NCBI RefSeq assembly: GCF_049554935.1
Contig: NZ_CP186926.1
Coordinates: 448,001-512,000 of the forward strand
From: Methanocaldococcus indicus
Lineage (GTDB): Archaea; AGJL01; Methanococci; Methanococcales; Methanocaldococcaceae
Direction: 5' to 3'
Length of the DNA: 64,000 bases
Shown here: positions 1 through 64,000 of the stretch, in pieces
How the letters are laid out: every line of letters starts with the position of its first letter
How positions within the stretch are numbered: the stretch's first letter is position 1
Position numbers and translations under genes: made by a program
The notes under the pieces: model-generated
Database searches by the model: none
Told to the model about the DNA's origin: nothing
What the model saw: the letters and a program-made list of their open reading frames with translations, nothing else

Positions 1-76
1 TTTTTACTATTTCTTCTTGTCCAACAACTTCATCCAATGTCTTTGGTCTATATTTCTCTACCCATGGCTTTTCCAT
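1..76 (-). CDS. rfcS: Replication factor C small subunit, 5' part (runs off window)
   Basis: Minus strand reads [25 protein letters not shown] ([11 protein letters not shown] motif) after a GGTGA RBS; not in ORF track. Confidence 0.9.
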
Positions 77-98
77 ACTTTCACCTAAAAAGATTTAA

Positions 99-1382
99 TT
101 ATTTAACTTCTATATTTGCTCCTAAACTTCTCATAACTTCTATAAAATTAGGAAATGATATTTTTACAGATTCCTCATTGTCAATTATTGTCTCTCCTTC
201 TGCTTTTAATCCAGCTATGGTAAATGCCATAACTAACCTGTGGTCATGATAGGTATTTAATTTGGCTCCTTTAAGTTTTTTAACTCCTTCTATTATTAAT
301 CCATCTTTTCTCTCTTCAATCTTAGCTCCCATCTTTTTTAATTCAGTATAACAAGCTCTTAATCTATCACTCTCTTTATATCTTACATGTTCAGCATTGT
401 AAATTTTAGTTTTTCCTTCTGCAAAACATCCTAAAACTGCTAAGGTAGGAACTAAATCTGGAATATCCTTAGCATCTATATCTATCCCTTCTAAATTATA
501 TTCTCCATTTAATATAACTCTATCTTTTTTAACTTTTATATCTGCTCCCATCTCTCTAACAATTTCAACAATTTTTTTATCTCCTTGCTTAGAATTTTCA
601 AATAAATTAATTATTTCAATATTTGAATTAATTAAGACACCAGCTGCTATTAAATAGGATGATGAGGAATAATCACCTTCAACAGTATAATCTATATTTT
701 TATATTTTTGATTTCCATAAACTAAAAAACCATCCTCTAAGACTTCAACTTTTATTCCAAATTTATCTAATATGTCAAGAGTTATGTCTATGTATGGTTT
801 AGATTTCAGTGGAGTTGTTAATTCTATTTTAGTATCCTCTTTATTAAATGGTAAGAGCATTAAAAGAGAAGTTATAAATTGTGAGCTAATATCTCCTCTT
901 ATTCTTACTAAATTCCCATCTATTTCTCCACTTTCTACAATAATTGGAGCTGTTCCATCCAATTTTGATGAGAATGCATTTATATTTATTTGTTTTAGAG
1001 CATCTAACAATGGTTGCATTGGTCTTTTTCTTATAGAGGAATCTCCTGTTAAAATAGCATATCCCTTAGGAATTAATGAAGATAAAGAAGTTAAAATTCT
1101 CAAAGTTGTTCCACTATTTCCAACATCTATAATATTGTCAGGAGTTTTATACTCCCCACCTTCAACAATCCAAACATCATCTTTTAAATTTAGAGTTATT
1201 TTAGTTCCTAACTTCCTACAAGAATATACAGAAGATAAGCAATCTTTACCCCATAATGGTGAATATATCTTACTAATTCCATTAGCTAAACTTGCTCCAA
1301 TAACTGCTCTATGTGTGTAAGATTTTGATGGAGGTGCTTTAACTTTTCCTTCTAAATAGTCAGTTTTTCTAACAATTAACAA
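99..1382 (-). CDS. aroA: 3-phosphoshikimate 1-carboxyvinyltransferase (EPSP synthase)
   Basis: PPSKSYTHR, GNSGTTLR, RPMQPL, SSQFITS, KESDR, DHRLVMA motifs; likely TTG start at 1382 after GGTGA. Confidence 0.96.
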   Translation of the reverse strand: MLIVRKTDYLEGKVKAPPSKSYTHRAVIGASLANGISKIYSPLWGKDCLSSVYSCRKLGTKITLNLKDDVWIVEGGEYKTPDNIIDVGNSGTTLRILTSLSSLIPKGYAILTGDSSIRKRPMQPLLDALKQININAFSSKLDGTAPIIVESGEIDGNLVRIRGDISSQFITSLLMLLPFNKEDTKIELTTPLKSKPYIDITLDILDKFGIKVEVLEDGFLVYGNQKYKNIDYTVEGDYSSSSYLIAAGVLINSNIEIINLFENSKQGDKKIVEIVREMGADIKVKKDRVILNGEYNLEGIDIDAKDIPDLVPTLAVLGCFAEGKTKIYNAEHVRYKESDRLRACYTELKKMGAKIEERKDGLIIEGVKKLKGAKLNTYHDHRLVMAFTIAGLKAEGETIIDNEESVKISFPNFIEVMRSLGANIEVK

Positions 1383-1480
1383 ATCTCTCACCAATTGATG
1401 ACTATAATTTAAAATAGTCCAAAACTTATTTATATTGGTTTAGTCCCAGAAATATATAAACTATAACTAAGTGATTAGTT

Positions 1481-1585
1481 ATGAGCTTAAAATCAAGATT
1501 AATATTTTTATTAATATTCACATTATTAGTTTTATTATTATCTGGATGTATTGATTTTCACCATCACTACCATCATGATTGGTAA
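1481..1585 (+). CDS. 34-aa His-rich mini-lipoprotein MSLKSRLIFLLIFTLLVLLLSGCIDFHHHYHHDW
   Basis: Read manually. TATA-like AATATATAAA at 1451-1460, GTGA RBS at 1471, basic N-region, hydrophobic core, LLSGC lipobox-like motif, His-rich tail, T-tract after stop. Confidence 0.7.
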   Translation: MSLKSRLIFLLIFTLLVLLLSGCIDFHHHYHHDW

Positions 1586-1646
1586 TTTTTTTCTTTTAAA
1601 TACTATATAATTTAAATTTTTTACTAATAATAAATTAGGAGATAAT

Positions 1647-2153
1647 ATGCCAACAACTTATGAATTAAAAATTTATGAAAAGGTTCAACATGTTGGGTTT
1701 AGGGATAGGATTGAAAATATTGGAAGGGGTTTAGGGATTGATGGGATTGTTTATAATCATAAAGATGGTAGTGTTAGGATTTTAGCAAACTTTGATGATG
1801 AAGAGGATAAGGAATTGTTCAAAAAATATATTAAAAGATTGGAAAAGAAAGATAAATTAATTAAAATTGAGAAGATAGAGGAGAGGGAGTTAAATACCTA
1901 TATTGAGTTTCCAGAAGGGATTAATAGGATTTCAGCAGATGATTTAATAGAGTTAAATAAAAAATTAGATGAAGGAGTTAAATATATCAAGCTGATTTTT
2001 AGTGAGTTAGAGGAGCATAAAAAGATTTTAATAATGGCATTAGATGAACTAAAAGAACATAAAAAGATATTATTAGATATAAAAGAAACTCAATTAAAAA
2101 TATTAGAAAAATTAGACAAAATAAGTGAAATATTAGAAAAAAGATTTATTTAA
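1647..2153 (+). CDS. Acylphosphatase-like domain with C-terminal coiled coil
   Basis: KVQHVGFR and VYNHKDGSV acylphosphatase motifs; heptad repeats [18 protein letters not shown]. Confidence 0.8.
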
Positions 2154-2163
2154 ACATAAAATG

Positions 2164-2234
2164 CCCCCCTGTTGGCCCACGCTCCTGATGTAGCAGAGGC
2201 TAAAAATGAGGGAGCGTCGGATGCAGGGGGGACA
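2164..2234 (+). ncRNA. Archaeal H/ACA box pseudouridylation guide sRNA
   Basis: GC-rich island: lower stem CCCCCCTG/CAGGGGGG, internal pocket, upper stem ACGCTCC/GGAGCGT, K-turn-like CTGA...TGA, apical hairpin TAGC-AGAG-GCTA, terminal ACA 14 nt from top of pocket. Confidence 0.85.
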
Positions 2235-2235
2235 T

Positions 2236-2847
2236 TTATTCATCTAAGTGTATTAAAGAAGGAGTAACTGTTTTTTGGTATTTATATTTAGAAGATTTTC
2301 TTTCTGAATAACCTATTTTTGCAGGGCTATTTAAATAGCTAAATATGAGTTGTCCAATTCTTTGATTTTTGTATAAAATAACTGGCTTATCGAAAGCTAT
2401 AATTTCTAAGGTAATTTTTCCTTTAAATCCTGCATCTATCCATCCAGCAGTTTGGTGAGATGTTAAAAATATCCTACCCAAGGAACTTCTCCCTTGATAT
2501 TGAGCACAAATATTGTTAGGTAACTCAATATATTCATTTGTTGTTCCCAATATTCCCCCTTCAACAACACAATCAACATTGTATTTTTCTTTAAAATAGT
2601 TAATTTTCTCATCTGTTAAATTGTAGTTTAAAGGGCAAACTAAAATAGAGTTTTTTATTTTTATTTTTTTATAGTTCATCTCTCTTTTTAGGTCATATAC
2701 TTCATTCTCATAAATAATAAATTCATCTCCTAATGTTACATCATAAGAAGATGGCCCAACAAATTCCTCATTGAATGGAGTTATTTTTAAATCTCCTTTT
2801 TTTATTAGAGTTAGAATATCTACATCACTTAGTATCAACAAAATCAC
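2236..2847 (-). CDS. dcd: dCTP deaminase (probably bifunctional dUMP-forming type)
   Basis: ILSD start, PSSYDVTLG, GRSSLGR, AGWIDAGFKGKITLE motifs. Confidence 0.93.
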   Translation of the reverse strand: MILLILSDVDILTLIKKGDLKITPFNEEFVGPSSYDVTLGDEFIIYENEVYDLKREMNYKKIKIKNSILVCPLNYNLTDEKINYFKEKYNVDCVVEGGILGTTNEYIELPNNICAQYQGRSSLGRIFLTSHQTAGWIDAGFKGKITLEIIAFDKPVILYKNQRIGQLIFSYLNSPAKIGYSERKSSKYKYQKTVTPSLIHLDE

Positions 2848-3591
2848 CTAAATTCTATATTTATCTAAATAGCCCCTTGGAGCTACTATTTTATTGTCCA
2901 ATATTTTTGTTTTAGAGTTTCCAATAATTAGGAGTGTGTTCATATCTATATAATCTAAATAATAATTCAGATTGTTTAAAATTTCTTTGGTTGTAGTTAT
3001 TTTTACCTCTTCTTTTTCTCTTCCAGCATTCTTTACTATTCCAACAATTCTATCAATATCCATATCTCTTATAATCTCAAATGCCTTAATAAATGGTTCT
3101 TTTCTTCTCTTACTCAAGGGATTATAGATGTTGATTATATAGTCTCCTTCCAAAGCTAATTTAAATCTCTTTAAAATCAAATCTAATGGAGTTAATAAAT
3201 CACTAAAACTTATAACCACAAAATCATGATTTAGAGGGCTACCTAATAAAGAAGAAGCAATTAAAGCTGATGTAAGTCCTGGAATAACTCTAATTTCTAC
3301 ATTAAAATTTTTTTTATAATTAATTTCATAAGCTAATGAAGCTAATCCATATACAGTAGCATCTCCTGAAGATACTAATGCAACATCCAAAGTTTTAGCT
3401 TTTTCCAATGCAAACATAACTCTGTCTATCTCTTTTGTCATTCCAGTTGTATATATCTCTTTATTGAATCTTTCAACATACTTTTTATAACCTTTATAGC
3501 ACACAATTAAATCAACTTTATTTAGTATTTCCTCAGCTTCAAAAGTAAAATGTTTTTTATTTCCACTACCAATACCAACAACATACAACAT
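2848..3591 (-). CDS. cbiH: Precorrin-3B C17-methyltransferase (CbiH/CobJ)
   Basis: LYVVGIGSG, VSSGDATVYG, GSPLNHDF, IYNP, DMNTLLIIGN, PRGY. Confidence 0.9.
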   Translation of the reverse strand: MLYVVGIGSGNKKHFTFEAEEILNKVDLIVCYKGYKKYVERFNKEIYTTGMTKEIDRVMFALEKAKTLDVALVSSGDATVYGLASLAYEINYKKNFNVEIRVIPGLTSALIASSLLGSPLNHDFVVISFSDLLTPLDLILKRFKLALEGDYIINIYNPLSKRRKEPFIKAFEIIRDMDIDRIVGIVKNAGREKEEVKITTTKEILNNLNYYLDYIDMNTLLIIGNSKTKILDNKIVAPRGYLDKYRI

Positions 3592-4631
3592 TACTTAACC
3601 CTCTTTAATACCCCTTTTATATAGTTCTCTATTTTTATGTTTATTTCATCTTTTAACACATCTAATAGTTTTTTATGCTCTTCTGAAATGTTAATTCCCT
3701 CATCTTTATAAGGTGTTTTCTCTAATTTTTTCTCACATAATAAAACATCTAAATCTGTAAATGTTCCATATAGTTCCCAACCTGTTGTTTTAACTTCTTT
3801 CTCTATCCAATGAGCCAATTTAGTTCCATAAATTGAGAATAGTGGGAACTTTGTTATTACATTTGAGCCAGAGGATAGTAGAGGACTAACCATTGGAACT
3901 TTATCAGTCCATATTCCTGTTATTATTTTAATCTTTGGAAAAGCTAATCTAACTGATGAAACCCAATTCATATACTCCAAAGTTGTTACTGATGGTTTAT
4001 TTTCATAAATAGTTCCTTTTTGTGGATTTAGGGAGTAGAAGGTTATCCTATCCAATTCTAACTCTTCAATAAGATTTAAAAGCTTTTCAATATCTTCCTC
4101 TCTCTCCTCCAATCCTAAAATTATAGTTATTCCTGTTTTTAAACCTAAATCCTTAGCTTTTATTAAAAAATCTTTTATTTTGTCTAATGGCTTTCCAGGA
4201 CAGATTTTTTCTCTATTTCTTAATGTTTCTACTGCCCCTACAACTCCTTCAATAACATCTAAATTTAATCTATCCAAGTCAGTTATTCCTACATTTAAAT
4301 ATTGTTTAGTTTTTTGCACATAAGCTACTAATTCAGCTATTCTATTAATCTCTTCAACACTATATCCATAACCTCCTGAGATAAATTCCAACTTCCAACC
4401 TATTCTTTTCATTAGAATAGCCTCTGCCAATATACTTGCTAAACTTCTTCTTGCTAATTTTGGAGATGAAATTTTATCCTTCTGTGTGCTCATATAACAA
4501 AACTTACAGGGCTTATCCAATGAACAATACCATCCTAAAAATAGAGCTCTCTCAAAAGATACATAATCAAAATGTTTTAAAGTTAGTTTATAAGCTTTTA
4601 TTGCATTCTCTAAAACTTCATCAACCTTCAT
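3591..4631 (-). CDS. Radical SAM protein, BioB-like, with CX5CX2C motif
   Basis: CSLDKPCKFC, ISGG, TGITIILGLEE, LNPQKGT. Confidence 0.8.
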   Translation of the reverse strand: MKVDEVLENAIKAYKLTLKHFDYVSFERALFLGWYCSLDKPCKFCYMSTQKDKISSPKLARRSLASILAEAILMKRIGWKLEFISGGYGYSVEEINRIAELVAYVQKTKQYLNVGITDLDRLNLDVIEGVVGAVETLRNREKICPGKPLDKIKDFLIKAKDLGLKTGITIILGLEEREEDIEKLLNLIEELELDRITFYSLNPQKGTIYENKPSVTTLEYMNWVSSVRLAFPKIKIITGIWTDKVPMVSPLLSSGSNVITKFPLFSIYGTKLAHWIEKEVKTTGWELYGTFTDLDVLLCEKKLEKTPYKDEGINISEEHKKLLDVLKDEINIKIENYIKGVLKRVK

Positions 4632-5052
4632 AGCTCTTCTCCATATACTTCTCTAATAATTTAGATGGAACTCTTGTCTCAAAACCTAACCTCTCCAATA
4701 TCATATTTGTAAGAATTATTTTTAGTATCTCTTTTCCTTCTTTTGATGTAGTTATTTCATTCAACTTTCTACTAATAGCAGGAGATTTTAACTTTTTTAG
4801 TACCTCTGCTATCTCTTCCTCAGAAATTCTACCTTTTTTCTTTTTATAAATTGTATCAGCTATTTCTTCCAACTTTTTCATATCAAAAGGTAAATACTCT
4901 AAAAATTTCTTTGAGACAGTTTCATCAATAGATAACAACAATCTTGCTATTTCTATATCTTCAACATTTTCATCTATTTTTAACTTTTTTACAACAAACC
5001 AATTTTTATGTTTTGCAAAGAACTCAATTCTTTCCTCCAAATATCTCACCAA
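4621..5052 (-). CDS. Conserved hypothetical archaeal protein (DUF2666-like)
   Basis: Long ORF in operon; IEFFAKHKNW...EIARLL pattern. Confidence 0.6.
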   Translation of the reverse strand: MVRYLEERIEFFAKHKNWFVVKKLKIDENVEDIEIARLLLSIDETVSKKFLEYLPFDMKKLEEIADTIYKKKKGRISEEEIAEVLKKLKSPAISRKLNEITTSKEGKEILKIILTNMILERLGFETRVPSKLLEKYMEKSYEG

Positions 5053-5061
5053 AATTTTAAT

Positions 5062-6105
5062 TTATTTTAAATCTTTTAATAAGTTATAAATTAATTTATA
5101 TGTATTCTCTAAATCTCTTTTATCTATAACTTCAACAGGAGTATGGATATATCTTGCAGGAACTGATAAAACTCCTGTTGGAATTCCTTCCCTAACTAAA
5201 TGAATAGCTGTTCCATCAGTTGTTCCTCCTTCTCCAACCTCTAACTGATAAGGAATATTATACTTTTCAGCAGTATCTTTTAACAATTTTAAAACTTCTG
5301 GATGAGCAATTAACCCTCTTCCAGATGCATCAGCAATATCAATAACTACCCCTTTTCCCAAATCAACAGGTGCATCTTCTTTTTTAATTCCTGGATGGTC
5401 TCCTGCAATAGTAACATCAATAGCTAATGCCAAATCAGGATTTATCTTATAAGCTGATACCTTAGCTCCTTTTAAACCAACCTCTTCCTGAACAGTTCCA
5501 ACTAAATAAACTTGACAATTTAAATCTTCTTTTGATAAATTTTTAGCCAACTCTAACAATATAGAGCATCCAACTCTATCATCAAATGCCTTTCCTGTTA
5601 ATCTATTTTTCCCTAACTCATTTAATTCAGCTATAAATGATACTGGAGTTCCAATATTAACTCCCATCTCTATTGCTTCCTCTCTACATTCTGCTCCAAT
5701 ATCTATAAACATATCTTCATATTTTATTATTTTGTTTCTTTCTTCTTCCTTCATTCTGTGAGGTGGTTTAGAACCTAAAACCCCTATTAAATCTCCTTTC
5801 TCTCCATGGACTTTAACTTTTTGATTTAAAATAGTTGGGTCATATATACCTCCTATCTTTGTAAATTTTAAGAATCCATTATCATCAATATATTTAACCA
5901 TTAAACCTATTTCATCAATATGGGCAGCAATCATAACTCTTTTTCCTTTATCTCCAATTTTGGCAATTACATTTCCAAACTTATCAACTTCAACCTCACA
6001 GTATTTTTTTAGCTCCTCTACCATATAACTTCTTACACTATCCTCTCTACCAGATATACCAGACAATTCTGTTAATTTTTTTAAATATTCCAATAACATA
6101 ATCAA
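5062..6105 (-). CDS. M42 family metallo-aminopeptidase (TET/FrvX-like)
   Basis: [38 protein letters not shown]. Confidence 0.92.
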
Positions 6106-6191
6106 ACCTCCAAAATTTTGTTTAACAATTAACCAATAGGATTAATTAAATATAAACTAATTAAAATAACTTTTTTTATAATAACTTTTAT

Positions 6192-6947
6192 TTATGATAC
6201 TGGAAGCACAACAGAATAACCTTTTACATTTTCAATAATAACATCAACACCATACACTGCTTTAATATTTTCAGGGGTTATTATTTCTTTTCCTCCATAG
6301 GCATAAACATATCCATCTTTCAACATTATAAATTTATCAGAAAATCTTAAAGCTAAATTTAAATCATGCATAACAATAATTGAAGCTATGTTTTTAGATT
6401 TTGACACATCTTTAATAATCTTCATAACTTCCAATTGATTTTTTAAATCTAAGTTGTTAGTTGGTTCATCTAACAATAAAACTTTTGGTTCTTGAACTAA
6501 TGCTCTTGCTATAATAACCTTTTGCAGTTCTCCACCACTTAACTCATTTGTATATCTTAGTGCATAATCTTCTAAATCTAAAAGTTTTAAAACTTTATAG
6601 GTAAGTTCTATATCTCTTTCAGATACCTCCCATTTAATATGTGGCTTTCTACCTAAGAGAACTGTATCAAATACAGTCATATAATTACCTTCTGATTTTT
6701 GAGGAACATAACCAACTAATTTAGCCAACTCAGAGTTATTTAACTTATCTATATCAAAATTATCAATTAATATTGTTCCTTTCTTTGGTTTTAGTATTTT
6801 ATTTATGCATTTTAAGAGTGTTGATTTTCCAGCCCCATTAACTCCTAAGATTGAAACAACTTCTCCTCTTTTAACTTCAAATTTTATGTTGTTTAGTATC
6901 TTTCTACTCTTGTAGGAAAATTCTACTCCATCAACTGAAAGAATCAT
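6192..6947 (-). CDS. Iron-complex/cobalamin-type ABC transporter ATP-binding subunit
   Basis: Walker [15 protein letters not shown] signature, LLLDEPT, HDLN. Confidence 0.92.
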
Positions 6948-6958
6948 AATACCACATT

Positions 6959-8002
6959 TTATTTATACATCCTTAACAACAAATAAATAAACATTGGAGC
7001 TCCTAAGAAAGAAGTTAATATTCCAACTGGTAAGACTATTGGAGCAATTATTGTCCTTGCAAATGTATCTGCAACTAATAACAACACAGATCCAAATATT
7101 GCAGAAATTGGAATTAAAAATCTATAATCTCCACCAATAATAATTCTAATTAAATGAGGACATATCAATCCAACAAAACCAATAATTCCCAAAAATGCTA
7201 CATTTACAGAAACTAATAATGAAGCTATAAGCATTCCTACCAATCTTACTTTCTCAGTATCAACTCCTAAAGATTTAGCAGCTTCATCTCCAACTTCTAA
7301 TGCATTGTAGTCCCATCTCTTGTGTATAAAATAAATTAATGAAAATAACAAAACTATAAACATAATGTAAATTTCTGTCCATGAAGCTCTACCTAAATCA
7401 CCAAAAGTCCAATATACAATTGCAGCTAATTGTAAATCATCAGCAAAATATTGAATTAAAGTTGTCCCAGCAGTAAATAATGAACTCATAGCTACTCCTG
7501 CTAAAATCATAGCTTCTGGAGATAATCTCCTTAACTTTGCAATTAGTAATATTACAACAACACTAACTAATGCTCCAAAAAAAGCAAAAATAGTTATTAA
7601 ATATGGATTGTCAATAAGTATTTTTCCTCCACTAATGTTCCCTAATCCAAAAAAGATAATTGCAAGAGAAGCTCCAAACATTGCCCCATGTGATATTCCA
7701 ATAGTAAAAGGGCTTGCTAATGGATTTCTTAAAATACATTGCATAACTGCTCCTGCAACAGCTAATGACATTCCAGCAATTATTGCTGCAAGTATTCTTG
7801 GTAATCTAATATTCCAAATGACTAAGTTTATGTGTTCATCACCATATCCAAAAATACCATTTATTACTTGATTTACTGTTAATTTATAATCTCCTACACA
7901 TAAAGCATAAATTGAGCATAAAAATGTGAATATTAATAAAATAAATCCAAAAATTATTTTCTTTTTTGTATATTTTTTATATTCTTCTTGGAGTGTGTCC
8001 AT
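6959..8002 (-). CDS. FecCD-family ABC transporter permease
   Basis: [40 protein letters not shown]. Confidence 0.92.
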
Positions 8003-8033
8003 AAATATCCCAAAATTTTAAATTCTAAAATTT

Positions 8034-9110
8034 CTATATTTTTTTAGCAATAATCATCTTTGCTGGTGAGTTATTTTCAAATCCTAAAAGTTTTGGAATA
8101 TCAATAACCTCTAAAATCTTAAAACCTAAATCTTCTAAGTATTTCAAATAATCATCAAAGTTTAAATCTCCTTTAAATGTATATCTCATTCTGCTTTTTT
8201 CAAGTCCTTTTGGCTTGGAGAAGTTCCATTCCATATTATCTAAATAATCATTAATACTTTCTTCCTTTTCTGGAAAAAATTGTTTATTTATAAACAAACC
8301 TCCTTTATTTAAAGCATCATAAACCTTTTTAGCAATTTTTGGATTTTTTCCACCTGGATTGTAAGAGCAGAAGATTATATCATAATCCTTCCCAATCTTA
8401 TCCTTATAAAAATCACCAGCAATAGTATAGACATTTTTTGCATTGTATTTTTTGATAAACTTTTTAGTTTCTTCAACAACGTCTGGTAAATCAAAGACAT
8501 AGCACTTTAAATTTTTATTTAACATACTAAATCCAATAGCATACAAACCATGTCCTCCAGCTAAATCAAGAAGTTTTTTAGCATTTTTAAACTCTTCATA
8601 TTTGGCTATATGGCTTAAAACCTTCTGCAACTCCCAGCATTTGCATTCATCACCCATTCTTTTAACAATCTTTGGAAAAAAGGAGCTGATGTCTGTATTT
8701 GTATATTTATCCTTATTTTTTAAAATATCTAATAAATTTACCCAATTTTTGATATTTTCAAAATAACTATAAATTGGATTAAACAAATTATATTCTGAAT
8801 CTCTTTTAAAATAGATATCGGTAATTTCTGTGTTTCTATAATGGATTTTTCCATTTATAACTTTACTTTCAATTAAATTAAGCTCATTAAGAATTTTTAA
8901 TATATAATCTGTTAAAATTATATCTGTCTCTAATAGTGCTGCTAATTCATCTGCACTTTTAAAATCATCTAAATAATCAAATAAATTTAAATCAATAGCA
9001 GTTTTTAACAAATAAAAAATCCTTGTTTTTGAATAGATTTCATCAAAAAGTTTTAATATCTTTTCTGGACTTTTATCTGGACATTTTAGAAGGGACATAT
9101 TCTCCCACAA
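8034..9110 (-). CDS. SAM-dependent (O-)methyltransferase with N-terminal dimerisation/wHTH region
   Basis: LLDLAGGHG motif I, VFDLPDV, IAGDFY. Confidence 0.85.
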   Translation of the reverse strand: MWENMSLLKCPDKSPEKILKLFDEIYSKTRIFYLLKTAIDLNLFDYLDDFKSADELAALLETDIILTDYILKILNELNLIESKVINGKIHYRNTEITDIYFKRDSEYNLFNPIYSYFENIKNWVNLLDILKNKDKYTNTDISSFFPKIVKRMGDECKCWELQKVLSHIAKYEEFKNAKKLLDLAGGHGLYAIGFSMLNKNLKCYVFDLPDVVEETKKFIKKYNAKNVYTIAGDFYKDKIGKDYDIIFCSYNPGGKNPKIAKKVYDALNKGGLFINKQFFPEKEESINDYLDNMEWNFSKPKGLEKSRMRYTFKGDLNFDDYLKYLEDLGFKILEVIDIPKLLGFENNSPAKMIIAKKI

Positions 9111-9121
9111 AAAAATAAATT

Positions 9122-10252
9122 TTAATTATTAAATTCTAACTTTTTAAATCCACCTAATTTTTCCTTCATAATATTATAGACTGGTTTTCCTACTAAGAAA
9201 GCATAAATTTCATCTGCCTTTTCTTCTGGATTTATATCACTAAACTTTTCTGGATAAATTACTTTTCCAACATAATAAGCATCTGCCAATGCTGTTCCAA
9301 TATTTGTAGTATAGAAATTGTAAGGCAATAGTCCATAAACATTTCCATTTTTAAAAGCTTTTAATGAATTATAGAATTCAGGATTTTTCTTATAATCCTC
9401 AATAACCAATTTTAATCCACCTTCATCAATAAATATAATATCAGGGTTCCATTTTAGTATTTGTTCCTTACTAACAAATACATGTCCTTCTTTATTTAAC
9501 TCATCTGCAACATTTTTAGCATGAACTAATACAAATGGAGGATATTTACATTGAGTACTCTCAATTCCACGCATACCTTTGTATCCTATTCCTCCAACAT
9601 ATACACTTGGTTTTTTCTCATCTGGAATATCTTTTGTTCTATTTTCTAAATCATTTTCACAATATTTTATAAATTTAATAACATCTTCAGCTCTTTTTTC
9701 TTTGTCTAAAATCATTCCTGCAAGTTTTAAAGATTTAAATAAATCTTCATTATCAAAAGTAGCCAACTTTCCATAGCTTAAAACAACTACAGGAATTCCA
9801 GTTTTTTGTTGTAACTCTTCAACATCTTCTTTGGGCATATATGTAACAAAAATTACATCTGGTTTTACTTGCATTATTGCTTCTGGATTTGGTTTTGGAC
9901 TTGGTCCTCCTTGTCCAATTGTAGGTAATTCGGCAAGTTCTGGATGAGCAATTCTATAAGGTCTTCCCCATGGTGTCCATTTTTTCTCAGCATCTTCAAC
10001 TCCTACAACTTTATCTGTTGCATTCAAATATACAATCAATCTTAAACATCCTGGACCAAGACATACTATTCTATTTACTTCTTTTGGAACTTCTACAACT
10101 CTTCCATACAAATCTGTAATTTTAATTACTTCTGGGTTGATATGTTTCTCTATGTTGCTTGATTCTATGTTATTTGATTGACTAACACACCCTGAGAACA
10201 ATAAACCAGCTATTATCAGAATTATCATTTTTTTCATCATTTTATCATCCAT
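9122..10252 (-). CDS. Iron/cobalamin-type ABC substrate-binding lipoprotein
   Basis: LFSGC lipobox, [30 protein letters not shown]. Confidence 0.9.
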
Positions 10253-10275
10253 TTTTTCTTTTATTTATGAGTAAA

Positions 10276-10301
10276 TAATAACAAAAGATATTTTGTTAAT
10301 A
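10276..10301. promoter_or_regulatory. Palindromic candidate operator upstream of metal ABC operon
   Basis: TAACAAAA-GATA-TTTTGTTA inverted repeat just downstream (minus sense) of a TATATATA box at about 10312-10319. Confidence 0.5.
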
Positions 10302-10368
10302 ACATATAACCTATATATATTTTTATGTGGTAAAAATTAAGTCAAAAATTTTATTAGGTTAAAGAATT

Positions 10369-13300
10369 ATGAAGAAAGTTTTTAGCATTTTAAAGGATAT
10401 AGGTATTGATGAGCTTAGACCTCCTCAAAAAAAGGCTATTGATTTAGGAATATCAGATAAAAATAAAAATTTTATAATTTCAATTCCTACAGCATCTGGG
10501 AAGACATTAATTGGGGAAATAGCTTTAATAAACCATCTTTTAGATGAAGACAAGAAACCAACAGGTAGGAAAGGGATTTTTATAGTCCCTTTAAAGGCAT
10601 TAGCTTCTGAAAAATATGAAGATTTCAAAAATAAATATGAAAAATTTGGACTAAGAGTTGCTTTATCTATTGGAGATTATGATGAAGATGAAGATTTAAG
10701 CAACTATCATCTAATAATTACAACTGCTGAAAAACTTGATTCTTTATGGAGGCATAAAATTGATTGGTTAGATGATATATCTATTGTAGTTGTAGATGAG
10801 ATTCACTTAATCAATGATGATACAAGAGGAGGAACATTAGAGATTTTATTAACAAAACTAAAAAATTTAGATGTTCAAATTATTGGCCTATCTGCTACAA
10901 TTGGCAATCCTCATGAATTAGCCAATTGGTTAAATGCTGAACTTCTCTTAGATGATTGGAGACCAATAGAGTTAAAGAAAGGAATTTATAAAAATGGAGA
11001 AATTGAATATATAAATGGGGAAATTAAGAAGATTAATGAAAAAGGAGATGATATATATAAGTTAGTTGTTGATTGTGTAAAAGATGGAGGAAGTTGTTTA
11101 GTTTTTTGCAATACTAAAAGAAATGCTGTTAATGAAGCCAAAAAATTAGATTTAAGAAGATATTTAACAGAAGAAGAAAAAGAGAAATTAAAAAAGATTG
11201 CTAATGAAATACTATCTATTTTAGAGCAGCCAACTGAGTTATGTAAAACATTAGCCAACTGTATTTTAAAAGGAGTAGCTTTCCATCATGCAGGACTAAC
11301 ATATCAGCATAGGAAAATTGTTGAAGAAGCTTTCAGAAAGAGGTTAATTAAAGTTATATGTTGTACTCCAACACTATGTCTAAATGCAAACACTGAAATA
11401 CTGCAGGAGAGTGGATTTAGAAAAATCACAGATTTAAACAAAAATGAAAAAGTTTTTGCACTGTGTGGAAATGAAATAAAACCAATAGATGGTTGGAAAG
11501 TTCATAGAACACCACAACATCCATATAACATTGTTGTAAAAACAGTAAATAGTTTGAAAATTACCACAACTCCAAATCATATATTTTTGGTTAAAGAAAG
11601 TGGTCCTTTAAAAGAAAAGGAAGCAAAAGATTTAAAAGTTGGGGATTATGTAGCAACTGTTGATAGAATAAGAGTTAAGGAGAAAAATATAGGACTATCT
11701 TATGGAGACCTTTACTTTATTGGATACTTTATAGGTGATGGTTATACAGGAGTTATAAAAAAAGATGTATTTAATGGTAGCCCTGACCTTGCATTTAATC
11801 CAAAGTATCCACCAAATTTTGATGATTCTGAACTTCACAAAAAATATTTTTTGAAATGTAGAGTATCTAATGGTGTTGCTCATTATAGGTATTCAAAAAA
11901 ACTAAGAAAACTCTTTAATAAATTAAATTTACTTACAAAAGATAACAAAAATATTGATGTATTTTGTAACCTTACATTGGATAAGCTATCATATCTTATT
12001 GCCGGTTTATTTGATAGTGATGGATATGTAAATTCAAATGCAAAATATATTGAATTTTATTCGATATCTGAAAAGTTGGTCAAACAATTACAATTTGTAT
12101 TGTTAAGATTTGGTATTCATGCCAGTATTAGAAAAAAGAAAACTGAAACTATAACATCTCCAACAAATGGAAAAGAATACAAATGTAAAGATATTTATGT
12201 ATTGTCAATTAGAGATTTTATGAGTATAAAAAGATTTTATGAAAATATTCCATTAAGACATGAAGAGAAGAGAAAAAAATTAGAAAAAATTGTAAAAAGT
12301 AAGGAAATTGCTAAAATATGGTGTGATTGTGGATTTAGTGTTGATTTAACTATGTTTAAACCAAGAACTAAAAGGCAGAGAGAATTAAATAAAAAGCGTG
12401 TAAAATTACTTTTTGAGCTGTTAGATGGGAAAAAGTTAATTACAAACTATGAAGAGTATTTCTCAAAAAGAAAAAATCCACATTTTGAATTTATTGTAAG
12501 AGAAAATGTTGGTGGTAATAAAAAAGGAGTATATTATTCTCTAAATAATAAAGGAAAGATTTTAATGAATCTTCTTAATAAAAATATCGAAAATAAAAAT
12601 AATTTAGATGAGATATATAACTTTTTGGTAAATCTTAAAAATTGCCCGATTTGTGGAAAACCAATTCATAAAGTGATAAGACATAGCTGGAAAAAAGAGT
12701 GCTATGATGGAGACATTTATTGGGATAAAATTAAAGAAATTAAAAAGATAAAAGTAAATGACAAATATGCTTATGATATAGAACTGCCTGATGATGGATT
12801 GAATAGTCATTATATTGTAGCAAATGGATTTATAGTGCATAACTCTGCTGGACTTAATGTTCCATGTAGAAGAGCTATAATAAAAGATTTAAAAAGATAT
12901 ACAAATGAAGGAATGAGATATATTCCAATAATGGAAGTCCAGCAATGCATAGGAAGAGCTGGAAGACCAGGATATGATGAGTATGGAGAAGGAATAATTT
13001 TAGCTAAAAACAATAGAGATTATTTAAGAGCTATTCAAATATTGACTCAAAATCCTGAACCAATATATTCAAAACTCTCCAATCAAGCTATTTTAAGAAC
13101 TCAAATTTTAGGTTTAATAACAACAGGAGAAGTTTTAGATGAGTATGATTTAGAAGAGTTTATTAAAAATACATTTTATGCTCATCAGTTTGGAAATTTA
13201 GATTATGTAATTGAAAATATTAAGGAGGTTATAAGATTTTTAGAAGAGAACAATTTTATAAAAAATTTTGTCCCAACAGAATTAGGAAAAAGAGTTTCTG

Positions 13301-13887
13301 AGTTATATATAGACCCATTATCAGCTAAGTTTATAATAGATGGATTAAAAAAAGATATTAAAGATGAACTCTACTATCTCTATTTAATATCTAAAACTAT
13401 AGAAATGAGACCTTATCTAAGAGTTTATAGGAATGAAGAGTTTGAACTAATCAATGAGATGAGAAATTATAACATTGATTTTATTGAGTATGAGGACTTA
13501 GAGGCTTTTAAGACAGCTAAAATGTTATATGATTGGATTAATGAACTTCCAGAAGACAAAATTTTAGAAAAATATAAGATTGAACCAGGAATTTTGAGGT
13601 ATAAGGTTGAGAATGCAATATGGCTTATGCATGCAGTAAAAGAAATATCTAAAATAATTGGAAAAGATACAGAAATTCCTGAAAAGTTGGAGATAAGATT
13701 GGAGTATGGAGCTAAAGAGGATATAATTGAACTTTTAAAAATAAAACATATAGGTAGAGTAAGAGCAAGAAAGCTATACAATGCAGGTATTAAAAGTGTT
13801 GAAGATATTATAAACAATCCTAAAAAAGTTTCTTCTATAATTGGAGAGAAGATAACTAAAAAGATTTTAGATGAAATTGAATTATAA
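10369..13887 (+). CDS. hel308: Ski2-like ATP-dependent DNA helicase Hel308/Hjm, intein-containing
   Basis: PTASGKT, DEIH, SAT, FHHAGL, TPTL/SAGLN split by intein, GRAGRP, C-terminal HhH IGRVRARKL. Confidence 0.93.
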   Translation: MKKVFSILKDIGIDELRPPQKKAIDLGISDKNKNFIISIPTASGKTLIGEIALINHLLDEDKKPTGRKGIFIVPLKALASEKYEDFKNKYEKFGLRVALSIGDYDEDEDLSNYHLIITTAEKLDSLWRHKIDWLDDISIVVVDEIHLINDDTRGGTLEILLTKLKNLDVQIIGLSATIGNPHELANWLNAELLLDDWRPIELKKGIYKNGEIEYINGEIKKINEKGDDIYKLVVDCVKDGGSCLVFCNTKRNAVNEAKKLDLRRYLTEEEKEKLKKIANEILSILEQPTELCKTLANCILKGVAFHHAGLTYQHRKIVEEAFRKRLIKVICCTPTLCLNANTEILQESGFRKITDLNKNEKVFALCGNEIKPIDGWKVHRTPQHPYNIVVKTVNSLKITTTPNHIFLVKESGPLKEKEAKDLKVGDYVATVDRIRVKEKNIGLSYGDLYFIGYFIGDGYTGVIKKDVFNGSPDLAFNPKYPPNFDDSELHKKYFLKCRVSNGVAHYRYSKKLRKLFNKLNLLTKDNKNIDVFCNLTLDKLSYLIAGLFDSDGYVNSNAKYIEFYSISEKLVKQLQFVLLRFGIHASIRKKKTETITSPTNGKEYKCKDIYVLSIRDFMSIKRFYENIPLRHEEKRKKLEKIVKSKEIAKIWCDCGFSVDLTMFKPRTKRQRELNKKRVKLLFELLDGKKLITNYEEYFSKRKNPHFEFIVRENVGGNKKGVYYSLNNKGKILMNLLNKNIENKNNLDEIYNFLVNLKNCPICGKPIHKVIRHSWKKECYDGDIYWDKIKEIKKIKVNDKYAYDIELPDDGLNSHYIVANGFIVHNSAGLNVPCRRAIIKDLKRYTNEGMRYIPIMEVQQCIGRAGRPGYDEYGEGIILAKNNRDYLRAIQILTQNPEPIYSKLSNQAILRTQILGLITTGEVLDEYDLEEFIKNTFYAHQFGNLDYVIENIKEVIRFLEENNFIKNFVPTELGKRVSELYIDPLSAKFIIDGLKKDIKDELYYLYLISKTIEMRPYLRVYRNEEFELINEMRNYNIDFIEYEDLEAFKTAKMLYDWINELPEDKILEKYKIEPGILRYKVENAIWLMHAVKEISKIIGKDTEIPEKLEIRLEYGAKEDIIELLKIKHIGRVRARKLYNAGIKSVEDIINNPKKVSSIIGEKITKKILDEIEL
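11377..12843 (+). mobile_element. Intein (489 aa) with LAGLIDADG homing endonuclease
   Basis: Begins CLNANT after TPTL, ends IVHN followed by +1 Ser (SAGLN); LAGLIDADG-like FIGYFIGDG and LIAGLFDSDG; TTPNH block B. Confidence 0.93.
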
Positions 13888-15198
13888 AATTTTGAATTTT
13901 CTTTCCCCATCATTTAAAATTGTCCAAATTGGATGATAGATACATTTATAAATTTCTCTTGCAAAATTTAAAAATCCTTCAAATCCAGTAAATGGATAGA
14001 AATCTTGTGGAAATGATAAAAAAGGAATTCCATATTTAACTGCCATATACTTCTCTTTAGTTCCTCCAATAAATATATCAGGTTTTTTATGTTTAAATAT
14101 TAATTCTAAATCTATTTTTGATGCATCATCTACAAAAAGAGTATTGTCTTCTACATTTCTATAAGCCTCTATATAATCTTCCAAATCACCAAATTGTGAG
14201 CCAATAGATATAACTTCCATTCCTAAATCTTTAAAAGCTGATGATAACATACCAATTTTTGAAGCTCCCATAAAAATACCTACTTTTTTTCCATTTAGTT
14301 TTTCTATATAAAAATCTAATTTATCCTTTATCTTTTTAGTTTCATTGTCAATAATCTCTTTTCCAACTTCTTTAATTTTAAAGAATTTAGCTATCTTCAT
14401 TATAGAATCTATTGTATTACTTAAACCTATGAATGAAACATTTAATTTTGGAATTCCATACTTTCTTTCCATATATTCAGCAATATACTTCCCAGTTCTT
14501 TTACAATGCACAAGATTTAACTTAGCATTTTTAGCATTTTTTATATCTTCAACAGAACAATCTCCTGTAAATGTTGCTATAACTTCAATTCCCATCTTAT
14601 TTAATATATCCTTAATTACTCTTGTTTCATTACTAATATTATATTCACCAATAATATTAACTGTGAGCTTGTCTCTAAATTCATCTTTAAATTCTCCTTT
14701 ATCTATTAATTTAAATATTGAAATTATTGCAATTTCATGACCTTTTGATTGATGATATCCACAAAATCCAGGACAAAATATAGGAATCACTGGAATATTT
14801 AAAGATTTTTCAGCATCTTCACATATCTTTTTGATATTATCTCCAATTAGAGAAGATACACATGTCGCATAAACAAATATAGTATCTCCTTTTAGTTCAT
14901 TATAAGCTTCTATTATTGTATCATAAAGTTTTTTTTCACAACCATATATTACATCAATAGTTTCCATATCAGTAGATACAATATTATATGATTTTTTTCT
15001 TACATTTTGGCCATAAAATGCACATCCAATAGGAGAATGAATTATATGAATAGTATTTTTTATTGGAGCTAATATCCATCTTACTCCATAATATGGACAA
15101 CTCCTTTGTGTAATACTTCCAGGAGAAGACTTTTTATTTGTTGTAGGAAGTCCATATTTTTTTAAAGTAATTTTATAAGGAAGGACTCTTATTTTCAT
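13882..15198 (-). CDS. nifE: Nitrogenase cofactor scaffold NifE-like alpha subunit
   Basis: QRSCPYYG, HSPIGCA, YATCV, IIGEYNI, LVHCKR; lacks the FeMoco His ligand segment of NifD. Confidence 0.85.
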   Translation of the reverse strand: MKIRVLPYKITLKKYGLPTTNKKSSPGSITQRSCPYYGVRWILAPIKNTIHIIHSPIGCAFYGQNVRKKSYNIVSTDMETIDVIYGCEKKLYDTIIEAYNELKGDTIFVYATCVSSLIGDNIKKICEDAEKSLNIPVIPIFCPGFCGYHQSKGHEIAIISIFKLIDKGEFKDEFRDKLTVNIIGEYNISNETRVIKDILNKMGIEVIATFTGDCSVEDIKNAKNAKLNLVHCKRTGKYIAEYMERKYGIPKLNVSFIGLSNTIDSIMKIAKFFKIKEVGKEIIDNETKKIKDKLDFYIEKLNGKKVGIFMGASKIGMLSSAFKDLGMEVISIGSQFGDLEDYIEAYRNVEDNTLFVDDASKIDLELIFKHKKPDIFIGGTKEKYMAVKYGIPFLSFPQDFYPFTGFEGFLNFAREIYKCIYHPIWTILNDGERKFKIL

Positions 15199-15833
15199 AC
15201 TATCTCCTTTTTTAATATGTTTATTAACAAACTGTAATCTTTAAAATTCTCATCAGGAGGATGTAAAATATACAAAGAACCATTTTTGAATATTTTAATA
15301 CCTAAAATATCTCCTTCATTATTGAGAAGTATTGGCCTGTAATCAAGATATTCATAATCACAAATTAATGATAATGTATCTACCAATCCTAACTTACCAT
15401 TTTCATCATTAACTTCATATATATGGGAATATTCCTTAATCAGCTCAGAATATGTTGGTAATTCATTGGATATAATATCAGTTCCCTCCTTATCTTTAAC
15501 AACAAATGTGTCTCTAACTAAATGTTTCATTAAGTAGTGTTCCATAATTCTGCCTTTTGAGATATTTTTGAAATATGGGTCAATAACTACAACATTTGAG
15601 CCATTTTCTAATATTTCCTTTATTTTTATGTCTTTTAGTATTGTAATAACACTTGATTGATTTGCTGAATAAGAACTTAAATTTTTAAAAAATAGGGGCA
15701 TATACACAATAGTTAAATCATATTTTGCAATATCTATTTGGTTAAATGGTATGAATAAACAATCTTCAGCATCATAAGAATCCACATTATTAATTTCTTT
15801 TCCTAAGAATAGAACTTTCATATTATTCACCAT
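15195..15833 (-). CDS. Hypothetical protein translationally coupled to nifE
   Basis: 212-aa ORF, 4-bp overlap with nifE start, GGTGA RBS. Confidence 0.7.
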   Translation of the reverse strand: MVNNMKVLFLGKEINNVDSYDAEDCLFIPFNQIDIAKYDLTIVYMPLFFKNLSSYSANQSSVITILKDIKIKEILENGSNVVVIDPYFKNISKGRIMEHYLMKHLVRDTFVVKDKEGTDIISNELPTYSELIKEYSHIYEVNDENGKLGLVDTLSLICDYEYLDYRPILLNNEGDILGIKIFKNGSLYILHPPDENFKDYSLLINILKKEIV

Positions 15834-15836
15834 TTA

Positions 15837-15857
15837 GGAATTAGGTTACCTATTTCC
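15837..15857. promoter_or_regulatory. NrpR-like operator (internal to nif cluster)
   Basis: GGAATTAGGTTACCTATTTCC: palindrome containing GGAA-N6-TACC; nearly identical to the site at 25097. Confidence 0.65.
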
Positions 15858-15877
15858 AAATTATAAAATAAAAAAAA

Positions 15878-16072
15878 TTACTCTTCTAAGATAATTGCAT
15901 TAGTAGGACAAACATCTTTACAAACTCCACAAAGAGTACATTCTTCTTCTCTTGCTACAACTACTTTATCTCCTTGAATTTCAAAAACTTCCATAGGACA
16001 GTTATTTACACATTCTGCACAATCTGGACCTCTGCATAAGTCATAGTTTATTTGTATAACCAACAATACCAC
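15878..16072 (-). CDS. 2[4Fe-4S] ferredoxin
   Basis: CRGPDCAECVNNCP and CTLCGVCKDVCP. Confidence 0.9.
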   Translation of the reverse strand: MVLLVIQINYDLCRGPDCAECVNNCPMEVFEIQGDKVVVAREEECTLCGVCKDVCPTNAIILEE

Positions 16073-16331
16073 CTAATGAGAATCTAATTTTCAAAGCAAT
16101 CATTTTTAGAATGTTAATGAATCTGTCCAAATTTAAATTAATATGTATATAGTTAAAGTCATAAGGAATGTCATAGGAATTATAAACCATTATTCTGTCT
16201 CCTTTCTTTATATTATTAGGAACTGGAACATTTATTTCTCTAACTACACCATCTATTTCAATTAGGGGAACTTTTAAATTATTATTTACAATTTTAAATC
16301 CTCTAAATGTCCCAATTTTACCATAACACAT
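16041..16331 (-). CDS. Divergent HypC/HupF-like small protein
   Basis: N-terminal MC; IEIDGVVREI and IKKGDRIMV resemble HypC VDFGGVKREV and VKVGDYVLV. Confidence 0.5.
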   Translation of the reverse strand: MCYGKIGTFRGFKIVNNNLKVPLIEIDGVVREINVPVPNNIKKGDRIMVYNSYDIPYDFNYIHINLNLDRFINILKMIALKIRFSLGGIVGYTNKL

Positions 16332-16333
16332 AA

Positions 16334-16663
16334 TTACTCACTCTCCCTAACTTTAAATAACCAATCTATATTATATTTTTTTAATTCATCTTTTATAAAT
16401 TCTATTATATCATCTGGAACTCCATATTTTTTCAGGTCTTCTACATTTTCAAGTTCTTCAGGTTTTCCATATCCACTTTCTATCTCATCTATTAAATATT
16501 TAGCAACTATCCCAGGAATATTTTTAACTTTCACTGCTTCAAAAAGTATAGAATTCTCATGAGGAATTTTATCTTCCTTTATGTAGAATACTATACAATG
16601 GAAATCATCACCTTCAACAATATTCCCATATTCATCATATTTCTTAAATTCAACTATCATCAT
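16334..16663 (-). CDS. Hypothetical acidic protein directly downstream of nifK
   Basis: 109-aa ORF 1 bp from nifK stop; GTGA RBS overlaps the nifK stop. Confidence 0.7.
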   Translation of the reverse strand: MMIVEFKKYDEYGNIVEGDDFHCIVFYIKEDKIPHENSILFEAVKVKNIPGIVAKYLIDEIESGYGKPEELENVEDLKKYGVPDDIIEFIKDELKKYNIDWLFKVRESE

Positions 16664-16664
16664 A

Positions 16665-18059
16665 TCACTGTTGTTTTTGGTCCCATGGTATTTGTGTATC
16701 TAATATAGTATTAACTATATCATCAAATAATCTTAAACTACCCATATATCCAACTATTGGCCATCTAAAATGCCCTACTCTATCATAAATTGGAAATCCT
16801 ACTCTTACTAAACCAATATTTAAGTCATCTGCTAACCTTTTTCCACCTCTTGGATGACCAATTAATAAATCAACTCCTATCTTTTTAACAGATTTTTCAA
16901 AGTCCCATAAATCAGAATATTGCACTTCTATGTCTATATTATATTTTTCTGCTATCTTTTCCATATCTTTTTTGTAAGTTGTAGATGGAGTTTGAGTATT
17001 TACAACTACTGGTTTTAGTCCCATCTCACATGCAAATCTTGATAATGCAACTACAAAATCTGGGTCTCCAAATATTCCAACCTTCTTGTCCATTGTATAA
17101 TGTACTGTATCAACAATTGCATCTATTAATTTACCTCTTTCATCTAACAATTTATCAGGAATGTCTAATCCAGTTATCTTTGCAATATTGATAATAAACT
17201 CATCAGTATTCTCTATCCCTATTGGTAATCCATAATATACAGGAATTTTGTATCTTCTTTGTAAGAATAAAGCTCCTCCACCTCCAGCATGTCTGCATAA
17301 TACAAATATTGCCTTAGCATTTATTAACTCTTCAAATTCTTCAACTTTTGTTCCACCTTTTGGATAATATGGAACCTCTTTTATTGGCTCTCTTAAAGGT
17401 TGATATAAGGTCTCTGAAATATCAAATAAAACTGAATAATCTTTTCCTTCTTTTAATTCAAACATTTCAAATATTCTTTTTATTTCTAAAATGTCTCCAG
17501 GATTTACTCCAAATCCAGGAACTATAAATATTTTCCCATCTTTATCTTCATCTCTTTTTTTTCCAGCTGTAAAGTATTGGAAGAATGCTTTAACAGCATT
17601 ATCATATCCTTTTACATGACTTGATTGATATGATGGACAATGAACTGGAATTATTGGCAGTTTTGCTTTTTCTTCTCCAAATTCTTTAGCTATCTTCTTC
17701 CTAGCAGCTCTAATAAATGCTTCTATGTCATCTCCAATTGTTTCAGAGGAACATGTTGTAACAACTGAAATTAAATCTGGATCATATCTTGCTACTAAAT
17801 TTCTAATTCCCTCAACTAAATTCCTCATTCCTCCATATACTGCTGCATCTTCATGAAATGATGCAACTGCAATAGTTGCTGGTTCTCTAAAATGTCTATT
17901 AAATGTATATCTTACATAAGTACAACAACCTTGAGAACCTTGAACAAAAGGAATTCCCCTATGAACTCCTAAGGTTGCCCACATTGCACCAATTGGTTGG
18001 CATGTTTTGTTTGGGTTTATAGTCCCTGCTCTCTGTTTTTCAACATAAGTAATTCCCAT
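16665..18059 (-). CDS. nifK: Nitrogenase catalytic component beta chain
   Basis: INPNKTCQPIGA, QGSQGCC, TTCSSETIGDD, SHVKGYDN, GFPIYDR; start MGITYV after GGTGA. Confidence 0.95.
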   Translation of the reverse strand: MGITYVEKQRAGTINPNKTCQPIGAMWATLGVHRGIPFVQGSQGCCTYVRYTFNRHFREPATIAVASFHEDAAVYGGMRNLVEGIRNLVARYDPDLISVVTTCSSETIGDDIEAFIRAARKKIAKEFGEEKAKLPIIPVHCPSYQSSHVKGYDNAVKAFFQYFTAGKKRDEDKDGKIFIVPGFGVNPGDILEIKRIFEMFELKEGKDYSVLFDISETLYQPLREPIKEVPYYPKGGTKVEEFEELINAKAIFVLCRHAGGGGALFLQRRYKIPVYYGLPIGIENTDEFIINIAKITGLDIPDKLLDERGKLIDAIVDTVHYTMDKKVGIFGDPDFVVALSRFACEMGLKPVVVNTQTPSTTYKKDMEKIAEKYNIDIEVQYSDLWDFEKSVKKIGVDLLIGHPRGGKRLADDLNIGLVRVGFPIYDRVGHFRWPIVGYMGSLRLFDDIVNTILDTQIPWDQKQQ

Positions 18060-18081
18060 AAATATCACCAAAAAATTAAAT

Positions 18082-19512
18082 TTAAGAATTTTTCTTAAAT
18101 TCTTTGAATTTTTCTTCACCTTCTTTTAAAATATTCCAAATTGGATGATAAACTGCTTTATAAATATCTCTTGCAAAATTAACAAATCCTTTGAAGCATG
18201 CATAGGGTCCTTGTTCATAACTGTGAGAGTTAATTGTTGGAACTCCATACTTTCTAAATAAATATCTCTCTTTCAATCCTGTAAGCATGAAATCTGGTTT
18301 GTATTTAGCCACTGCTTCCTCTAATTCTAATTCATTTGGAGCATCAATAACCAAAGTTCCTTTTAGTCCAGCCTTTTTTAAGTTTTTATTCAACTTTTCA
18401 TAATCATCTTCATGTGCAAATGTACAACATGCTACTACAACATCTATTCCCAACTCTTTCATAACTCTAATCCAATGCCATGTTCTTGGACCTCCAACAT
18501 AAATTAGACATCTTTTTCCTTCTAATTTAGATTTATAAAACTCTAATTGTGGCTTAATAGCTTCTAATTCTTCTTCTATAACTTTCTCTACCCTATCCAT
18601 TGGAATTCCTAATACTTCGGCAGTTTTTCTTAAAGCCTCAGCTGTTTGTTCTATTCCAAAGAGTGAAACCCAAATTTTTGGAATATTGAAGCCATCTTCT
18701 ATCAATTCAGCAATATAGTTGGCAGACCTTTGACAATGGACAATATTTAATTTAACATCTGGTAATTTGAATAAATCATCTAATGATGCATTTCCAGTAA
18801 ATACAGCTACAATTCTACATCCAATTTTTTCAAATAACTCTTTTATAACTGCAACATCCCAATCCATATTGTAATCTCCAATTATTGCAACGTCATAAGG
18901 AGTTTTTTCTTCCTCTTTTAAACATTTTTCTGGATATCTTTCTCTTGCTTTTTTTAGCCATCTATAAAATGATATATTAAAGACGTGATGTCCTTTTGAT
19001 TGTGAAACTCCTGCATATCCTGGACAATTACATACAAATACTGGTTTTCCTATTTTTTCTTCTACTTTTCTTGCTACTGCATCTAAATTATCTCCAATTA
19101 GTCCAGAAGTGCATGTAGCATAAATAAAAATACCTTTTGCTTCTGGAAATTCTTTTATAGCTTCTAAACATGCCTTTTCTAATTTCTTTTCACCGCCATA
19201 AACAACATCAGCCTCTTGCATATCTGTTGTAAAGCAGTATCTTCTATGTAGTTCATTGTCTGACAGATTTCTTCTTGTTCCCCATGTGTAATATGCACAT
19301 CCAACTGGTGAATGAACCATATGAATAACATCTTTTACAGGCCCACCTACGACTCCTCTACTTCCTGCAAAGGAACAACCTCTCTCAGTTAAATCTCCTG
19401 GAACTGTTTTAATATTACATGCAGGAATTATTTCCTCCTCTGGGTCATAAATGTAGGTGTGTTTCATTCTTTCAGGGATTGGTTTGTCACAATCTAACAA
19501 AACAAATGGCAT
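18082..19512 (-). CDS. nifD: Nitrogenase catalytic component alpha chain
   Basis: ERGCSFAG, PVGC, ATC P-cluster cysteines; SQSKGHH; HCQRS cofactor Cys; GGPR; NSHSY cofactor His. Confidence 0.95.
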   Translation of the reverse strand: MPFVLLDCDKPIPERMKHTYIYDPEEEIIPACNIKTVPGDLTERGCSFAGSRGVVGGPVKDVIHMVHSPVGCAYYTWGTRRNLSDNELHRRYCFTTDMQEADVVYGGEKKLEKACLEAIKEFPEAKGIFIYATCTSGLIGDNLDAVARKVEEKIGKPVFVCNCPGYAGVSQSKGHHVFNISFYRWLKKARERYPEKCLKEEEKTPYDVAIIGDYNMDWDVAVIKELFEKIGCRIVAVFTGNASLDDLFKLPDVKLNIVHCQRSANYIAELIEDGFNIPKIWVSLFGIEQTAEALRKTAEVLGIPMDRVEKVIEEELEAIKPQLEFYKSKLEGKRCLIYVGGPRTWHWIRVMKELGIDVVVACCTFAHEDDYEKLNKNLKKAGLKGTLVIDAPNELELEEAVAKYKPDFMLTGLKERYLFRKYGVPTINSHSYEQGPYACFKGFVNFARDIYKAVYHPIWNILKEGEEKFKEFKKNS

Positions 19513-19540
19513 TTTTTCACCTTTAATTTTAACTTTAATT

Positions 19541-19927
19541 TTAATTTCCTATAGCTTCTTCTCCAAATTCTCCAGTTCTAATTCTAATAGCTTCTTCTGT
19601 AGGTATAACAAATATTTTTCCATCACCTGGCTTTCCTGTCCTGTTTATTTTTGTTATAATGCCTATAACCAATGGAACATCTTCATCATTTACTACAATT
19701 GATAACATTCTTTTTGGAATATATTTTATTTTTAGCCCTAATTTTTCACCTTCTTCTATTATTTTTTCTTTATCAATTCCTTCTGGAAGATATGCATCAA
19801 TATAACCTTTTTCTTTTCCTCTACCAAAACATTTAATAATCGTTAAAGCAGGAAATCCAACAGCTTCAAGTGCTTTAACTGTCTGAGATACTTTATTAGG
19901 TCTAATAATTGCTAAAATTTCTTTCAT
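19541..19927 (-). CDS. nifI2: PII-like nitrogenase regulator NifI2
   Basis: MKEILAIIRP, GRGKEKG, GDGKIFV, IRIRTGE; between nifI1 and nifD. Confidence 0.92.
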   Translation of the reverse strand: MKEILAIIRPNKVSQTVKALEAVGFPALTIIKCFGRGKEKGYIDAYLPEGIDKEKIIEEGEKLGLKIKYIPKRMLSIVVNDEDVPLVIGIITKINRTGKPGDGKIFVIPTEEAIRIRTGEFGEEAIGN

Positions 19928-19931
19928 TTTC

Positions 19932-20249
19932 TCACAACTCTTTACTTCCAGTTCTTATAGTATAGACCTCATCAATTGGCTGTATGAAAATTTTTCCATC
20001 TCCATAATTTCCAGTGTGTGCATTAGTTTTTATAATATTAACAACTTCATCAACTTCATCATCATTAACACCAATCAGCAACAAAGTTTTTGGAAGTTCA
20101 TCATAAAATATCTCTCCAATTTTTATTCCCCCTTGTTTTCCTCTACCAACAACATCAATCTTTGTAAATGATGGATATCCTGCTTTTTCTAAGGCATCTA
20201 TTACATCATCAGTTTTTTCAGGCCTGATAATAGCTTTTATTAGTTTCAA
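19932..20249 (-). CDS. nifI1: PII-like nitrogenase regulator NifI1
   Basis: AIIRPEK, VVGRGKQGG, YDELPK, GDGKIF; TTG start at 20249 after GGTGA (105 aa). Confidence 0.92.
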   Translation of the reverse strand: MKLIKAIIRPEKTDDVIDALEKAGYPSFTKIDVVGRGKQGGIKIGEIFYDELPKTLLLIGVNDDEVDEVVNIIKTNAHTGNYGDGKIFIQPIDEVYTIRTGSKEL

Positions 20250-20259
20250 ATTTTCACCT

Positions 20260-21120
<861 letters not shown>

Positions 21121-21146
21121 TCACCTTATTTTTTTGTTAGGTAGTA

Positions 21147-21160
21147 GGAAGCTTATTTCC
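21147..21160. promoter_or_regulatory. NrpR operator of nif operon
   Basis: Perfect GGAA-GCTTAT-TTCC flanked by TA; second near-site AGAA-N6-TTCC at 21213-21226. Confidence 0.85.
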
Positions 21161-21186
21161 TATTGACAATAATATTATTGTCAATA
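21161..21186. promoter_or_regulatory. Perfect 26-bp palindrome in nifH promoter
   Basis: TATTGACAATAATATTATTGTCAATA equals its own reverse complement. Confidence 0.7.
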
Positions 21187-21190
21187 ATTA

Positions 21191-21207
21191 ATATATAAAG
21201 TTTTCGG
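21191..21207 (-). promoter_or_regulatory. BRE + TATA box of nifH promoter
   Basis: Minus strand CCGAAAAC-TTTATATAT. Confidence 0.75.
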
Positions 21208-21243
21208 TAATAAGAAACTTTATTCCTAAACATGTAAAAAAAA

Positions 21244-21729
21244 TTAAGATTTGTATTTCATCTTAAAATAGTAAATTAGCCCACCAGCATTAAGAATCTC
21301 TCTTTCAATGCCCTTAGGAGATGAACATTTAATAGTTTTATTTTTATTTAAAATCTTTATTTCCTCTTTATCTAAATCTATCTCAATAATATCTCCTTCC
21401 CCTATCTCATCAGTATTTGCCAATATTGGAATTAATCCGTTATTTATTGCGTTTCTATAAAAGATTCTTGCAAAACTTTTAGCTACAACCGCTTGAATTC
21501 CTAAGTATTTTATAGACAGAACAGCTTGCTCTCTTGAAGAACCACATCCAAAATTTTCTCCTGCAACTATTATATCTCCTTCTTTAACTTTCTTTGAAAA
21601 ATCTTTGTCTATTCCATACATACAATACTTAGCCAACTCATAAGGATTTGTTGTTTTTAAATAAGCTCCTGGAATTATTATGTCTGTGTCTATATCATCC
21701 CCAAATTTCCAGACTCTTCCTTTTATCAT
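21244..21729 (-). CDS. hacB: Homoaconitase small subunit (LeuD family, HacB/AksE type)
   Basis: GRVWKFGDDIDTD, NFGCGSSRE, SFARIFYRN; loop YLKT resembles the homoaconitase YLRT rather than IPMI YLVY. Confidence 0.75.
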   Translation of the reverse strand: MIKGRVWKFGDDIDTDIIIPGAYLKTTNPYELAKYCMYGIDKDFSKKVKEGDIIVAGENFGCGSSREQAVLSIKYLGIQAVVAKSFARIFYRNAINNGLIPILANTDEIGEGDIIEIDLDKEEIKILNKNKTIKCSSPKGIEREILNAGGLIYYFKMKYKS

Positions 21730-21745
21730 TCTTCCACCAAAAATT

Positions 21746-22789
21746 TTAGTTTTGTATAACAACAGAAGAAGATATTGATATTTTAACTCTCATTCCTTTC
21801 CTTAGATTCATCCTATTAGCTTTTGACCTTATAACTTCACAAATTAGTTCTACACCATCAACATCTAAAATAGCTCTAACAGTTGATAAACTTAGATGAT
21901 ATACATCAACTATCTTTGCATCAAATAGATTGTATTTATTATAATGATATCTACATCCTTTTTCTCCTACTAACATAATATCCTCAGGTCTTATGGCTAA
22001 AATTGCATCTCCTTCATTATAAGGCTCATTGAGATAGATATCTAAACCCCCTCTAAAAATATATTGGTTATCTTCTTTCTTAATTTTTCCTTTTAAGAAG
22101 TTCTTATATCCAACAAATCTTGCAACAAATTCGTTTTTTGGATTAGTTATGATATCATCTATTTCCCCAAATTGTTCAATCTTTCCATTTCTTATTATTG
22201 AGAGTTTATTGGCTAATGCTATAGCTTCAATGAAGTCATGAGTGACATGAATAAATGTAATATCAGTATTACTATGAAGTTTTTTTAGTTCCAATATTAA
22301 ATTTTCATGAGTTAATCTATCCAATGCATTTAATGGTTCATCTAATAAAATAACCTCTGGCTCTACTACTAATGCTCTGGCCAAAGCTACTCTTTGCTGT
22401 TCTCCATTACTTAGTGTATTAGGCTTTCTATCTAAGAGATGAGTTATATTTAGTTGCTCAGCTATTTCATAAACTTTTTCTTCTCTTAATTTTTTGTCTT
22501 TTATTCCAATTCCTATATTTTCCCTAACATTTAAATGGGGAAATAGATATTTTCCATGACACATTACTATTTTTCTTTTGTTTAATGGTGTATCTGTTAT
22601 ATCTTCTCCATTTAAGTAAATTCTTCCATCATCAGGTTTTCTGAATCCTGCTATAATTTCTAATAAAGTAGTTTTTCCACTCCCACTCGGTCCTAAAACA
22701 ACAAAATAATCATTTTTATTTATTGTGAGTTCATCAATTTCAAGTGTAAAATATGCTAACTTTTTTTTTAGGTTATCTATTGTTAGCAT
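21746..22789 (-). CDS. modC: Molybdate/tungstate ABC transporter ATP-binding subunit with TOBE domain
   Basis: GPSGSGKT, LSNGEQQR, LLDEP, C-terminal OB/TOBE; operon with modAB. Confidence 0.8.
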   Translation of the reverse strand: MLTIDNLKKKLAYFTLEIDELTINKNDYFVVLGPSGSGKTTLLEIIAGFRKPDDGRIYLNGEDITDTPLNKRKIVMCHGKYLFPHLNVRENIGIGIKDKKLREEKVYEIAEQLNITHLLDRKPNTLSNGEQQRVALARALVVEPEVILLDEPLNALDRLTHENLILELKKLHSNTDITFIHVTHDFIEAIALANKLSIIRNGKIEQFGEIDDIITNPKNEFVARFVGYKNFLKGKIKKEDNQYIFRGGLDIYLNEPYNEGDAILAIRPEDIMLVGEKGCRYHYNKYNLFDAKIVDVYHLSLSTVRAILDVDGVELICEVIRSKANRMNLRKGMRVKISISSSVVIQN

Positions 22790-22791
22790 AA

Positions 22792-23508
22792 TTATCTACC
22801 ATATATACAAAATCTTTCTAAGTTCAATAATTTAGCCAATCCTGCTATAGAAGTGCCATAGAAAATAATTTTTTTATTGTATTTTTTGGCTAAATTGAAA
22901 ATATCTTCAAAAGTTCCATTAACAATTGTTGAACCAGTAGCTAAAATAACATCTGAATTTTTTATTAAATCTTCATTATACTTTCCATGAATAATTTTAG
23001 CTCCATATTTTATTTTTCCAATATTTTCAGGATTCAAATCACTAACTATAACATTTTCAGTTCCAAAGTTATTAACAATCTCTTTAACAAATGCAGGTTG
23101 GAAGCCTATAATCCCTATTTTTTTTGGTTTTAGTTCTTTTAAATATTTAACCAATTCTTTTGCACATTTTTCTGGTTCATCTCCAGTGCAATGAACTGTC
23201 TTATCCACAAAATTTAAATATCTCATAACTGCATTTATAGCAGCTATTAGCTCTGCTCTATTTCCATTTTTTATTAGCTCTTCAATAGTTCCCACAAACT
23301 CTTTTGGTTTATCTGTGAATGCATCCCCATAACAGCCCTTAAAATTAGCTCTCAATAAAACTTCTTTTCCACTCATTAGTGGATAATCTCTTATTTTGGA
23401 TATATCTAACTTGGTATCTGCTATCTTAATCTCAATTTCCTCATTTAGTAGATTGTTCTTTTCTGCAAGTTCTTTTAGTATCTCCCTAAAATCCATAATT
23501 AACACCAT
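22792..23508 (-). CDS. DUF364-like Rossmann-fold protein (putative metal chelation)
   Basis: GDAFTD, IGIIGFQP, ATGSTIVNGT, FYGTSIAG. Confidence 0.7.
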   Translation of the reverse strand: MVLIMDFREILKELAEKNNLLNEEIEIKIADTKLDISKIRDYPLMSGKEVLLRANFKGCYGDAFTDKPKEFVGTIEELIKNGNRAELIAAINAVMRYLNFVDKTVHCTGDEPEKCAKELVKYLKELKPKKIGIIGFQPAFVKEIVNNFGTENVIVSDLNPENIGKIKYGAKIIHGKYNEDLIKNSDVILATGSTIVNGTFEDIFNLAKKYNKKIIFYGTSIAGLAKLLNLERFCIYGR

Positions 23509-24287
23509 TTATATGATAATATAAGTTTTATTAGTAAGATAACAAAAATAGCAATAATAATATGAATTATAGCAATACACAAAGCTAAATTTATATTACA
23601 AATTGAGAAATTAAGAAATATGGCAATTGGTAAAGTTTCTGTTTTCATTTTTATAGCTCCAGCAATCATTAGAGTAGCTCCAAACTCCCCAATAGCTCTT
23701 GCCCAACCTAAAACAATTCCTGCAAGTATTCCACTTTTTGCCATTGGTAAAGTCACTTTTAAGAAAGTTTCCCATCTACTTAATCCTAAACTTTGGGCAA
23801 TATATTCATACTTAATGTCAATGTTTTCAAATATTGCTCTTGTTGTTTTTATTATAAATGGAGTGGCAATAATAAACTGTGCTAAAACTATTCCTGTAGG
23901 ATTAAATAAAAAATTGATTAAATTGTTAGATATCCACTTACCAAAAATGGTATTTCCTAAAAATAATAGAAGACCAAAACCTAAAACTAATGGAGGTAAT
24001 AATATAGGTATATGTATCAAACTATCTAAAAGTTCTTTTCCTCTAAACTTGAATCTTGCTAAACTGTATCCAGAAGGCACTCCAACTAATAAAGAGAATA
24101 ATATTGCAATAATAGATGTTTTTAAACTTAAAGTAGCTGAAAATAATACTTCATTAGAAAATAGAGCATCTATAAAGTTATTTAATGATGTATTCAATAG
24201 TATTGCGAATAAGATAGCAAATAATATAATTGAAAAAAAAATTAATGGCATATTTATAATATATACAAATTCTTTGTCTTTGAACAT
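23499..24287 (-). CDS. modB: Molybdate ABC transporter permease
   Basis: LPPLVLG, EAA-like AQSLG, WARAIGEFGAT. Confidence 0.88.
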   Translation of the reverse strand: MFKDKEFVYIINMPLIFFSIILFAILFAILLNTSLNNFIDALFSNEVLFSATLSLKTSIIAILFSLLVGVPSGYSLARFKFRGKELLDSLIHIPILLPPLVLGFGLLLFLGNTIFGKWISNNLINFLFNPTGIVLAQFIIATPFIIKTTRAIFENIDIKYEYIAQSLGLSRWETFLKVTLPMAKSGILAGIVLGWARAIGEFGATLMIAGAIKMKTETLPIAIFLNFSICNINLALCIAIIHIIIAIFVILLIKLILSYKWC

Positions 24288-24295
24288 AACTATCC

Positions 24296-25063
24296 CTAAA
24301 TGACTTCAAATCCATATTTTTTAAATATCTTCTTTCCATCTGTTATTACAAAATTGTAAAATTTCTCAGCAGCTTCTTTATTTTTAGTTGTGGATAGTAT
24401 TGCTATTGGAATAGTTTTTATAACATTGTATTTTGGAGATATATCAATTATATCCACTTTATCCTTGTTCTCAATTGCATCTGCCCTCCAAACAATTGCA
24501 GCATCTACTTGTTTCTCCATAACATAAAATAAAACTTGCTTTACAGTAGCTCCTTTTACAACTACATTTTTATTGATTTTTTCTGAAATTCCTGGATAAT
24601 CTTTGTCTAACTTTTCAAATATCTTATTAGTTGCTCTACCAATTGCAATATTACTATCTCCTAATGCTATTTTCACACCTGGTTTTGCTAAATCAAGTAT
24701 TGAAGTTATATGTTTTGGATTCCCTTTTTGTACAACAATAACAGGAATATGCTTTGTTATGTTTGTATAGTTCAGAATCATACCTTTCTTTTTTAACTCA
24801 TTTACATAGTATAAAGCCCCTGGCATAAAGATATCTCCACTTTTTGAGCTTAAAATTTGAGAATATAAATATCCACTTCCTGCATAGGTATATTCAACCT
24901 TTATTCCATACTTTTTCTCAAAAAGCTTCCCAATTTCATCCATTGGCTCTTGCATTCCAGCTCCAACATATGCATGTATTACCTCTTTTGAATTTTCTTT
25001 ATTTGTGCATCCACAAATGCTAACTAATAAAAGTATGGGAATAATGATTAGAATTTTTTTCAT
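24296..25063 (-). CDS. modA: Molybdate ABC substrate-binding lipoprotein
   Basis: SICGC lipobox, GAGMQEP, YAGSGYL, VDAAIVW. Confidence 0.88.
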   Translation of the reverse strand: MKKILIIIPILLLVSICGCTNKENSKEVIHAYVGAGMQEPMDEIGKLFEKKYGIKVEYTYAGSGYLYSQILSSKSGDIFMPGALYYVNELKKKGMILNYTNITKHIPVIVVQKGNPKHITSILDLAKPGVKIALGDSNIAIGRATNKIFEKLDKDYPGISEKINKNVVVKGATVKQVLFYVMEKQVDAAIVWRADAIENKDKVDIIDISPKYNVIKTIPIAILSTTKNKEAAEKFYNFVITDGKKIFKKYGFEVI

Positions 25064-25096
25064 AATCTCACAAAGAAAATTTTTATAACATTTATA

Positions 25097-25117
25097 GGAA
25101 TTAGGTTTCCTACTTCC
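25097..25117. promoter_or_regulatory. NrpR operator of mod operon
   Basis: Perfect GGAA-TTAGGT-TTCC (25097-25110) plus overlapping half-site; further GGTA-N6-TTCC at 25160-25173; minus-strand CCGTAAG-TTTTATATA promoter between them. Confidence 0.8.
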
Positions 25118-25193
25118 TAAATATATTATAGAAAACTATATATAAAACTTACGGTATAAGGTAAGATAGTTCCTAACATATTGGTGATAGAAT

Positions 25194-25763
25194 ATGTTAC
25201 ATCTTATATATGAAGGTGATAGAAAATCTTCATCAGTAACTTTAATAATAACAGAAGAACACAATATTATTGTAGATACATCAACCAAAGATAAAAAGGA
25301 TTTAATTATCTCTAAACTCAAAGAGCTAAATTTTGAACCAAAAGATATAGATATAATAATAAATACCCATATTCACAAAGGACATACTGAAAATAATGAT
25401 TTGTTTGAAGATGCTAATATATATGCTTCTGCACATGAATGTATAAAAAAATGTGATGGATGTATGTTATATTCAGAAATTGATGAAATTTATGGATTTG
25501 AACCAATAGAAAAATTTCCTAATGAAGAAATAACAATAATAAAAACTCCTGGACATACTTATGGTTCTATATCAGTATTATATGAAGATTATATAATTGT
25601 TGGAGATGCTGCTCCTTTGAAAGAAAATATATTAAATAATAAAGTTCCAGAAAATATTGTTGATTTCAGAGCTGCAAAAGGAAGTATAAGAAGAATAAAA
25701 ATGCTAAAAAAGAATATTATAACTGGTCATGAAGGAATTGTTTATGTAAATGAATACTTATAA
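25194..25763 (+). CDS. MBL-fold metallo-hydrolase
   Basis: IVDT, THIHKGH (variant of HxHxDH), TPGHT, VGDA, TGH. Confidence 0.85.
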   Translation: MLHLIYEGDRKSSSVTLIITEEHNIIVDTSTKDKKDLIISKLKELNFEPKDIDIIINTHIHKGHTENNDLFEDANIYASAHECIKKCDGCMLYSEIDEIYGFEPIEKFPNEEITIIKTPGHTYGSISVLYEDYIIVGDAAPLKENILNNKVPENIVDFRAAKGSIRRIKMLKKNIITGHEGIVYVNEYL

Positions 25764-25921
25764 TAATATAATGTACTTAATGACAATATAATTCTAATAT
25801 TTAATTTATTTTATTTTTTAATCTTAATTTTATTTTATTATAACTAAGTTATACTCCAATTGTTACCAAATATATTATAATTTGTTTTTAGTTATATTTT
25901 TAATCTACTTAATGGAGAGTG

Positions 25922-26623
25922 GAGAGTGTCAAGTTAAGCTTTTATTAATAATTGATAAAAAATAATAAAATATGAAGCTCACGATAGAAGTCTTAAAGGA
26001 GAGAATCGAAGAGGAGAAGATTTTTAAAAGGAATAAGAAGTCGATAGAAGTTAAAATCTTAGCTGGGATTTTGTATTATCTTGGACTATCGTTGAGGAAG
26101 GTAAGTTTGTTTCGTTCCCAATTCGAAAGTATAAGCCATGAGTCGGTTAGGACTTATTATCACAAGATTAAAGATGTTTTAAACGAACCTGAAAGAAAGG
26201 AAAGATACGCAATTGCAATCGATGAGACCAAACTAAAGATTGGAAATGAAAATATTTACGTATGGTCTGCTATTGATGTTGAATCGAAAGAGTGCTTGGG
26301 AGTTTATGTTTCTGAAACAAGAAACTGCCTCGATACTATATTATTCGTTAAGAGTATATTAAAATTTTGCTCTAATAAGCCGAAGATTTTGGTCGATGGT
26401 GGAAGATGGTATCCGTGGGCATTGCAAAGATTGGGTTTAGAATTTGAAAGAGTCAGATTCGGACTGAGAAATTGTGTAGAAAGCTTTTTCTCACTACTCA
26501 AACGAAGAACTAAAGCATTTTATAATAGGTTTCCTAATAACAGCAAATTCGATACAGTTGTTAGCTGGATTAAAAGTTTCATGATGTTCTACAATTGGTT
26601 GAAGTCGTTAACTTGACAGTGTC
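25922..26623 (+). mobile_element. IS6-family insertion sequence (702 bp)
   Basis: 16-bp imperfect terminal IRs GAGAGTGTCAAGTTAA / TTAACTTGACAGTGTC; no target duplication visible. Confidence 0.9.
25972..26616 (+). CDS. IS6-family DDE transposase
   Basis: [28 protein letters not shown]. Confidence 0.92.
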
Positions 26624-26637
26624 TGGGGTTATTATCT

Positions 26638-27054
26638 ATGAAAGTTAAATATAAGGTATGGATTGAGAAAGATGATAAATTTATTATTGGAGAGGGTGGA
26701 ATAAAAATATTGAAAAGTATAGATAAACATAAGAAACTAACTAAGGTAGCTAAGGAACTAAATATGTCTTATAAGTTTGTCTGGAACTATATAAAAAAAA
26801 TTGAGAATAATTTAAAGGATTGTATTGTTGTTACACATAGAGGAGGAGCAAACAAGGGATATACTGAATTAACAGAAAGAGGTAAAGAGCTTATAAAAAT
26901 ATTTGACTATTATAAAAATTTGTTTGATAAGCTATTAAATAACAACTACTACTCTGGAAGGATAATAAAAATAAATGAAAATAAAATTATTGTAGAAGTA
27001 GATAATCCAAAAAATTTAAAAGAAAATGATAAAATTATAATCATAAAAGAATGA
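26638..27054 (+). CDS. ModE-family winged-helix regulator
   Basis: KVWIE, IIGEG, AKELNMSYKFVWNYI, RGG...LTERG. Confidence 0.8.
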   Translation: MKVKYKVWIEKDDKFIIGEGGIKILKSIDKHKKLTKVAKELNMSYKFVWNYIKKIENNLKDCIVVTHRGGANKGYTELTERGKELIKIFDYYKNLFDKLLNNNYYSGRIIKINENKIIVEVDNPKNLKENDKIIIIKE

Positions 27055-27064
27055 GGTTGATTAA

Positions 27065-28057
27065 ATGAAAATAACTAAGCTTCATGGTGCTGGAGGAACT
27101 GTAATGCAACAACTAATTAAAGATTTAATTTTAAACAATATTGAGCTAAAATCAGCTGGTTCTTTGTCTTTGGATGATTTAGATGATTCATCAACTATAA
27201 AAATTTTTGATAATGAAATAGCTCTAACAACTGACAGCTATACTGTAAATCCTATATTTTTCAAAGGAGGAGATATTGGTAGATTAGCTGTCTCTGGGAC
27301 TGTTAATGACTTAGCTGTTGTTGGTGCTAAACCATTAGCTTTAACACTCTCATTCATACTTCCTGAAGGTTTTGAATATGAAAAGTTAGAGAGAATAGTT
27401 AAATCAATAAATGAAACATCTAAAGAAGCAGAAGTCCCTATAATAACTGGGGATACAAAAGTATCAGATAGTGTTAATGATATTGTAATAAATACATCTG
27501 GAGTAGGGATAGTTAAAAAGCTTTTAAAGGATAGTAATGTTAAAGAAGGAGATGCTATAATAATATCTGGAAATATAGCTGAGCATGGATTAGCTATTCT
27601 ATTGGAAAGAGAGGGCTTTGAATTTGAGACAAATATAAAATCTGATGTCTCTCCACTAAATAAGATGATTGAGGAAATTTTAGATTTAGATATTCATGCA
27701 ATGAAAGACCCTACAAGGGGAGGAGTAGCTAATGCACTAAATGAATTAGCAGAGAAGAGTAATATAGGAATTGTTATAGAGGAAGATAAATTACCAATCA
27801 GTGAAGAAGTTAAAGGTTTGTGTGAAATATTGGGATTAGACCCATTAACAATAGCAAATGAGGGAAAGGTTATTATAGCAGTTAATAGAGATGATGCAGA
27901 AGAGTGTTTAAGAAGATTAAGAAAAACAAAATATGGAAAAAATGCTGAAATAGTGGGATATGCAACAAAGGAACATAAAGGAGTATTGCTTGATACTGGT
28001 ATTGGTAAGAGAATTATTGACTCTCCAATTGGAGACCCAATACCAAGAGTGTGCTGA
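27065..28057 (+). CDS. hypE: Hydrogenase maturation protein HypE
   Basis: HGAGG, TTDSY, GTVNDLA, MKDPTRGG, ANEGK, C-terminal PRVC. Confidence 0.95.
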   Translation: MKITKLHGAGGTVMQQLIKDLILNNIELKSAGSLSLDDLDDSSTIKIFDNEIALTTDSYTVNPIFFKGGDIGRLAVSGTVNDLAVVGAKPLALTLSFILPEGFEYEKLERIVKSINETSKEAEVPIITGDTKVSDSVNDIVINTSGVGIVKKLLKDSNVKEGDAIIISGNIAEHGLAILLEREGFEFETNIKSDVSPLNKMIEEILDLDIHAMKDPTRGGVANALNELAEKSNIGIVIEEDKLPISEEVKGLCEILGLDPLTIANEGKVIIAVNRDDAEECLRRLRKTKYGKNAEIVGYATKEHKGVLLDTGIGKRIIDSPIGDPIPRVC

Positions 28058-28067
28058 GGGATAGTAA

Positions 28068-29360
28068 ATGATAGTTGAAAGAGTTGAAGAATATTTAGAA
28101 AGAATAGAAAAAAACAAAGATTTAAATGCATTCTTAGAGATAAATGAGAATATAGTAGAAGAAGCAAAAAAATTAGAGAAAGATGAAAAAGCTAAGAAAA
28201 AGCCACTTTATGGAAAAGTTGTTGCTATAAAAGCAAATATTAATGTTGAAGGTTATACAATTTCTTGTGCTTCTAAAACTTTGGAGAACTATATAGCTCC
28301 TTATGATGCAACAGTTGTAAAAAAATTAAAAGATGCAGGAGCTTTAATAATAGGAATAACAAACATGGATGAGTTTGCCTGTGGAAGTTCAGGAGAAACT
28401 TCTTATTTTGGACCAACAAAAAACCCTAAGGCAAAGGATAGAATTCCAGGAGGTTCTTCAAGTGGAAGTGCAGCAGCAGTTGCTGCTGATTTATGTGATT
28501 TTGCATTAGGAAGTGATACAGGAGGTAGTATTAGAAATCCATCATCCCATTGTGGTGTTGTTGGCTTTAAACCAAGTTATGGAGTTGTTAGTAGATATGG
28601 ATTAGCTGATTTGGCTATGAGTTTAGACCAAATAGGACCAATAACAAAAACAGCAGAAGATGCTTTATTATTAACAAATATAATAAAAGGTTTAGATGAT
28701 AAAGATAATACAACAGTTGAAACCCCAGAATATAAAAAGAAAGATATTAAGGGCTTTAAAGTTGGAGTTGTTAAGGAGTTTATGAAAGTTACTGATGAGA
28801 AAATAATGAATAAGATAGAAAAGGCCATTGATGTCTTTAAAGATTTAGGTTGTGAGATAGTTGAGCTAAGCTATAAATATATTGATTTAGCTCTTCCAAC
28901 ATACTATTTAATAAATTATGTTGAGTTCTTCTCTGCAACAAGAAAATATGATGGAAGAAGATATGGATATAGAATAGAAGAAGTTTGTGGAGATGAAGTT
29001 CTAAGAAGAATAACAATAGGTTCAATAATTAGCCAAAAAGAGTACAGTGGAAAATACTACAAAAAAGCTCTAAAAGCAAGAAATATAATGAGAAATGAAA
29101 TATTTAGAATATTAAAAGATATTGACATTATTGTTTCTCCAACTGTTCCAAAACTACCTCACAAATTAGGAGAAAAGTTATCTCCAATGGATATGTATAG
29201 TTATGATGTCCTAACAGTTATAGCAAACTTAGCAGGACTACCAGCAGGAACAATTCCAGCTGGAGATATAAATGGAATTCCAGTAGGATTACAAATTATG
29301 GCTAAGCCATTTGAAGATGAAAAAGTTTTAAGTGCAATGATTGCATTTGAAAAAAGTTAA
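28068..29360 (+). CDS. gatA: Asp/Glu-tRNA amidotransferase subunit A
   Basis: TNMDEFACGSSGE, PGGSSSGSAAA, GSDTGGSIR, YDGRRYG. Confidence 0.95.
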   Translation: MIVERVEEYLERIEKNKDLNAFLEINENIVEEAKKLEKDEKAKKKPLYGKVVAIKANINVEGYTISCASKTLENYIAPYDATVVKKLKDAGALIIGITNMDEFACGSSGETSYFGPTKNPKAKDRIPGGSSSGSAAAVAADLCDFALGSDTGGSIRNPSSHCGVVGFKPSYGVVSRYGLADLAMSLDQIGPITKTAEDALLLTNIIKGLDDKDNTTVETPEYKKKDIKGFKVGVVKEFMKVTDEKIMNKIEKAIDVFKDLGCEIVELSYKYIDLALPTYYLINYVEFFSATRKYDGRRYGYRIEEVCGDEVLRRITIGSIISQKEYSGKYYKKALKARNIMRNEIFRILKDIDIIVSPTVPKLPHKLGEKLSPMDMYSYDVLTVIANLAGLPAGTIPAGDINGIPVGLQIMAKPFEDEKVLSAMIAFEKS

Positions 29361-29370
29361 AAAATTAAAA

Positions 29371-29868
29371 TTATTCTTTATTTTCATATTTTTTAAATAA
29401 TTCATCATATTTCCCTTCATTAATCTCTTTTGTTACTTCTTTTGGGTCTTTTCCTTCAACAGTAACTCCCATTGAACCACAAGTTCCAATAACTTCTTTT
29501 GCTGCATTTTTTAATGTGTAAGATAGCATAGAATCAAATTTCATTTTAGCTATTTTAATTACTTGTTCCATTGTTAAATTTCCAACAACTTCATGTCTTG
29601 GTTCATGAGCAGCTGTTTCAATTCCAAGCTCTTTCTTTATTAATGCAGATGTTGGAGGAATTCCAACCTCTATCTCAAATGTTCTTTTTTCAGTATCAAC
29701 AATAACCTTAACTGGAACTTGCATTCCTTCATATTCTTTTGTTCTCTTGTTTATCTCATTAACTACTTGCATTACATTAACTCCTAATGGACCTATTGCT
29801 GGACCAAGTGGTGGCCCTGCAGTTGCTTTCCCTCCAGTAACTAATACTTCAACAACCTCCTTAGCCAT
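29371..29868 (-). CDS. rpl11: 50S ribosomal protein L11
   Basis: [25 protein letters not shown]. Confidence 0.96.
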
Positions 29869-29955
29869 AAATCTCACCTAATTTATCTAATATTATAATT
29901 AATTATAAAAAAATAAGATTTAGTGTTATGAAATATAAATAACAAATATATAAAG

Positions 29956-30396
29956 TTATTCCTTCTTTTTAATAATTTTTACATTTTCAACTGGAACAGT
30001 TATAGGGATAGGGACAGCAGCATTCTCTAATTCTAATGTAACTTCTTCTTTATTTTTATCAACTCTAATAACTTTAGCCCTTTCTCCCTTAAATGGACCA
30101 GCAATAATCTCTACTAAATCTCCTTTCTCTAAGCTTTCAATAATTCTTTTTGGAGTTAGTAACGGCTCAACCTCTTCAATTGTTATAACTCCTTTAACCA
30201 TTCCTCTAACTCTTGGCATTCCTTTAATGAGTTCTTTAACTTCATCCTCATTCTCAGCTTCAACTAACAAATATCCTTTTAAATTTTCTGTTGCTAATAT
30301 GGCATATACATTTAGTTGTTCTTTTTCTGCCTTTTTGGCTAATAAATTTGCTATATTCTTTTCTTGTCCTGATATTGTCCTAATAGCAAAAATCAT
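29956..30396 (-). CDS. spt5: Transcription elongation factor Spt5/NusG
   Basis: SGQEK, LKGYLLVEA, KOW GDLVEIIAGPFKGE. Confidence 0.95.
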   Translation of the reverse strand: MIFAIRTISGQEKNIANLLAKKAEKEQLNVYAILATENLKGYLLVEAENEDEVKELIKGMPRVRGMVKGVITIEEVEPLLTPKRIIESLEKGDLVEIIAGPFKGERAKVIRVDKNKEEVTLELENAAVPIPITVPVENVKIIKKKE

Positions 30397-30509
30397 ATTA
30401 ATATCACCAAAAAATGAATTATTTTCTATTTAAAAGTTTTTAAATTTATTGTTATAAAAATAGTATAAGGTAATTAGTGGTTTAAAGTATATAAACATTA
30501 TTTTTAAAG

Positions 30510-31424
30510 TTATAAGTTCTTTAAGTTCTTTATTATATTTGCCATTGCTATGCAACCATCCCCTACAGCTTTAGCTACTTGCATAACTCCTCCTCTTACA
30601 TCCCCAACTGCATAAACACCATCAATATTAGTTTTACAGTTTTCATCTGTTTTAATATATCCTCTTTTATCTAACTCAATTCCAGAATCTTTCAAAAATT
30701 CTGTATTTGGAATATGCCCCAAGCTTATAAATATTCCATCTGCTTTAACCTCTTTTATTTCTCCATTTACCTCAATCTTTAAACCTTCTGCTTTTTCTTT
30801 TCCTAAAATTTCAATTGGTTTGGCATTATAAATAACTTCTAAATTTTTTATTTCATTTAATTTATCTAACATTATTGGTTCAGCTACTTTAAACTCTGAC
30901 TTATCAGTTATTAATATTATCTTTCTTGCAATATCTTTTAGGTTAATAGCACTCATTACTGCTGATGTATCTCTTCCATAAACTATAACATCCTTATTCA
31001 AATAAAAGAAGGCATCACACATTGTGCAATAACTTACACCTTTCCCAATAAATTTATCTTCACCAATATTTAATGTCTTTGGTCTTGTTCCAGTAGCTAT
31101 AACTATTGTTTTTGTTTCATAAGTATTTTTATTAGTTATTACTTTGTAAGGTTTTTCTTTGACATCAATTTTTATAACCTCCTCATAAATGATAGGTAGT
31201 TTAAAATGTTCAGCATGCTCTTTAAATTTCTGAGCTAATTCATAACCCCTTATACTAACAAATCCAGGATAATTTTCAACTAAACCAGCCTCAGCAATTC
31301 TGCCTCCAGCATTTTCTTTTTCAATACATAAAGCTTTTAGTTTTCCTCTCATTGCATATATTCCAGCAGTTAAACCTCCTGGGCCAGCACCTATAATAAT
31401 AGTGTCATACACAACAATCACCAA
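30510..31424 (-). CDS. trxB: Thioredoxin reductase, probably F420-dependent (DFTR) type
   Basis: [15 protein letters not shown]; NADPH-binding GGGDSA replaced by GRDTSA as in Methanococcales DFTR. Confidence 0.85.
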
Positions 31425-32298
31425 AAACTTCTTTTATTAAAGATTCTATATACTCTCTATTATATAGGTTGGTTATCCATCTTTTTGGAATATCTTCATA
31501 ATAAGCTCCTGCAATTGCTCCATACATTGATGCTAAACTATCTGTATCTCCTCCAGCATTTATACATTTAAGCATTCCTTCCTTAAAATTGTCAGTTAAT
31601 AGATATGTTGCAATTGCAGAGGGAACAACTTCCTTAGCTAAAACCCCAGTGCCAAAGTAGTTATATGCATCATCAACATCTTCAAAATTTTTAATTTCTA
31701 AGATTCTTTTAGCTATCTCTTTATCAATATCTTTTATATATGTATAGCATTCATCTAAAAGTTTCAAATTCTTCTCATCATTTAAAGCTTTATATACAAA
31801 AAACCCAATAGCCAAAGCTCCTGCAATTGCCTTAGGATTGTTGTGTGTTATTTTTGATGATTTTATAATTTCTCTCTTAATTATTTTCAAATCTTTATAG
31901 TAAAGAGGGATAGGATAGATTCTCATAGCAGCTCCACAACTTTCACCATCAACACCTGAAAAGTCATTATTTTTTAGCTTTTCAATTGCTTTTAATGTTG
32001 TTAGCCCAATATCTGGAGGATTTTTTTCAGCCCATTCAATTAAATATTTAGCAAATTTTCCAATATTGACTCCTTCTTTTTCTAAACTCTTCATTAAAGC
32101 AATTGCTTGCTCAGTATCATCTGTCCATTGTCCTTTTTTTAGCTTTCCTTTTAAATAATTCTTTGGTTCAACATAATCATCAACATATCCATACAACTCT
32201 TTTATTTCCTCTTTTCTTAAATTTTCAGTTGGCATTCCTAATGCATCTCCTACAACAGCTCCAAACACTGAATAATAAATTTTATTCATTAAACTCAC
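31405..32298 (-). CDS. ADP-ribosylglycohydrolase (DraG/ARH family)
   Basis: GDALG, WTDDTEQ, DIG, GAAMR, THN, GGDTDS. Confidence 0.9.
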
Positions 32299-32310
32299 CT
32301 AATCCAATCC

Positions 32311-32382
32311 AGGAAGGAAATTTCCTTCCTAAATAACCGTTATATACCTAATTAGGAATTAGGACGTAGGTAAAATAGTTCC
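32311..32382. promoter_or_regulatory. NrpR operators in the draG-like/amtB divergent promoter
   Basis: Perfect palindrome AGGAAGGAAATTTCCTTCCT (two overlapping GGAA-N6-TTCC) at 32311-32330; TTATATA at about 32340; GGTA-AAATAG-TTCC at 32369-32382. Confidence 0.8.
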
Positions 32383-32398
32383 TATGGGTGGTTATGTT

Positions 32399-33550
32399 AT
32401 GAAAGGGATAGATGTATTTTTCTTTTTATGGGCAGCATCATTAATATTCTTTATGAAGGCAGGATTTATAGCATTAGAAATAGGACAATTTAGAGCTAAG
32501 AATGTTGCATATCATTGTGTTTTAAAATTGTTGGATTTAGCTGCTGTTTTTATTGCCTATCTTTTTATTGGTTATGGTATTTCCTATGGTTTTGAATATA
32601 TATATCCACTTATAACAGGTAATTTTGATGCTGAGTTAGGGGCTTGGTGGATGAAGATGGTTATGTTTGCAGCTGCAGCTGTAACAATTATAACTGGTGG
32701 TGTAGCTGAAAGAATAAAAATATTACCTTACTTTATTGGTGCTTTAATTGTAGGTGGTATTTTATATCCTATTGTTGAACATTTGGCATGGGGAGGAGGA
32801 TTTGCAAGTTTAGGAATTAATTACCATGATTTTGCTGGAAGTGGAGTAGTTCATTTATTTGGAGGGTTAGTAGGATTGATGGCTGCTTATGTTTTAGGTC
32901 CAAGAATTGGAAAGTATATAGATGGAAAACCAAGAGCAATTCCAGGACATAATATACCAATAGCAGTTTTAGGAGCATTTATATTGGCTTTTGGATGGTA
33001 TGGATTTAATATAGGAAGTGCTTCAGCTGTGGGAGATGGTTTAGAGTTAGTAAGTGTAGCAATAGCAACCACAATGGCATTAGCTGGAGGAATTATTGGA
33101 GGTGCTTTAAGCTCAAAAAATGACCCTCTCTATACTGCTAATGGTATGTGTGCTGGATTAGTAGCTGTATGTAGTGGAGTTGATTTATTCACACCTATTG
33201 GAGCATTTATAGTAGGATTAATAGCAGGATTTCAACAACCATTTACATTTAAATTTATTGAAGAAAAATTAAAGATTGATGATGTTTGTGCTATTGGTCC
33301 TGTTCATGCTATGAGTGGTTTTATTGGTGTTGTATTAGCTGGAGTTCCATTTTTATTGAAGAATGCAAATGAAGTTTCATTAATTGGGCAAATAATAGGA
33401 GCAATAGTTATAGCATTAGTTGCAATTGTTGGAGGGTTAATTATTTATAAAGGTTTAGATATTATAATGGGGTTAAGAGTTGATAAAAAATCTGAAGAAG
33501 AAGGGTTGGATATTGCAATCTTACAAACTTCTGCCTATTCCAATGAATAA
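32399..33550 (+). CDS. amtB: Ammonium transporter
   Basis: MKAGF, GGVAER, HDFAGSGVVH, GWYGFN, IDDV..GPVH. Confidence 0.95.
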   Translation: MKGIDVFFFLWAASLIFFMKAGFIALEIGQFRAKNVAYHCVLKLLDLAAVFIAYLFIGYGISYGFEYIYPLITGNFDAELGAWWMKMVMFAAAAVTIITGGVAERIKILPYFIGALIVGGILYPIVEHLAWGGGFASLGINYHDFAGSGVVHLFGGLVGLMAAYVLGPRIGKYIDGKPRAIPGHNIPIAVLGAFILAFGWYGFNIGSASAVGDGLELVSVAIATTMALAGGIIGGALSSKNDPLYTANGMCAGLVAVCSGVDLFTPIGAFIVGLIAGFQQPFTFKFIEEKLKIDDVCAIGPVHAMSGFIGVVLAGVPFLLKNANEVSLIGQIIGAIVIALVAIVGGLIIYKGLDIIMGLRVDKKSEEEGLDIAILQTSAYSNE

Positions 33551-33568
33551 TTTTATTTTTGTGAGACT

Positions 33569-34813
33569 ATGGAACTGATATTAGGCATATTCTATTTAGG
33601 GGTTACATTAGTTTTTGGAGCATTAGTAGCTAAGTTGGCTGAAAAATTTGATATTCCAGATATTCCATTATTACTTTTAGTTGGAGTATTAATTGGTCCA
33701 ATTCTTCATATTATGCCCACTAAATCAGCAATGGACATTTTTGATATTGTTGGTCCAATTGGGCTAATTTTTATATTGTTAGGTGGAGCTTTCACTATGA
33801 GGATGTCTATTTTAAAAAATGTTATGGGTCCTGTTATTAGGTTAGATACTATTGCATTGGTTATTACTTTATTAATTACTGGCTTAGCTTTTAATCTTAT
33901 AGCTGGTTTGGATATCTACAATCCAGCAGGATATCTTATTGGAGCTATATTATGTGCAACTGACCCAGCTACATTAATTCCTGTCTTTTCCAAGGTAAAA
34001 ATAAATCCTGAAATAGCAATAACATTAGAAGCAGAAAGTATATTCAATGACCCTCTTGGAATAGTTGCAACAACTCTTGTTTTAGCAACATTAGGATTAG
34101 GAAAATCTGTAAATCCAATAATTGATTTAATTTCTTTAGCTGGAGGAGCAATTATAGTTGGATATATTGCAGCAAAAATATTCAAATGGGTAATTACAAG
34201 AGCTAAATTCTACGAGTATGTTGCACCTCTTGTATTAGGAGGGGCTATGATTCTATTATATTTAGGTGAATATCTATTCCCAAAAATAATAGGTTATGGT
34301 TTTTCAGGATATATGGCCATAGCAATAATGGCATTGATATTGGGAGATGATTTATCAAAAATAGCTGAAGAAAAAGAAGACTATGAATGTATTGTTAAGT
34401 TTTCAGATGTTTTAGCATTATTGTCAAGAATATTTATATTTGTTTTCTTAGGTGCTTGTGTGCAATTAGATGTATTATTCAAGTACTTTGTTCCTGGTTT
34501 AATAGTTGCATTAGTATCTATACTAATAGCAAGACCAATAGGTGTATTTATAGCATTGATAAAAACTAAATTTAATTTTGGAGAAAAGCTGTATATTGCC
34601 TTAGAAGGTCCAAGAGGAGTAGTTCCAGCTGCTTTAACAGTTACAGCTGCTATATTGATATTGAAACATATTGATGTTATATCAAGATTTGTTCCAAATC
34701 CTACTGAATACTCTCATTTAATATTAGTATCTGGTTTCTTAACAATATTAGTTAGTGTTATTTTAGAGGCATCTTGGGCTGGAATTTTAGCTGAGAAGTT
34801 GTTGAAAAAATGA
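33569..34813 (+). CDS. nhaP: CPA1 Na+/H+ antiporter (NhaP1 type)
   Basis: [32 protein letters not shown]. Confidence 0.9.
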
Positions 34814-35196
34814 TTATTGAAGGAAAAGTAGTATCTGGATTGGGAGAGGGAAAAAAGTATTTATCCATAAAGAAGTATAAGGAAGATATTAAAAAGTATT
34901 TAGGATTTTATCCTTATGAAGGCACTTTAAATATTCTTTTAAATAATGAAATTGACTTTTCCAATTTTAAATATTTTGAGACAGAGGATTTTACCCACAA
35001 CAATAAAAAATATTATGGAATTAGATTAATTCCAGTTAATATATTAATAAATGATACTAAAATTTCTGGTGGAATAGTTTTACCAAAAAAAACAAAACAC
35101 AAAAAAAATATATTAGAAATAATAGCTCCTATAAAGTTAAGAGAGAAATTTAACTTAAAAGATGGTGACACTATAAAAATAGAAGTGAAAAGATGA
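34810..35196 (+). CDS. ribK: CTP-dependent riboflavin kinase
   Basis: [28 protein letters not shown]. Confidence 0.93.
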
Positions 35197-35882
35197 ATAA
35201 CGTAGAGAAAGCTATTAAACATTTAAAAGCTGGAAAGATTGTCTTAGTTTATGATGCTGATGATAGAGAAGGAGAAACTGATATGGTTGTTGCCTCAGAG
35301 TTTATAACTCCTGAACATATAAAAAGGTTAAGAAAAGATGCAGGAGGATTAATTTGTGTAGCTATACATCCAAAGATAGCTGAAAAATTAAGAATTCCTT
35401 ATATGGTTGATATTTATGATGTAGCAAAAGAAAAATTTAGAGTTTTAGAAGAACTCTATCCAAATGATATTCCTTATGATGAAAAATCTTCTTTCTCTAT
35501 ATCCATAAACCATAGAGAGACATTTACAGGAATAACTGACAAAGATAGAGCTTTAACAATTAAAAAACTATCTGAATTGGTTAAAGAAGAAAGATTTAAT
35601 GATTTTGGGAAAGAGTTTAGAAGTCCAGGTCATGTATTCTTATTGAGGGCTGTTGAAGGATTAGTTAAAAATAGGAGAGGTCATACAGAGATGACAGTTG
35701 CATTGGCAGAATTGGCAGGACTTACCCCGATAACAACAATATGTGAAATGATGGGAGATGATGGTTATGCTCTCTCTAAAAATGAAGCTAAAAAATATGC
35801 TGAAAAACATAATTTAGTGTTTTTAGAAGGTGAAGAATTAATAGATTATTATCTATCTCAATCAGATAACTCTTCTAAGTAA
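35193..35882 (+). CDS. ribB: 3,4-dihydroxy-2-butanone 4-phosphate synthase
   Basis: [29 protein letters not shown]. Confidence 0.95.
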
Positions 35883-36799
35883 TCTTCTAACTTTATACCT
35901 TGATTTTCAATAATATCCATCAATCTTTTAGTTATTATATTTAAACATTCTTCAACTGTCTTGCTTATTTTAATATTTTCAACAACTGGAATACCTTTCT
36001 GCTTAGCTGTTTTTACCATATAATCATTAATTAACCTAATAATTTTAAAGTGTTTTAAATATCTCTCTGTTGGTCTGCTTGAAACTTTACCTCTTGAATA
36101 AAATCTCATTTTGTGTAGTTCCTCATCACTAACAGTTAAAACAATAGGGATAATATATGGATTTTCAAGATATTTATCATCTAACAGAGATGGGACTATG
36201 TGAGTTCCTTCTATAATAACACTTTGCCCCTCTACCAAACATCTATTAATAACTCCTCCTACTCCTGTTAAAACTATCTCACTGTGTCTTTCAAATCCAA
36301 TAATATACTTATTGTCATTTTGGATATTTTCTTTTAAAACTTTCCATGCTGTATAACTTGATTCAAATAAAGTAGGGACTAAATCTCTTGTTATTGTTTT
36401 TCTCATAACTTCTCTTATAGAATCTGTTCCAATAACACTTGGTATTCCTAACCTTGATGCTATCTCAAAGGCAATTGTGGAAGTTCCTACACCACTTGCT
36501 CCTCCAATAAGAATAGCTAATGACATCTTAGATAAAACTATCCTCCACAGTAAGTATCTTTTGGCTATATCTTCAAAACCTTTTGATAGTAGATAGTAAT
36601 ATACTCTTCTTCTTAGCTCATTTTTTTTAATTTCAGTTATATTTTCCTTTTTTAAAATATCATATATTTCCAAAGCCAACCTGTAAGCGACAGATGGTTT
36701 TAATCCAGCAGCTGTTAAGGACCTTGCTAAAATTCCCTTTGAAAATGGGATTTTAACTCTCTTACCAACAACAATTATATCATCATTCAATGTCATCAA
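35858..36799 (-). CDS. pgk2: 2-phosphoglycerate kinase (ATP-cone + P-loop)
   Basis: [37 protein letters not shown]. Confidence 0.88.
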
Positions 36800-37397
36800 T
36801 ATCTACCTTCTCAGCATTATAAAGCTCCTTAGCTCTTCTATAAACTTTTAAATCATCCTCATCAGAAACAACAAAATAAATCTTTTCTGGATTAATCTTC
36901 TTTATAAATTTTTCAATGTTCTTTTTAGTTATTTCAATTTTCTTCTTGATTCCTAATAATGCCTTTTCATCTTTGATAATACTCTTATAATCTTCAATAT
37001 CTAAGAATCCATCTGTTGAGACAACATACAACCCTTTATTTTTAAGCTTTCTGAATAATTTTTTACTTGATACAATATATAATGCATTTTTATTTAGTTC
37101 TTTTTTTTCATAATGATAGCCAAAGTTAGATAATAACTTATTCAATGAATTAATACTTTTTATTATCAATTTACAAAATTCTTTTGCTTCATCTTCATTT
37201 AAATAGTGATTAGGGGCTTTTTTATAAAGATAGTCATCTGCCTCTAATAAACTATATATAGCATTTCTAAATTCATTAATGTCTATTTTTCCTGGCTTAG
37301 CATCTTTGTAAGATATTTTCTTTGTCTCTACTCTTTTCATCTTCTTTAACTTTGTTATTGTCTCTATCCCCTTCTTTATTAGTTCCTTTTCTCTCAT
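36783..37397 (-). CDS. Conserved methanogen protein (DUF2100-like)
   Basis: [16 protein letters not shown] motifs; in operon. Confidence 0.65.
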
Positions 37398-38625
37398 TTT
37401 CTAACCTCTCTAACTCTTCAACCAACAATAATAAAAAAGTTCCTACATCTGTAACAACACCAATAGCTTGGGAAGTTCCTCTATCCATCAACTTAGTTAC
37501 AACTGCCTGATTAATATCTACACATATTGTTTTAACCCATGATGGTAATAAATTACCTGTTGCAATTGAATGGAGCATAGTTGAAAGCATAATAACCATA
37601 TCTTTTCCTTTTAATAGTTCTCTCATCTTGTTTTGTGCTTCAACAACGTCAGTTATAACATCTGGTAGAGGACCATCATCCCTAATACTTCCTGCTAATA
37701 CATAAGGAATATTGTTTTTTATAACTTCATACATAATCCCATCTTTTAATAATCCCTCTTCAACTGCCTTTTTTAAAGAACCAGCTCTCATAATTCTATT
37801 TATAGCTCTCAAATGATGACTATGCCCTCCTGGAACTGATTTCCCTGTTTTTAAATCTATTCCCAAAGATGTTCCAAAAAAGGAAACTTCTGCATCATGA
37901 GTAGCCAAAGCATTTCCTGAAAATAGTGCTTGCACATATCCCATTCTTATTAACTTTGCTAATGCATCTCTTGCACCTGTATGCACAACAGCAGGTCCTG
38001 CAACTACAACAATTCCTCCCTTTCCTTCTCTTCTTACTTTTTCTCTAATCTTATACATCTCCTCTGCAATATTTCTTATAATTGTCTTTTTAGGTTTTTC
38101 AGATGATGCCTCAGATTTCATAAACTCAAATAATCCCTGTTCTCTTGGCTTTTCTGGTGGAATAACCCTAATTCCTTTATACCCTACAACTACCAAATCT
38201 CCTTTTTTTATCTGTCTAATTGTTTTTACTTCTACCCTCATCTCTTCTGGATAGACAACAATAGCTCCATCCATTTTTTGGTTTTCAACTTCTATCCATT
38301 GTCCTCTAAATCTAATAAATGTCTTATGATTTGTTGTAGAGTAAAAATTTTCTGGTAAGACCCAATCTCTCTCAGCAGGTTGTAGTTCAACCTCCTCTAT
38401 TTCAGGAATTTCAGCACCAAGTTCTCTTAATTCATTTAGAATAGTGTCTAAATGTTGTTCATCTTTTCCTATAACTAATATTTTTGCATAACTTGGGTCT
38501 ATCTTTCTCTTACCAATTTCAAACTCTAAAACTTTATAATCTCCTCCTAATTCTAAGATTTTATCAAAAACTTTTGGTAAAATTAAACTATCAATAATAT
38601 GTCCTCTTAGCTCAATCTCTCTCAT
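37297..38625 (-). CDS. TIGR00300/LOR-SDH-like protein (archaeal ornithine cyclodeaminase family)
   Basis: [45 protein letters not shown]. Confidence 0.8.
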
Positions 38626-38644
38626 AAACATTTAAAATCCCTCA

Positions 38645-39532
38645 TCACAAGTATTTTTTAAGAATTACATTATCTCCAACATTAACTCCTAAATTGTTTG
38701 CTACTGGCTTACATTTAGCTTTTAAAATAAAATAGACCTTTTTATTTATCTTATATTCTGGGAGAGATTCATAATTACCCATACCTTTAGCAATAATAAT
38801 GTCTGAATCATTCAGATGTTTTTTAAATTCCTCTGAACATTCCTCTAATAAAATTCCAATAACATCAGAGCCAGTTGTAATTATTTTAGCTACTTCATCT
38901 ATTTTAGCTACTTTAGCATCTTCTAATGTAGCATCATTTAGAATAGGTTTTCCTTTAACTACTACTACAACTTCTTTATTGTATTTTTTAAATTCTTCCA
39001 TTAATAACTTATCAAAAACTATCTCCCCAGCATTATCACAAATATATAAAATTTTTTTAATTTTATCATTTTTTAAATCCTCTAATAAATCTCTTGTATA
39101 GTCAATTTTTAAATCTTCATTTAAAGTTTTAAATATTAAATTCTCAATATCTACATCAGTACTGTATGCTCCATAATCAATAACATTTCCTGCTATTGTT
39201 GAAAGTATAATTTTTCTTAATCTTAAATAACTATCCTCTAAATTACACTCTTCCTTAACAATATCATAATATTTTAAAGCTATTTTGTTGGCTATCTCTT
39301 TCAATCTTTTGTAAGGGTCTTCACATCCACTTATCTCTTTTAGATACCTATGAACTCTTGTCCCCATCTCAGCAGGAATTATATTTTTGTGATAATATTT
39401 TTTTATTACATCAAAACAGTTATTTACTAATTTAAATTGTTCATCTTCATTGTCAGTTATCTCTTTTACTGCATCAACTACTTGTCTAACTATGCAAATA
39501 GCACATTCTGGTTTTATATACAAATCTTTCAC
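38645..39532 (-). CDS. Damage-control phosphatase (DUF89/ARMT1 family)
   Basis: ECAIC, DPY, AGNVID, DNAGEIVFD, KGMGNYESL, KAKC. Confidence 0.88.
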   Translation of the reverse strand: MKDLYIKPECAICIVRQVVDAVKEITDNEDEQFKLVNNCFDVIKKYYHKNIIPAEMGTRVHRYLKEISGCEDPYKRLKEIANKIALKYYDIVKEECNLEDSYLRLRKIILSTIAGNVIDYGAYSTDVDIENLIFKTLNEDLKIDYTRDLLEDLKNDKIKKILYICDNAGEIVFDKLLMEEFKKYNKEVVVVVKGKPILNDATLEDAKVAKIDEVAKIITTGSDVIGILLEECSEEFKKHLNDSDIIIAKGMGNYESLPEYKINKKVYFILKAKCKPVANNLGVNVGDNVILKKYL

Positions 39533-39535
39533 CTT

Positions 39536-40000
39536 CTAAAATATTTTTTTTCCTAACACTATTGGGAGTATTGCTAAGGAATGTTTAATTAACCTACTAA
39601 TAAATACTGCTAACATGTATTTAGGAAATGGCATTTCAAAACTTGCACAGACCCAACATATTACCTCAAAGGGAATAGGTGTAAAGCTTGCTATAACAAC
39701 TCCTAAAACACCATACTTTTCTAAAAATTTTCTACCTTTAATTATTTTTTCTTTATCAAAAAGTTTATACATTAATTTTTCTCCATACCTAACTGCTAAA
39801 AAGTAAGTTACACATGCTCCCAAATTACTTGCTACTGTTGATACAATTATTGCCAATCTCCAATCTAAACCTAACAAAACTCCTGTAGCTAAAAAAATCT
39901 CTACTGGAAAAGGTTGAAATATAGGTTCAGAAAATCCAATAATAAATATTCCAATATATCCATATTCTTTAACCAAATTTATAAAAAATTCTTTTAGCAT
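39536..40000 (-). CDS. YqaA/DedA (VTT) family membrane protein
   Basis: SEPIFQPFPVE, ASFTPIPF, SRLIKH. Confidence 0.8.
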   Translation of the reverse strand: MLKEFFINLVKEYGYIGIFIIGFSEPIFQPFPVEIFLATGVLLGLDWRLAIIVSTVASNLGACVTYFLAVRYGEKLMYKLFDKEKIIKGRKFLEKYGVLGVVIASFTPIPFEVICWVCASFEMPFPKYMLAVFISRLIKHSLAILPIVLGKKIF

Positions 40001-40054
40001 TTAATATCCCAATTAGGTAAATAATTAAATAATAAATATTTATTAGGTAATATC

Positions 40055-41428
40055 ATGTTGTTCTTATTAGGAGGAATTTTAGAGCTTTTGGGGTATATAA
40101 CACTCTTACCATCATTAGTTGGAATAATATATAATGAATATTACTGTTCAATAATATTTATTATTTTGGGAATTTTTACAATATTTTTAGGAAAAATACT
40201 AAAAAAGTTCAAAACCAAAAAAAAGATAACACTAAAAAATGCTATGATTGTATCTGCTTTATCTTGGTTGATAGCTTCACTAATTGGTGGAATTCCATTT
40301 TATCTATTACTACATAATTTTGGATATATTGATGGTGTTTATGAAAGTATGTCTGCATGGACTACAACTGGAATGACTTTAATATCCAATGTTAATGTTG
40401 TTCCAAAAACAATTTTATTTTGGAGAAGTTTAGAGCAGTGGATTGGTGGAGTTGGGATATTAGTATTTTTTTCATTAATTGCAGGTAATTTAGCAAATAT
40501 TTTATATGTTTCTGAGGCAAGGCAGGAGAAGATATTGCCAAGTTCCATAAATACAGTAAAAGCTATTGTAAAGATATATGTGCTATATACTGTTGTTGGA
40601 ATCTTGCTTTTGTTTTTCTCAGGATTGAGTTTATTTGATGCAATAAATTTAACCTTTACTGGAATATCTACTGGGGGGATGAGTGTTAGTAATTATAGTT
40701 TCCCATACAATGATTTAGCTAAGATAGTTATGATATTTATAATGCTTGTTGGTGGAGTTATCTCATTTAATGTTCATTATAAATTATTAACAGGAAAATG
40801 TTGTAATGATTTACAGCTTAAATATGCTATGATTGTTATCTTCATAGTCTCATTAATTATCTATTTCCATGACCATGTAGATTTTTTAGATTCTTTGTTT
40901 TTAGTTACTTCTGCTTTAACATCAACTGGATTTACAACTTTCAATATATCAACACTCTCTAACTTTTCCCTATATTTGTTAGTTTTTGTTATGTTAATTG
41001 GAGGAACAACTAACACAACAACTGGAGGGGTAAAAATTATTAGATTTTTAGTTATTTTAAAGACAGTTTATTATGAAATAAAAAAACATTTCTATCCAAA
41101 ATCAGCAGTTTTTTATGAAAAATTGGGAAATGAAGAGCTAAAAATAGAAAGTATAAGAGAAGCTTTTACTATGTTTATATTATATTTGGGCACTTCCTTT
41201 ATAATTTCATTATATCTAATATATGCTGGAATTAATCCATTATGTGCCATTTTTGATGGAGTTTCTTTTGTTTCAAATATTGGACTATCCTTAGGAGCTG
41301 TAAATTTAAATTCTCCTATCTTAGCAAAAATTTTAGGTATTTTTGGTATGTGGGCAGGAAGATTAGAATTTTTCCCAGTGTTAATATTAGTAGTAGAGTT
41401 AATAAGAATTATTTATAAAAAACTTTGA
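40055..41428 (+). CDS. trkH: TrkH-family potassium uptake protein
   Basis: ESMSAWTTTG, QWIGGVG, STGG, TSTGF, TTGGVK, SNIG, WAGRLE pore loops. Confidence 0.9.
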   Translation: MLFLLGGILELLGYITLLPSLVGIIYNEYYCSIIFIILGIFTIFLGKILKKFKTKKKITLKNAMIVSALSWLIASLIGGIPFYLLLHNFGYIDGVYESMSAWTTTGMTLISNVNVVPKTILFWRSLEQWIGGVGILVFFSLIAGNLANILYVSEARQEKILPSSINTVKAIVKIYVLYTVVGILLLFFSGLSLFDAINLTFTGISTGGMSVSNYSFPYNDLAKIVMIFIMLVGGVISFNVHYKLLTGKCCNDLQLKYAMIVIFIVSLIIYFHDHVDFLDSLFLVTSALTSTGFTTFNISTLSNFSLYLLVFVMLIGGTTNTTTGGVKIIRFLVILKTVYYEIKKHFYPKSAVFYEKLGNEELKIESIREAFTMFILYLGTSFIISLYLIYAGINPLCAIFDGVSFVSNIGLSLGAVNLNSPILAKILGIFGMWAGRLEFFPVLILVVELIRIIYKKL

Positions 41429-41459
41429 AAGGTTGTCAAAAAATTATAATAGTATTATG

Positions 41460-41674
41460 TTGATTTAATTGTTTGTATCCCGATTAAAATTCCAACCAAA
41501 CAGTAATCTACCAAGTCATCCGAATTGGCTATACCTAAAGTATTTTAAATTATTAACGAATAATTCTTTAAGTGCTGGTAGTATGGTTTAATCACCGTTT
41601 TTTAATAAGGTATTTAAATCGATACTATTTTATTGTTTTAGTTTATAATTGATAATGAGAATTCATACTATCTT
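41460..41674 (-). mobile_element. Left-end remnant of the DDE element at 42220-44139
   Basis: Reverse complement aligns with 42220-42372 + 43085-43145 (GATAGTATGAATTCTCATTATC...CAATTCGGATGACTTGGTAGATTACTG). Confidence 0.8.
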
Positions 41675-41703
41675 ATAAGTAATGAGAAAATAGAGGGGTT
41701 GTT

Positions 41704-41823
41704 ATGGTGATTAACAACTTTTACATTGGATTTGTTAGCTTAGCAATTTTTATTTTTGGAATTACACTTATGTTTTATCTTTGGGCGGTTAAGTTTGATA
41801 AAAAGTATTTTGCTAAGTTCTAA
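41704..41823 (+). CDS. 39-aa single-TM membrane peptide MVINNFYIGFVSLAIFIFGITLMFYLWAVKFDKKYFAKF
   Basis: Read manually; GAGGGG RBS; one hydrophobic helix and basic tail. Confidence 0.55.
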   Translation: MVINNFYIGFVSLAIFIFGITLMFYLWAVKFDKKYFAKF

Positions 41824-41877
41824 ATTCCCATTGTGTTATACTTTTTTTATGATGTGATTATGTATCAGGTGAAAAAA

Positions 41878-42131
41878 ATGAAGATAGAGGATTATATTGA
41901 AAACTTACAAATTACAAAAAATGAAATAGGATTTTACAAATGTCCATTTGTGATTACACAAATGCTGATATTAAGACAGTAAAAAAGCACATAAAAAGAG
42001 TTGAAAAGTTGAACAAACAAAAGAAAAAGTCCCTAAAGAAGCAGATTAAAAAACCACAGAAAAAAGATAATTACAAGAATTATATGTTGTTATTTGCACA
42101 TATTGTTGCTTTGATACCGTTGGAAGAATAA
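41878..42131 (+). pseudogene. Frameshifted C2H2-type zinc-finger protein
   Basis: GGTGA RBS; MKIEDYIENLQITKNEIGFYKCPF then 1-nt loss in T-run, continuing CDYTNADIKTVKKHIK. Confidence 0.65.
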
Positions 42132-42372
42132 ACCTATGGAGAGAGTTGCTGCTATTGAGTTAATAAAATTACTATTTGTAGTTAAATAAATATTCCTACT
42201 GGTTGTAAAATTTTTTAGACTGATAGTGTGAATTCTCATTATCGATTTTAAAACCAAAAAAATAAAATAGTATAGTTCTAAATATTTCATCAAAAAACGG
42301 TGAAACATCTATGCTAACCACACTTAAAGAATTACTCGTTAATGGTTTAAATACTTTAGGTATAGTCAATTC

Positions 42373-43075
42373 GACACTGTCAAGTTAACGACTTCAACCA
42401 ATTGTAGAACATCATGAAACTTTTAATCCAGCTAACAACTGTATCGAATTTGCTGTTATTAGGAAACCTATTATAAAATGCTTTAGTTCTTCGTTTGAGT
42501 AGTGAGAAAAAGCTTTCTACACAATTTCTCAGTCCGAATCGGACTCTTTCAAATTCTAAACCCAATCTTTGCAATGCCCACGGATACCATCTTCCACCAT
42601 CGACCAAAATCTTCGGCTTATTAGAGCAAAATTTTAATATGCTCTTAACGAATAATATAGTATCGAGGTAGTTTCTTGTTTCAGAAATATAAACTCCCAA
42701 GCACTCTTTCGATTCAACATCAATAGCAGACCATACGTAAATAACTTCATTTCCAATCTTTAGTTTGGTCTCATCGATTGCAATTGCGTATCTTTCCTTT
42801 CTTTCAGGTTCGTTTAAAACCTCTTTAACCTTGTGATAATAAGTCCTAACCGACTCATGGCTTATACTTTCGAATTGGGAAAGAAACAAACTTACTTTCC
42901 TCAACGATAGTCCAAGGTAATACAAAATCCCAGCTAAGATTTTAACTTCTATCGACTTCTTATTCCTTTTAAAAATCTTCTCCTCTTCGATTCTCTCCTT
43001 TAAGACTTCTATCGTGAGCTTCATATTTTACTATTTTTTATCGATATATTAATAAAAGCTTAACTTGACACTCTC
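42373..43075 (-). mobile_element. IS6-family insertion sequence (703 bp) with 9-bp target duplication
   Basis: Same IRs as the 25922 copy; AGTCAATTC at 42364-42372 and 43076-43084. Confidence 0.93.
42380..43024 (-). CDS. IS6-family DDE transposase
   Basis: Near-identical to 25972-26616. Confidence 0.92.
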
Positions 43076-43882
43076 AGTCAATTCGGATGACTTAGTAGAT
43101 TACTGCCTGGTTAGAACTTTAACCAAGATAAAGACAATTAAAGTAATATCTGAAGAGATTTTAAAAATTCATCGAACAACTCTAATCAAAAAACTTCAAA
43201 AGCTATCGGAAATTGAGAACTGCTTTTATACTCATCTACTAAACCTTCCCAACATTTTAAATAATCGTAAATTTAAATTTTCAATAATAATTGATTCAAC
43301 CTTATTGAGAAGATATAGTAAAAATGTATTTGTTTGGCAGTTCTATTAGATACAATTACGTAGAAAATCATAAAAAATTATATCAAGAACAAATAAACTG
43401 CTGTATTTTTAATAAAAAAAAAGGATTATACGATATACACCACAATAAAACCAAGGAATATTAAATCGACTGATGTATATTTAAGAATTATAGAATCAAT
43501 ATCTAAAATTATTAAGGGGACGGTCGTTGGTGATGGTTCTATAACAATAAAGAGAATTTTGAAGAGATGTAAAGAATTGGGAGTCGATTATATTGGTAGA
43601 ATCAGAAAAAACATAAAAATTGAGGTTTTTGGTAAAGAAGTTAAAATAGAAAATATGTTTAAAAAGGACTTCAACAAAAATAAAACTAAACTAAGGACTA
43701 TTAACGGAAAAAAGTTCAGAATATCCGAGAAAGTAGTTAATATTTCCGATGTTGGAAAGGTTAAAATAGTTGCAGTGTTAATGAAAGGAAAGAAAAAGAT
43801 TAAGTATTTGGTCTCGACAAATTATAAAAAGAAAGCTGAGGATATTATAAACGAATATTTAAAAAGATGTAAGATAGAAGAA

Positions 43883-43932
43883 TCAAACGAAAAACCTACG
43901 GTTTTTCGTAACTCGCCTGTTATCACAGGCGA
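43883..43932. repeat. 50-bp double-hairpin insertion
   Basis: ACGAAAAACC-TAC-GGTTTTTCGT and TCGCCTGT-TATC-ACAGGCGA; removal restores transposase frame. Confidence 0.75.
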
Positions 43933-44200
43933 AAGCATAGAAGGGATAAGTCGATTTTGGAGGTTGAAGGAAATTATTTATCCTCAGAAAGTGGGAATAT
44001 AGGATTTATTAAGTTAAGAGGAATACTATTTAATTGTATCGAATATTTAAGCTACAAAAATGGAATATCATTTTATAAAGTCATTAAAGAGTGTAGTAAA
44101 GAACTAATAAAGAACGGGTTATCGTAATCACACTGTCAGAAATAAAAATTTTTATATTCATTATACATAAAAATATTTAAAAAGTTTTTGGGGGAGAGAT

Positions 44201-45421
44201 ATGAACAAATATACCAAAGTCATTGGATTTGTTGCTTTATTTGGATTAATGAGTTGTGTGTTTGCTGAGGTCGTCAGTCCAAATAATGATGATATAGGGG
44301 AATTATTAAATAAAGCAGAGATATTTAAAAATAAAGGAGAATATGACATTGCAGTTGAATACTATAAAAAAGTTCTAGAAAAAGATGATAAAAATTTGGA
44401 AGCATTAAAATATATGGGATATTGTTTAAAGAATTTAGGAAGATTTAATGAAGCATTATACTATTTAAATAAATATTTAGAATTAAATCCCAATGATTCC
44501 TATGTGTTGGTTGATAAGGGATTTACACTTTGTGGTTTAGGCAAATATGATGAGGCAATTAAATGTTTCGATAAAGCGTTAGAATTAAATCCTAATAACC
44601 CTTATGCATGGATAGGTAAAGGGTTAGCATTTGGAAAATTAGGAAAATATGATGAAGCAAATGCATGCTTTAATAAAGCATTAGAATTAAATCCAAATAA
44701 TGCAAATATAATATTCAATATTGGGAATATGTATAAGAGTTTAGGATTGCCTGAAGTAGCAATTAAATATTACGATAGAGCATTGGAATTAAATCCAAAC
44801 CATTTTCTAGCATGGAAACACAAGGGTCTCGCACTTTATAGTTTAGGAAAATATGAGGAATCAATTAAATGTTTTGATAAGGCATTAGAACTAAAACCAG
44901 ACGTTTATTATCTATGGTACTATAAAGGTCGTTCTCTTGAAAAATTAGGAAAATATGAAGAAGCTCTGAAATGCTATGAAACAGCACTGAAATTAAACCC
45001 AAACTTTGAAAAAGCAAAAGATAGTAAAGAGAGGGTATTAAAAATACTAAATGAAAAAAACAAAGGAACACTAGAAATAACATCAAATCCTCCAAATGCT
45101 GACATATACATTAACGGAGAGTATAAAGGAACCACTCCAAAAACATTAACTCTTGAAAAAGGGACATACCAAATTAAAATTTTAAAAGATTATAGTTCAT
45201 ATACAAAAGTAATTGAAATTAAACCTGAAGAAACAAAAATAATTGATATAAGTCTTAAAGAAATTCCAAAAGAAACAGAAATAACAGAACAAGCATCAAC
45301 AAAAACAGCTCCTACAGAAACACAAACATCATTATACTTAATCTATGGAGGAATAGGATTATTAGCAATTTTCCTAATCTTAGGAGTAATCATCGCAACT
45401 AAAAAATTCAAATCCAAATAA
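44201..45421 (+). CDS. Secreted TPR-repeat protein with PEGA domain and C-terminal membrane anchor
   Basis: Signal peptide; about seven 34-aa repeats (YDEAIKCFDKALELNP); LEITSNPPNADIYINGEYKGTTP PEGA; Thr-rich linker, TM helix and basic tail. Confidence 0.88.
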   Translation: MNKYTKVIGFVALFGLMSCVFAEVVSPNNDDIGELLNKAEIFKNKGEYDIAVEYYKKVLEKDDKNLEALKYMGYCLKNLGRFNEALYYLNKYLELNPNDSYVLVDKGFTLCGLGKYDEAIKCFDKALELNPNNPYAWIGKGLAFGKLGKYDEANACFNKALELNPNNANIIFNIGNMYKSLGLPEVAIKYYDRALELNPNHFLAWKHKGLALYSLGKYEESIKCFDKALELKPDVYYLWYYKGRSLEKLGKYEEALKCYETALKLNPNFEKAKDSKERVLKILNEKNKGTLEITSNPPNADIYINGEYKGTTPKTLTLEKGTYQIKILKDYSSYTKVIEIKPEETKIIDISLKEIPKETEITEQASTKTAPTETQTSLYLIYGGIGLLAIFLILGVIIATKKFKSK

Positions 45422-45473
45422 AAGAAACAATATAAATCATAAAAAAACACTAAAGTCAATAATCTTAATTAAT

Positions 45474-45622
45474 TTAATCCCCAATTGTTGCTTTCAGCCA
45501 ATTATTTTTTAATAATAAATCTAAAGCATCATTTATATCTTAACAACTAATCTGAACTTAACAAGGTTTTTATCCAATCTCTTTCATCACCAATAACACA
45601 AATTCCTAAATCAGCATTTTTT
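45474..45622 (-). pseudogene. C-terminal fragment of HAD-family/soluble P-type ATPase-like gene
   Basis: Minus strand KNADLGICVIGDE...LLSSD / DINDALDLLL...LKAT with frameshifts; cut at the IS remnant starting 45626. Confidence 0.6.
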
Positions 45623-45625
45623 AAT

Positions 45626-45861
45626 CTGATAGTGTGAATTCTCTTTATCGATTTTAAAACCAAAAAATAAAATAGTACTGACCTAAATACTTCATCATTA
45701 ATAACATCATTAATAAAAATTAATAAAATGGTAATAAACCTATGCTATAAAGAATTACTTGTTAATAGTCTAAATACTTTAGATTTGGCAAATTCGGATG
45801 ACTTGGTAGATTACTATTTGGTTAGAACTTTAACTGAAATAAAAAAACTATTAAAGCAATA
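45626..45861 (+). mobile_element. Second left-end remnant of the DDE element
   Basis: CTGATAGTGTGAATTCTC...ATCGATTTTAAAACCAAAAAATAAAATAGTA...AATTCGGATGACTTGGTAGATTACT...TTAAAG. Confidence 0.82.
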
Positions 45862-45985
45862 AAAGATTTGAATTATTAGTCTTTAAAATAATGGAGAATG
45901 TTTTATTTTATATTTATTTAAATGAGGATAAAGTTTTAATAATTTATTTAACTATTTTTCTCAAATTAAATTTTATATTAAACAT

Positions 45986-46894
45986 GTGAGAACAATGATA
46001 GCAACAGTAGGGCATACAGCTTTGGATTATATATTTAATGTAGAAAAGTTTCCTGAGCCAAATACCTCTATACAAATACCAACAGCAAAAAAATACTATG
46101 GAGGAGCAGCTGCTAATGTAGCAGTGGGAATAAAAAAGTTAGGAGTAGATTCTAAGCTTATATCTTGTGTTGGTTATGATTTTGAATATCTTAATAACTA
46201 TAAAAAATACTTAGAAGATTTAGGAGTTGATATATCTTCTTTATACTATTCAAATGAAGAAGAAACACCAAAAGCTTGGATATTCACAGATAAAGATAAT
46301 AACCAGATGACTTTCTTCCTATGGGGAGCAAGTAAGCATTTTGTTGAATTGAATCCAAAAATAGATAATGCAAAAATAATACATTTAGCAACAGGTGAGC
46401 CAAAATATAACTTAAAAGTAGCTGAAACTAACAACAAATGTATAATTTCTTTTGACCCTGGGCAAGATTTACCAAAGTATGATAAAGATTTATTATTAAA
46501 TATTATAAAAAATACTAACATTTTATTTTTTAATAAGTATGAATTTGAAAGAGCTTCAAAATTGTTGGGGTTTAATAAAGAGGATTATTTAGAATATGTT
46601 GATGTATTTGTAATTACTAAGGGTTCAGAAGGTTCTGAGATAATAACAAAAGACAAAGAGAAGATATTTATCCCAGCTATAAAAACAATAGCTATTGACC
46701 CAACAGGAGCAGGAGATGCTTATAAAGCAGGATTTTTAGTTGGTTATTATAAAGGATATGATTTAGAGAAATGTGGTTTGATTGGAGCTGCAACTGCTTC
46801 TTTCGTTGTTGAAAAGAAAGGATGCCAAACAAATTTACCAAGTTGGAAGGAAGTTATAGAAAGATTAAAAAAACATGGATATGTGATAGAATGA
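45986..46894 (+). CDS. PfkB/ribokinase-family kinase (nucleoside kinase)
   Basis: GHTALDY, YGGAAANVA, FDPGQ, DPTGAGDAY. Confidence 0.9.
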   Translation: MRTMIATVGHTALDYIFNVEKFPEPNTSIQIPTAKKYYGGAAANVAVGIKKLGVDSKLISCVGYDFEYLNNYKKYLEDLGVDISSLYYSNEEETPKAWIFTDKDNNQMTFFLWGASKHFVELNPKIDNAKIIHLATGEPKYNLKVAETNNKCIISFDPGQDLPKYDKDLLLNIIKNTNILFFNKYEFERASKLLGFNKEDYLEYVDVFVITKGSEGSEIITKDKEKIFIPAIKTIAIDPTGAGDAYKAGFLVGYYKGYDLEKCGLIGAATASFVVEKKGCQTNLPSWKEVIERLKKHGYVIE

Positions 46895-47796
46895 TAGATA
46901 AAATTTATCAGCTAAAAGAAGAAAAAAATGCAGTTATATTAGCTCATAACTATCAACCAGCAGAAATACAAAAAATAGCTGATTTTGTTGGAGATTCTTT
47001 GGAATTATGTATAAAAGCAAAAGAGACAGATGCAGATATTATAGTTTTCTGTGGAGTAGATTTTATGGCTGAAACAGCAAAAATTTTAAATCCTGAAAAA
47101 ACTGTCCTCCTTCCAGAAATAAAAAATACTCAATGCCCTATGGCACATCAACTACCTAAGGAAACTATTTTAAAATATAAAGAAAGATATAAAGCTCCTT
47201 TAGTTGTATATATAAATACAACTGCTGAAACAAAGGCTTATGCAGATATAATTTGTACATCAGCAAATGCTCCAAAGGTTGTAGAGAGTTTAGATTCAGA
47301 TATTGTTTTATTTGGCCCAGATAAAAATTTAGCTTATTATGTTAAAAAAGAGACAAAAAAGGAAGTAATTCCAATTCCAGAGGATGGAGGTTGTTATGTT
47401 CATCAAAAATTTACATTAGAAGATGTAAAAAGAGCTAAAAAAGAGCATGATGCTATATTGTTGGTTCATCCTGAATGTAACCCAGAAATTCAGGAAGAAG
47501 CAGATTATATACTAAGTACAAGTGGTATGGTTAAAAAGGTTTTAGAACTTGATAACAAGAAGTTTATTATTGGAACTGAAATAGGATTAATAGATAGAAT
47601 TAAATTAGAGTTAGAAAAGAAAGGATTAGAAAAAGAACTTATTCCATTAAATAAAAATGCTATTTGTAATGAGATGAAACAAATAACTTTAGAAAAGCTA
47701 TATAATGCATTAAAAGAAGAAAAATATAAAGTGGAATTAAATAGAGAGATTATGGATAAAGCAAGAGTAGCTATTGAAAGAATGCTTAACTTATAA
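46891..47796 (+). CDS. nadA: Quinolinate synthase
   Basis: LAHNYQ, GDSL, FCGVDFMAE, CPMA, YINT, CTSAN, CYVH, HPEC, CNEMK; ATG at 46891. Confidence 0.95.
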   Translation: MIDKIYQLKEEKNAVILAHNYQPAEIQKIADFVGDSLELCIKAKETDADIIVFCGVDFMAETAKILNPEKTVLLPEIKNTQCPMAHQLPKETILKYKERYKAPLVVYINTTAETKAYADIICTSANAPKVVESLDSDIVLFGPDKNLAYYVKKETKKEVIPIPEDGGCYVHQKFTLEDVKRAKKEHDAILLVHPECNPEIQEEADYILSTSGMVKKVLELDNKKFIIGTEIGLIDRIKLELEKKGLEKELIPLNKNAICNEMKQITLEKLYNALKEEKYKVELNREIMDKARVAIERMLNL

Positions 47797-47814
47797 AATT
47801 TTAAAAACTTCTTT

Positions 47815-47873
47815 TTCCGATGATGAGATTCATAAGCTGATTTATGATGAACCCTTTCGGGGTATCTGAGGGA
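47815..47873 (+). ncRNA. Box C/D methylation guide sRNA
   Basis: Perfect C (ATGATGA 47820), D' (CTGA 47837), C' (ATGATGA 47844), D (CTGA 47866), terminal stem TTCC/GGGA. Confidence 0.9.
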
Positions 47874-48059
47874 TGTAATTAATACATATTGATAAAATAA
47901 TTTATATTTTTATCTGTCTTTATCATTAGATGTATTAAAATAATAATTGTTAATGTTAATATAGTTATTAAAATTAATATATGAAGTTGCAAATGTATAA
48001 AAACACAAATAAGATAAACTATAAAAATGGCTAAAAATAAAACTATTAATGTGATTATT

Positions 48060-48908
48060 ATGGTGAGAAAAGCAATTATACCAGTAGCTGGATTTGGGAC
48101 AAGGTTACTTCCTCTAACAAAAGCACAACCAAAAGAAATGTTGCCAGTTGTTGATAAACCAGTTGTTCAGTATGTAGTTGAAGATTTGGTTTCAGCAGGA
48201 GTTAATAATATTTTATTTGTTACTGGAAAAGGTAAGCAAGCTATTGAGAACCATTTTGATAAAAACTATGAGTTAGAATGCAAATTAAAAGAATCCAATA
48301 AGTTAGATTTGTTGGAGAAGATTAAGAAGATTGACGAAATGGTAAATATATTTTATGTGAGACAGAAAGAACAGAAAGGATTGGGAGATGCTATTTTATA
48401 TGGAAAGGAATTTGTTGGAGATGAGTATTTTGTTGCTATGGTTGGAGATACTATATACTCTAAAAATATTGTTGAAGATTTAATAAAAGCTCATAAAAAA
48501 TATAATTGTTCAGTTATTGCCTTAGAAAGAGTCCCAAGAGAGGTAGTTCATAAGTATGGTGTAGTTGAAATTAAAGATAATAACAATGGTGTTTATGAGA
48601 TTGTAGATATGGTAGAAAAGCCAAGTGTTGAAGAAGCTCCATCAAATTTAATAATAACAGGAGCTTATATACTATCACCTAAGATATTTGAAATATTAAA
48701 AAATACTAAACCTGGTAGAGGTGGAGAGATACAACTTACTGATGCCATGAGAACTCTATTAGAAGAGGAGAAAATTGTTGGAGTTGAGATTAACTGTAAG
48801 AGGTATGATATTGGAGATATTTTTAGTTGGTTAAAGGCAAATGTTGAAATAGCTTATGAAAAATATCCAGAGTTTAGAGAATTTTTAATAAATCTTATAA
48901 ATAAGTAG
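48060..48908 (+). CDS. galU: UTP-glucose-1-phosphate uridylyltransferase
   Basis: KAIIPVAGFGTRLLP..KAQPKEMLP, GLGDA, VEKP, GGEIQLTDA. Confidence 0.94.
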   Translation: MVRKAIIPVAGFGTRLLPLTKAQPKEMLPVVDKPVVQYVVEDLVSAGVNNILFVTGKGKQAIENHFDKNYELECKLKESNKLDLLEKIKKIDEMVNIFYVRQKEQKGLGDAILYGKEFVGDEYFVAMVGDTIYSKNIVEDLIKAHKKYNCSVIALERVPREVVHKYGVVEIKDNNNGVYEIVDMVEKPSVEEAPSNLIITGAYILSPKIFEILKNTKPGRGGEIQLTDAMRTLLEEEKIVGVEINCKRYDIGDIFSWLKANVEIAYEKYPEFREFLINLINK

Positions 48909-48962
48909 AATTTATTTTTAATTTCAAACTTTTTTAATATATCTTTTTTAGGGGAGATAATA

Positions 48963-50417
48963 ATGAATATTTTGAGAAGAGGTAGATTAAAAAATATTAG
49001 AGAGGATGTGGCAAAATATACAACAAGCTTAGAATTTGATAAAGAGATTTTTGAAGCAGATATTTTATGTGATATTGCCCATGTTATTATGTTGTATGAG
49101 CAGGGAATAATAAAGAAAGAGCATGCTAAAAAGATTATTGATGGTTTAAGAGAGATTTACAAAAAAGGGATGGAAAACTTAAACTTAGACCCTTCTTTGG
49201 ATGATATTCATATGGTTATTGAATCAGAATTAATTAATATGCTTGGAGAAGATGTAGCTGGAAGATTACACACTGGAAGAAGTAGAAATGACCAAGTTGC
49301 AACTGATTTAAGATTAGCTTTAAGAGAGAGAATTTTAGAGATATTAGAGTTGTTAGTTGATATGTTAAAAGATATTTTAGAGCTTGCAAAGGAGCATAAA
49401 GAAACTATAACAGTTGGATATACTCATTTACAACATGCTCAGCCAACAACTTATGCTCATCATTTATTAAGCTACTTTTCATCATTAGAGAGAGATATAC
49501 AGAGATTGTTAGATTGCTATAAAAGAATAAATATTTCTCCTCTTGGTTCTGGTGCATTAGCTACAACAGGATTCAATATAAGTAGAGAGAGAACTAAGAA
49601 GTTATTGGGATTTGATGCTTTAATAGAGAACTCTATGGATGCAGTATCAACAAGAGATTTTATTTTAGAGACATTATCTAATTTATCTATTTTAGGAACT
49701 AACTTATCTAAGATTTGTGAAGAGTTAGTTTTATTTTCAACTTATGAATTTAATACATTGGAAATAGATGATGCATTTTGCTCAACATCCTCAATAATGC
49801 CCCAAAAGAAGAATCCTGATGTAGCAGAGATAGCAAGAGCTAAACTCTCTAAATTAAATGGAAATTTAATATCTGCATTAACAATTTTAAAAGCTCTACC
49901 TAATACATACAATAGAGATTTGCAAGAAATCTCACCAATATTATGGGATTCAATTAATATAGTAAGAGACACAATTAAGATGGTTAATGGAATGTTAAAA
50001 ACAATAAAGGTTAATAAAGATAGGATGTTAGAACTTGCCAATGCAAACTATTCTACTGCAACAGAGTTGGCAGATACATTAGTTAGGGAGTTAGATATTC
50101 CTTTTAGAAAAGCTCATGGAATTGTTGGAGAAGCTGTAAGAAAAAGTCTTGAGAAGAAAAGAGATTTAGAAGAGGTAGTTGTTGAAGTATTAGAAAAATA
50201 TAATTTAAAAATAGATAAGGAAAAAATTAAAAAAGCTTTAAATCCTTATGAAAATGTTAAAATGAGGAAAGTTATTGGAGGACCTTCTCCAGAAGAAGTT
50301 GAAAAAAGAATAAAAATTTTTAGTGAGAGAGTTAATAACTATGATGACATTATTAAGAATAAGTTAGAAAAGATAAATGAAGTTAAAAATAATTTAATTA
50401 ACTTTAATATTGAATAA
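48963..50417 (+). CDS. argH: Argininosuccinate lyase
   Basis: HTGRSRNDQ, GYTHLQHAQP, SSIMPQKKNPD, YNRDLQE. Confidence 0.96.
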   Translation: MNILRRGRLKNIREDVAKYTTSLEFDKEIFEADILCDIAHVIMLYEQGIIKKEHAKKIIDGLREIYKKGMENLNLDPSLDDIHMVIESELINMLGEDVAGRLHTGRSRNDQVATDLRLALRERILEILELLVDMLKDILELAKEHKETITVGYTHLQHAQPTTYAHHLLSYFSSLERDIQRLLDCYKRINISPLGSGALATTGFNISRERTKKLLGFDALIENSMDAVSTRDFILETLSNLSILGTNLSKICEELVLFSTYEFNTLEIDDAFCSTSSIMPQKKNPDVAEIARAKLSKLNGNLISALTILKALPNTYNRDLQEISPILWDSINIVRDTIKMVNGMLKTIKVNKDRMLELANANYSTATELADTLVRELDIPFRKAHGIVGEAVRKSLEKKRDLEEVVVEVLEKYNLKIDKEKIKKALNPYENVKMRKVIGGPSPEEVEKRIKIFSERVNNYDDIIKNKLEKINEVKNNLINFNIE

Positions 50418-50537
50418 TATAATTTTATGCAAATAGTTTTAATACTTTTTATTTGCTATTTTATTCATAAAAAACTGGAAATTTATATAATAAATGACTA
50501 TTATAATTTTTAAACTCTAAATATTTAAGGTGATACA

Positions 50538-51770
50538 ATGGGAAGAAAAAGAGTAAAACAAGCAGAGGTAAATATTGGAATGGTTGGACATGTTGACCAT
50601 GGTAAAACAAGTTTAACAAAGGCATTAACAGGAGTATGGACAGATAGACATAGTGAAGAGCTAAGAAGAGGAATATCCATAAGGTTAGGTTATGCTGATT
50701 GTGAGATAAGAAAATGTCCTGAATGTGGAACATACACTACAAAACCAAGATGTCCAAACTGTTTAGCTGAAACAAAATTTTTAAGAAGAGTTTCTTTTGT
50801 AGATTCACCAGGACATGAGACATTAATGGCTACAATGTTGTCAGGAGCTTCTTTAATGGATGGAGCTATCTTAGTTATAGCTGCAAATGAACCTTGCCCA
50901 CAACCACAAACAAAAGAGCATTTAATGGCTTTGGAGATTTTAGGGATTAAAAATATTGTTATAGTTCAAAATAAGATTGATTTAGTAGATGAAGAACAAG
51001 CTTTAAAGAACTATGAAGAAATTAAAGAGTTTGTTAAAGGAACAGTTGCAGAAAATGCACCAATAATTCCTGTTTCTGCACACCATGAGGCAAATATTGA
51101 TGTTCTATTAAGAGCTATTCAGGAGTGTATTCCTACTCCTAAGAGAGACCCAAAAGCAACTCCAAGGATGTATGTTGCAAGAAGTTTTGATATAAACAAG
51201 CCAGGAACTCCAATAAAGGATTTAAAAGGTGGAGTTTTAGGAGGAGCTATAATTCAAGGAGAGTTTAAAGTTGGAGATGAAATTGAAATAAGACCTGGAA
51301 TTAAAGTAACAGAAGAAAATAAAACATTCTGGAAACCTTTAAGAACAAAAATTGTCTCATTAGCTGCTGGAAATACAATTCTTAAAAAAGCTCATCCAGG
51401 AGGATTAATTGGAGTTGGAACAGAGTTAGACCCCTATTTAACAAAATCAGATGCTCTAACAGGTAGTGTTGTTGGATTACCTGGAACTTTACCTCCTATA
51501 AGAGAAAAAATAACAGTAAGAGTAAATCTATTAGATAGAGTTGTAGGTAGTAAAGATGAATTAAAGATAGAGCCATTAAGAACAGGAGAAGTATTGATGT
51601 TAAATATTGGAACTACAACAACAGTAGGGGTTATTACATCAGCAAGAGAAGATATAGCAGATATTAGATTAAAATTACCTGTTTGTGCAGATATTGGAGA
51701 TAGAGTGGCATTAAGTAGGAGAGTAGGCTCAAGATGGAGACTAATTGGTTATGGAACTATTGAAGGATAA
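50538..51770 (+). CDS. eif2g: Translation initiation factor 2 gamma subunit
   Basis: [17 protein letters not shown], Zn knuckle, DSPGH, NKID, WRLIGYG. Confidence 0.97.
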
Positions 51771-51864
51771 TGTCTATGGCATTTCCGAGCGTAGCGAGGC
51801 AATACATCCATGGGGGTATGCCAATAGGCGGAGCCCTATGGTTGGTGGAACTATTGAAGGACAA
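51752..51864. repeat. GC-rich palindromic mini-element (75 bp) between 19-bp direct repeats of the eif2g 3' end
   Basis: TGGAACTATTGAAGGA(T/C)AA at 51752-51770 and 51846-51864; inner hairpins around GAGCGTAGCGA and GGCGGAGCC. Confidence 0.75.
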
Positions 51865-51899
51865 TTTTTAAATTTTTTAAATTTTGTGAGGGTAGATAA

Positions 51900-52916
51900 A
51901 TGATAGAGTTCCTACTAAAAAATAAAGAAAATATTTTAAAAAAAATTGATGATATGAAAAATATAAAAGAAGATGTATATAAACATTGGAATGTTGAAGA
52001 ATTTAAATGCAAAGATTTATATTTTGCTGGAGGAGACGGAAGTTACAATAAAATTGACTATATTTCCTTTACTTTTTATGGAGTTGGGGCTATATCTTAT
52101 TTACATAAAGAAAAGATAAATAAAATTAAAGAATTTTTTGAGTTTAATGTGGGAAATCCCTTAGATATTGAAGAAAGATTAAAAATATATATGCAAATAT
52201 TGGAGTTAAAATTGGCATATTATACTTTAAAAAATTATGATATTGACTACTATCTCTATGATGGTTCCTTATTTTCTCTTTTAATTTCAGCTAAAACAGA
52301 ACTCCCCAAAGAGGTTGAAGAAAAATTTAATAAGTATTATGGTGAGATAAACAACAAAATAGATGATGAGATTGAAAAAGGAGATTTTAGTATAGATGAA
52401 GAGCTTTGGGATGTGGAATATCTATGTATTTTAAAGAAATTAGTAGAAGATTATAGAGACAAGTTGGTTGGAATATCAAAAACATCAAAGATAAATATAT
52501 ACTTTGATGAAAAAATTCCAGATATGTCTATATTTGCACATTATACTAATGAGGAGGGATATACTACACCTATAGATTTTTATATGAGATTAGGAGAGGA
52601 AAAGAAAGAAAAGCATAGACAGCTTAGTAGTGTTTTAAGAGGGATTCATTATTTAGAAAAAAACTTTAATATAAAAATAAATAATGCATTTATCCAATTT
52701 GTAAGATTAGAAAAAAATAAATGTATTTTAGGATTAACTTCATTCTCAAAACCAAATAAAGATATACTCTATGGACTCAAAAGAATTAGTGTTAATGGAT
52801 ATCCTTATCTTTTGAAAGTTGCTCATGAAAATGTAGAGATAAATAATAAGAAGATACACTCTTTTGCTAAGATTGTGGGAATTAATGAATTAGAAGCAAG
52901 ATATATGCTAAAATAA
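51900..52916 (+). CDS. nurA: NurA 5'-3' nuclease
   Basis: AGGDGS, LYDGSL, GISKTS, GYPYLLKVAHE. Confidence 0.88.
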   Translation: MIEFLLKNKENILKKIDDMKNIKEDVYKHWNVEEFKCKDLYFAGGDGSYNKIDYISFTFYGVGAISYLHKEKINKIKEFFEFNVGNPLDIEERLKIYMQILELKLAYYTLKNYDIDYYLYDGSLFSLLISAKTELPKEVEEKFNKYYGEINNKIDDEIEKGDFSIDEELWDVEYLCILKKLVEDYRDKLVGISKTSKINIYFDEKIPDMSIFAHYTNEEGYTTPIDFYMRLGEEKKEKHRQLSSVLRGIHYLEKNFNIKINNAFIQFVRLEKNKCILGLTSFSKPNKDILYGLKRISVNGYPYLLKVAHENVEINNKKIHSFAKIVGINELEARYMLK

Positions 52917-53039
52917 CTATTTTTAATTTTTTTAATCTTAAGTTTAAAATTACTGATTTAATTTATTAAACAGAAATTTTATTAAATACTTTAAAGTAAA
53001 TTTCTATTGCTACAAAATAAAAAGTTCAATGTGAGAATT

Positions 53040-54467
53040 ATGTTCCATATAGATGAAAAAAGAGTTTTAAAAGAATTTCAAGATAAAGGAAAGGATATAT
53101 TAAAGTTAGAGGAGTTTAATCTACCTAAGGAGAAAGTTTTAAGAGTATCTTTGTGGTTGGAAGGGAAAGATTTAGCTAAAAGAACTGAGAAAGTTAAAAA
53201 AAGAGTAAAGGTAATAAATAAAGAGCCATTTCCAGAGAGAAAGATAGCCAACTATCTAAAAGAGAGAAATTTAAAGGAAATAGAAATTAAAAATCTGAAA
53301 GATGTTTTAAAGAAAGATGAAATAAATGCTGCCTTAGGAGCAATTAAAAGAAAAAATTTGGCTAAAATAGAAAAAGGCAAAATTATTTTTAATAATTTGG
53401 ATTACAAAGATGAAGAGGAAGAAATATTAAAAAGAATTGATGGAAAATATTTGGATGAATTAACCGAGGATGAGAAGAAATATTTAGACATTTTAAGAAA
53501 AAGAAAGTATGTAGATATTGATGAAGAGAAGGAAATTCTTATAGAACTAACTGACAAAGGAAAGGAGATTATAAAAGAGCCTATAGAAATTGAAGAAGAA
53601 ATTAATCAATTAACAAGAGATATTATTATTAGTGGAAAATGGAAAAAAGCACATATTAGAGAGTATAATATAACAGCTCCAACTAAGGAAGTTTATCCTG
53701 CTAAACTTCATCCTATAACAAGATTAATTAGAGAAGTTAAAGAAATTCTTATATCTATGGGTTTTAAAGAGGTTAAAAGTCCTATTGTAGAGAGTGAATT
53801 CTGGAACTTTGATTTATTGTTTGAGCCACAAGACCATCCAGCAAGAGAAATGCAAGACACATTCTTTTTAAAGTATCCTAATGTTGGAGAAATTCCAAAA
53901 AATTTAGTTGAGAAAGTTAAAGATGTTCATTTAAGATGTTGGAGACAGTTTGATGAGGAAATTTCAAAAAGATTAATTTTAAGGACACATACAACAGCAT
54001 CATCTATAAGATATTTGGCATCTCTATCAGATGAGGAAAAAAATAAACCACACAAAGTATTTTGTATTGACAGAGTTTTTAGAAATGAGGCAATAGATTA
54101 TAAACATCTTCCAGAGTTTTATCAATGTGAAGGAATAATAATGGATGAAAATGTTAATTTTAACCATTTGATTGGTGTATTAAAAGAGTTTTTAAATAGA
54201 TTAGGATTTGAAAAAGTTAGATTTAGGCCAGCATATTTCCCATTTACAGAGCCTTCTTTAGAAGCTGAGATATATTTAGAAGGTAAGGGTTGGTTAGAAA
54301 TTTTAGGAGCAGGGATATTTAGAAAGGAAGTTTTAGAGCCATTGGGAATAGATAAACCTGTCTTAGCTTGGGGTATTGGATTTAGTAGGTTGGCTATGCT
54401 TAAATATAATGTGAAAGATATTAGAGTTCTACATAGAAATGATTTATCATGGCTAAGAAGGGTATAA
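53040..54467 (+). CDS. pheS: Phenylalanyl-tRNA synthetase alpha subunit
   Basis: [37 protein letters not shown]. Confidence 0.96.
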
Positions 54468-54468
54468 T

Positions 54469-55050
54469 ATGAAAAAATTTTTTATCTGCTTTTTAATAAT
54501 TTTTTTACTAATTTGTGGATGTATTGATAACAATTCAAAAGATATAGATAAAAATAACAAAAATAATGTAAATAATAGTTCTCTAAATGAGAGTATTATC
54601 ACGAAAAATCTCAATAAATCTATATTAAATACTACAAGTAAAACTACAAATATAACAGAAATAAAAAGAAATGTTAAAAAAATTAATCTTGAAAATATAA
54701 ACTTGAATGTGTCTATTGATAGGTTGTTTTTAAATTTGAATTATAGTAACACAATAATTGGAAATAATATTATTGTAAAGAAATATAAGAATATAAGTTT
54801 TGTTGTTAGTATGTATCCAATAAATTTAAGAGATGCATATAAATTTAATAATGTTAAGGAATATCCTCAACAAGATATTTATGGAAAATATTACTACTAT
54901 GAATTTTATTCTTTATCAAACTCCCAAGTAAGTTATTGTTATTATAGAAAGGTTGGGAATTATTATATTATCTTACAAGGATACAATAAAAAAGAGTTAT
55001 CAAAATTCTGGGATGATTGGATTAACTACCTTGCAAATCTTAAAAAATAA
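54469..55050 (+). CDS. Hypothetical lipoprotein with Asn-rich linker
   Basis: LICGC lipobox-like signal. Confidence 0.65.
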   Translation: MKKFFICFLIIFLLICGCIDNNSKDIDKNNKNNVNNSSLNESIITKNLNKSILNTTSKTTNITEIKRNVKKINLENINLNVSIDRLFLNLNYSNTIIGNNIIVKKYKNISFVVSMYPINLRDAYKFNNVKEYPQQDIYGKYYYYEFYSLSNSQVSYCYYRKVGNYYIILQGYNKKELSKFWDDWINYLANLKK

Positions 55051-55052
55051 AA

Positions 55053-55829
55053 TTAACTTTTTTGAACATAAGTTAAAAATTTATCCAATAACTCTAAACC
55101 TCCTCCATAATTTACAGCTCTTGGATGGATGGATAAACAAAATAAATTTTTTGTTTTGTTGTAGTCATTAATAGCTTCTTTTAATTTGATATCTACCATA
55201 TTTTTAGGTAGATACCAAGTGTATTCTTTGTTTGTTATAGGAATTTCTATTATTGTATTGTTATATTTAGTTATAATCTTATTCCCAACAATTATAGTAA
55301 AATTGTCATTTATAAAAACATTTTCTGCTTCCTTAGATAGTGCATATCTTGGAGGAATAAAATAATCTATATTTTTAGGATTAAATCCACAATCTTTAAA
55401 TATTTTTAATGATTTCTTAAGCTTTTCTTCAGCAGTTTCTTTATTACAATTAAATTCTTTGCCAATATGGTTATATCCATGATACTCAATATGATATCCT
55501 TCTTTTTCTAATTCATGCAAATACTTAACAAACTTAGAATATTTCTCTAAGTTATATTCATTAGCATGATTGACAATAACAAATAAATATGTTCTATCCT
55601 GAAAATTATGATTATCAATAATTTTAACAATATCTTTTAAATCTTGATAATATTTGGGACTAACATCATGAACTAATATAACAAAACTTTTATTTGTTGT
55701 ATTGTTTTGTATATATCCATATATATAGTCATACAAATAATCAGTTTTATTATATTGGGAACTACCTAATGTTAAAATAACAAATGCAAAAAATACTATT
55801 AAAACAAAAAATAAAAGTTTAGTTTTCAT
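55053..55829 (-). CDS. Polysaccharide deacetylase-like protein (DUF2334)
   Basis: HDVSP, YHGYNH, FIPPRY, LSIHP; N-terminal TM. Confidence 0.8.
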   Translation of the reverse strand: MKTKLLFFVLIVFFAFVILTLGSSQYNKTDYLYDYIYGYIQNNTTNKSFVILVHDVSPKYYQDLKDIVKIIDNHNFQDRTYLFVIVNHANEYNLEKYSKFVKYLHELEKEGYHIEYHGYNHIGKEFNCNKETAEEKLKKSLKIFKDCGFNPKNIDYFIPPRYALSKEAENVFINDNFTIIVGNKIITKYNNTIIEIPITNKEYTWYLPKNMVDIKLKEAINDYNKTKNLFCLSIHPRAVNYGGGLELLDKFLTYVQKS

Positions 55830-55832
55830 AGT

Positions 55833-56222
55833 CTATTCTTTCTTTTTTTCAATTTCTTTTTTAAATTTCTCAAAGAGTTTAACAATTTTTTCATCTTTCT
55901 TTATAGTTTTTGGTTTTTTAGAAAGATATTTTTTCCACCCTTCTCTTGGTCTAAATAAAGTAATTACATGTCCTACTAAACTTACAACTTCTGAGTCTGT
56001 CTCTTTTGCTAATTTCTCAGCAATATCTTTTTTATCTTCATACATTAATGCTGTTTTTCTTATCTTAACTTTTATTAAACCTTTTGCAGATAACTGTCTA
56101 TCCACTTCTTTAATAACTTTACTACTACCTTCTTTTCCTATCCAAACTACTGGCTCTAAATTATGGGCTTTTGCTCTTAACACTTTTTTCATTTTTCCTG
56201 TTAATCTTACCATATCTAACAA
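55833..56222 (-). CDS. YhbY/CRM RNA-binding protein
   Basis: LRAKAHNLEPVVWIGKEG, LIKVK, VGHVITLFR. Confidence 0.9.
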   Translation of the reverse strand: MLDMVRLTGKMKKVLRAKAHNLEPVVWIGKEGSSKVIKEVDRQLSAKGLIKVKIRKTALMYEDKKDIAEKLAKETDSEVVSLVGHVITLFRPREGWKKYLSKKPKTIKKDEKIVKLFEKFKKEIEKKKE

Positions 56223-56285
56223 CCTATCAAAATTTTTAAATGAAAATTATTAAATTATTATTTAATTTAAATAATGCTAACTACT

Positions 56286-57908
56286 TTAAAAAGATATATC
56301 CACTATTTTATTATCTTTTACTAAACCTTTGTCAGTTATTTTCAATTGAGGAATAACTGAGAGAGTGAAAAAACTCATCTTTAAAAAAGGATTTTCAAAT
56401 TTAACATAATCTTTAACTATTTTATTCATCTCTTCTAAATCTTTTGATATATCCTTATCTGCCATAATGCCTGCTATTGGCATTTTAACGTATTTTAAAA
56501 TCTTTCCATCTCTTACAGCTATAAATCCTCCTCCAATATCTTTTAAAGTATTAACAGCTAAAACAATATCTTTATTGTTGTTTCCTATAACAACTATATT
56601 ATGTGTGTCATGAGCATAGGAAGATGCTAAAACAATATCTTCCAAAAAATTGTATATAAATCCTTTTCCAATATTTCCAGTATTTTTATGTCTCTCAACA
56701 ACAAAGATTTTATTTATTTTATAGTTATCCAAGTATTTATTAATTTTGTCTTTTTTAATTATTTTTTCTTTTGTTATTAAGCTGTCTTCAATTGGTTCAA
56801 TAACTCTAACATTATCTTTTTTTAGCTCTATGTTAAAATCATCTTCTTTTTTATAAGTAAAGTTCATAGTATTTTTAAACTTTGTAGGAATAGCATTAAC
56901 TTTTTTGTTTTTTAAAAGTTCTGATAAATTTTTACCTTTAATAAATATCTCCTTAATTTTGAAGTTTTCTAAGTCCTCAAATATTATAAAATCAGAATAG
57001 TTTCCTGGTTTTATTCCTGTCTCTAATTTAAAGTATTCTGCTGGATTTATAGTAACCATCTGTATAGCTTCAATTGGGGATATATATTTTAAAGCTTTTT
57101 TTAATATATTTAGCATGTATCCTTTTTTTAATTCTTCAATTGAGATATCATCACTTACTAACATTATGTTTCTTTTATCTTTAATTTTTTTGCATATATT
57201 CAATAAATATATATTTTTTGCAACTGTTCCCTCTCTAACCATTAGTTTTAATCCTAATCTTATTTTTTCTAATGCTTCCTCTTCCTCAACACACTCATGG
57301 TCTGATTGTATTCCTTTCTCAATATATTTATTTAATTCTTCTCCTCTTAAAAGAGGACAATGTCCATCAACTAACTTATTGTATTTTTTAGCAACCTCTA
57401 TCTTTTTTAAAATTTCCTCATCTTCATTTATAACTTCAATATAGTTCATTACTTCTCCTAATCCTAAGACATTTTTATAGTAGATAAGTTCTTCAATATC
57501 CTTGTATGTTATTTCTGCTCCAGAAGTTTCTAAATCTGTTGGAGGCACACAGGAAGGTAGCATTACATAAACTTCTAAAATATTTGAATTATTTAACATA
57601 AATTTAATTCCATCCTTTCCTAAAACATTAGCTATCTCATGTGGGTCAATAACTACCTTAGAAACTCCTGATTTTAAAGCATAATTTTCAAAAATGGATG
57701 GAATTAAATGAGATGACTCAATATGTATATGTGCATCTATAAATGTTGGAGATAAATAACATTTATCTAAATTATAAACTTTTCCTTTCTCAACTTTACA
57801 ATCAAAATCAACAACTCTAATTTTTTCATCAAAAACAACATTAGCTCTAACAATTTCTCCTGTATAGACATCAACAACCTTTATATCTTTTAGAGTTATC
57901 ATATTCAC
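56286..57908 (-). CDS. ade: Adenine deaminase
   Basis: [46 protein letters not shown]. Confidence 0.93.
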
Positions 57909-57929
57909 TCACAATTTATAAAAAAATTT

Positions 57930-58442
57930 TTGAGGATGATTATGATAAGCTTAGCAACTGCTGAATGCTTCACACATGGAAAAATTGGGATAACAATACA
58001 TAAAGCAGCCTCAGGATATGAAGATTTTGAATATAAATATTTATTTACAAATGAAGATTTAGAGAGAGTCAGAAAGGTTAGAGTTCTATGCTCTATGTTT
58101 GTCCCTTCTTTATATGCTATTAAAACCTTATTAAATATAAATCTACCTGAACCAGATTATCAATACAGATATGCAAAAGCTTATAGTGAGAAAAATGATT
58201 TAATTGTTGCTGAAAGAGTAGCTAATGCATTAAAAAATAAATTGAATGTAGATATTGCTGTTGGAACAACTGCAGGAGTTGGTAGAGGAGCAATATGCAT
58301 AGTAACAAATAAAAATAAATATCTTTTCACAACTGATATATATGCAAATCTAATAACATTTGAAAATATAAAAGAAAGACAAAAAAATGGAATTGAAAAA
58401 GGCATTAAAAAAATTTTGGAGATATTAAAAGAGGAATTTTAA
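57930..58442 (+). CDS. hcgF: FeGP cofactor biosynthesis protein HcgF (UPF0254)
   Basis: ATAECFTHGKIG..IH, GTTAGVGRG. Confidence 0.85.
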   Translation: MRMIMISLATAECFTHGKIGITIHKAASGYEDFEYKYLFTNEDLERVRKVRVLCSMFVPSLYAIKTLLNINLPEPDYQYRYAKAYSEKNDLIVAERVANALKNKLNVDIAVGTTAGVGRGAICIVTNKNKYLFTTDIYANLITFENIKERQKNGIEKGIKKILEILKEEF

Positions 58443-58598
58443 TTTTTTTATTTTTTAATAGTAATACCAAATTTTTTGATTCATAAATATTTTTTAGACA
58501 TAAATAGTAAAGTATTTATTATACTTTCACCTTTTAAGAAATAGAATTTAAATTTTAAGGAGAATTTCCTATAACAATTTACCAAATAAGGTGAAAAT

Positions 58599-59351
58599 TT
58601 GAAAGCATTTAATTTTTTATTAAAAGATATTGATAGAGGAATAACCTTAGTGTTGGATAAAGGTTTGCCTTTGAAGTTTGTTGAAGATTATTTAAAAGTT
58701 TGTGGAGAATATATAGATTTTATAAAATTTGGTTGGGGAACATCAGCAGTAGTTGATAGAGAGCTAATAAAAAATAAGATAAAAATTTATCAAGATTGGG
58801 ACATTAAAGTTTATCCAGGAGGAACATTGTTTGAATATGCATATGTAAATAAAAAATTTAGAGAGTTTTTAGAGGAGTGTAAAGATTTGGGATTTGATGC
58901 TGTTGAAATTTCTGATGGTTCTATAAATCTAAGTTTAGAAGATAGAAAAGAATGTATTACAAAATCTAAGGAAGAAGGATTTTTAGTTTTAAGTGAAGTA
59001 GGAAAAAAACTTCCAGAAAAAGACAAAGAACTAACAATAAAGGATAGAGTAAATCTTATAAATTATGACTTAGATTGTGGTGTAAATTATGTTATTATTG
59101 AAGGAAGAGAAAGTGGTAAAAATATTGGTATATATGATAAAGATGGAAAATTAAAAGTTGATGAACTTGAATACTTAGCTAATAATGTAGATATAAAAAA
59201 GGTTATATTTGAAGCACCTAATAAAAATCAACAAGCCTCATTAATATTAAAGTTTGGTAGTTCTGTAAATCTTGGTAATATTGCTTATGATGAAGTTATT
59301 AGCTTAGAGACATTAAGAAGAGGTCTAAGAGGAGATACTTTTGGAATATAA
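58599..59351 (+). CDS. comA: Phosphosulfolactate synthase
   Basis: DKGL, KFGWGTS, GGTLFE, EISDG, EGRESG, LETLRRGLRGDTF. Confidence 0.95.
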   Translation: MKAFNFLLKDIDRGITLVLDKGLPLKFVEDYLKVCGEYIDFIKFGWGTSAVVDRELIKNKIKIYQDWDIKVYPGGTLFEYAYVNKKFREFLEECKDLGFDAVEISDGSINLSLEDRKECITKSKEEGFLVLSEVGKKLPEKDKELTIKDRVNLINYDLDCGVNYVIIEGRESGKNIGIYDKDGKLKVDELEYLANNVDIKKVIFEAPNKNQQASLILKFGSSVNLGNIAYDEVISLETLRRGLRGDTFGI

Positions 59352-59850
59352 AGGAAGCTATTTTATTTATAAAGGACTAAAAGATAGTGGAATAACTTTT
59401 ATCTCTGGAGTTCCCTGTGCAAATCTAAAACATCTTATTAAATACTTGGAAGAAGATAAAGAAATAAAATATATTCCAGCAACAAGAGAAGAGGAAGCTT
59501 TTGGAATATTAACAGGAGCATATTTAGCTGGAAAAAAAACAGCAATAATTATGCAAAATTCAGGTTTAGGAAATAGTATAAATGCTCTTGCCTCTTTATA
59601 TAAAACTTATCAAATACCTACATTAATAATTATAAGTCATAGAGGTCTTTTAAAAGAGCAAATTCCTGCTCAGATTCCTATGGGTTTATGGACAGAGAAA
59701 ATTTTAGATATCTGTGGAATTCCATATTTTAAACCAAAAAATCCAGAAGAAGCTCACAAAATAATTAAATATTCTGCAGATTATATGGAAAAACTATCTT
59801 ATCCTGTTGCTTTGTTGTTTGATGCTCTATATTGGGAGTATGATAAATAA
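59341..59850 (+). CDS. comD: Sulfopyruvate decarboxylase alpha subunit
   Basis: VPCANL, TREEE, MQNSGLGNSINAL, SHRG, AQIPMG. Confidence 0.92.
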   Translation: MEYKGSYFIYKGLKDSGITFISGVPCANLKHLIKYLEEDKEIKYIPATREEEAFGILTGAYLAGKKTAIIMQNSGLGNSINALASLYKTYQIPTLIIISHRGLLKEQIPAQIPMGLWTEKILDICGIPYFKPKNPEEAHKIIKYSADYMEKLSYPVALLFDALYWEYDK

Positions 59851-59857
59851 AAATTTT

Positions 59858-60622
59858 TTATTTTAGTTTAAACAAGTTTATAGCATTTAAATAAGATACT
59901 TTATCAATAACCTCTTTTTCTATATTATTTAATTTCAATTTTAATACAGTCCTTGGCACAGCTAAAACATCTGAAAAGTTTGAAGATGTATCACTATTTA
60001 ATAGTATTTTATCTGAAAAATCTTTATACTCTTTTATTATTTCAACAGCTTCTATATGTGTTAATTTTCCTGGCTGAACTGTTAAACCTGCATAAAAGTT
60101 GTTATCTAACACTTCTTTAACAGTATTTTTATTACAGTGGTCTATAACAATTGGAATATTTGTATCTATGGTATTTATCTCTTCTAAGATTAATTTTGTT
60201 ATTTCCTCTTTATTGCTTCTTGGAGTATGAACTATTGCTGGATAGCCTAAATTATTAGCCAACTCTAACTGTTTAATAAAAGTTTCTTTTTCTCTTTTAT
60301 CTCCTTTCTCTAAACCAATTTCACCAATAGCTACAACTCTATCCTCTTTAACAAAATTTTTTATATATTCTAAGGCTTTATCAACATCTGGAGGAATAGC
60401 TCTTGGATGTATTCCTACACCAATATATACATTTAATCCTATTTTTTTTCCTCTTTTAATTTCATTAAATACTTTTTCTATATGAGTAATCCAAACATCC
60501 AAAGTTTTCATTTCAAAGGGGTCATGAGCTAATGTAATAACACAATCTAATGTTAAAGCCATCAACTCTAAATCTTCCATCCCTCTTGTATCTATATGTG
60601 TGTGGGTATCTATCATATCCAT
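59858..60622 (-). CDS. TatD-family metallohydrolase
   Basis: DTHTH, GIHP, GEIGL, VHTP, IDH, NSD. Confidence 0.88.
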
Positions 60623-60625
60623 CCC

Positions 60626-61051
60626 TTAAAATACATATATTGGAATATCCTTTATTTTTATTATCTCATAGTCATCAGGTAGTTCTTCAGCTAAATTAAG
60701 ATATTCCTTATTTGCTACATCATTGATAATCTTACTCAATATATATCTAATATTTTCATCATCAACATAAATATTTACCTTTAATTTATGTCTTCTTCCC
60801 ATTCTTGCCAAATCTCTTAATAAAAGTTTTAGTTCAGTTATAATAGATAGAAGTTTTTTAGCTTTTTCTAAATTTTCCTCTTTCCCAACTAATACCATAT
60901 ATTTTGTATTATTTATTTCATCTTCTTTCACATCAAACCTAACATTACACATCTCTACTACTCTTGCTATAACACTTTCAGGAATTCCTGGGGGAATGAT
61001 TAGTTCCTTATCATCTAAATCATACATTTTTATGTTCTCTCTCATATTCAA
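60626..61051 (-). CDS. Conserved hypothetical methanogen protein
   Basis: LIIPPGIP motif; overlaps marker 7 gene. Confidence 0.65.
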   Translation of the reverse strand: MNMRENIKMYDLDDKELIIPPGIPESVIARVVEMCNVRFDVKEDEINNTKYMVLVGKEENLEKAKKLLSIITELKLLLRDLARMGRRHKLKVNIYVDDENIRYILSKIINDVANKEYLNLAEELPDDYEIIKIKDIPIYVF

Positions 61052-61940
61052 CCTCTGATTTTGGCTTTATCTTTATAAGAATATAGTTTTTCATTTCACT
61101 TCTTCTTATATCTGCAATATCCTTTAAAAGATAATTTTTAATTTTTACATTTTCAATTTTATCTTTATATCTATCATAATCTAACTTAACTCTTAAACCA
61201 TCTAACTGTGTAACTATAGGCATTGGAGATAGAATATTAAAAACATCCTCAACTTGTTTCTCTATCTCATCCTTAACAACAACAGGGGGAACTACTGGAG
61301 GGTCATAAGATAACTCTCTCCTTTTTTTGTTTATAAGTTCTGTTATCTTATCAACCATATTTTTTAAAGCTCTCCTTTCATCACCATGTCTCAATCTGTG
61401 GCTTCTTCTTCCCAAATTTCCAACATAAGTATATGGAATATCTAAACTCTCTGGCCCTCCTGTTACAACTACTGGAACTTCTACATCAAAAAGATGTGTC
61501 TTATTTTTTATACAGTCCTCAAAGTTTCCCATAACATAAACAGCTAAATCATGCTCTTCAATTAATCTCTTTTCTTTTTCTCTTAATTGAGATATATCCC
61601 TCCCCACTCCTCTTGCTAATCCTATCATATTACTTTTAGCTCCAAATCTTCTTAAATATTCTGCTATATCACAAGCTGTGTGTGGAAGATGATGCCTTGA
61701 TAAACTTGGTGCTACAACAGCAATCTCAGTCCCAGCCAAGGGAGTCTCAATAACTTTACCTTTATATTTTTTAGCTTCTTTTTTTAGATTTTCAATTTCA
61801 TTTTGAGGAATTGCTAATGTCATATAAACATCTAACTGCATAACATGCTCTTGTAAAACAAATCCACCAATATCTTCAATCCACTCTTTAAAAATATTAT
61901 TTTTATAAACTCCTCCTTCATATCTAACTATCTCATACAT
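61020..61940 (-). CDS. Methanogenesis marker protein 7
   Basis: GGVYK, EDIGG, HHLPHTACDIAEYLRR, MIGLARG, QLDGLRVK. Confidence 0.88.
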   Translation of the reverse strand: MYEIVRYEGGVYKNNIFKEWIEDIGGFVLQEHVMQLDVYMTLAIPQNEIENLKKEAKKYKGKVIETPLAGTEIAVVAPSLSRHHLPHTACDIAEYLRRFGAKSNMIGLARGVGRDISQLREKEKRLIEEHDLAVYVMGNFEDCIKNKTHLFDVEVPVVVTGGPESLDIPYTYVGNLGRRSHRLRHGDERRALKNMVDKITELINKKRRELSYDPPVVPPVVVKDEIEKQVEDVFNILSPMPIVTQLDGLRVKLDYDRYKDKIENVKIKNYLLKDIADIRRSEMKNYILIKIKPKSEVEYEREHKNV

Positions 61941-61943
61941 AAG

Positions 61944-62708
61944 TTATCCCTCCAATTTTTTAGGTGGTTCTCTTTTATGCTTATTTTTCTCTATTAGGTT
62001 AAAAACATGTTCAACCTTCTCCTTAGAAATGTTAAGCTCTTCAACAATTTCATTAATTCCTTTTCCACTTTCATATAACTCTAATATTTTATCTAATTCA
62101 TCATAACTAATTCCAAGTTCTTCCTCATCAGTCTGTCCTTCCCATAATCCAGCAGAAGGTTTTTTATTTATTATCTCCTCAGGAACTCCTAATTTTTTGG
62201 CTAATTCCCTAACTTCTGTTTTAAATAAATGGGCTATAGGCATAAAGTCACATCCTAAATCTCCATATTTTGTTCCATAACCAACATAACACTCAGATTT
62301 ATTGGCAGTTCCAACAACCAAATAGTTGTATTTATTTGCATAGTAGTAGAGAATACACATTCTAACTCTTGCTTTTAAATTACCATCAGCTATTTTATCA
62401 AACTCTTTAGTTGGAACATAACCTCCTGCTCCAAAAGCTTTTAAGACATCTGTTATATCTGCTATTATATACTTAATTTCTAACATTTCAGCTACTTTTT
62501 TAGCATGCTCTATATCCTCTTTTTTAGTATCTCTTTCAGGCATTATTATACCTAAAACTCTATCTTTTCCAAGAGCTTTAACACATAAAAAAGCTGTTGT
62601 TGAACTATCTATACCCCCACTCAATCCTATAACAACTCCTTTTGCCTTTGCTTCTTCAACAACATCCTTTATAAATTTAATTATTTTGTCTATGTCCATA
62701 TCAATCAC
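61944..62708 (-). CDS. nadE: NH3-dependent NAD+ synthetase
   Basis: GLSGGIDS, GNLKARVRM, GYGTKYGD, PSAGLWEGQTDE. Confidence 0.95.
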   Translation of the reverse strand: MIDMDIDKIIKFIKDVVEEAKAKGVVIGLSGGIDSSTTAFLCVKALGKDRVLGIIMPERDTKKEDIEHAKKVAEMLEIKYIIADITDVLKAFGAGGYVPTKEFDKIADGNLKARVRMCILYYYANKYNYLVVGTANKSECYVGYGTKYGDLGCDFMPIAHLFKTEVRELAKKLGVPEEIINKKPSAGLWEGQTDEEELGISYDELDKILELYESGKGINEIVEELNISKEKVEHVFNLIEKNKHKREPPKKLEG

Positions 62709-62711
62709 AAA

Positions 62712-63173
62712 TCATTTTCTATTTATTATTAAAACTGGCTTTGATGTATTTTTAATTACATGCTCTGTTACTGAACCCATTAATATTTCTTTTAAATTTG
62801 TCTCTCCATGAGAACCCATAATAATTATATCAACATCTTCATTTTCAGCAATTTCTACAATCTTACTATGAGGAGAACCTACCACAATAATGCCTTTAAC
62901 ATTATAACCCAACTCTTCCAATTTAGATTTAATGTCATCTAACTTCTCTTTTGCTTCATTAATTAATTTATTTTCTATATCTTTTTCCAACTCTTCCTTA
63001 GATTTTAAAATAAATCCCAACAGCATAGATAATAAACTTTTCTTTTTCTTTTCTTCAACAACATGTAAAAGAACTACTTCTTCTCCACCTAATTCTCTAA
63101 AAGCTTCTAAATGAGGAATAACTAATTCAGCTGTCTCAGAGAAATCAGTTGGATACAAAATTTTTTTATACAT
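62712..63173 (-). CDS. Universal stress protein (UspA family)
   Basis: KKILYPTDFS, IIMGSHG, MGSVT, PVLI. Confidence 0.92.
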   Translation of the reverse strand: MYKKILYPTDFSETAELVIPHLEAFRELGGEEVVLLHVVEEKKKKSLLSMLLGFILKSKEELEKDIENKLINEAKEKLDDIKSKLEELGYNVKGIIVVGSPHSKIVEIAENEDVDIIIMGSHGETNLKEILMGSVTEHVIKNTSKPVLIINRK

Positions 63174-63269
63174 TTACACTCCTCCAATAAATTTATTAAT
63201 TATTAAATATTACAATCATTTTAATTTATTATGTTGTTTGTAAAACTTAAAACTTTTGATGTGAAATTT

Positions 63270-63971
63270 ATGAAAGAGCTCTACTCTGGAAAGGCAAAAA
63301 CAATTTATGAGTATGATAAGGATAAGGTTTTAATAGAATTTAGGGATGATATTTCTGCTGGAAATGGAGCTAAAAAGGATGTTAAGGAAGGTAAAGGAGC
63401 TCTTAATGCAAAAATTTCTGCCAAGATGTTTGAGCTCTTAGAGAAGGAAGGAGTTAAAACTCACTTTATAGAATATATTGAGCCAAATAAAATTTTAGCA
63501 AAAAAAGTTGAAATAATCCCTATTGAGGTTATAGTTAGAAATATAGCAGCTGGGAGTTTGTGTAAGAGATATCCATTCAAAGAAGGGGAAGAACTAAAAG
63601 AGGTTATAGTTCAGTTTGATTATAAAAATGATGAATATGGAGACCCAATGATTAATGAAGATATAGCAGTTAATCTAAATTTAGCTACAAGAGAAGAATT
63701 AAAAAAGATGAGAGAAATAGCTTTAAAAGTTAATGACATCTTAAAGAAATTTTTTGATGAAAAAGGAATAATATTAGTTGATTTTAAAATAGAAATTGGA
63801 AGAGATGAAAATGGAGAGCTGTTAGTTGCTGATGAAATATCTCCAGATACAATGAGGTTGTGGGATAAAGAAACAAGGGAGAGATTAGACAAAGATGTAT
63901 TTAGGAGAGATTTAGGAGATGTTATAGCTAAATATAAGATAGTTGCAGAAAGAATTTTTGGAGGGAATTAG
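63270..63971 (+). CDS. purC: SAICAR synthetase
   Basis: LYSGKAK, EVIVRNIAAGS, LVDFKIE, ADEISPDTMRLWD, DKDVFR. Confidence 0.95.
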   Translation: MKELYSGKAKTIYEYDKDKVLIEFRDDISAGNGAKKDVKEGKGALNAKISAKMFELLEKEGVKTHFIEYIEPNKILAKKVEIIPIEVIVRNIAAGSLCKRYPFKEGEELKEVIVQFDYKNDEYGDPMINEDIAVNLNLATREELKKMREIALKVNDILKKFFDEKGIILVDFKIEIGRDENGELLVADEISPDTMRLWDKETRERLDKDVFRRDLGDVIAKYKIVAERIFGGN

Positions 63972-63974
63972 ATT

Positions 63975-64000
63975 ATGTATAAAGCAACAGTAATAATAAA
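63975..64000 (+). CDS. purS: Probable PurS, 5' end (runs off window)
   Basis: MYKATVII.. directly after purC, the usual gene order. Confidence 0.6.

Follow-up and report, generated by a model that had tools for sequence, protein, structure and literature searches.

The 64,000-nt stretch of the Methanocaldococcus indicus chromosome analysed here (the window) contains a candidate ORF of 34 codons that lies wholly within an intergenic gap. Its neighbours are aroA, which is divergent, an acylphosphatase-like gene of 168 amino acids located 61 nt downstream, and a dCTP deaminase gene. Both the position (1481–1585, plus strand) and the 34-residue sequence given in an earlier note on this DNA match exactly. 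The note had also called the ORF unannotated. The exact peptide is absent from a collection of 15 billion proteins in which the adjacent 168-residue protein is present (sources NCBI and UniRef), and the ORF is therefore unannotated. The features of the locus are:

1429–1436, either strand: TATA-like element TTTATATT, called from the sequence, with the spacing rule taken from established knowledge
1451–1458, either strand: TATA-like element AATATATA, called on the same basis; the element named in the earlier note
1462–1483, plus strand: 9-bp inverted repeat (arms 1462–1470 and 1475–1483) with loop GTGA, from a fold of 1455–1600
1471–1475, plus strand: Shine-Dalgarno-like GTGAT, 5 nt ahead of the ATG
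1481–1585, plus strand: candidate 34-codon ORF encoding MSLKSRLIFLLIFTLLVLLLSGCIDFHHHYHHDW (34 amino acids; stop included in the coordinates)
1481–1546, plus strand: predicted signal peptide M1–G22, with n-region MSLKSR and h-region L7–L20, matching the lipobox-signal expression
1538–1549, plus strand: lipobox L20-S21-G22-C23, fitting [L/V/I][A/S/T/V/I][G/A/S]C
1547–1582, plus strand: predicted mature peptide C23–W34, CIDFHHHYHHDW, as the lipobox would define it
1559–1576, plus strand: His cluster HHHYHH (CAC CAT CAC TAC CAT CAT), five His in six residues
1586–1597, plus strand: T7CT4 tract abutting the stop codon, a candidate archaeal oligo-T terminator

The ATG at 1481 is the only possible start of the ORF because an in-frame TGA occupies 1472–1474. 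The ribosome-binding site GTGA of the earlier note is present as GTGAT, 5 nt before this ATG, and so is its T-tract: the stop codon TAA (1583–1585) is followed directly by T7 (1586–1592), a C, and T4 (1594–1597). A single T of the tract is missing in sequencing run X2. The class of 5-mers to which the ribosome-binding motif belongs is found upstream of 33% of 952 long ORFs, compared with 1.6% of 4509 small ORFs. Within 15 nt after the stop, a run of five or more T is seen for 8.8% of the small intergenic ORFs, which lie outside long ORFs (n = 477), and for 15% of the long ORFs (n = 952). The ribosome-binding motif precedes 26 of the 477, and five combine the motif with the T run after the stop; the other four of the five include ribosomal protein S27a.

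The TATA-like element AATATATA, which the earlier note had assigned to the ORF as its own, is present, but its ownership is unclear, as the divergent intergenic region must also hold the aroA promoter. Only 12 nt separate the end of AATATATA from GTGAT. An archaeal TATA element is usually centred about 26 nt upstream of the transcription start site, and a transcript from AATATATA would begin at about the ORF ATG and would lack the ribosome-binding motif; because this spacing is too short, the element and the motif could not serve one transcript. Read on the plus strand, TTTATATT would be a better fit, giving a start site near 1459 and including the motif in a leader of about 22 nt. On the minus strand TTTATATT fits the aroA promoter, and the TATA-like elements near the ORF may simply be those of aroA. 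The inverted repeat at 1462–1483 covers the ribosome-binding motif and the ATG, and the fold of the whole fragment 1455–1600 has a z of −0.96. Runs X2 and X3 carry about 6 nt of inserted letters at 1459–1467, just 3′ of AATATATA. The inverted repeat is probably not conserved, because these indels hit its left arm. An Rfam scan of positions 1–6000 of the window gave no match at E up to 1.

The 61 nt past the ORF stop have a GC content of 10% and show no remnant of coding sequence, so that the ORF end looks native and not like a fresh truncation, which goes against the alternative, raised in the earlier note, of a longer gene that had been frameshifted or truncated. Comparison of the aroA flanks at 16 loci of the same genus (17 with that of the genome itself; one flank is just 195 nt) revealed no common neighbour and no related small ORF. 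By its gene order, the ORF locus is a synteny breakpoint. The downstream 168-residue gene belongs to a multi-copy, patchy and partly pseudogenised family, and none of about 30 copies of this acylphosphatase-like neighbour in relatives has a comparable small ORF upstream. Leader-peptide attenuation of aroA was considered for the Phe, Tyr, Trp and His residues in the tail next to a shikimate-pathway gene; it was rejected because the ORF points away from aroA.

The N terminus of the ORF product has the layout of a lipoprotein signal peptide. It consists of a basic n-region with Lys-4 and Arg-6, an unbroken, uncharged h-region from Leu-7 to Leu-20, and Cys-23, which lies within the range of about 15–30 residues from the start. 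The sequence L20-S21-G22-C23 agrees with the lipobox consensus of L, V or I at −3, A, S, T, V or I at −2, G, A or S at −1, and C at +1, as given in the available part of PMC12462473. The signal peptide was called with a regular expression that also selects nine long lipoproteins of the genome. This loose lipobox-signal expression matches 2 of the 4277 ATG-initiated ORFs of 20–49 amino acids, namely the candidate ORF and one poor match, and 9 of the 1451 ORFs of at least 100 amino acids. The long proteins it matches have 156–489 residues and include those reading ...LLLSGCINN, ...LICGCIDNN, and ...LFSGCVSQ. At least ten canonical lipobox proteins suggest, indirectly, that a lipoprotein pathway exists in this genome.

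The three lipoproteins of the window to which the earlier note had likened the LLSGC motif were all located. The LICGC protein starts at 54469 (plus strand, 193 amino acids), the SICGC protein at 25063 (minus strand, 255 amino acids; Pfam SBP_bac_11 match), and the LFSGC protein at about 10252 (minus strand, 376 amino acids; Pfam Peripla_BP_2 match), so that two of the three are solute-binding proteins by Pfam. Lipoproteins of relatives read LSGCIDFGNSEY, FSGCIDYQND, and LSGCIDLNND, which makes CID[FLY] the usual mature start of lipoproteins in this order. Markov-simulated genomes, scanned with the loose expression as a null model, gave 0.67–1.0 matches per genome; among ten null matches listed, one had G at −1 and [ILVF][NDTSEK] after the Cys. 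The highest feature scores in the ESM Atlas reached 0.87, for clusters of 39–41 amino acids, a recognition below the usual level. A weak lead comes from one ESM Atlas cluster, scoring 0.77, in which 22% of the members have a Pfam lipoprotein-attachment family.

The five-His-in-six cluster described in the earlier note is present and is shared with one other chromosomal locus only. In a six-frame translation of the 1.41-Mb chromosome (about 2.8 million codons), at least five His in six residues occur at just two loci. The second is a 142-residue chelatase of the CbiX/CfbA type with an H12 run, and this run of the CbiX-family protein is the counterpart of the His-rich region in type I CfbA. The reported alternation of CAC and CAT codons holds for the first three His residues (CAC CAT CAC) but not for those that follow, (TAC) CAT CAT. 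The lower AT content reported relative to the flanks holds for the tail, with a GC content of 0.36 (1550–1582) against 0.22 and 0.10, but not for the signal-peptide part (0.17) or the whole ORF (0.23). Four of the nine His, Tyr, and Phe codons of the ORF end in C, compared with about 17% in long ORFs; a binomial estimate made by hand puts this excess at about 0.05, which is marginal, and it fades once Asp and Cys are included.

The host is a methanogen, as the earlier note had supposed, with McrA and two CbiM-type Ni/Co transporter genes. The CbiM loci, at 0.80 and 1.40 Mb, are far from the ORF at 0.449 Mb, and no link between the ORF and metal uptake was found. A metal-scavenging role of the peptide is what we only infer. 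For the His-rich region of type I CfbA, the authors of PMC8179277 suggest, in the part of the paper available, that it may bind Ni, and they report that it is not critical for in vitro activity.

A DNA search of 40 relatives, 16 of them of the same genus, found no homologue of the ORF. The best match of a translated search of the same 40 genomes had an E value of 0.004, and every match was at the level of the signal peptide only. No match to the ORF peptide was found among 1.84 billion protein representatives, and none to the ORF in plasmid and phage collections. The pattern G-C-x-x-F-HHH-x-HH matched 90 metagenome loci (80 of which were fetched and read) and 28 genome loci; none of these 118 matches had a signal peptide or came from this order. 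The ORF with SGC and a His tail that the earlier note proposed to look for in relatives was thus found in none of the 40 genomes, nor among the 1.84 billion representatives or in the pattern scans. Within the genome, a DNA paralogue search gave short AT-rich matches only. A second translated match in the genome itself, at 233834, was discarded as an out-of-frame stretch containing a stop, and five further weak translated matches were discarded as frames without a start or lipobox. By these searches the ORF is an orphan, apparently confined to one species. A literature search, with most subscription journals outside its coverage, yielded no description of a His-rich micro-lipoprotein in archaea.

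In a near-identical strain (runs X2 and X3, from a study that differs from that of X1), the start, frame, lipobox, His cluster, and stop of the ORF are all intact. The four sequencing runs compared with the locus consist of DNA contigs. Two strain differences are listed within the ORF, and both are replacing (I24L and D33G), where the earlier note had hoped for silent changes; in the adjacent aroA stretch of the same strains, 10 of 11 differences are silent. These are counts of differences listed, and one of the 16 substitutions in X2 contig record 6 falls outside them. Comparison of the replacement counts of the ORF and aroA by a hypergeometric estimate made by hand gives p of about 0.04, and this points to weak or absent purifying selection on the tail. 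The pattern of a conserved coding gene, an orthologue together with an excess of silent changes, was not seen (0 of 40 relatives; 0 silent and 2 replacing, where n = 2 gives very low power). A contig of X2 diverges from the window after 1633, which might point to a strain with another right-hand neighbour. A 14-letter motif from the diverging contig is absent in this genome.

The features of the ORF are too gene-like for chance. We tentatively favour, at somewhat less than an even chance, a species-restricted candidate gene that encodes a real, exported, surface-tethered His-rich peptide. Translation of the ORF is reasonably probable. Once translated, the product would quite likely be processed as a lipoprotein, and given both steps it is fairly likely that metal binding is the selected function. 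A specific metal-handling role of the peptide is less certain. In Methanosarcina mazei, Ribo-seq identified 314 unannotated small ORFs as translated (PMC11456600, in the part available). Translation of unannotated small ORFs is thus common in a methanogen, which we count in favour of the ORF as a gene.

According to the proposed mechanism, the ORF would be transcribed alone from the divergent aroA-side intergenic region, translation would begin at the GTGAT-ATG start, and the oligo-T tract would end transcription. The prepeptide would be exported by Sec, Cys-23 would gain a thioether-linked archaeol, and the 22-residue signal peptide would be removed. Thioether-linked archaeol has been demonstrated on lipoproteins of Haloferax (PMC12462473; bioRxiv 10.64898/2026.03.08.710431, both in part). 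This would yield a lipopeptide of 12 residues, CIDFHHHYHHDW, anchored on the outside of the membrane. Divalent transition metals (Ni, Co, Zn, and perhaps Cu) would bind to its HHHYHH motif, and the lipopeptide could concentrate or buffer metals at the cell surface. We know of no lipoprotein smaller than this predicted mature peptide. In its most specific form the proposal is a lipid-anchored natural His-tag, an archaeol-linked 12-mer with HHHYHH as its sole feature that captures Ni, Co, or Zn on the surface of a nickel-dependent hyperthermophile and is encoded by a young species-specific gene; all of this together is conceivable but rather doubtful.

The main rival reading is that the ORF is a relic, the functionless 5′ stub (promoter, start, signal peptide, lipobox, and His-rich start) of a longer His-rich lipoprotein gene, perhaps still expressed, with the remainder of the gene lost when the locus was rearranged. 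We consider this unlikely, though a serious contender. As parent, the strongest candidate would be a paralogue of the staphylococcal-nuclease-type lipoproteins found in the genus. Of the 19 weak translated matches that were read, six are N termini from a single family of nuclease lipoproteins, including the two best (E values of 0.004 and 0.009). These proteins carry His and Tyr past the lipobox Cys, as in SGCLSFHSSKEYYHGK, SGCFSHHNSYNS..HEHFYGK, and GGCIELHNNNFHD, and the nuclease lipoprotein of the genome itself, which has a Pfam SNase match, reads CGCLNNHHELRVDGHEF. A relic would also agree with the position of the ORF at a synteny breakpoint adjoining a mobile-looking multi-copy gene, with its orphan status, and with the replacing nature of both listed strain differences. 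However, no remainder of a nuclease domain is present in any frame near 1586–2240, and six nuclease lipoprotein queries, in translated searches, match only residues 1–31 at the ORF locus, with E values of at least 0.015. Because intact genes for nuclease and thioredoxin-like lipoproteins exist elsewhere in the genome, no parent gene is missing. The ORF has no DNA-level paralogue in the genome, and the 61 nt past the stop, at 10% GC, are unlike decayed coding sequence. Five His in six residues are denser than in any candidate parent, and the start, lipobox, stop, and T-tract are intact in two alleles.

A second alternative is an uncleaved small membrane peptide, with Lys-4 and Arg-6 inside, a transmembrane helix from Leu-7 to Gly-22, and the His tail outside. 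It might belong to a membrane complex, as a small subunit or a modulator, or act as a toxin-like hydrophobic peptide of the kind that borders mobile elements, for which the bacterial type I toxins offer a comparison. The length of 34 residues, the basic N terminus, and the hydrophobic core of 14–16 residues are what such a peptide would have; the position next to a multi-copy, patchy gene family and the orphan status also speak for it. Nevertheless, we consider this improbable. The canonical L-S-G-C-I-D context, of the same kind as in the real lipoproteins of the host, would be left unexplained if the peptide were not processed. Neither an antisense RNA nor a partner gene was found in the ORF lists, the fold, or the Rfam scan, and the roughly 30 other copies of the neighbour family that were examined have no similar ORF upstream.

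It is likewise improbable that the ORF is an untranslated, non-functional product of AT-rich composition and a small CAY repeat. T-rich DNA easily encodes runs of Leu, Ile, and Phe, about one loose lipobox match is expected per null genome, and the ORF is an unannotated orphan. Against this, the tight lipobox context is found in only about one of ten null matches, and a ribosome-binding motif precedes just 1.6% of small ORFs. No second non-genic His cluster of this kind occurs in about 2.8 million six-frame codons, and the ORF sits entirely in an intergenic gap. As an order-of-magnitude estimate, the joint expectation for these features would be far below one per genome.

Much less credible is a CutF-like, metal-sensing leader peptide that acts in cis, its metal-binding nascent chain being exported during translation and thereby tuning expression of the downstream gene. 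The ORF does combine a Sec-type signal with a metal-binding motif 61 nt ahead of a gene, and CutF-like families with His-only motifs adjoin Ni/Co HupE/UreJ genes (PMC9973294, in the part available). However, no Pfam family matches the ORF at E up to 0.1, and hence there is no DUF2946, and the tail ends in HHDW and not in a proline-rich C terminus. The fold of 1560–1665 gives −12.3 kcal/mol (z = −1.56), 16 of 200 shuffles fold equally well, and there is no convincing stem-loop at the downstream ribosome-binding site. Between the ORF and the downstream gene there are the oligo-T tract and a separate TATA-like element; that gene is acylphosphatase-like and not metal-related, and its other copies have no ORF of this kind ahead of them. 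The second option of the earlier note, a precursor of a modified peptide made by the ribosome, can be practically set aside. In its favour are just the short length and the uncommon His/aromatic tail, whereas precursors of this type do not typically have a lipobox signal as their leader, and the ORF shares an operon with no modifying enzyme or export gene. The closest radical-SAM gene (3591–4631) lies 2 kb away on the opposite strand, beside a corrin methylase gene.

If the favoured His-rich lipopeptide is made and lipidated, archaeal lipoproteins would extend down to a mature part of 12 residues, and a surface-tethered metal-binding peptide would join the possible means by which methanogens handle nickel, cobalt, and zinc. 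Work on lipidation by AliA and AliB would gain a very small natural substrate that brings its own His handle, of use also in finding an archaeal lipoprotein signal peptidase; the enzymes described for archaeal lipoproteins in the available parts of PMC12462473 and bioRxiv 10.64898/2026.03.08.710431 are lipidation enzymes only. As a young gene, it would also illustrate one route to a new surface function, by reuse of a lipoprotein signal peptide together with a few His codons. If the ORF is a stub instead, it would be a clean case of a rearrangement leaving behind a signal-peptide fragment that looks expressed, and gene callers and small-ORF screens would have to handle such fragments carefully. 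Under either reading this is a single-species feature, and its present weight is modest.

Among bacterial lipoproteins, the entericidins EcnA and EcnB and Lpp have very short mature parts, and short His-rich segments that bind Ni or Zn are known from Helicobacter Hpn and the N terminus of ZinT. All of these are bacterial and have no sequence relation to the ORF, and to our knowledge none has both a lipobox and a mature part made up of little more than a His cluster. With the archaeal lipobox lipoproteins, as presented in the parts of PMC12462473 and bioRxiv 10.64898/2026.03.08.710431 available, the ORF shares the basic n-region, the h-region, and a lipobox of the L-S-G-C type; these proteins are exported by Sec, and their thioether-archaeol anchoring depends on AliA and AliB. 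The first mature residues C-I-D match those of the host's own lipoproteins. Unlike the lipobox proteins of the host (156–489 amino acids), the predicted mature part of the ORF product has 12 residues and no folded domain.

The SNase-type lipoproteins of the same genus show the best resemblance to the ORF, which is weak and not significant (E at least 0.004 per genome). The ORF contains no SNase domain, whereas the full-length match to the nuclease queries is at chromosome positions 518987–519538. The CutF-like DUF2946 leaders of bacteria (PMC9973294, in part) resemble the ORF in being small, with a Sec-type signal and a metal-binding motif, and in their position upstream of a gene, and His-only CutF variants exist. 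The ORF differs from them in having no DUF2946, no proline-rich stalling tail, no shielding stem-loop, and no metal-related gene downstream. Like type I CfbA of Methanocaldococcus jannaschii (PMC8179277, in part), the ORF encodes a dense His run, probably disordered, and belongs to a methanogen that depends on nickel. The His run of CfbA is cytoplasmic and lies within an enzyme, whereas the run predicted for the ORF would lie outside the cytoplasm and account for nearly all of the product.

The 34-codon open reading frame (ORF) at 1481-1585 on the + strand encodes MSLKSRLIFLLIFTLLVLLLSGCIDFHHHYHHDW, with the position and sequence reported in the earlier note. The ATG is the sole possible start, because a TGA stands in frame at 1472-1474. 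The ribosome-binding motif GTGAT is found 5 nt upstream of the ATG, and the TAA stop is immediately followed by the T-tract T7CT4, both as previously described. By motif, the sequence of the ORF is that of a lipobox lipoprotein. The three lipobox proteins first compared with it all lie in the window (LICGC at 54469, +; SICGC at 25063, -; LFSGC at ~10252, -), and two of the three are solute-binding proteins according to Pfam. The ORF is indeed unannotated, since the exact peptide is missing from a collection of 15 billion proteins in which its 168-aa neighbor is present (NCBI, UniRef).

Features of the ORF locus (position, strand, feature, basis)
Left of the ORF, - strand: aroA (EPSP synthase); Pfam
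1429-1436, no strand assigned: TATA-like TTTATATT; sequence
1451-1458, no strand assigned: TATA-like AATATATA; sequence
1481-1585, + strand: ORF; sequence and in-frame TGA upstream
1647-2153, + strand: 168-aa acylphosphatase-like gene; Pfam PF00708, residues 8-87
~2159-2237, both strands folded: GC-rich hairpin; fold z-scores
Right of the hairpin, - strand: dCTP deaminase; Pfam

Other parts of the original description hold only partially. The alternation of His codons applies to the first three but not to those that follow (CAC CAT CAC (TAC) CAT CAT), and the lower AT content relative to the flanks is seen in the tail (GC 0.36 versus 0.22 and 0.10) but not in the signal-peptide part (GC 0.17). 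The TATA-like AATATATA, claimed as the ORF's own, is present, but the same divergent intergenic region must house the aroA promoter. Its end is 12 nt upstream of GTGAT, and under the usual archaeal promoter geometry this spacing is too tight for a TATA element and GTGAT in one transcript. The TATA-like TTTATATT is compatible with a leader of ~22 nt. The aroA start on the - strand is probably TTG 1380-1382 rather than the TTG at 1392-1394 of the ORF listing, because the proteins of relatives align from residue 4-5 on and GGTGA lies 5 nt upstream. This GGTGA is the complement of 1388-1392, and the same motif occurs at that aroA position in every relative.

The ORF is not a product of chance, and four lines of evidence concur in this. 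A regular expression combining a basic n-region, an unbroken hydrophobic stretch and a lipobox matches two of the 4277 ATG-ORFs of 20-49 aa (the ORF and one poor match), and nine of the 1451 ORFs of at least 100 aa. Lipoproteins in relatives read LSGCIDFGNSEY, FSGCIDYQND and LSGCIDLNND, so the first mature residues of the ORF, C-I-D-F, are typical too. In Markov-simulated genomes a loose version of the expression yields 0.67-1.0 matches per genome, and just one among the 10 null matches listed combines G at -1 with a typical pair of residues following the Cys. Across all six frames of the 1.41-Mb chromosome, at least five His in six residues occur at two loci only: the ORF and a CbiX-family chelatase of 142 aa that contains an H12 run. 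The ribosome-binding 5-mer is found upstream of 33% of 952 long ORFs versus 1.6% of 4509 small ones. The motif is present in 26 of the 477 small ORFs that lie outside long ones, and just five combine it with a T5+ run 3' of the stop; the ORF is one of these, and ribosomal protein S27a another. Taken together, the rarities of these features make a purely accidental origin very unlikely, as an order-of-magnitude combination rather than a computed value. Outside the window, a 21-codon Arg/Lys-rich ORF, MARKRTRTRRKKKSGRRKKRK (chromosome ~876440, +), likewise pairs a strong ribosome-binding motif with a T-tract 3' of its stop; it resembles ribosomal protein L41e but has no Pfam match. Unannotated small ORFs are commonly translated in another methanogen (PMC11456600).

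A conserved ORF in relatives, which the earlier note had hoped to see, was not found: a translated search of 40 relatives gave a best E value of 0.004, and at the DNA level the whole intergenic region gave short AT-rich matches only. The weak translated matches that were read through proved to be either N termini of long lipoproteins or frames in which a start or a lipobox is missing. An exhaustive phmmer search over 1.84 billion protein representatives returned no match to the peptide, nor did the plasmid and phage collections. Scanning for the back-translated pattern G-C-x-x-F-HHH-x-HH gave 90 metagenome and 28 genome loci; none of the 108 read, out of 118, had a signal peptide upstream or came from this order.

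In a near-identical strain, represented by contigs of two sequencing runs from a study separate from that of the probable source, the ORF is intact from its ATG to its stop, with frame, lipobox and His cluster kept. Two differences are listed within it, and each alters a residue, contrary to the silent changes anticipated: 1550 A>C gives I24L and 1578 A>G gives D33G. The count is of listed changes, as one of 16 substitutions on the longest contig of one run is unlisted. The signal-peptide part has no listed change. In 395 nt of the adjoining aroA, 10 of 11 differences are silent (p ~0.04 for the contrast, by a hand hypergeometric calculation). With two events, these data oppose strong constraint on the tail only weakly. 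The strain also carries insertions of ~6 nt at 1459-1467. These fall within a 9-bp inverted repeat covering both GTGAT and ATG and disrupt its left arm, so the repeat is probably non-functional.

The site is rearranged and accessory-looking, because the right-hand flank is absent from all 16 aroA loci examined in the same genus and the 168-aa neighbor is patchy and multi-copy. Its family is present in 22 of 41 genomes (own included), with up to eight matches per genome, some on small second contigs and several with internal stops; this genome's second copy, which is broken, lies at chromosome 888229-888690. In the sequencing runs, contigs break or end loose at 1647, which shows that the repeated part begins at the start codon of this gene, whose product looks coiled-coil in its C-terminal half. 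The GC-rich hairpin at 2159-2237, in a genome of 28% GC, is very stable, with folding energies of -43.9 (+) and -39.8 kcal/mol (-) and z-scores of -5.1 and -5.4, respectively. It matches nothing in Rfam and probably represents either a structured RNA not yet described or a mobile hairpin element. It occurs once in its own genome and at 76-92% identity in five of 16 same-genus genomes, in different contexts: four after an elongation-factor-2 gene and one between purA-like and aRF1-like genes, as named from reading translations rather than from Pfam.

Our preferred reading, held tentatively, is that the ORF is a real, species-restricted gene for an exported, lipidated peptide with a surface His cluster. 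The prepeptide would be exported via Sec and Cys23 would receive a thioether-linked archaeol, a modification shown for Haloferax lipoproteins (PMC12462473; bioRxiv 10.64898/2026.03.08.710431). After subsequent removal of the signal peptide, CIDFHHHYHHDW would remain on the outer face of the membrane, and its His cluster could bind Ni, Co or Zn there. Every step beyond the sequence features is one that we infer. The organism is a methanogen, as had been stated, with McrA in its genome; its two CbiM-type Ni/Co transporter loci are both distant from the ORF.

The ORF could instead be a functionless stub of a once-longer His-rich lipoprotein gene, which we consider unlikely but worth weighing. Of the 19 weak matches read through, six are N termini of nuclease-type lipoproteins (Pfam SNase), the two best matches among them. 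In this family His and Tyr come after the lipobox Cys, as in SGCLSFHSSKEYYHGK and SGCFSHHNSY, and it is the best lead to the origin of the ORF. Recent truncation is opposed by several observations. Translated searches with six nuclease-family queries match residues 1-31 only at this locus, and the 61 nt 3' of the stop are 10% GC and closed in all frames, so the frameshifted continuation named earlier as a possible refutation is not found. The nuclease lipoprotein gene (chromosome 518987-519538) and a thioredoxin-like lipoprotein are intact elsewhere in the genome, which has no DNA paralogue of the ORF. The ORF may still be an old, clean stub. The nuclease lipoproteins are a conserved family (the own copy, 7 kb past the window end, plus six other sequences), in which the linker directly behind the lipobox Cys carries many His, Tyr and Asn residues, as in CLNNHHELRVDGHEFKYYYYGK, and differs strongly from species to species. 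One from a relative weakly matches the 193-aa LICGC protein (54469-55047, +; 24% identity, E 0.001), which is rich in Asn, Lys and Ser and falls in no Pfam family (E up to 0.001).

It is improbable that the product is an uncleaved small membrane or toxin-like peptide, and equally so that the ORF is untranslated. A CutF-like exported metal-sensing leader peptide is very improbable, since a DUF2946 match, a proline-rich stretch in the tail, a shielding stem-loop and a metal-related downstream gene are all lacking. A modified-peptide precursor, the other function suggested at the outset, has the slightest chance of all.

The ORF is a neat and cheaply testable curiosity, a single-species orphan known from its sequence. 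It belongs to none of the sequence families tested, and no archaeal His-rich micro-lipoprotein was found in the literature searched, which takes in few subscription journals. The CbiX-family chelatase (chromosome 1344418-1344846), in which 12 consecutive His are followed by EHE, has the only other dense His cluster of the genome and agrees with the published His-rich type I CfbA architecture. In contrast to known lipoproteins, the ORF product has almost no mature part.

Follow-up and report, generated by a model that had tools for sequence, protein, structure and literature searches.

Nitrogen-fixation clusters without nifN are already in print (Lie 2022, PMC8809328; Garcia 2020, PMC7216921, accessible part), as the preliminary description of the DNA studied here had stated. 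The closest described system is the nif cluster of Methanocaldococcus sp. FS406-22, a proven diazotroph that lacks nifN (Lie 2022), and this cluster is placed in the 'F-Mc' clade in the accessible part of Garcia 2020. For the NifE of such organisms, pairing with NifK was proposed as one possibility in Lie 2022, and a homo-oligomer in what is accessible of Garcia 2020. The NrpR operator is also described in Lie 2022. Solved structures are available for A. vinelandii NifEN (PDB 3PDI, 9I0F) and M. infernus NifDK (PDB 9SPZ/9SQ3; accessible part of bioRxiv 10.1101/2025.10.10.681579).

Results

A minimal nif cluster with a lone NifE

The window, a stretch of 64,000 nucleotides of the Methanocaldococcus indicus genome, carries the genes nifH-nifI1-nifI2-nifD-nifK-hp1-hp2-fd, then hp4-nifE (Table 1). 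As in FS406-22, nifH-I1-I2-D-K is followed by hp genes and a ferredoxin gene, hp4 and nifE form a separate unit with a 4-nt overlap, nifB lies elsewhere in the genome and nifN is missing; NifE orthologues are 72–76% identical within the genus. We class the locus as a minimal nif cluster of the Methanocaldococcus (F-Mc) type, which is known and of which it is an ordinary example; the tail of NifE is a small evolutionary curiosity in it. It differs from the FS406-22 cluster in that an hp3-like ORF was not seen between hp2 and fd in the ORF listing, NifE bears an 11-residue tail that appears to be nifD-derived, and the stops of nifE and hel308 overlap.

Table 1 Features at the nif locus (positions in the window)
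Feature	Position	Strand	Remarks
hel308	10369-13887	+	Hel308 helicase, intein-containing; convergent with nifE
Palindromic TTATAA	13882-13887	.	gives Leu and the stop codon in nifE as well as in convergent hel308
nifE-like, lone	13882-15198	-	438 aa; alpha-type nitrogenase component-1 paralogue without His442-equivalent ligand
Tail patch, probably nifD-derived	13891-13923	-	residues 426-436, TILNDGERKFK; private to this genome
NifE C-terminal helix	13924-13977	-	residues 408-425, GFLNFAREIYKCIYHPIW; clade-wide conservation
hp4	15195-15833	-	212 aa; 4-nt overlap with nifE start
Small ferredoxin gene (fd)	15878-16072	-	64 aa; two Cys motifs ending in CP
hp2	16041-16331	-	no NCBIfam match; named after Lie 2022 by position
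hp1	16334-16663	-	no NCBIfam match; named after Lie 2022 by position
nifK	16665-18119	-	484-aa ORF, GTG start; genome's sole beta-type subunit; 377 bits on nifK model
nifD	18082-19512	-	476 aa; TIGR01862 557 bits, above cut-off; likely tail donor
NifD C-terminal helix and tail	18103-18189	-	helix 18136-18189; tail NILKEGEEKFK 18103-18135
nifI2	19541-19927	-	PII-family protein
nifI1	19932-20267	-	PII-family protein
nifH	20260-21114	-	452 bits, above cut-off
GGAA-N6-TTCC site	21147-21160	.	exact; upstream of nifH; would fit NrpR-operator consensus

Unlike canonical NifE, the NifE-like protein fell below the cut-off of TIGR01283 (nifE equivalog; 391.8 bits vs 505.1) and scored higher with TIGR01862 (alpha-subunit subfamily; 417.2 bits vs 486.05), its best model yet also below cut-off. 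Among solved structures it is nearer to NifD chains than to NifE chains (E-value 4.7e-52 for the 3PDI NifE chain), and its last helix and QSKGH region are NifD-like, again unlike canonical NifE; the NifD of the cluster matched chain A of 9SPZ/9SQ3 with an E-value of 3e-302. Like the NifE of A. vinelandii NifEN, the protein is a PF00148 alpha-type subunit that retains the three bridging-cluster Cys residues and the Cys275 equivalent and lacks the His442 ligand (Cys275, His442, Gln191 and His195 are numbered after the accessible part of Howard 2013), but it has no NifN partner. Residues C34, C59, C113 and C232 were invariant across 15 lone-type NifEs, and the His442 position was Phe in all seven lone NifEs aligned. 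With the Cys residues kept, the His442 ligand missing and the alpha type, the protein fits the functional definition of NifE, except that the heterotetramer with NifN contained in that definition is not possible in a genome without nifN.

NifE and NifD of the cluster are 38% identical over their full length in protein and 57% in DNA. NifD exceeds NifE in length by 38 residues, chiefly through its N-terminus; NifE keeps neither the NifD pocket motif (GG.R) nor the His ligand, having MGASKIGM at the site of GGPRTWHW and Phe at the ligand position. Against its orthologues nifE showed a dN/dS of 0.12–0.24, with synonymous sites saturated (dS > 1.1).

nifN was not found in the genome

The preliminary description had seen no nifN in the window, and its absence extends to the whole genome (1.44 Mb in 2 contigs, 99.25% complete). 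A search of the genome with Pfam PF00148 gave five matches only: one fell below cut-off, and the others were NifK, NifE, NifD and a CfbD-like gene. In tblastn with three NifN proteins from relatives, all hits had E > 1 except those to nifK (283–344 bits), nifE, nifD and the locus of the CfbD-like gene. Within the genus, five genomes with nif genes have a completeness of 99% or more, and each of them contained exactly three strong PF00148 genes; genome G007, 86% complete, had one.

Two layers of C-terminal likeness

NifE and NifD agreed at 21 of 29 residues and 72 of 87 bases in their final complete window of 29 residues, against 16/29 in the next best non-overlapping window. The striking resemblance of the C-termini that had been noticed from the letters alone, in protein and DNA, against a more diverged remainder, is thus real. 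In another study, two runs yielded contigs across this stretch, one (13852-14118) with 0 differences and the other (13843-14205) with 4, all at 14143-14152, so that the sequence is no assembly artefact. Taken jointly with the cluster type, the absence of nifN and the conversion of the tail, we think it probable that the likeness consists of an older layer, the conserved helix, and a younger one, a short copied tail.

The helix, 18 residues of the form GF.NFAR..YK..YHPIW, is common to all lone NifEs and NifDs of the clade. It was near-invariant in 11 lone NifEs, and here NifE and NifD share 14 of its 18 residues. Its nucleotide identity between nifE and nifD averaged 42.4/54 within genomes (7 pairs) and 41.9/54 across genomes (49 pairs); these nearly equal values argue against concerted evolution, and we saw no sign of gene conversion of the helix in these pairs. 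Compared with NifN-partnered NifEs, the helix was the 15-residue window in which lone NifEs are most NifD-like (0.73 vs 0.40 and 0.48), and second came the QSKGH region, a cofactor-pocket element with the Gln191/His195 equivalents. The preliminary description had set equal C-terminal similarity in nifN-containing organisms as evidence against its reading, and for the helix there was a difference (10–15 of 18 identical to NifD in seven lone genomes vs 7–11 of 18 in nine with nifN), one that comes from about three lineages, whose kin are not independent. The helix is thus probably an ancestral one of the alpha subunit, located behind the site of the His ligand to the FeMo-cofactor; purifying selection would have held it nearly unchanged in NifD and all lone-type NifEs of the clade, and NifN-partnered NifEs would have let it diverge.

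The tail directly after the helix behaves differently. In a MAFFT alignment of 11 lone NifEs and 7 NifDs, all 10 other lone NifEs had a 5-residue gap where this NifE and all NifDs have residues, and five of the seven NifD-like states unique to this NifE fell in the tail, which matches the NifD tail at 7/11 residues and 26/33 nucleotides (25/30 over the core). Among the 43 C-termini shown of 45 NifE-family matches listed, only the window's own NifE had the tail; this species-level lineage is represented by one genome. The long tail is specific to the NifD of genera g1, g3, g4 and g5, and a short form, W-K-[LM]-[MI]-E-F, is also found in the NifD of g2. In a tree made without the C-terminal region this NifE fell within a group of six (SH-aLRT 99), a placement that holds at the level of this group in a quick IQ-TREE search, and the sister group of five and all outgroups were tail-less.

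The tail is AT-rich in DNA and rich in Lys and Glu in protein, a composition that raises chance similarity. Local alignment of the 39-nt tail scored 21.5 with its own nifD, 19.5, 17.5, 16, 15.5, 14 and 11.5 with the nifD of six relatives, and 7.5–11 with the 3' ends and spacers of seven orthologous nifE genes; 3000 random genome segments gave a mean of 8.6 (sd 1.7, maximum 16.5). Of the 503,099 11-mers in the proteome, 13 shared at least 7 of 11 residues with the NifD tail, a count to which NifD and the NifE tail contribute. Apart from the tail's own site, 2 of 2.87 million genome positions matched it at 26/33, one being the homologous nifD site and the other unrelated. Judged from the alignments and the tree, the tail is homologous to nifD, derived and private to this genome, and as in a conversion tract the patch is nearer to the paralogue in its own genome than to the orthologues.

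Origin of the tail

The preliminary description had named local gene conversion as the alternative to its own reading, and for the 11-residue tail, private, nearest to nifD and derived, it is this alternative that stands. We infer that a short ectopic gene conversion (~30 nt), confined to the lineage of this species, transferred the 11 residues following the helix from nifD to nifE. The tract would be anchored on its 5' side by a 15-nt stretch, TATCATCCAATTTGG, identical in nifD and nifE, and would end on its 3' side at shared Phe-Lys codons; the event would have introduced the 5-residue insertion xGExK, among NifEs present only here, and 7 of 33 bases would have diverged since. Ectopic gene conversion of short tracts between paralogues is a general mechanism. 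The case here resembles it in a patch nearer the same-genome paralogue, flanking identical microhomology, a derived state and a second, independent patch; it is unlike in the very short tract, 21% diverged. The identity of the tract to nifD is well over background and short of near-identity, and with only 26/33 the event was not recent and the donor may have been other than the present-day nifD.

The second patch lies in the QSKGH region of nifE of G003, a sister species, where SPGFAGCSQ is identical to its own NifD and matches its own nifD at 25/30 nt, compared with 16–19/30 for three other nifE genes. On this comparison it is a second, independent micro-conversion, and the mechanism recurs.

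The same end of nifE also seems to have been remodelled otherwise. The preliminary description had the nifE stop abutting the convergent helicase gene, and the two stops in fact overlap by 6 nt. A spacer of roughly 120 nt in G014 and 35 nt in G006 (estimated from coordinates) separates the two genes there; here it is lost and the end of hel308 is shorter. A single repair event may account for both the tail and the collapse of the spacer.

Could the tail instead be ancestral, a relic of the nifD duplication behind nifE, the other lone NifEs having lost five codons? According to the literature nifE did arise from nifD (including Lie 2022 and the accessible part of Garcia 2020), the short form resembles the long form minus five residues, and two losses suffice if this NifE is sister to the other five of its group. 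However, at least two identical 5-codon losses are required, more if this NifE is nested, and the short form is also that of bacterial lone NifEs and the g2 NifD. The tail DNA is moreover nearest to its own nifD and not equidistant to all nifD genes, and with dS saturated, 79% DNA identity is unexpected for an old retained tail; we regard an ancestral tail as very unlikely. Chance or convergence in a Lys/Glu-rich thermophile tail, or loss of the stop and read-through into the former spacer, would suit the AT-rich, low-complexity region, the lost spacer and shortened hel308, and the fact that in MAFFT some of the tail DNA aligns with the G014 and G006 spacers. This origin is scarcely credible to us, given that the orthologous spacers score within the null, that nifD scores above all 3000 random segments, that so few 11-mers reach 7/11, and that the match occupies precisely the homologous site, immediately behind the HPIW common to both proteins.

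Discussion

The preliminary description proposed that a NifD-like C-terminus is kept in NifE for docking onto NifK, a NifE2K2 scaffold replacing NifEN. As far as the tail is concerned this failed: being private and missing from the other lone NifEs aligned, it is no enabling feature, and because the tail-less NifE type belongs to the clade of the proven diazotroph FS406-22, the tail is not what permits life without NifN. The tail probably has no special role. The clade-wide NifD-like helix is, as a sequence pattern, compatible with docking. The genome offers no beta-type subunit besides NifK, the three Cys residues through which NifD and NifE bridge a cluster to a beta-type partner are retained in lone NifE, both helix comparisons point the same way, and NifE with NifK is among the possibilities in Lie 2022. 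Yet the QSKGH window comes second, so that NifD-likeness may mirror the cofactor site rather than the partner, the lone-versus-partnered contrast comes from about three lineages, and the literature searched did not describe a contact between the alpha C-terminus and the beta chain. We consider a NifE2K2 scaffold maintained through the C-terminus rather unlikely, and it would also be unlikely that lone-type NifE still docks onto NifK with the last helix of NifD frozen while NifN-partnered lineages drifted.

That NifE acts without NifK whatever its C-terminus, either as a homodimer or homotetramer (Garcia 2020, accessible part) or with the translationally coupled protein Hp4 (Lie 2022), has in our view slightly less than an even chance. 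The hp4 gene overlaps nifE, is restricted to the clade and evolves at a similar rate to nifE, its deletion slows diazotrophic growth of FS406-22 (Lie 2022), and members of the family such as CfbD are described, in the accessible part of the literature, as single-subunit catalytic components. On the other hand, Hp4 is not strictly essential to FS406-22, and it is not homologous to NifN (Lie 2022). If docking onto NifK were nevertheless true, the 3' ends of nifD and nifE would be functionally interchangeable, micro-conversions would be tolerated and recurrent, and both the tail here and the patch in the QSKGH region of G003 would be explained. In that case the helix would mark, at the sequence level, those NifEs that use NifK, and catalysis and cofactor maturation would share NifK as their beta subunit.

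As to the other genes, hp4 orthologues lie upstream of nifE in the loci of seven relatives (identity 64–70%), and among 5.8 billion proteins hp4 formed eight clusters, every one from this clade. Homologues of hp1 and hp2 are present in the relatives' loci. The nifB homologue outside the cluster was a single match (C1:778302-779090) of 266.7 bits, below the TIGR01290 cut-off and covering model positions 9–280 of 441. Upstream of hp4 we spotted by eye GGTAACCTAATTCC, which, unlike the site in FS406-22, has one mismatch to GGAA-N6-TTCC. This motif, whose letters we take to be the NrpR-operator consensus, occurs at 6 sites in the window, where 1.17 are expected.

Two layers in the C-terminal match between NifE and NifD

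The match between the C-termini of NifE and NifD is made of two layers, an ancestral conserved helix and a private, short, nifD-derived conversion patch. As the preliminary description had claimed, the two proteins are strikingly alike at their ends and much more diverged elsewhere: in the last full 29-residue window 21/29 residues and 72/87 bases are identical, against an overall identity of 38% (protein) and 57% (DNA) and 16/29 in the next best non-overlapping window. We refer to residues 408-425 of NifE as the helix and to residues 426-436 (13891-13923, minus strand) as the tail.

The C-termini of eight genome-derived lone NifEs (NifEs from genomes without nifN) and seven NifDs were compared, together with database relatives. 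The helix reads GFLNFAREVYKAIYHPIW, or nearly so, in all lone NifEs and GFVNFARDIYKAV[YC]HPIW in all NifDs. An equal C-terminal similarity in organisms with nifN had been raised as a refuting condition. NifE-NifD identity in the helix is 10-15/18 in seven genomes with a lone NifE and 7-11/18 in nine genomes with nifN, the overall NifE-NifD identity being equal in the two sets (0.36-0.41). Concerted evolution of the helix was rejected, because nifE-nifD pairs from the same genome (42.4/54 nt) are no more alike in helix DNA than pairs from different genomes (41.9/54 nt). What has kept the helix similar is thus conservation and not conversion.

The tail is confined to one genome. After the helix, NifE here continues as TILNDGERKFKIL, colinear with NILKEGEEKFK of NifD, whereas all remaining lone NifEs terminate in W-[KRN]-[ML]-[IV]-[EKD]-F-x and, in a MAFFT alignment, 10/10 of them have a 5-residue gap at the tail. 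Among the 43 NifE-family proteins with the C-terminus shown (45 listed), the tail was seen only in the window's own NifE, and five of the seven NifD-like states unique to this NifE are located in it. NifD itself carries a short tail (WKLMEFEDEE) in one genus of the order, g2, and the long form in genera g1, g3, g4 and g5; the long NifD-like tail occurs among NifEs in this genome only. A quick maximum-likelihood search on 38 selected rows, with the C-terminal region removed, gave a tree, short of a careful search, in which this NifE fell inside a six-row group (SH-aLRT 99) of provisional internal order; the tail is absent from the five-row sister group and the bacterial outgroups. Judged from these sequence comparisons, the tail is nifD-derived and a derived state. 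In the same tree the NifEs of g3 and g4, which have NifN (L018, L020, L034), grouped with NifD (SH-aLRT 99) and not with other NifEs, possibly by long-branch attraction.

Origin of the tail

A single short nifD-to-nifE conversion, which the preliminary description had held as its alternative, fits the tail best. Alignment of the 39-nt tail scored 21.5 with the genome's own nifD and 19.5-11.5 with nifD of six relatives, compared with 7.5-11 for the 3' ends and spacers of seven orthologous nifE genes, so that an origin by read-through into the spacer was rejected. Chance similarity was rejected as well, since 3000 random genome segments gave a mean of 8.6 and a maximum of 16.5, and of the 503,099 11-mers in the proteome only 13 attain 7/11 against the NifD tail; genome-wide, with the tail's own site excluded, two sites reach 26/33 bases, one of which is the homologous nifD site. 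Ancestral retention would require repeated identical losses, and an ancient segment would have stayed 79% identical in DNA despite saturated synonymous sites (dS 1.1-2.2 between orthologues); it too was rejected. An assembly chimera was likewise rejected: 7/33 bases of the tail are unlike nifD, and the tail also occurs in two runs of another study, whose contigs match 13852-14118 with 0 differences and 13843-14205 with four, all at 14143-14152. The conversion tract would have been anchored in 15 bases identical in both genes, TATCATCCAATTTGG, and would end at the shared Phe-Lys codons, and the same 7/33 base differences suggest that the conversion was not recent. One 83-nt contig (depth 54, one run) lacks 5 bases at 13873-13880, in the last hel308 codons, and departs from the window sequence beyond 13900, perhaps because it stems from a strain variant or another organism.

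The stops of nifE and hel308 overlap on a palindromic TTATAA (13882-13887), which reads Leu-stop on both strands. Two relatives (G014, G006) have the same helicase gene convergent with nifE, with spacers of ~120 and ~35 nt as estimated from coordinates. This spacer is gone here, and Hel308 ends ~10-12 residues earlier than in these relatives. One repair event might lie behind both the spacer deletion and the conversion.

The NifE of another relative, G003, has SPGFAGCSQ where other lone NifEs have CPGFCGYHQ. This nifE segment (locus L012) matches its own nifD (L028) at 25/30 nt, compared with 16-19/30 for three other nifE genes, and the two share a 14-nt run with a GGC codon absent at that position from the other nine sequences. 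Micro-conversion between nifD and nifE therefore recurs, and such patches should be masked in nitrogenase phylogenies and ancestral reconstructions built from nifD-nifE paralogues. The G003 patch, an independent event in a sister species, lies in the QSKGH cofactor-pocket region.

Absence of nifN in the genome and the clade

The preliminary description saw no nifN, and extending the search to the whole genome (99.25% complete) found none. A PF00148 search matched only NifK, NifE, NifD and a CfbD-like gene, plus a single hit below the threshold, and tblastn of the genome with three NifN proteins of relatives added no locus beyond these matches. A nifB-like gene is found at another genomic location. 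Among 40 genomes of the order, the five nif-bearing Methanocaldococcus genomes with a completeness of 99% or more carry exactly three strong PF00148 genes apiece (D, K and E); genus g5 (two genomes) has D, K and E plus a separate nitrogenase-like pair, and in genera g2, g3 and g4 the set consists of D, K, E and N. Extra PF00148 pairs (~404-432 and 471-476 aa) lie away from nif in G025, G037, G038 and G039 and resemble nitrogenase-like (NFL) pairs, and G021-G023 have a nitrogenase-like PF00148 pair only.

The nifN-less state is thus a clade trait that is already in print. Passages of Garcia et al. 2020 describe an 'F-Mc' clade with nifB and nifE and without nifN, for which a NifE homodimer or homotetramer was proposed; Lie et al. 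2022 (PMC8809328) consider three possibilities, in which NifE acts alone, pairs with Hp4 or pairs with NifK, and NifE without NifN in several organisms is restated in a passage of a 2026 review. Because the first two already cover the nifN-less clade and the option of NifE with NifK, the NifE-NifK hypothesis of the preliminary description is not new. With the window's cluster, the known nifN-less Methanocaldococcus-type nif cluster gains one more member.

NifD-like surfaces of lone NifE

The earliest-branching nitrogenases pose the question of how the cofactor matures without NifN, to which the window contributes one more nifN-less cluster but no answer. The gene nifE is under purifying selection here (dN/dS 0.12-0.24), with a dN 2-4 times that of nifD and nifK and about equal to that of hp4. 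Lone NifEs keep the three Cys by which a cluster is bridged to a partner subunit as well as the Cys275 equivalent, and carry Phe where NifD has the His ligand of the cofactor.

The NifE C-terminus had been read as a kept NifK-docking surface. For the tail this reading fails: absent from all other lone NifEs, to whose clade the type of Methanocaldococcus sp. FS406-22, a proven diazotroph, belongs, it cannot be what permits nifN-less cofactor synthesis, and a tempting clue is removed, as the tail is a private gene-conversion scar and not a conserved docking device. For the helix the reading stands only as compatible. In a 15-residue window profile, the NifD-likeness of the helix is 0.73 in lone NifEs vs 0.40 and 0.48 in two NifN-partnered groups, and that of the QSKGH region (Gln191 and His195 equivalents) is 0.68 vs 0.32 and 0.47; these are, in this order, the two windows most NifD-like in lone NifEs relative to both partnered groups, across only about three lineages. 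This modest clue would fit a lone NifE in which NifD-like surfaces have been retained, and is equally compatible with a conserved NifD-like cofactor site because the QSKGH region is a cofactor-pocket element. A contact between the alpha C-terminus and the beta chain was stated in none of the passages searched in the nitrogenase literature. On sequence grounds the proposed NifE-NifK scaffold, NifE2K2, is a published, putative idea that the tail does not help and the helix does not exclude. Lone NifEs read QSKGHE (NifE 150-165, ~14700-14750) where NifD has QSKGHH (163-177, ~18980-19025), and NifE of genus g2 has NKSAGHK at this position.

Cluster layout and Hp4

Features of the nif cluster and the adjoining helicase gene in the window
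Feature	Position	Strand	Remark
nifH	20260-21114	-	
nifI1	19932-20267	-	
nifI2	19541-19927	-	
nifD	18082-19512	-	
nifK	16665-18119	-	
two small ORFs (hp1, hp2 positions)	16334-16663 and 16041-16331	-	
64-aa ferredoxin ORF	15878-16072	-	two Cys motifs ending in CP
hp4, 212-aa ORF	15195-15833	-	3' of ferredoxin ORF across short AT-rich gap
nifE-like gene, 438 aa	13882-15198	-	start overlapped 4 nt by hp4
Hel308 helicase gene, intein-containing	10369-13887	+	convergent with nifE

The layout is that of the FS406-22 cluster, with hp1, hp2 and fd followed by hp4-nifE (Lie et al. 2022, PMC8809328), but no hp3-like ORF was seen between hp2 and fd, where FS406-22 has one. In a set of 5.8 billion proteins, Hp4 turned up in only eight clusters, each of them from Methanocaldococcus or Methanotorris. 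An alignment of eight Hp4 sequences has 62 invariant positions, with a SYSANQ and an HPP motif and a single Cys among them. The ESM Atlas gave no named family for Hp4, the nearest named clusters being weak leads. Its AlphaFold2 model (mean pLDDT 37.6, 8-row alignment) was unusable, and a complex prediction of NifE with Hp4 scored 0.00 without folded controls and is no evidence either way.

The ferredoxin ORF has a GTG start that falls within the last part of hp2. The Hel308 intein spans ~490 residues, with N- and C-terminal splicing models matching residues 337-408 and 800-826. Exact GGAA-N6-TTCC sites number six in the window vs 1.17 expected (21147, 25097, 29714, 32312, 32316, 59001); one lies 5' of nifH and one 5' of a periplasmic-binding-protein gene (24296-25063) that heads an ABC-transporter cluster adjoining nif.
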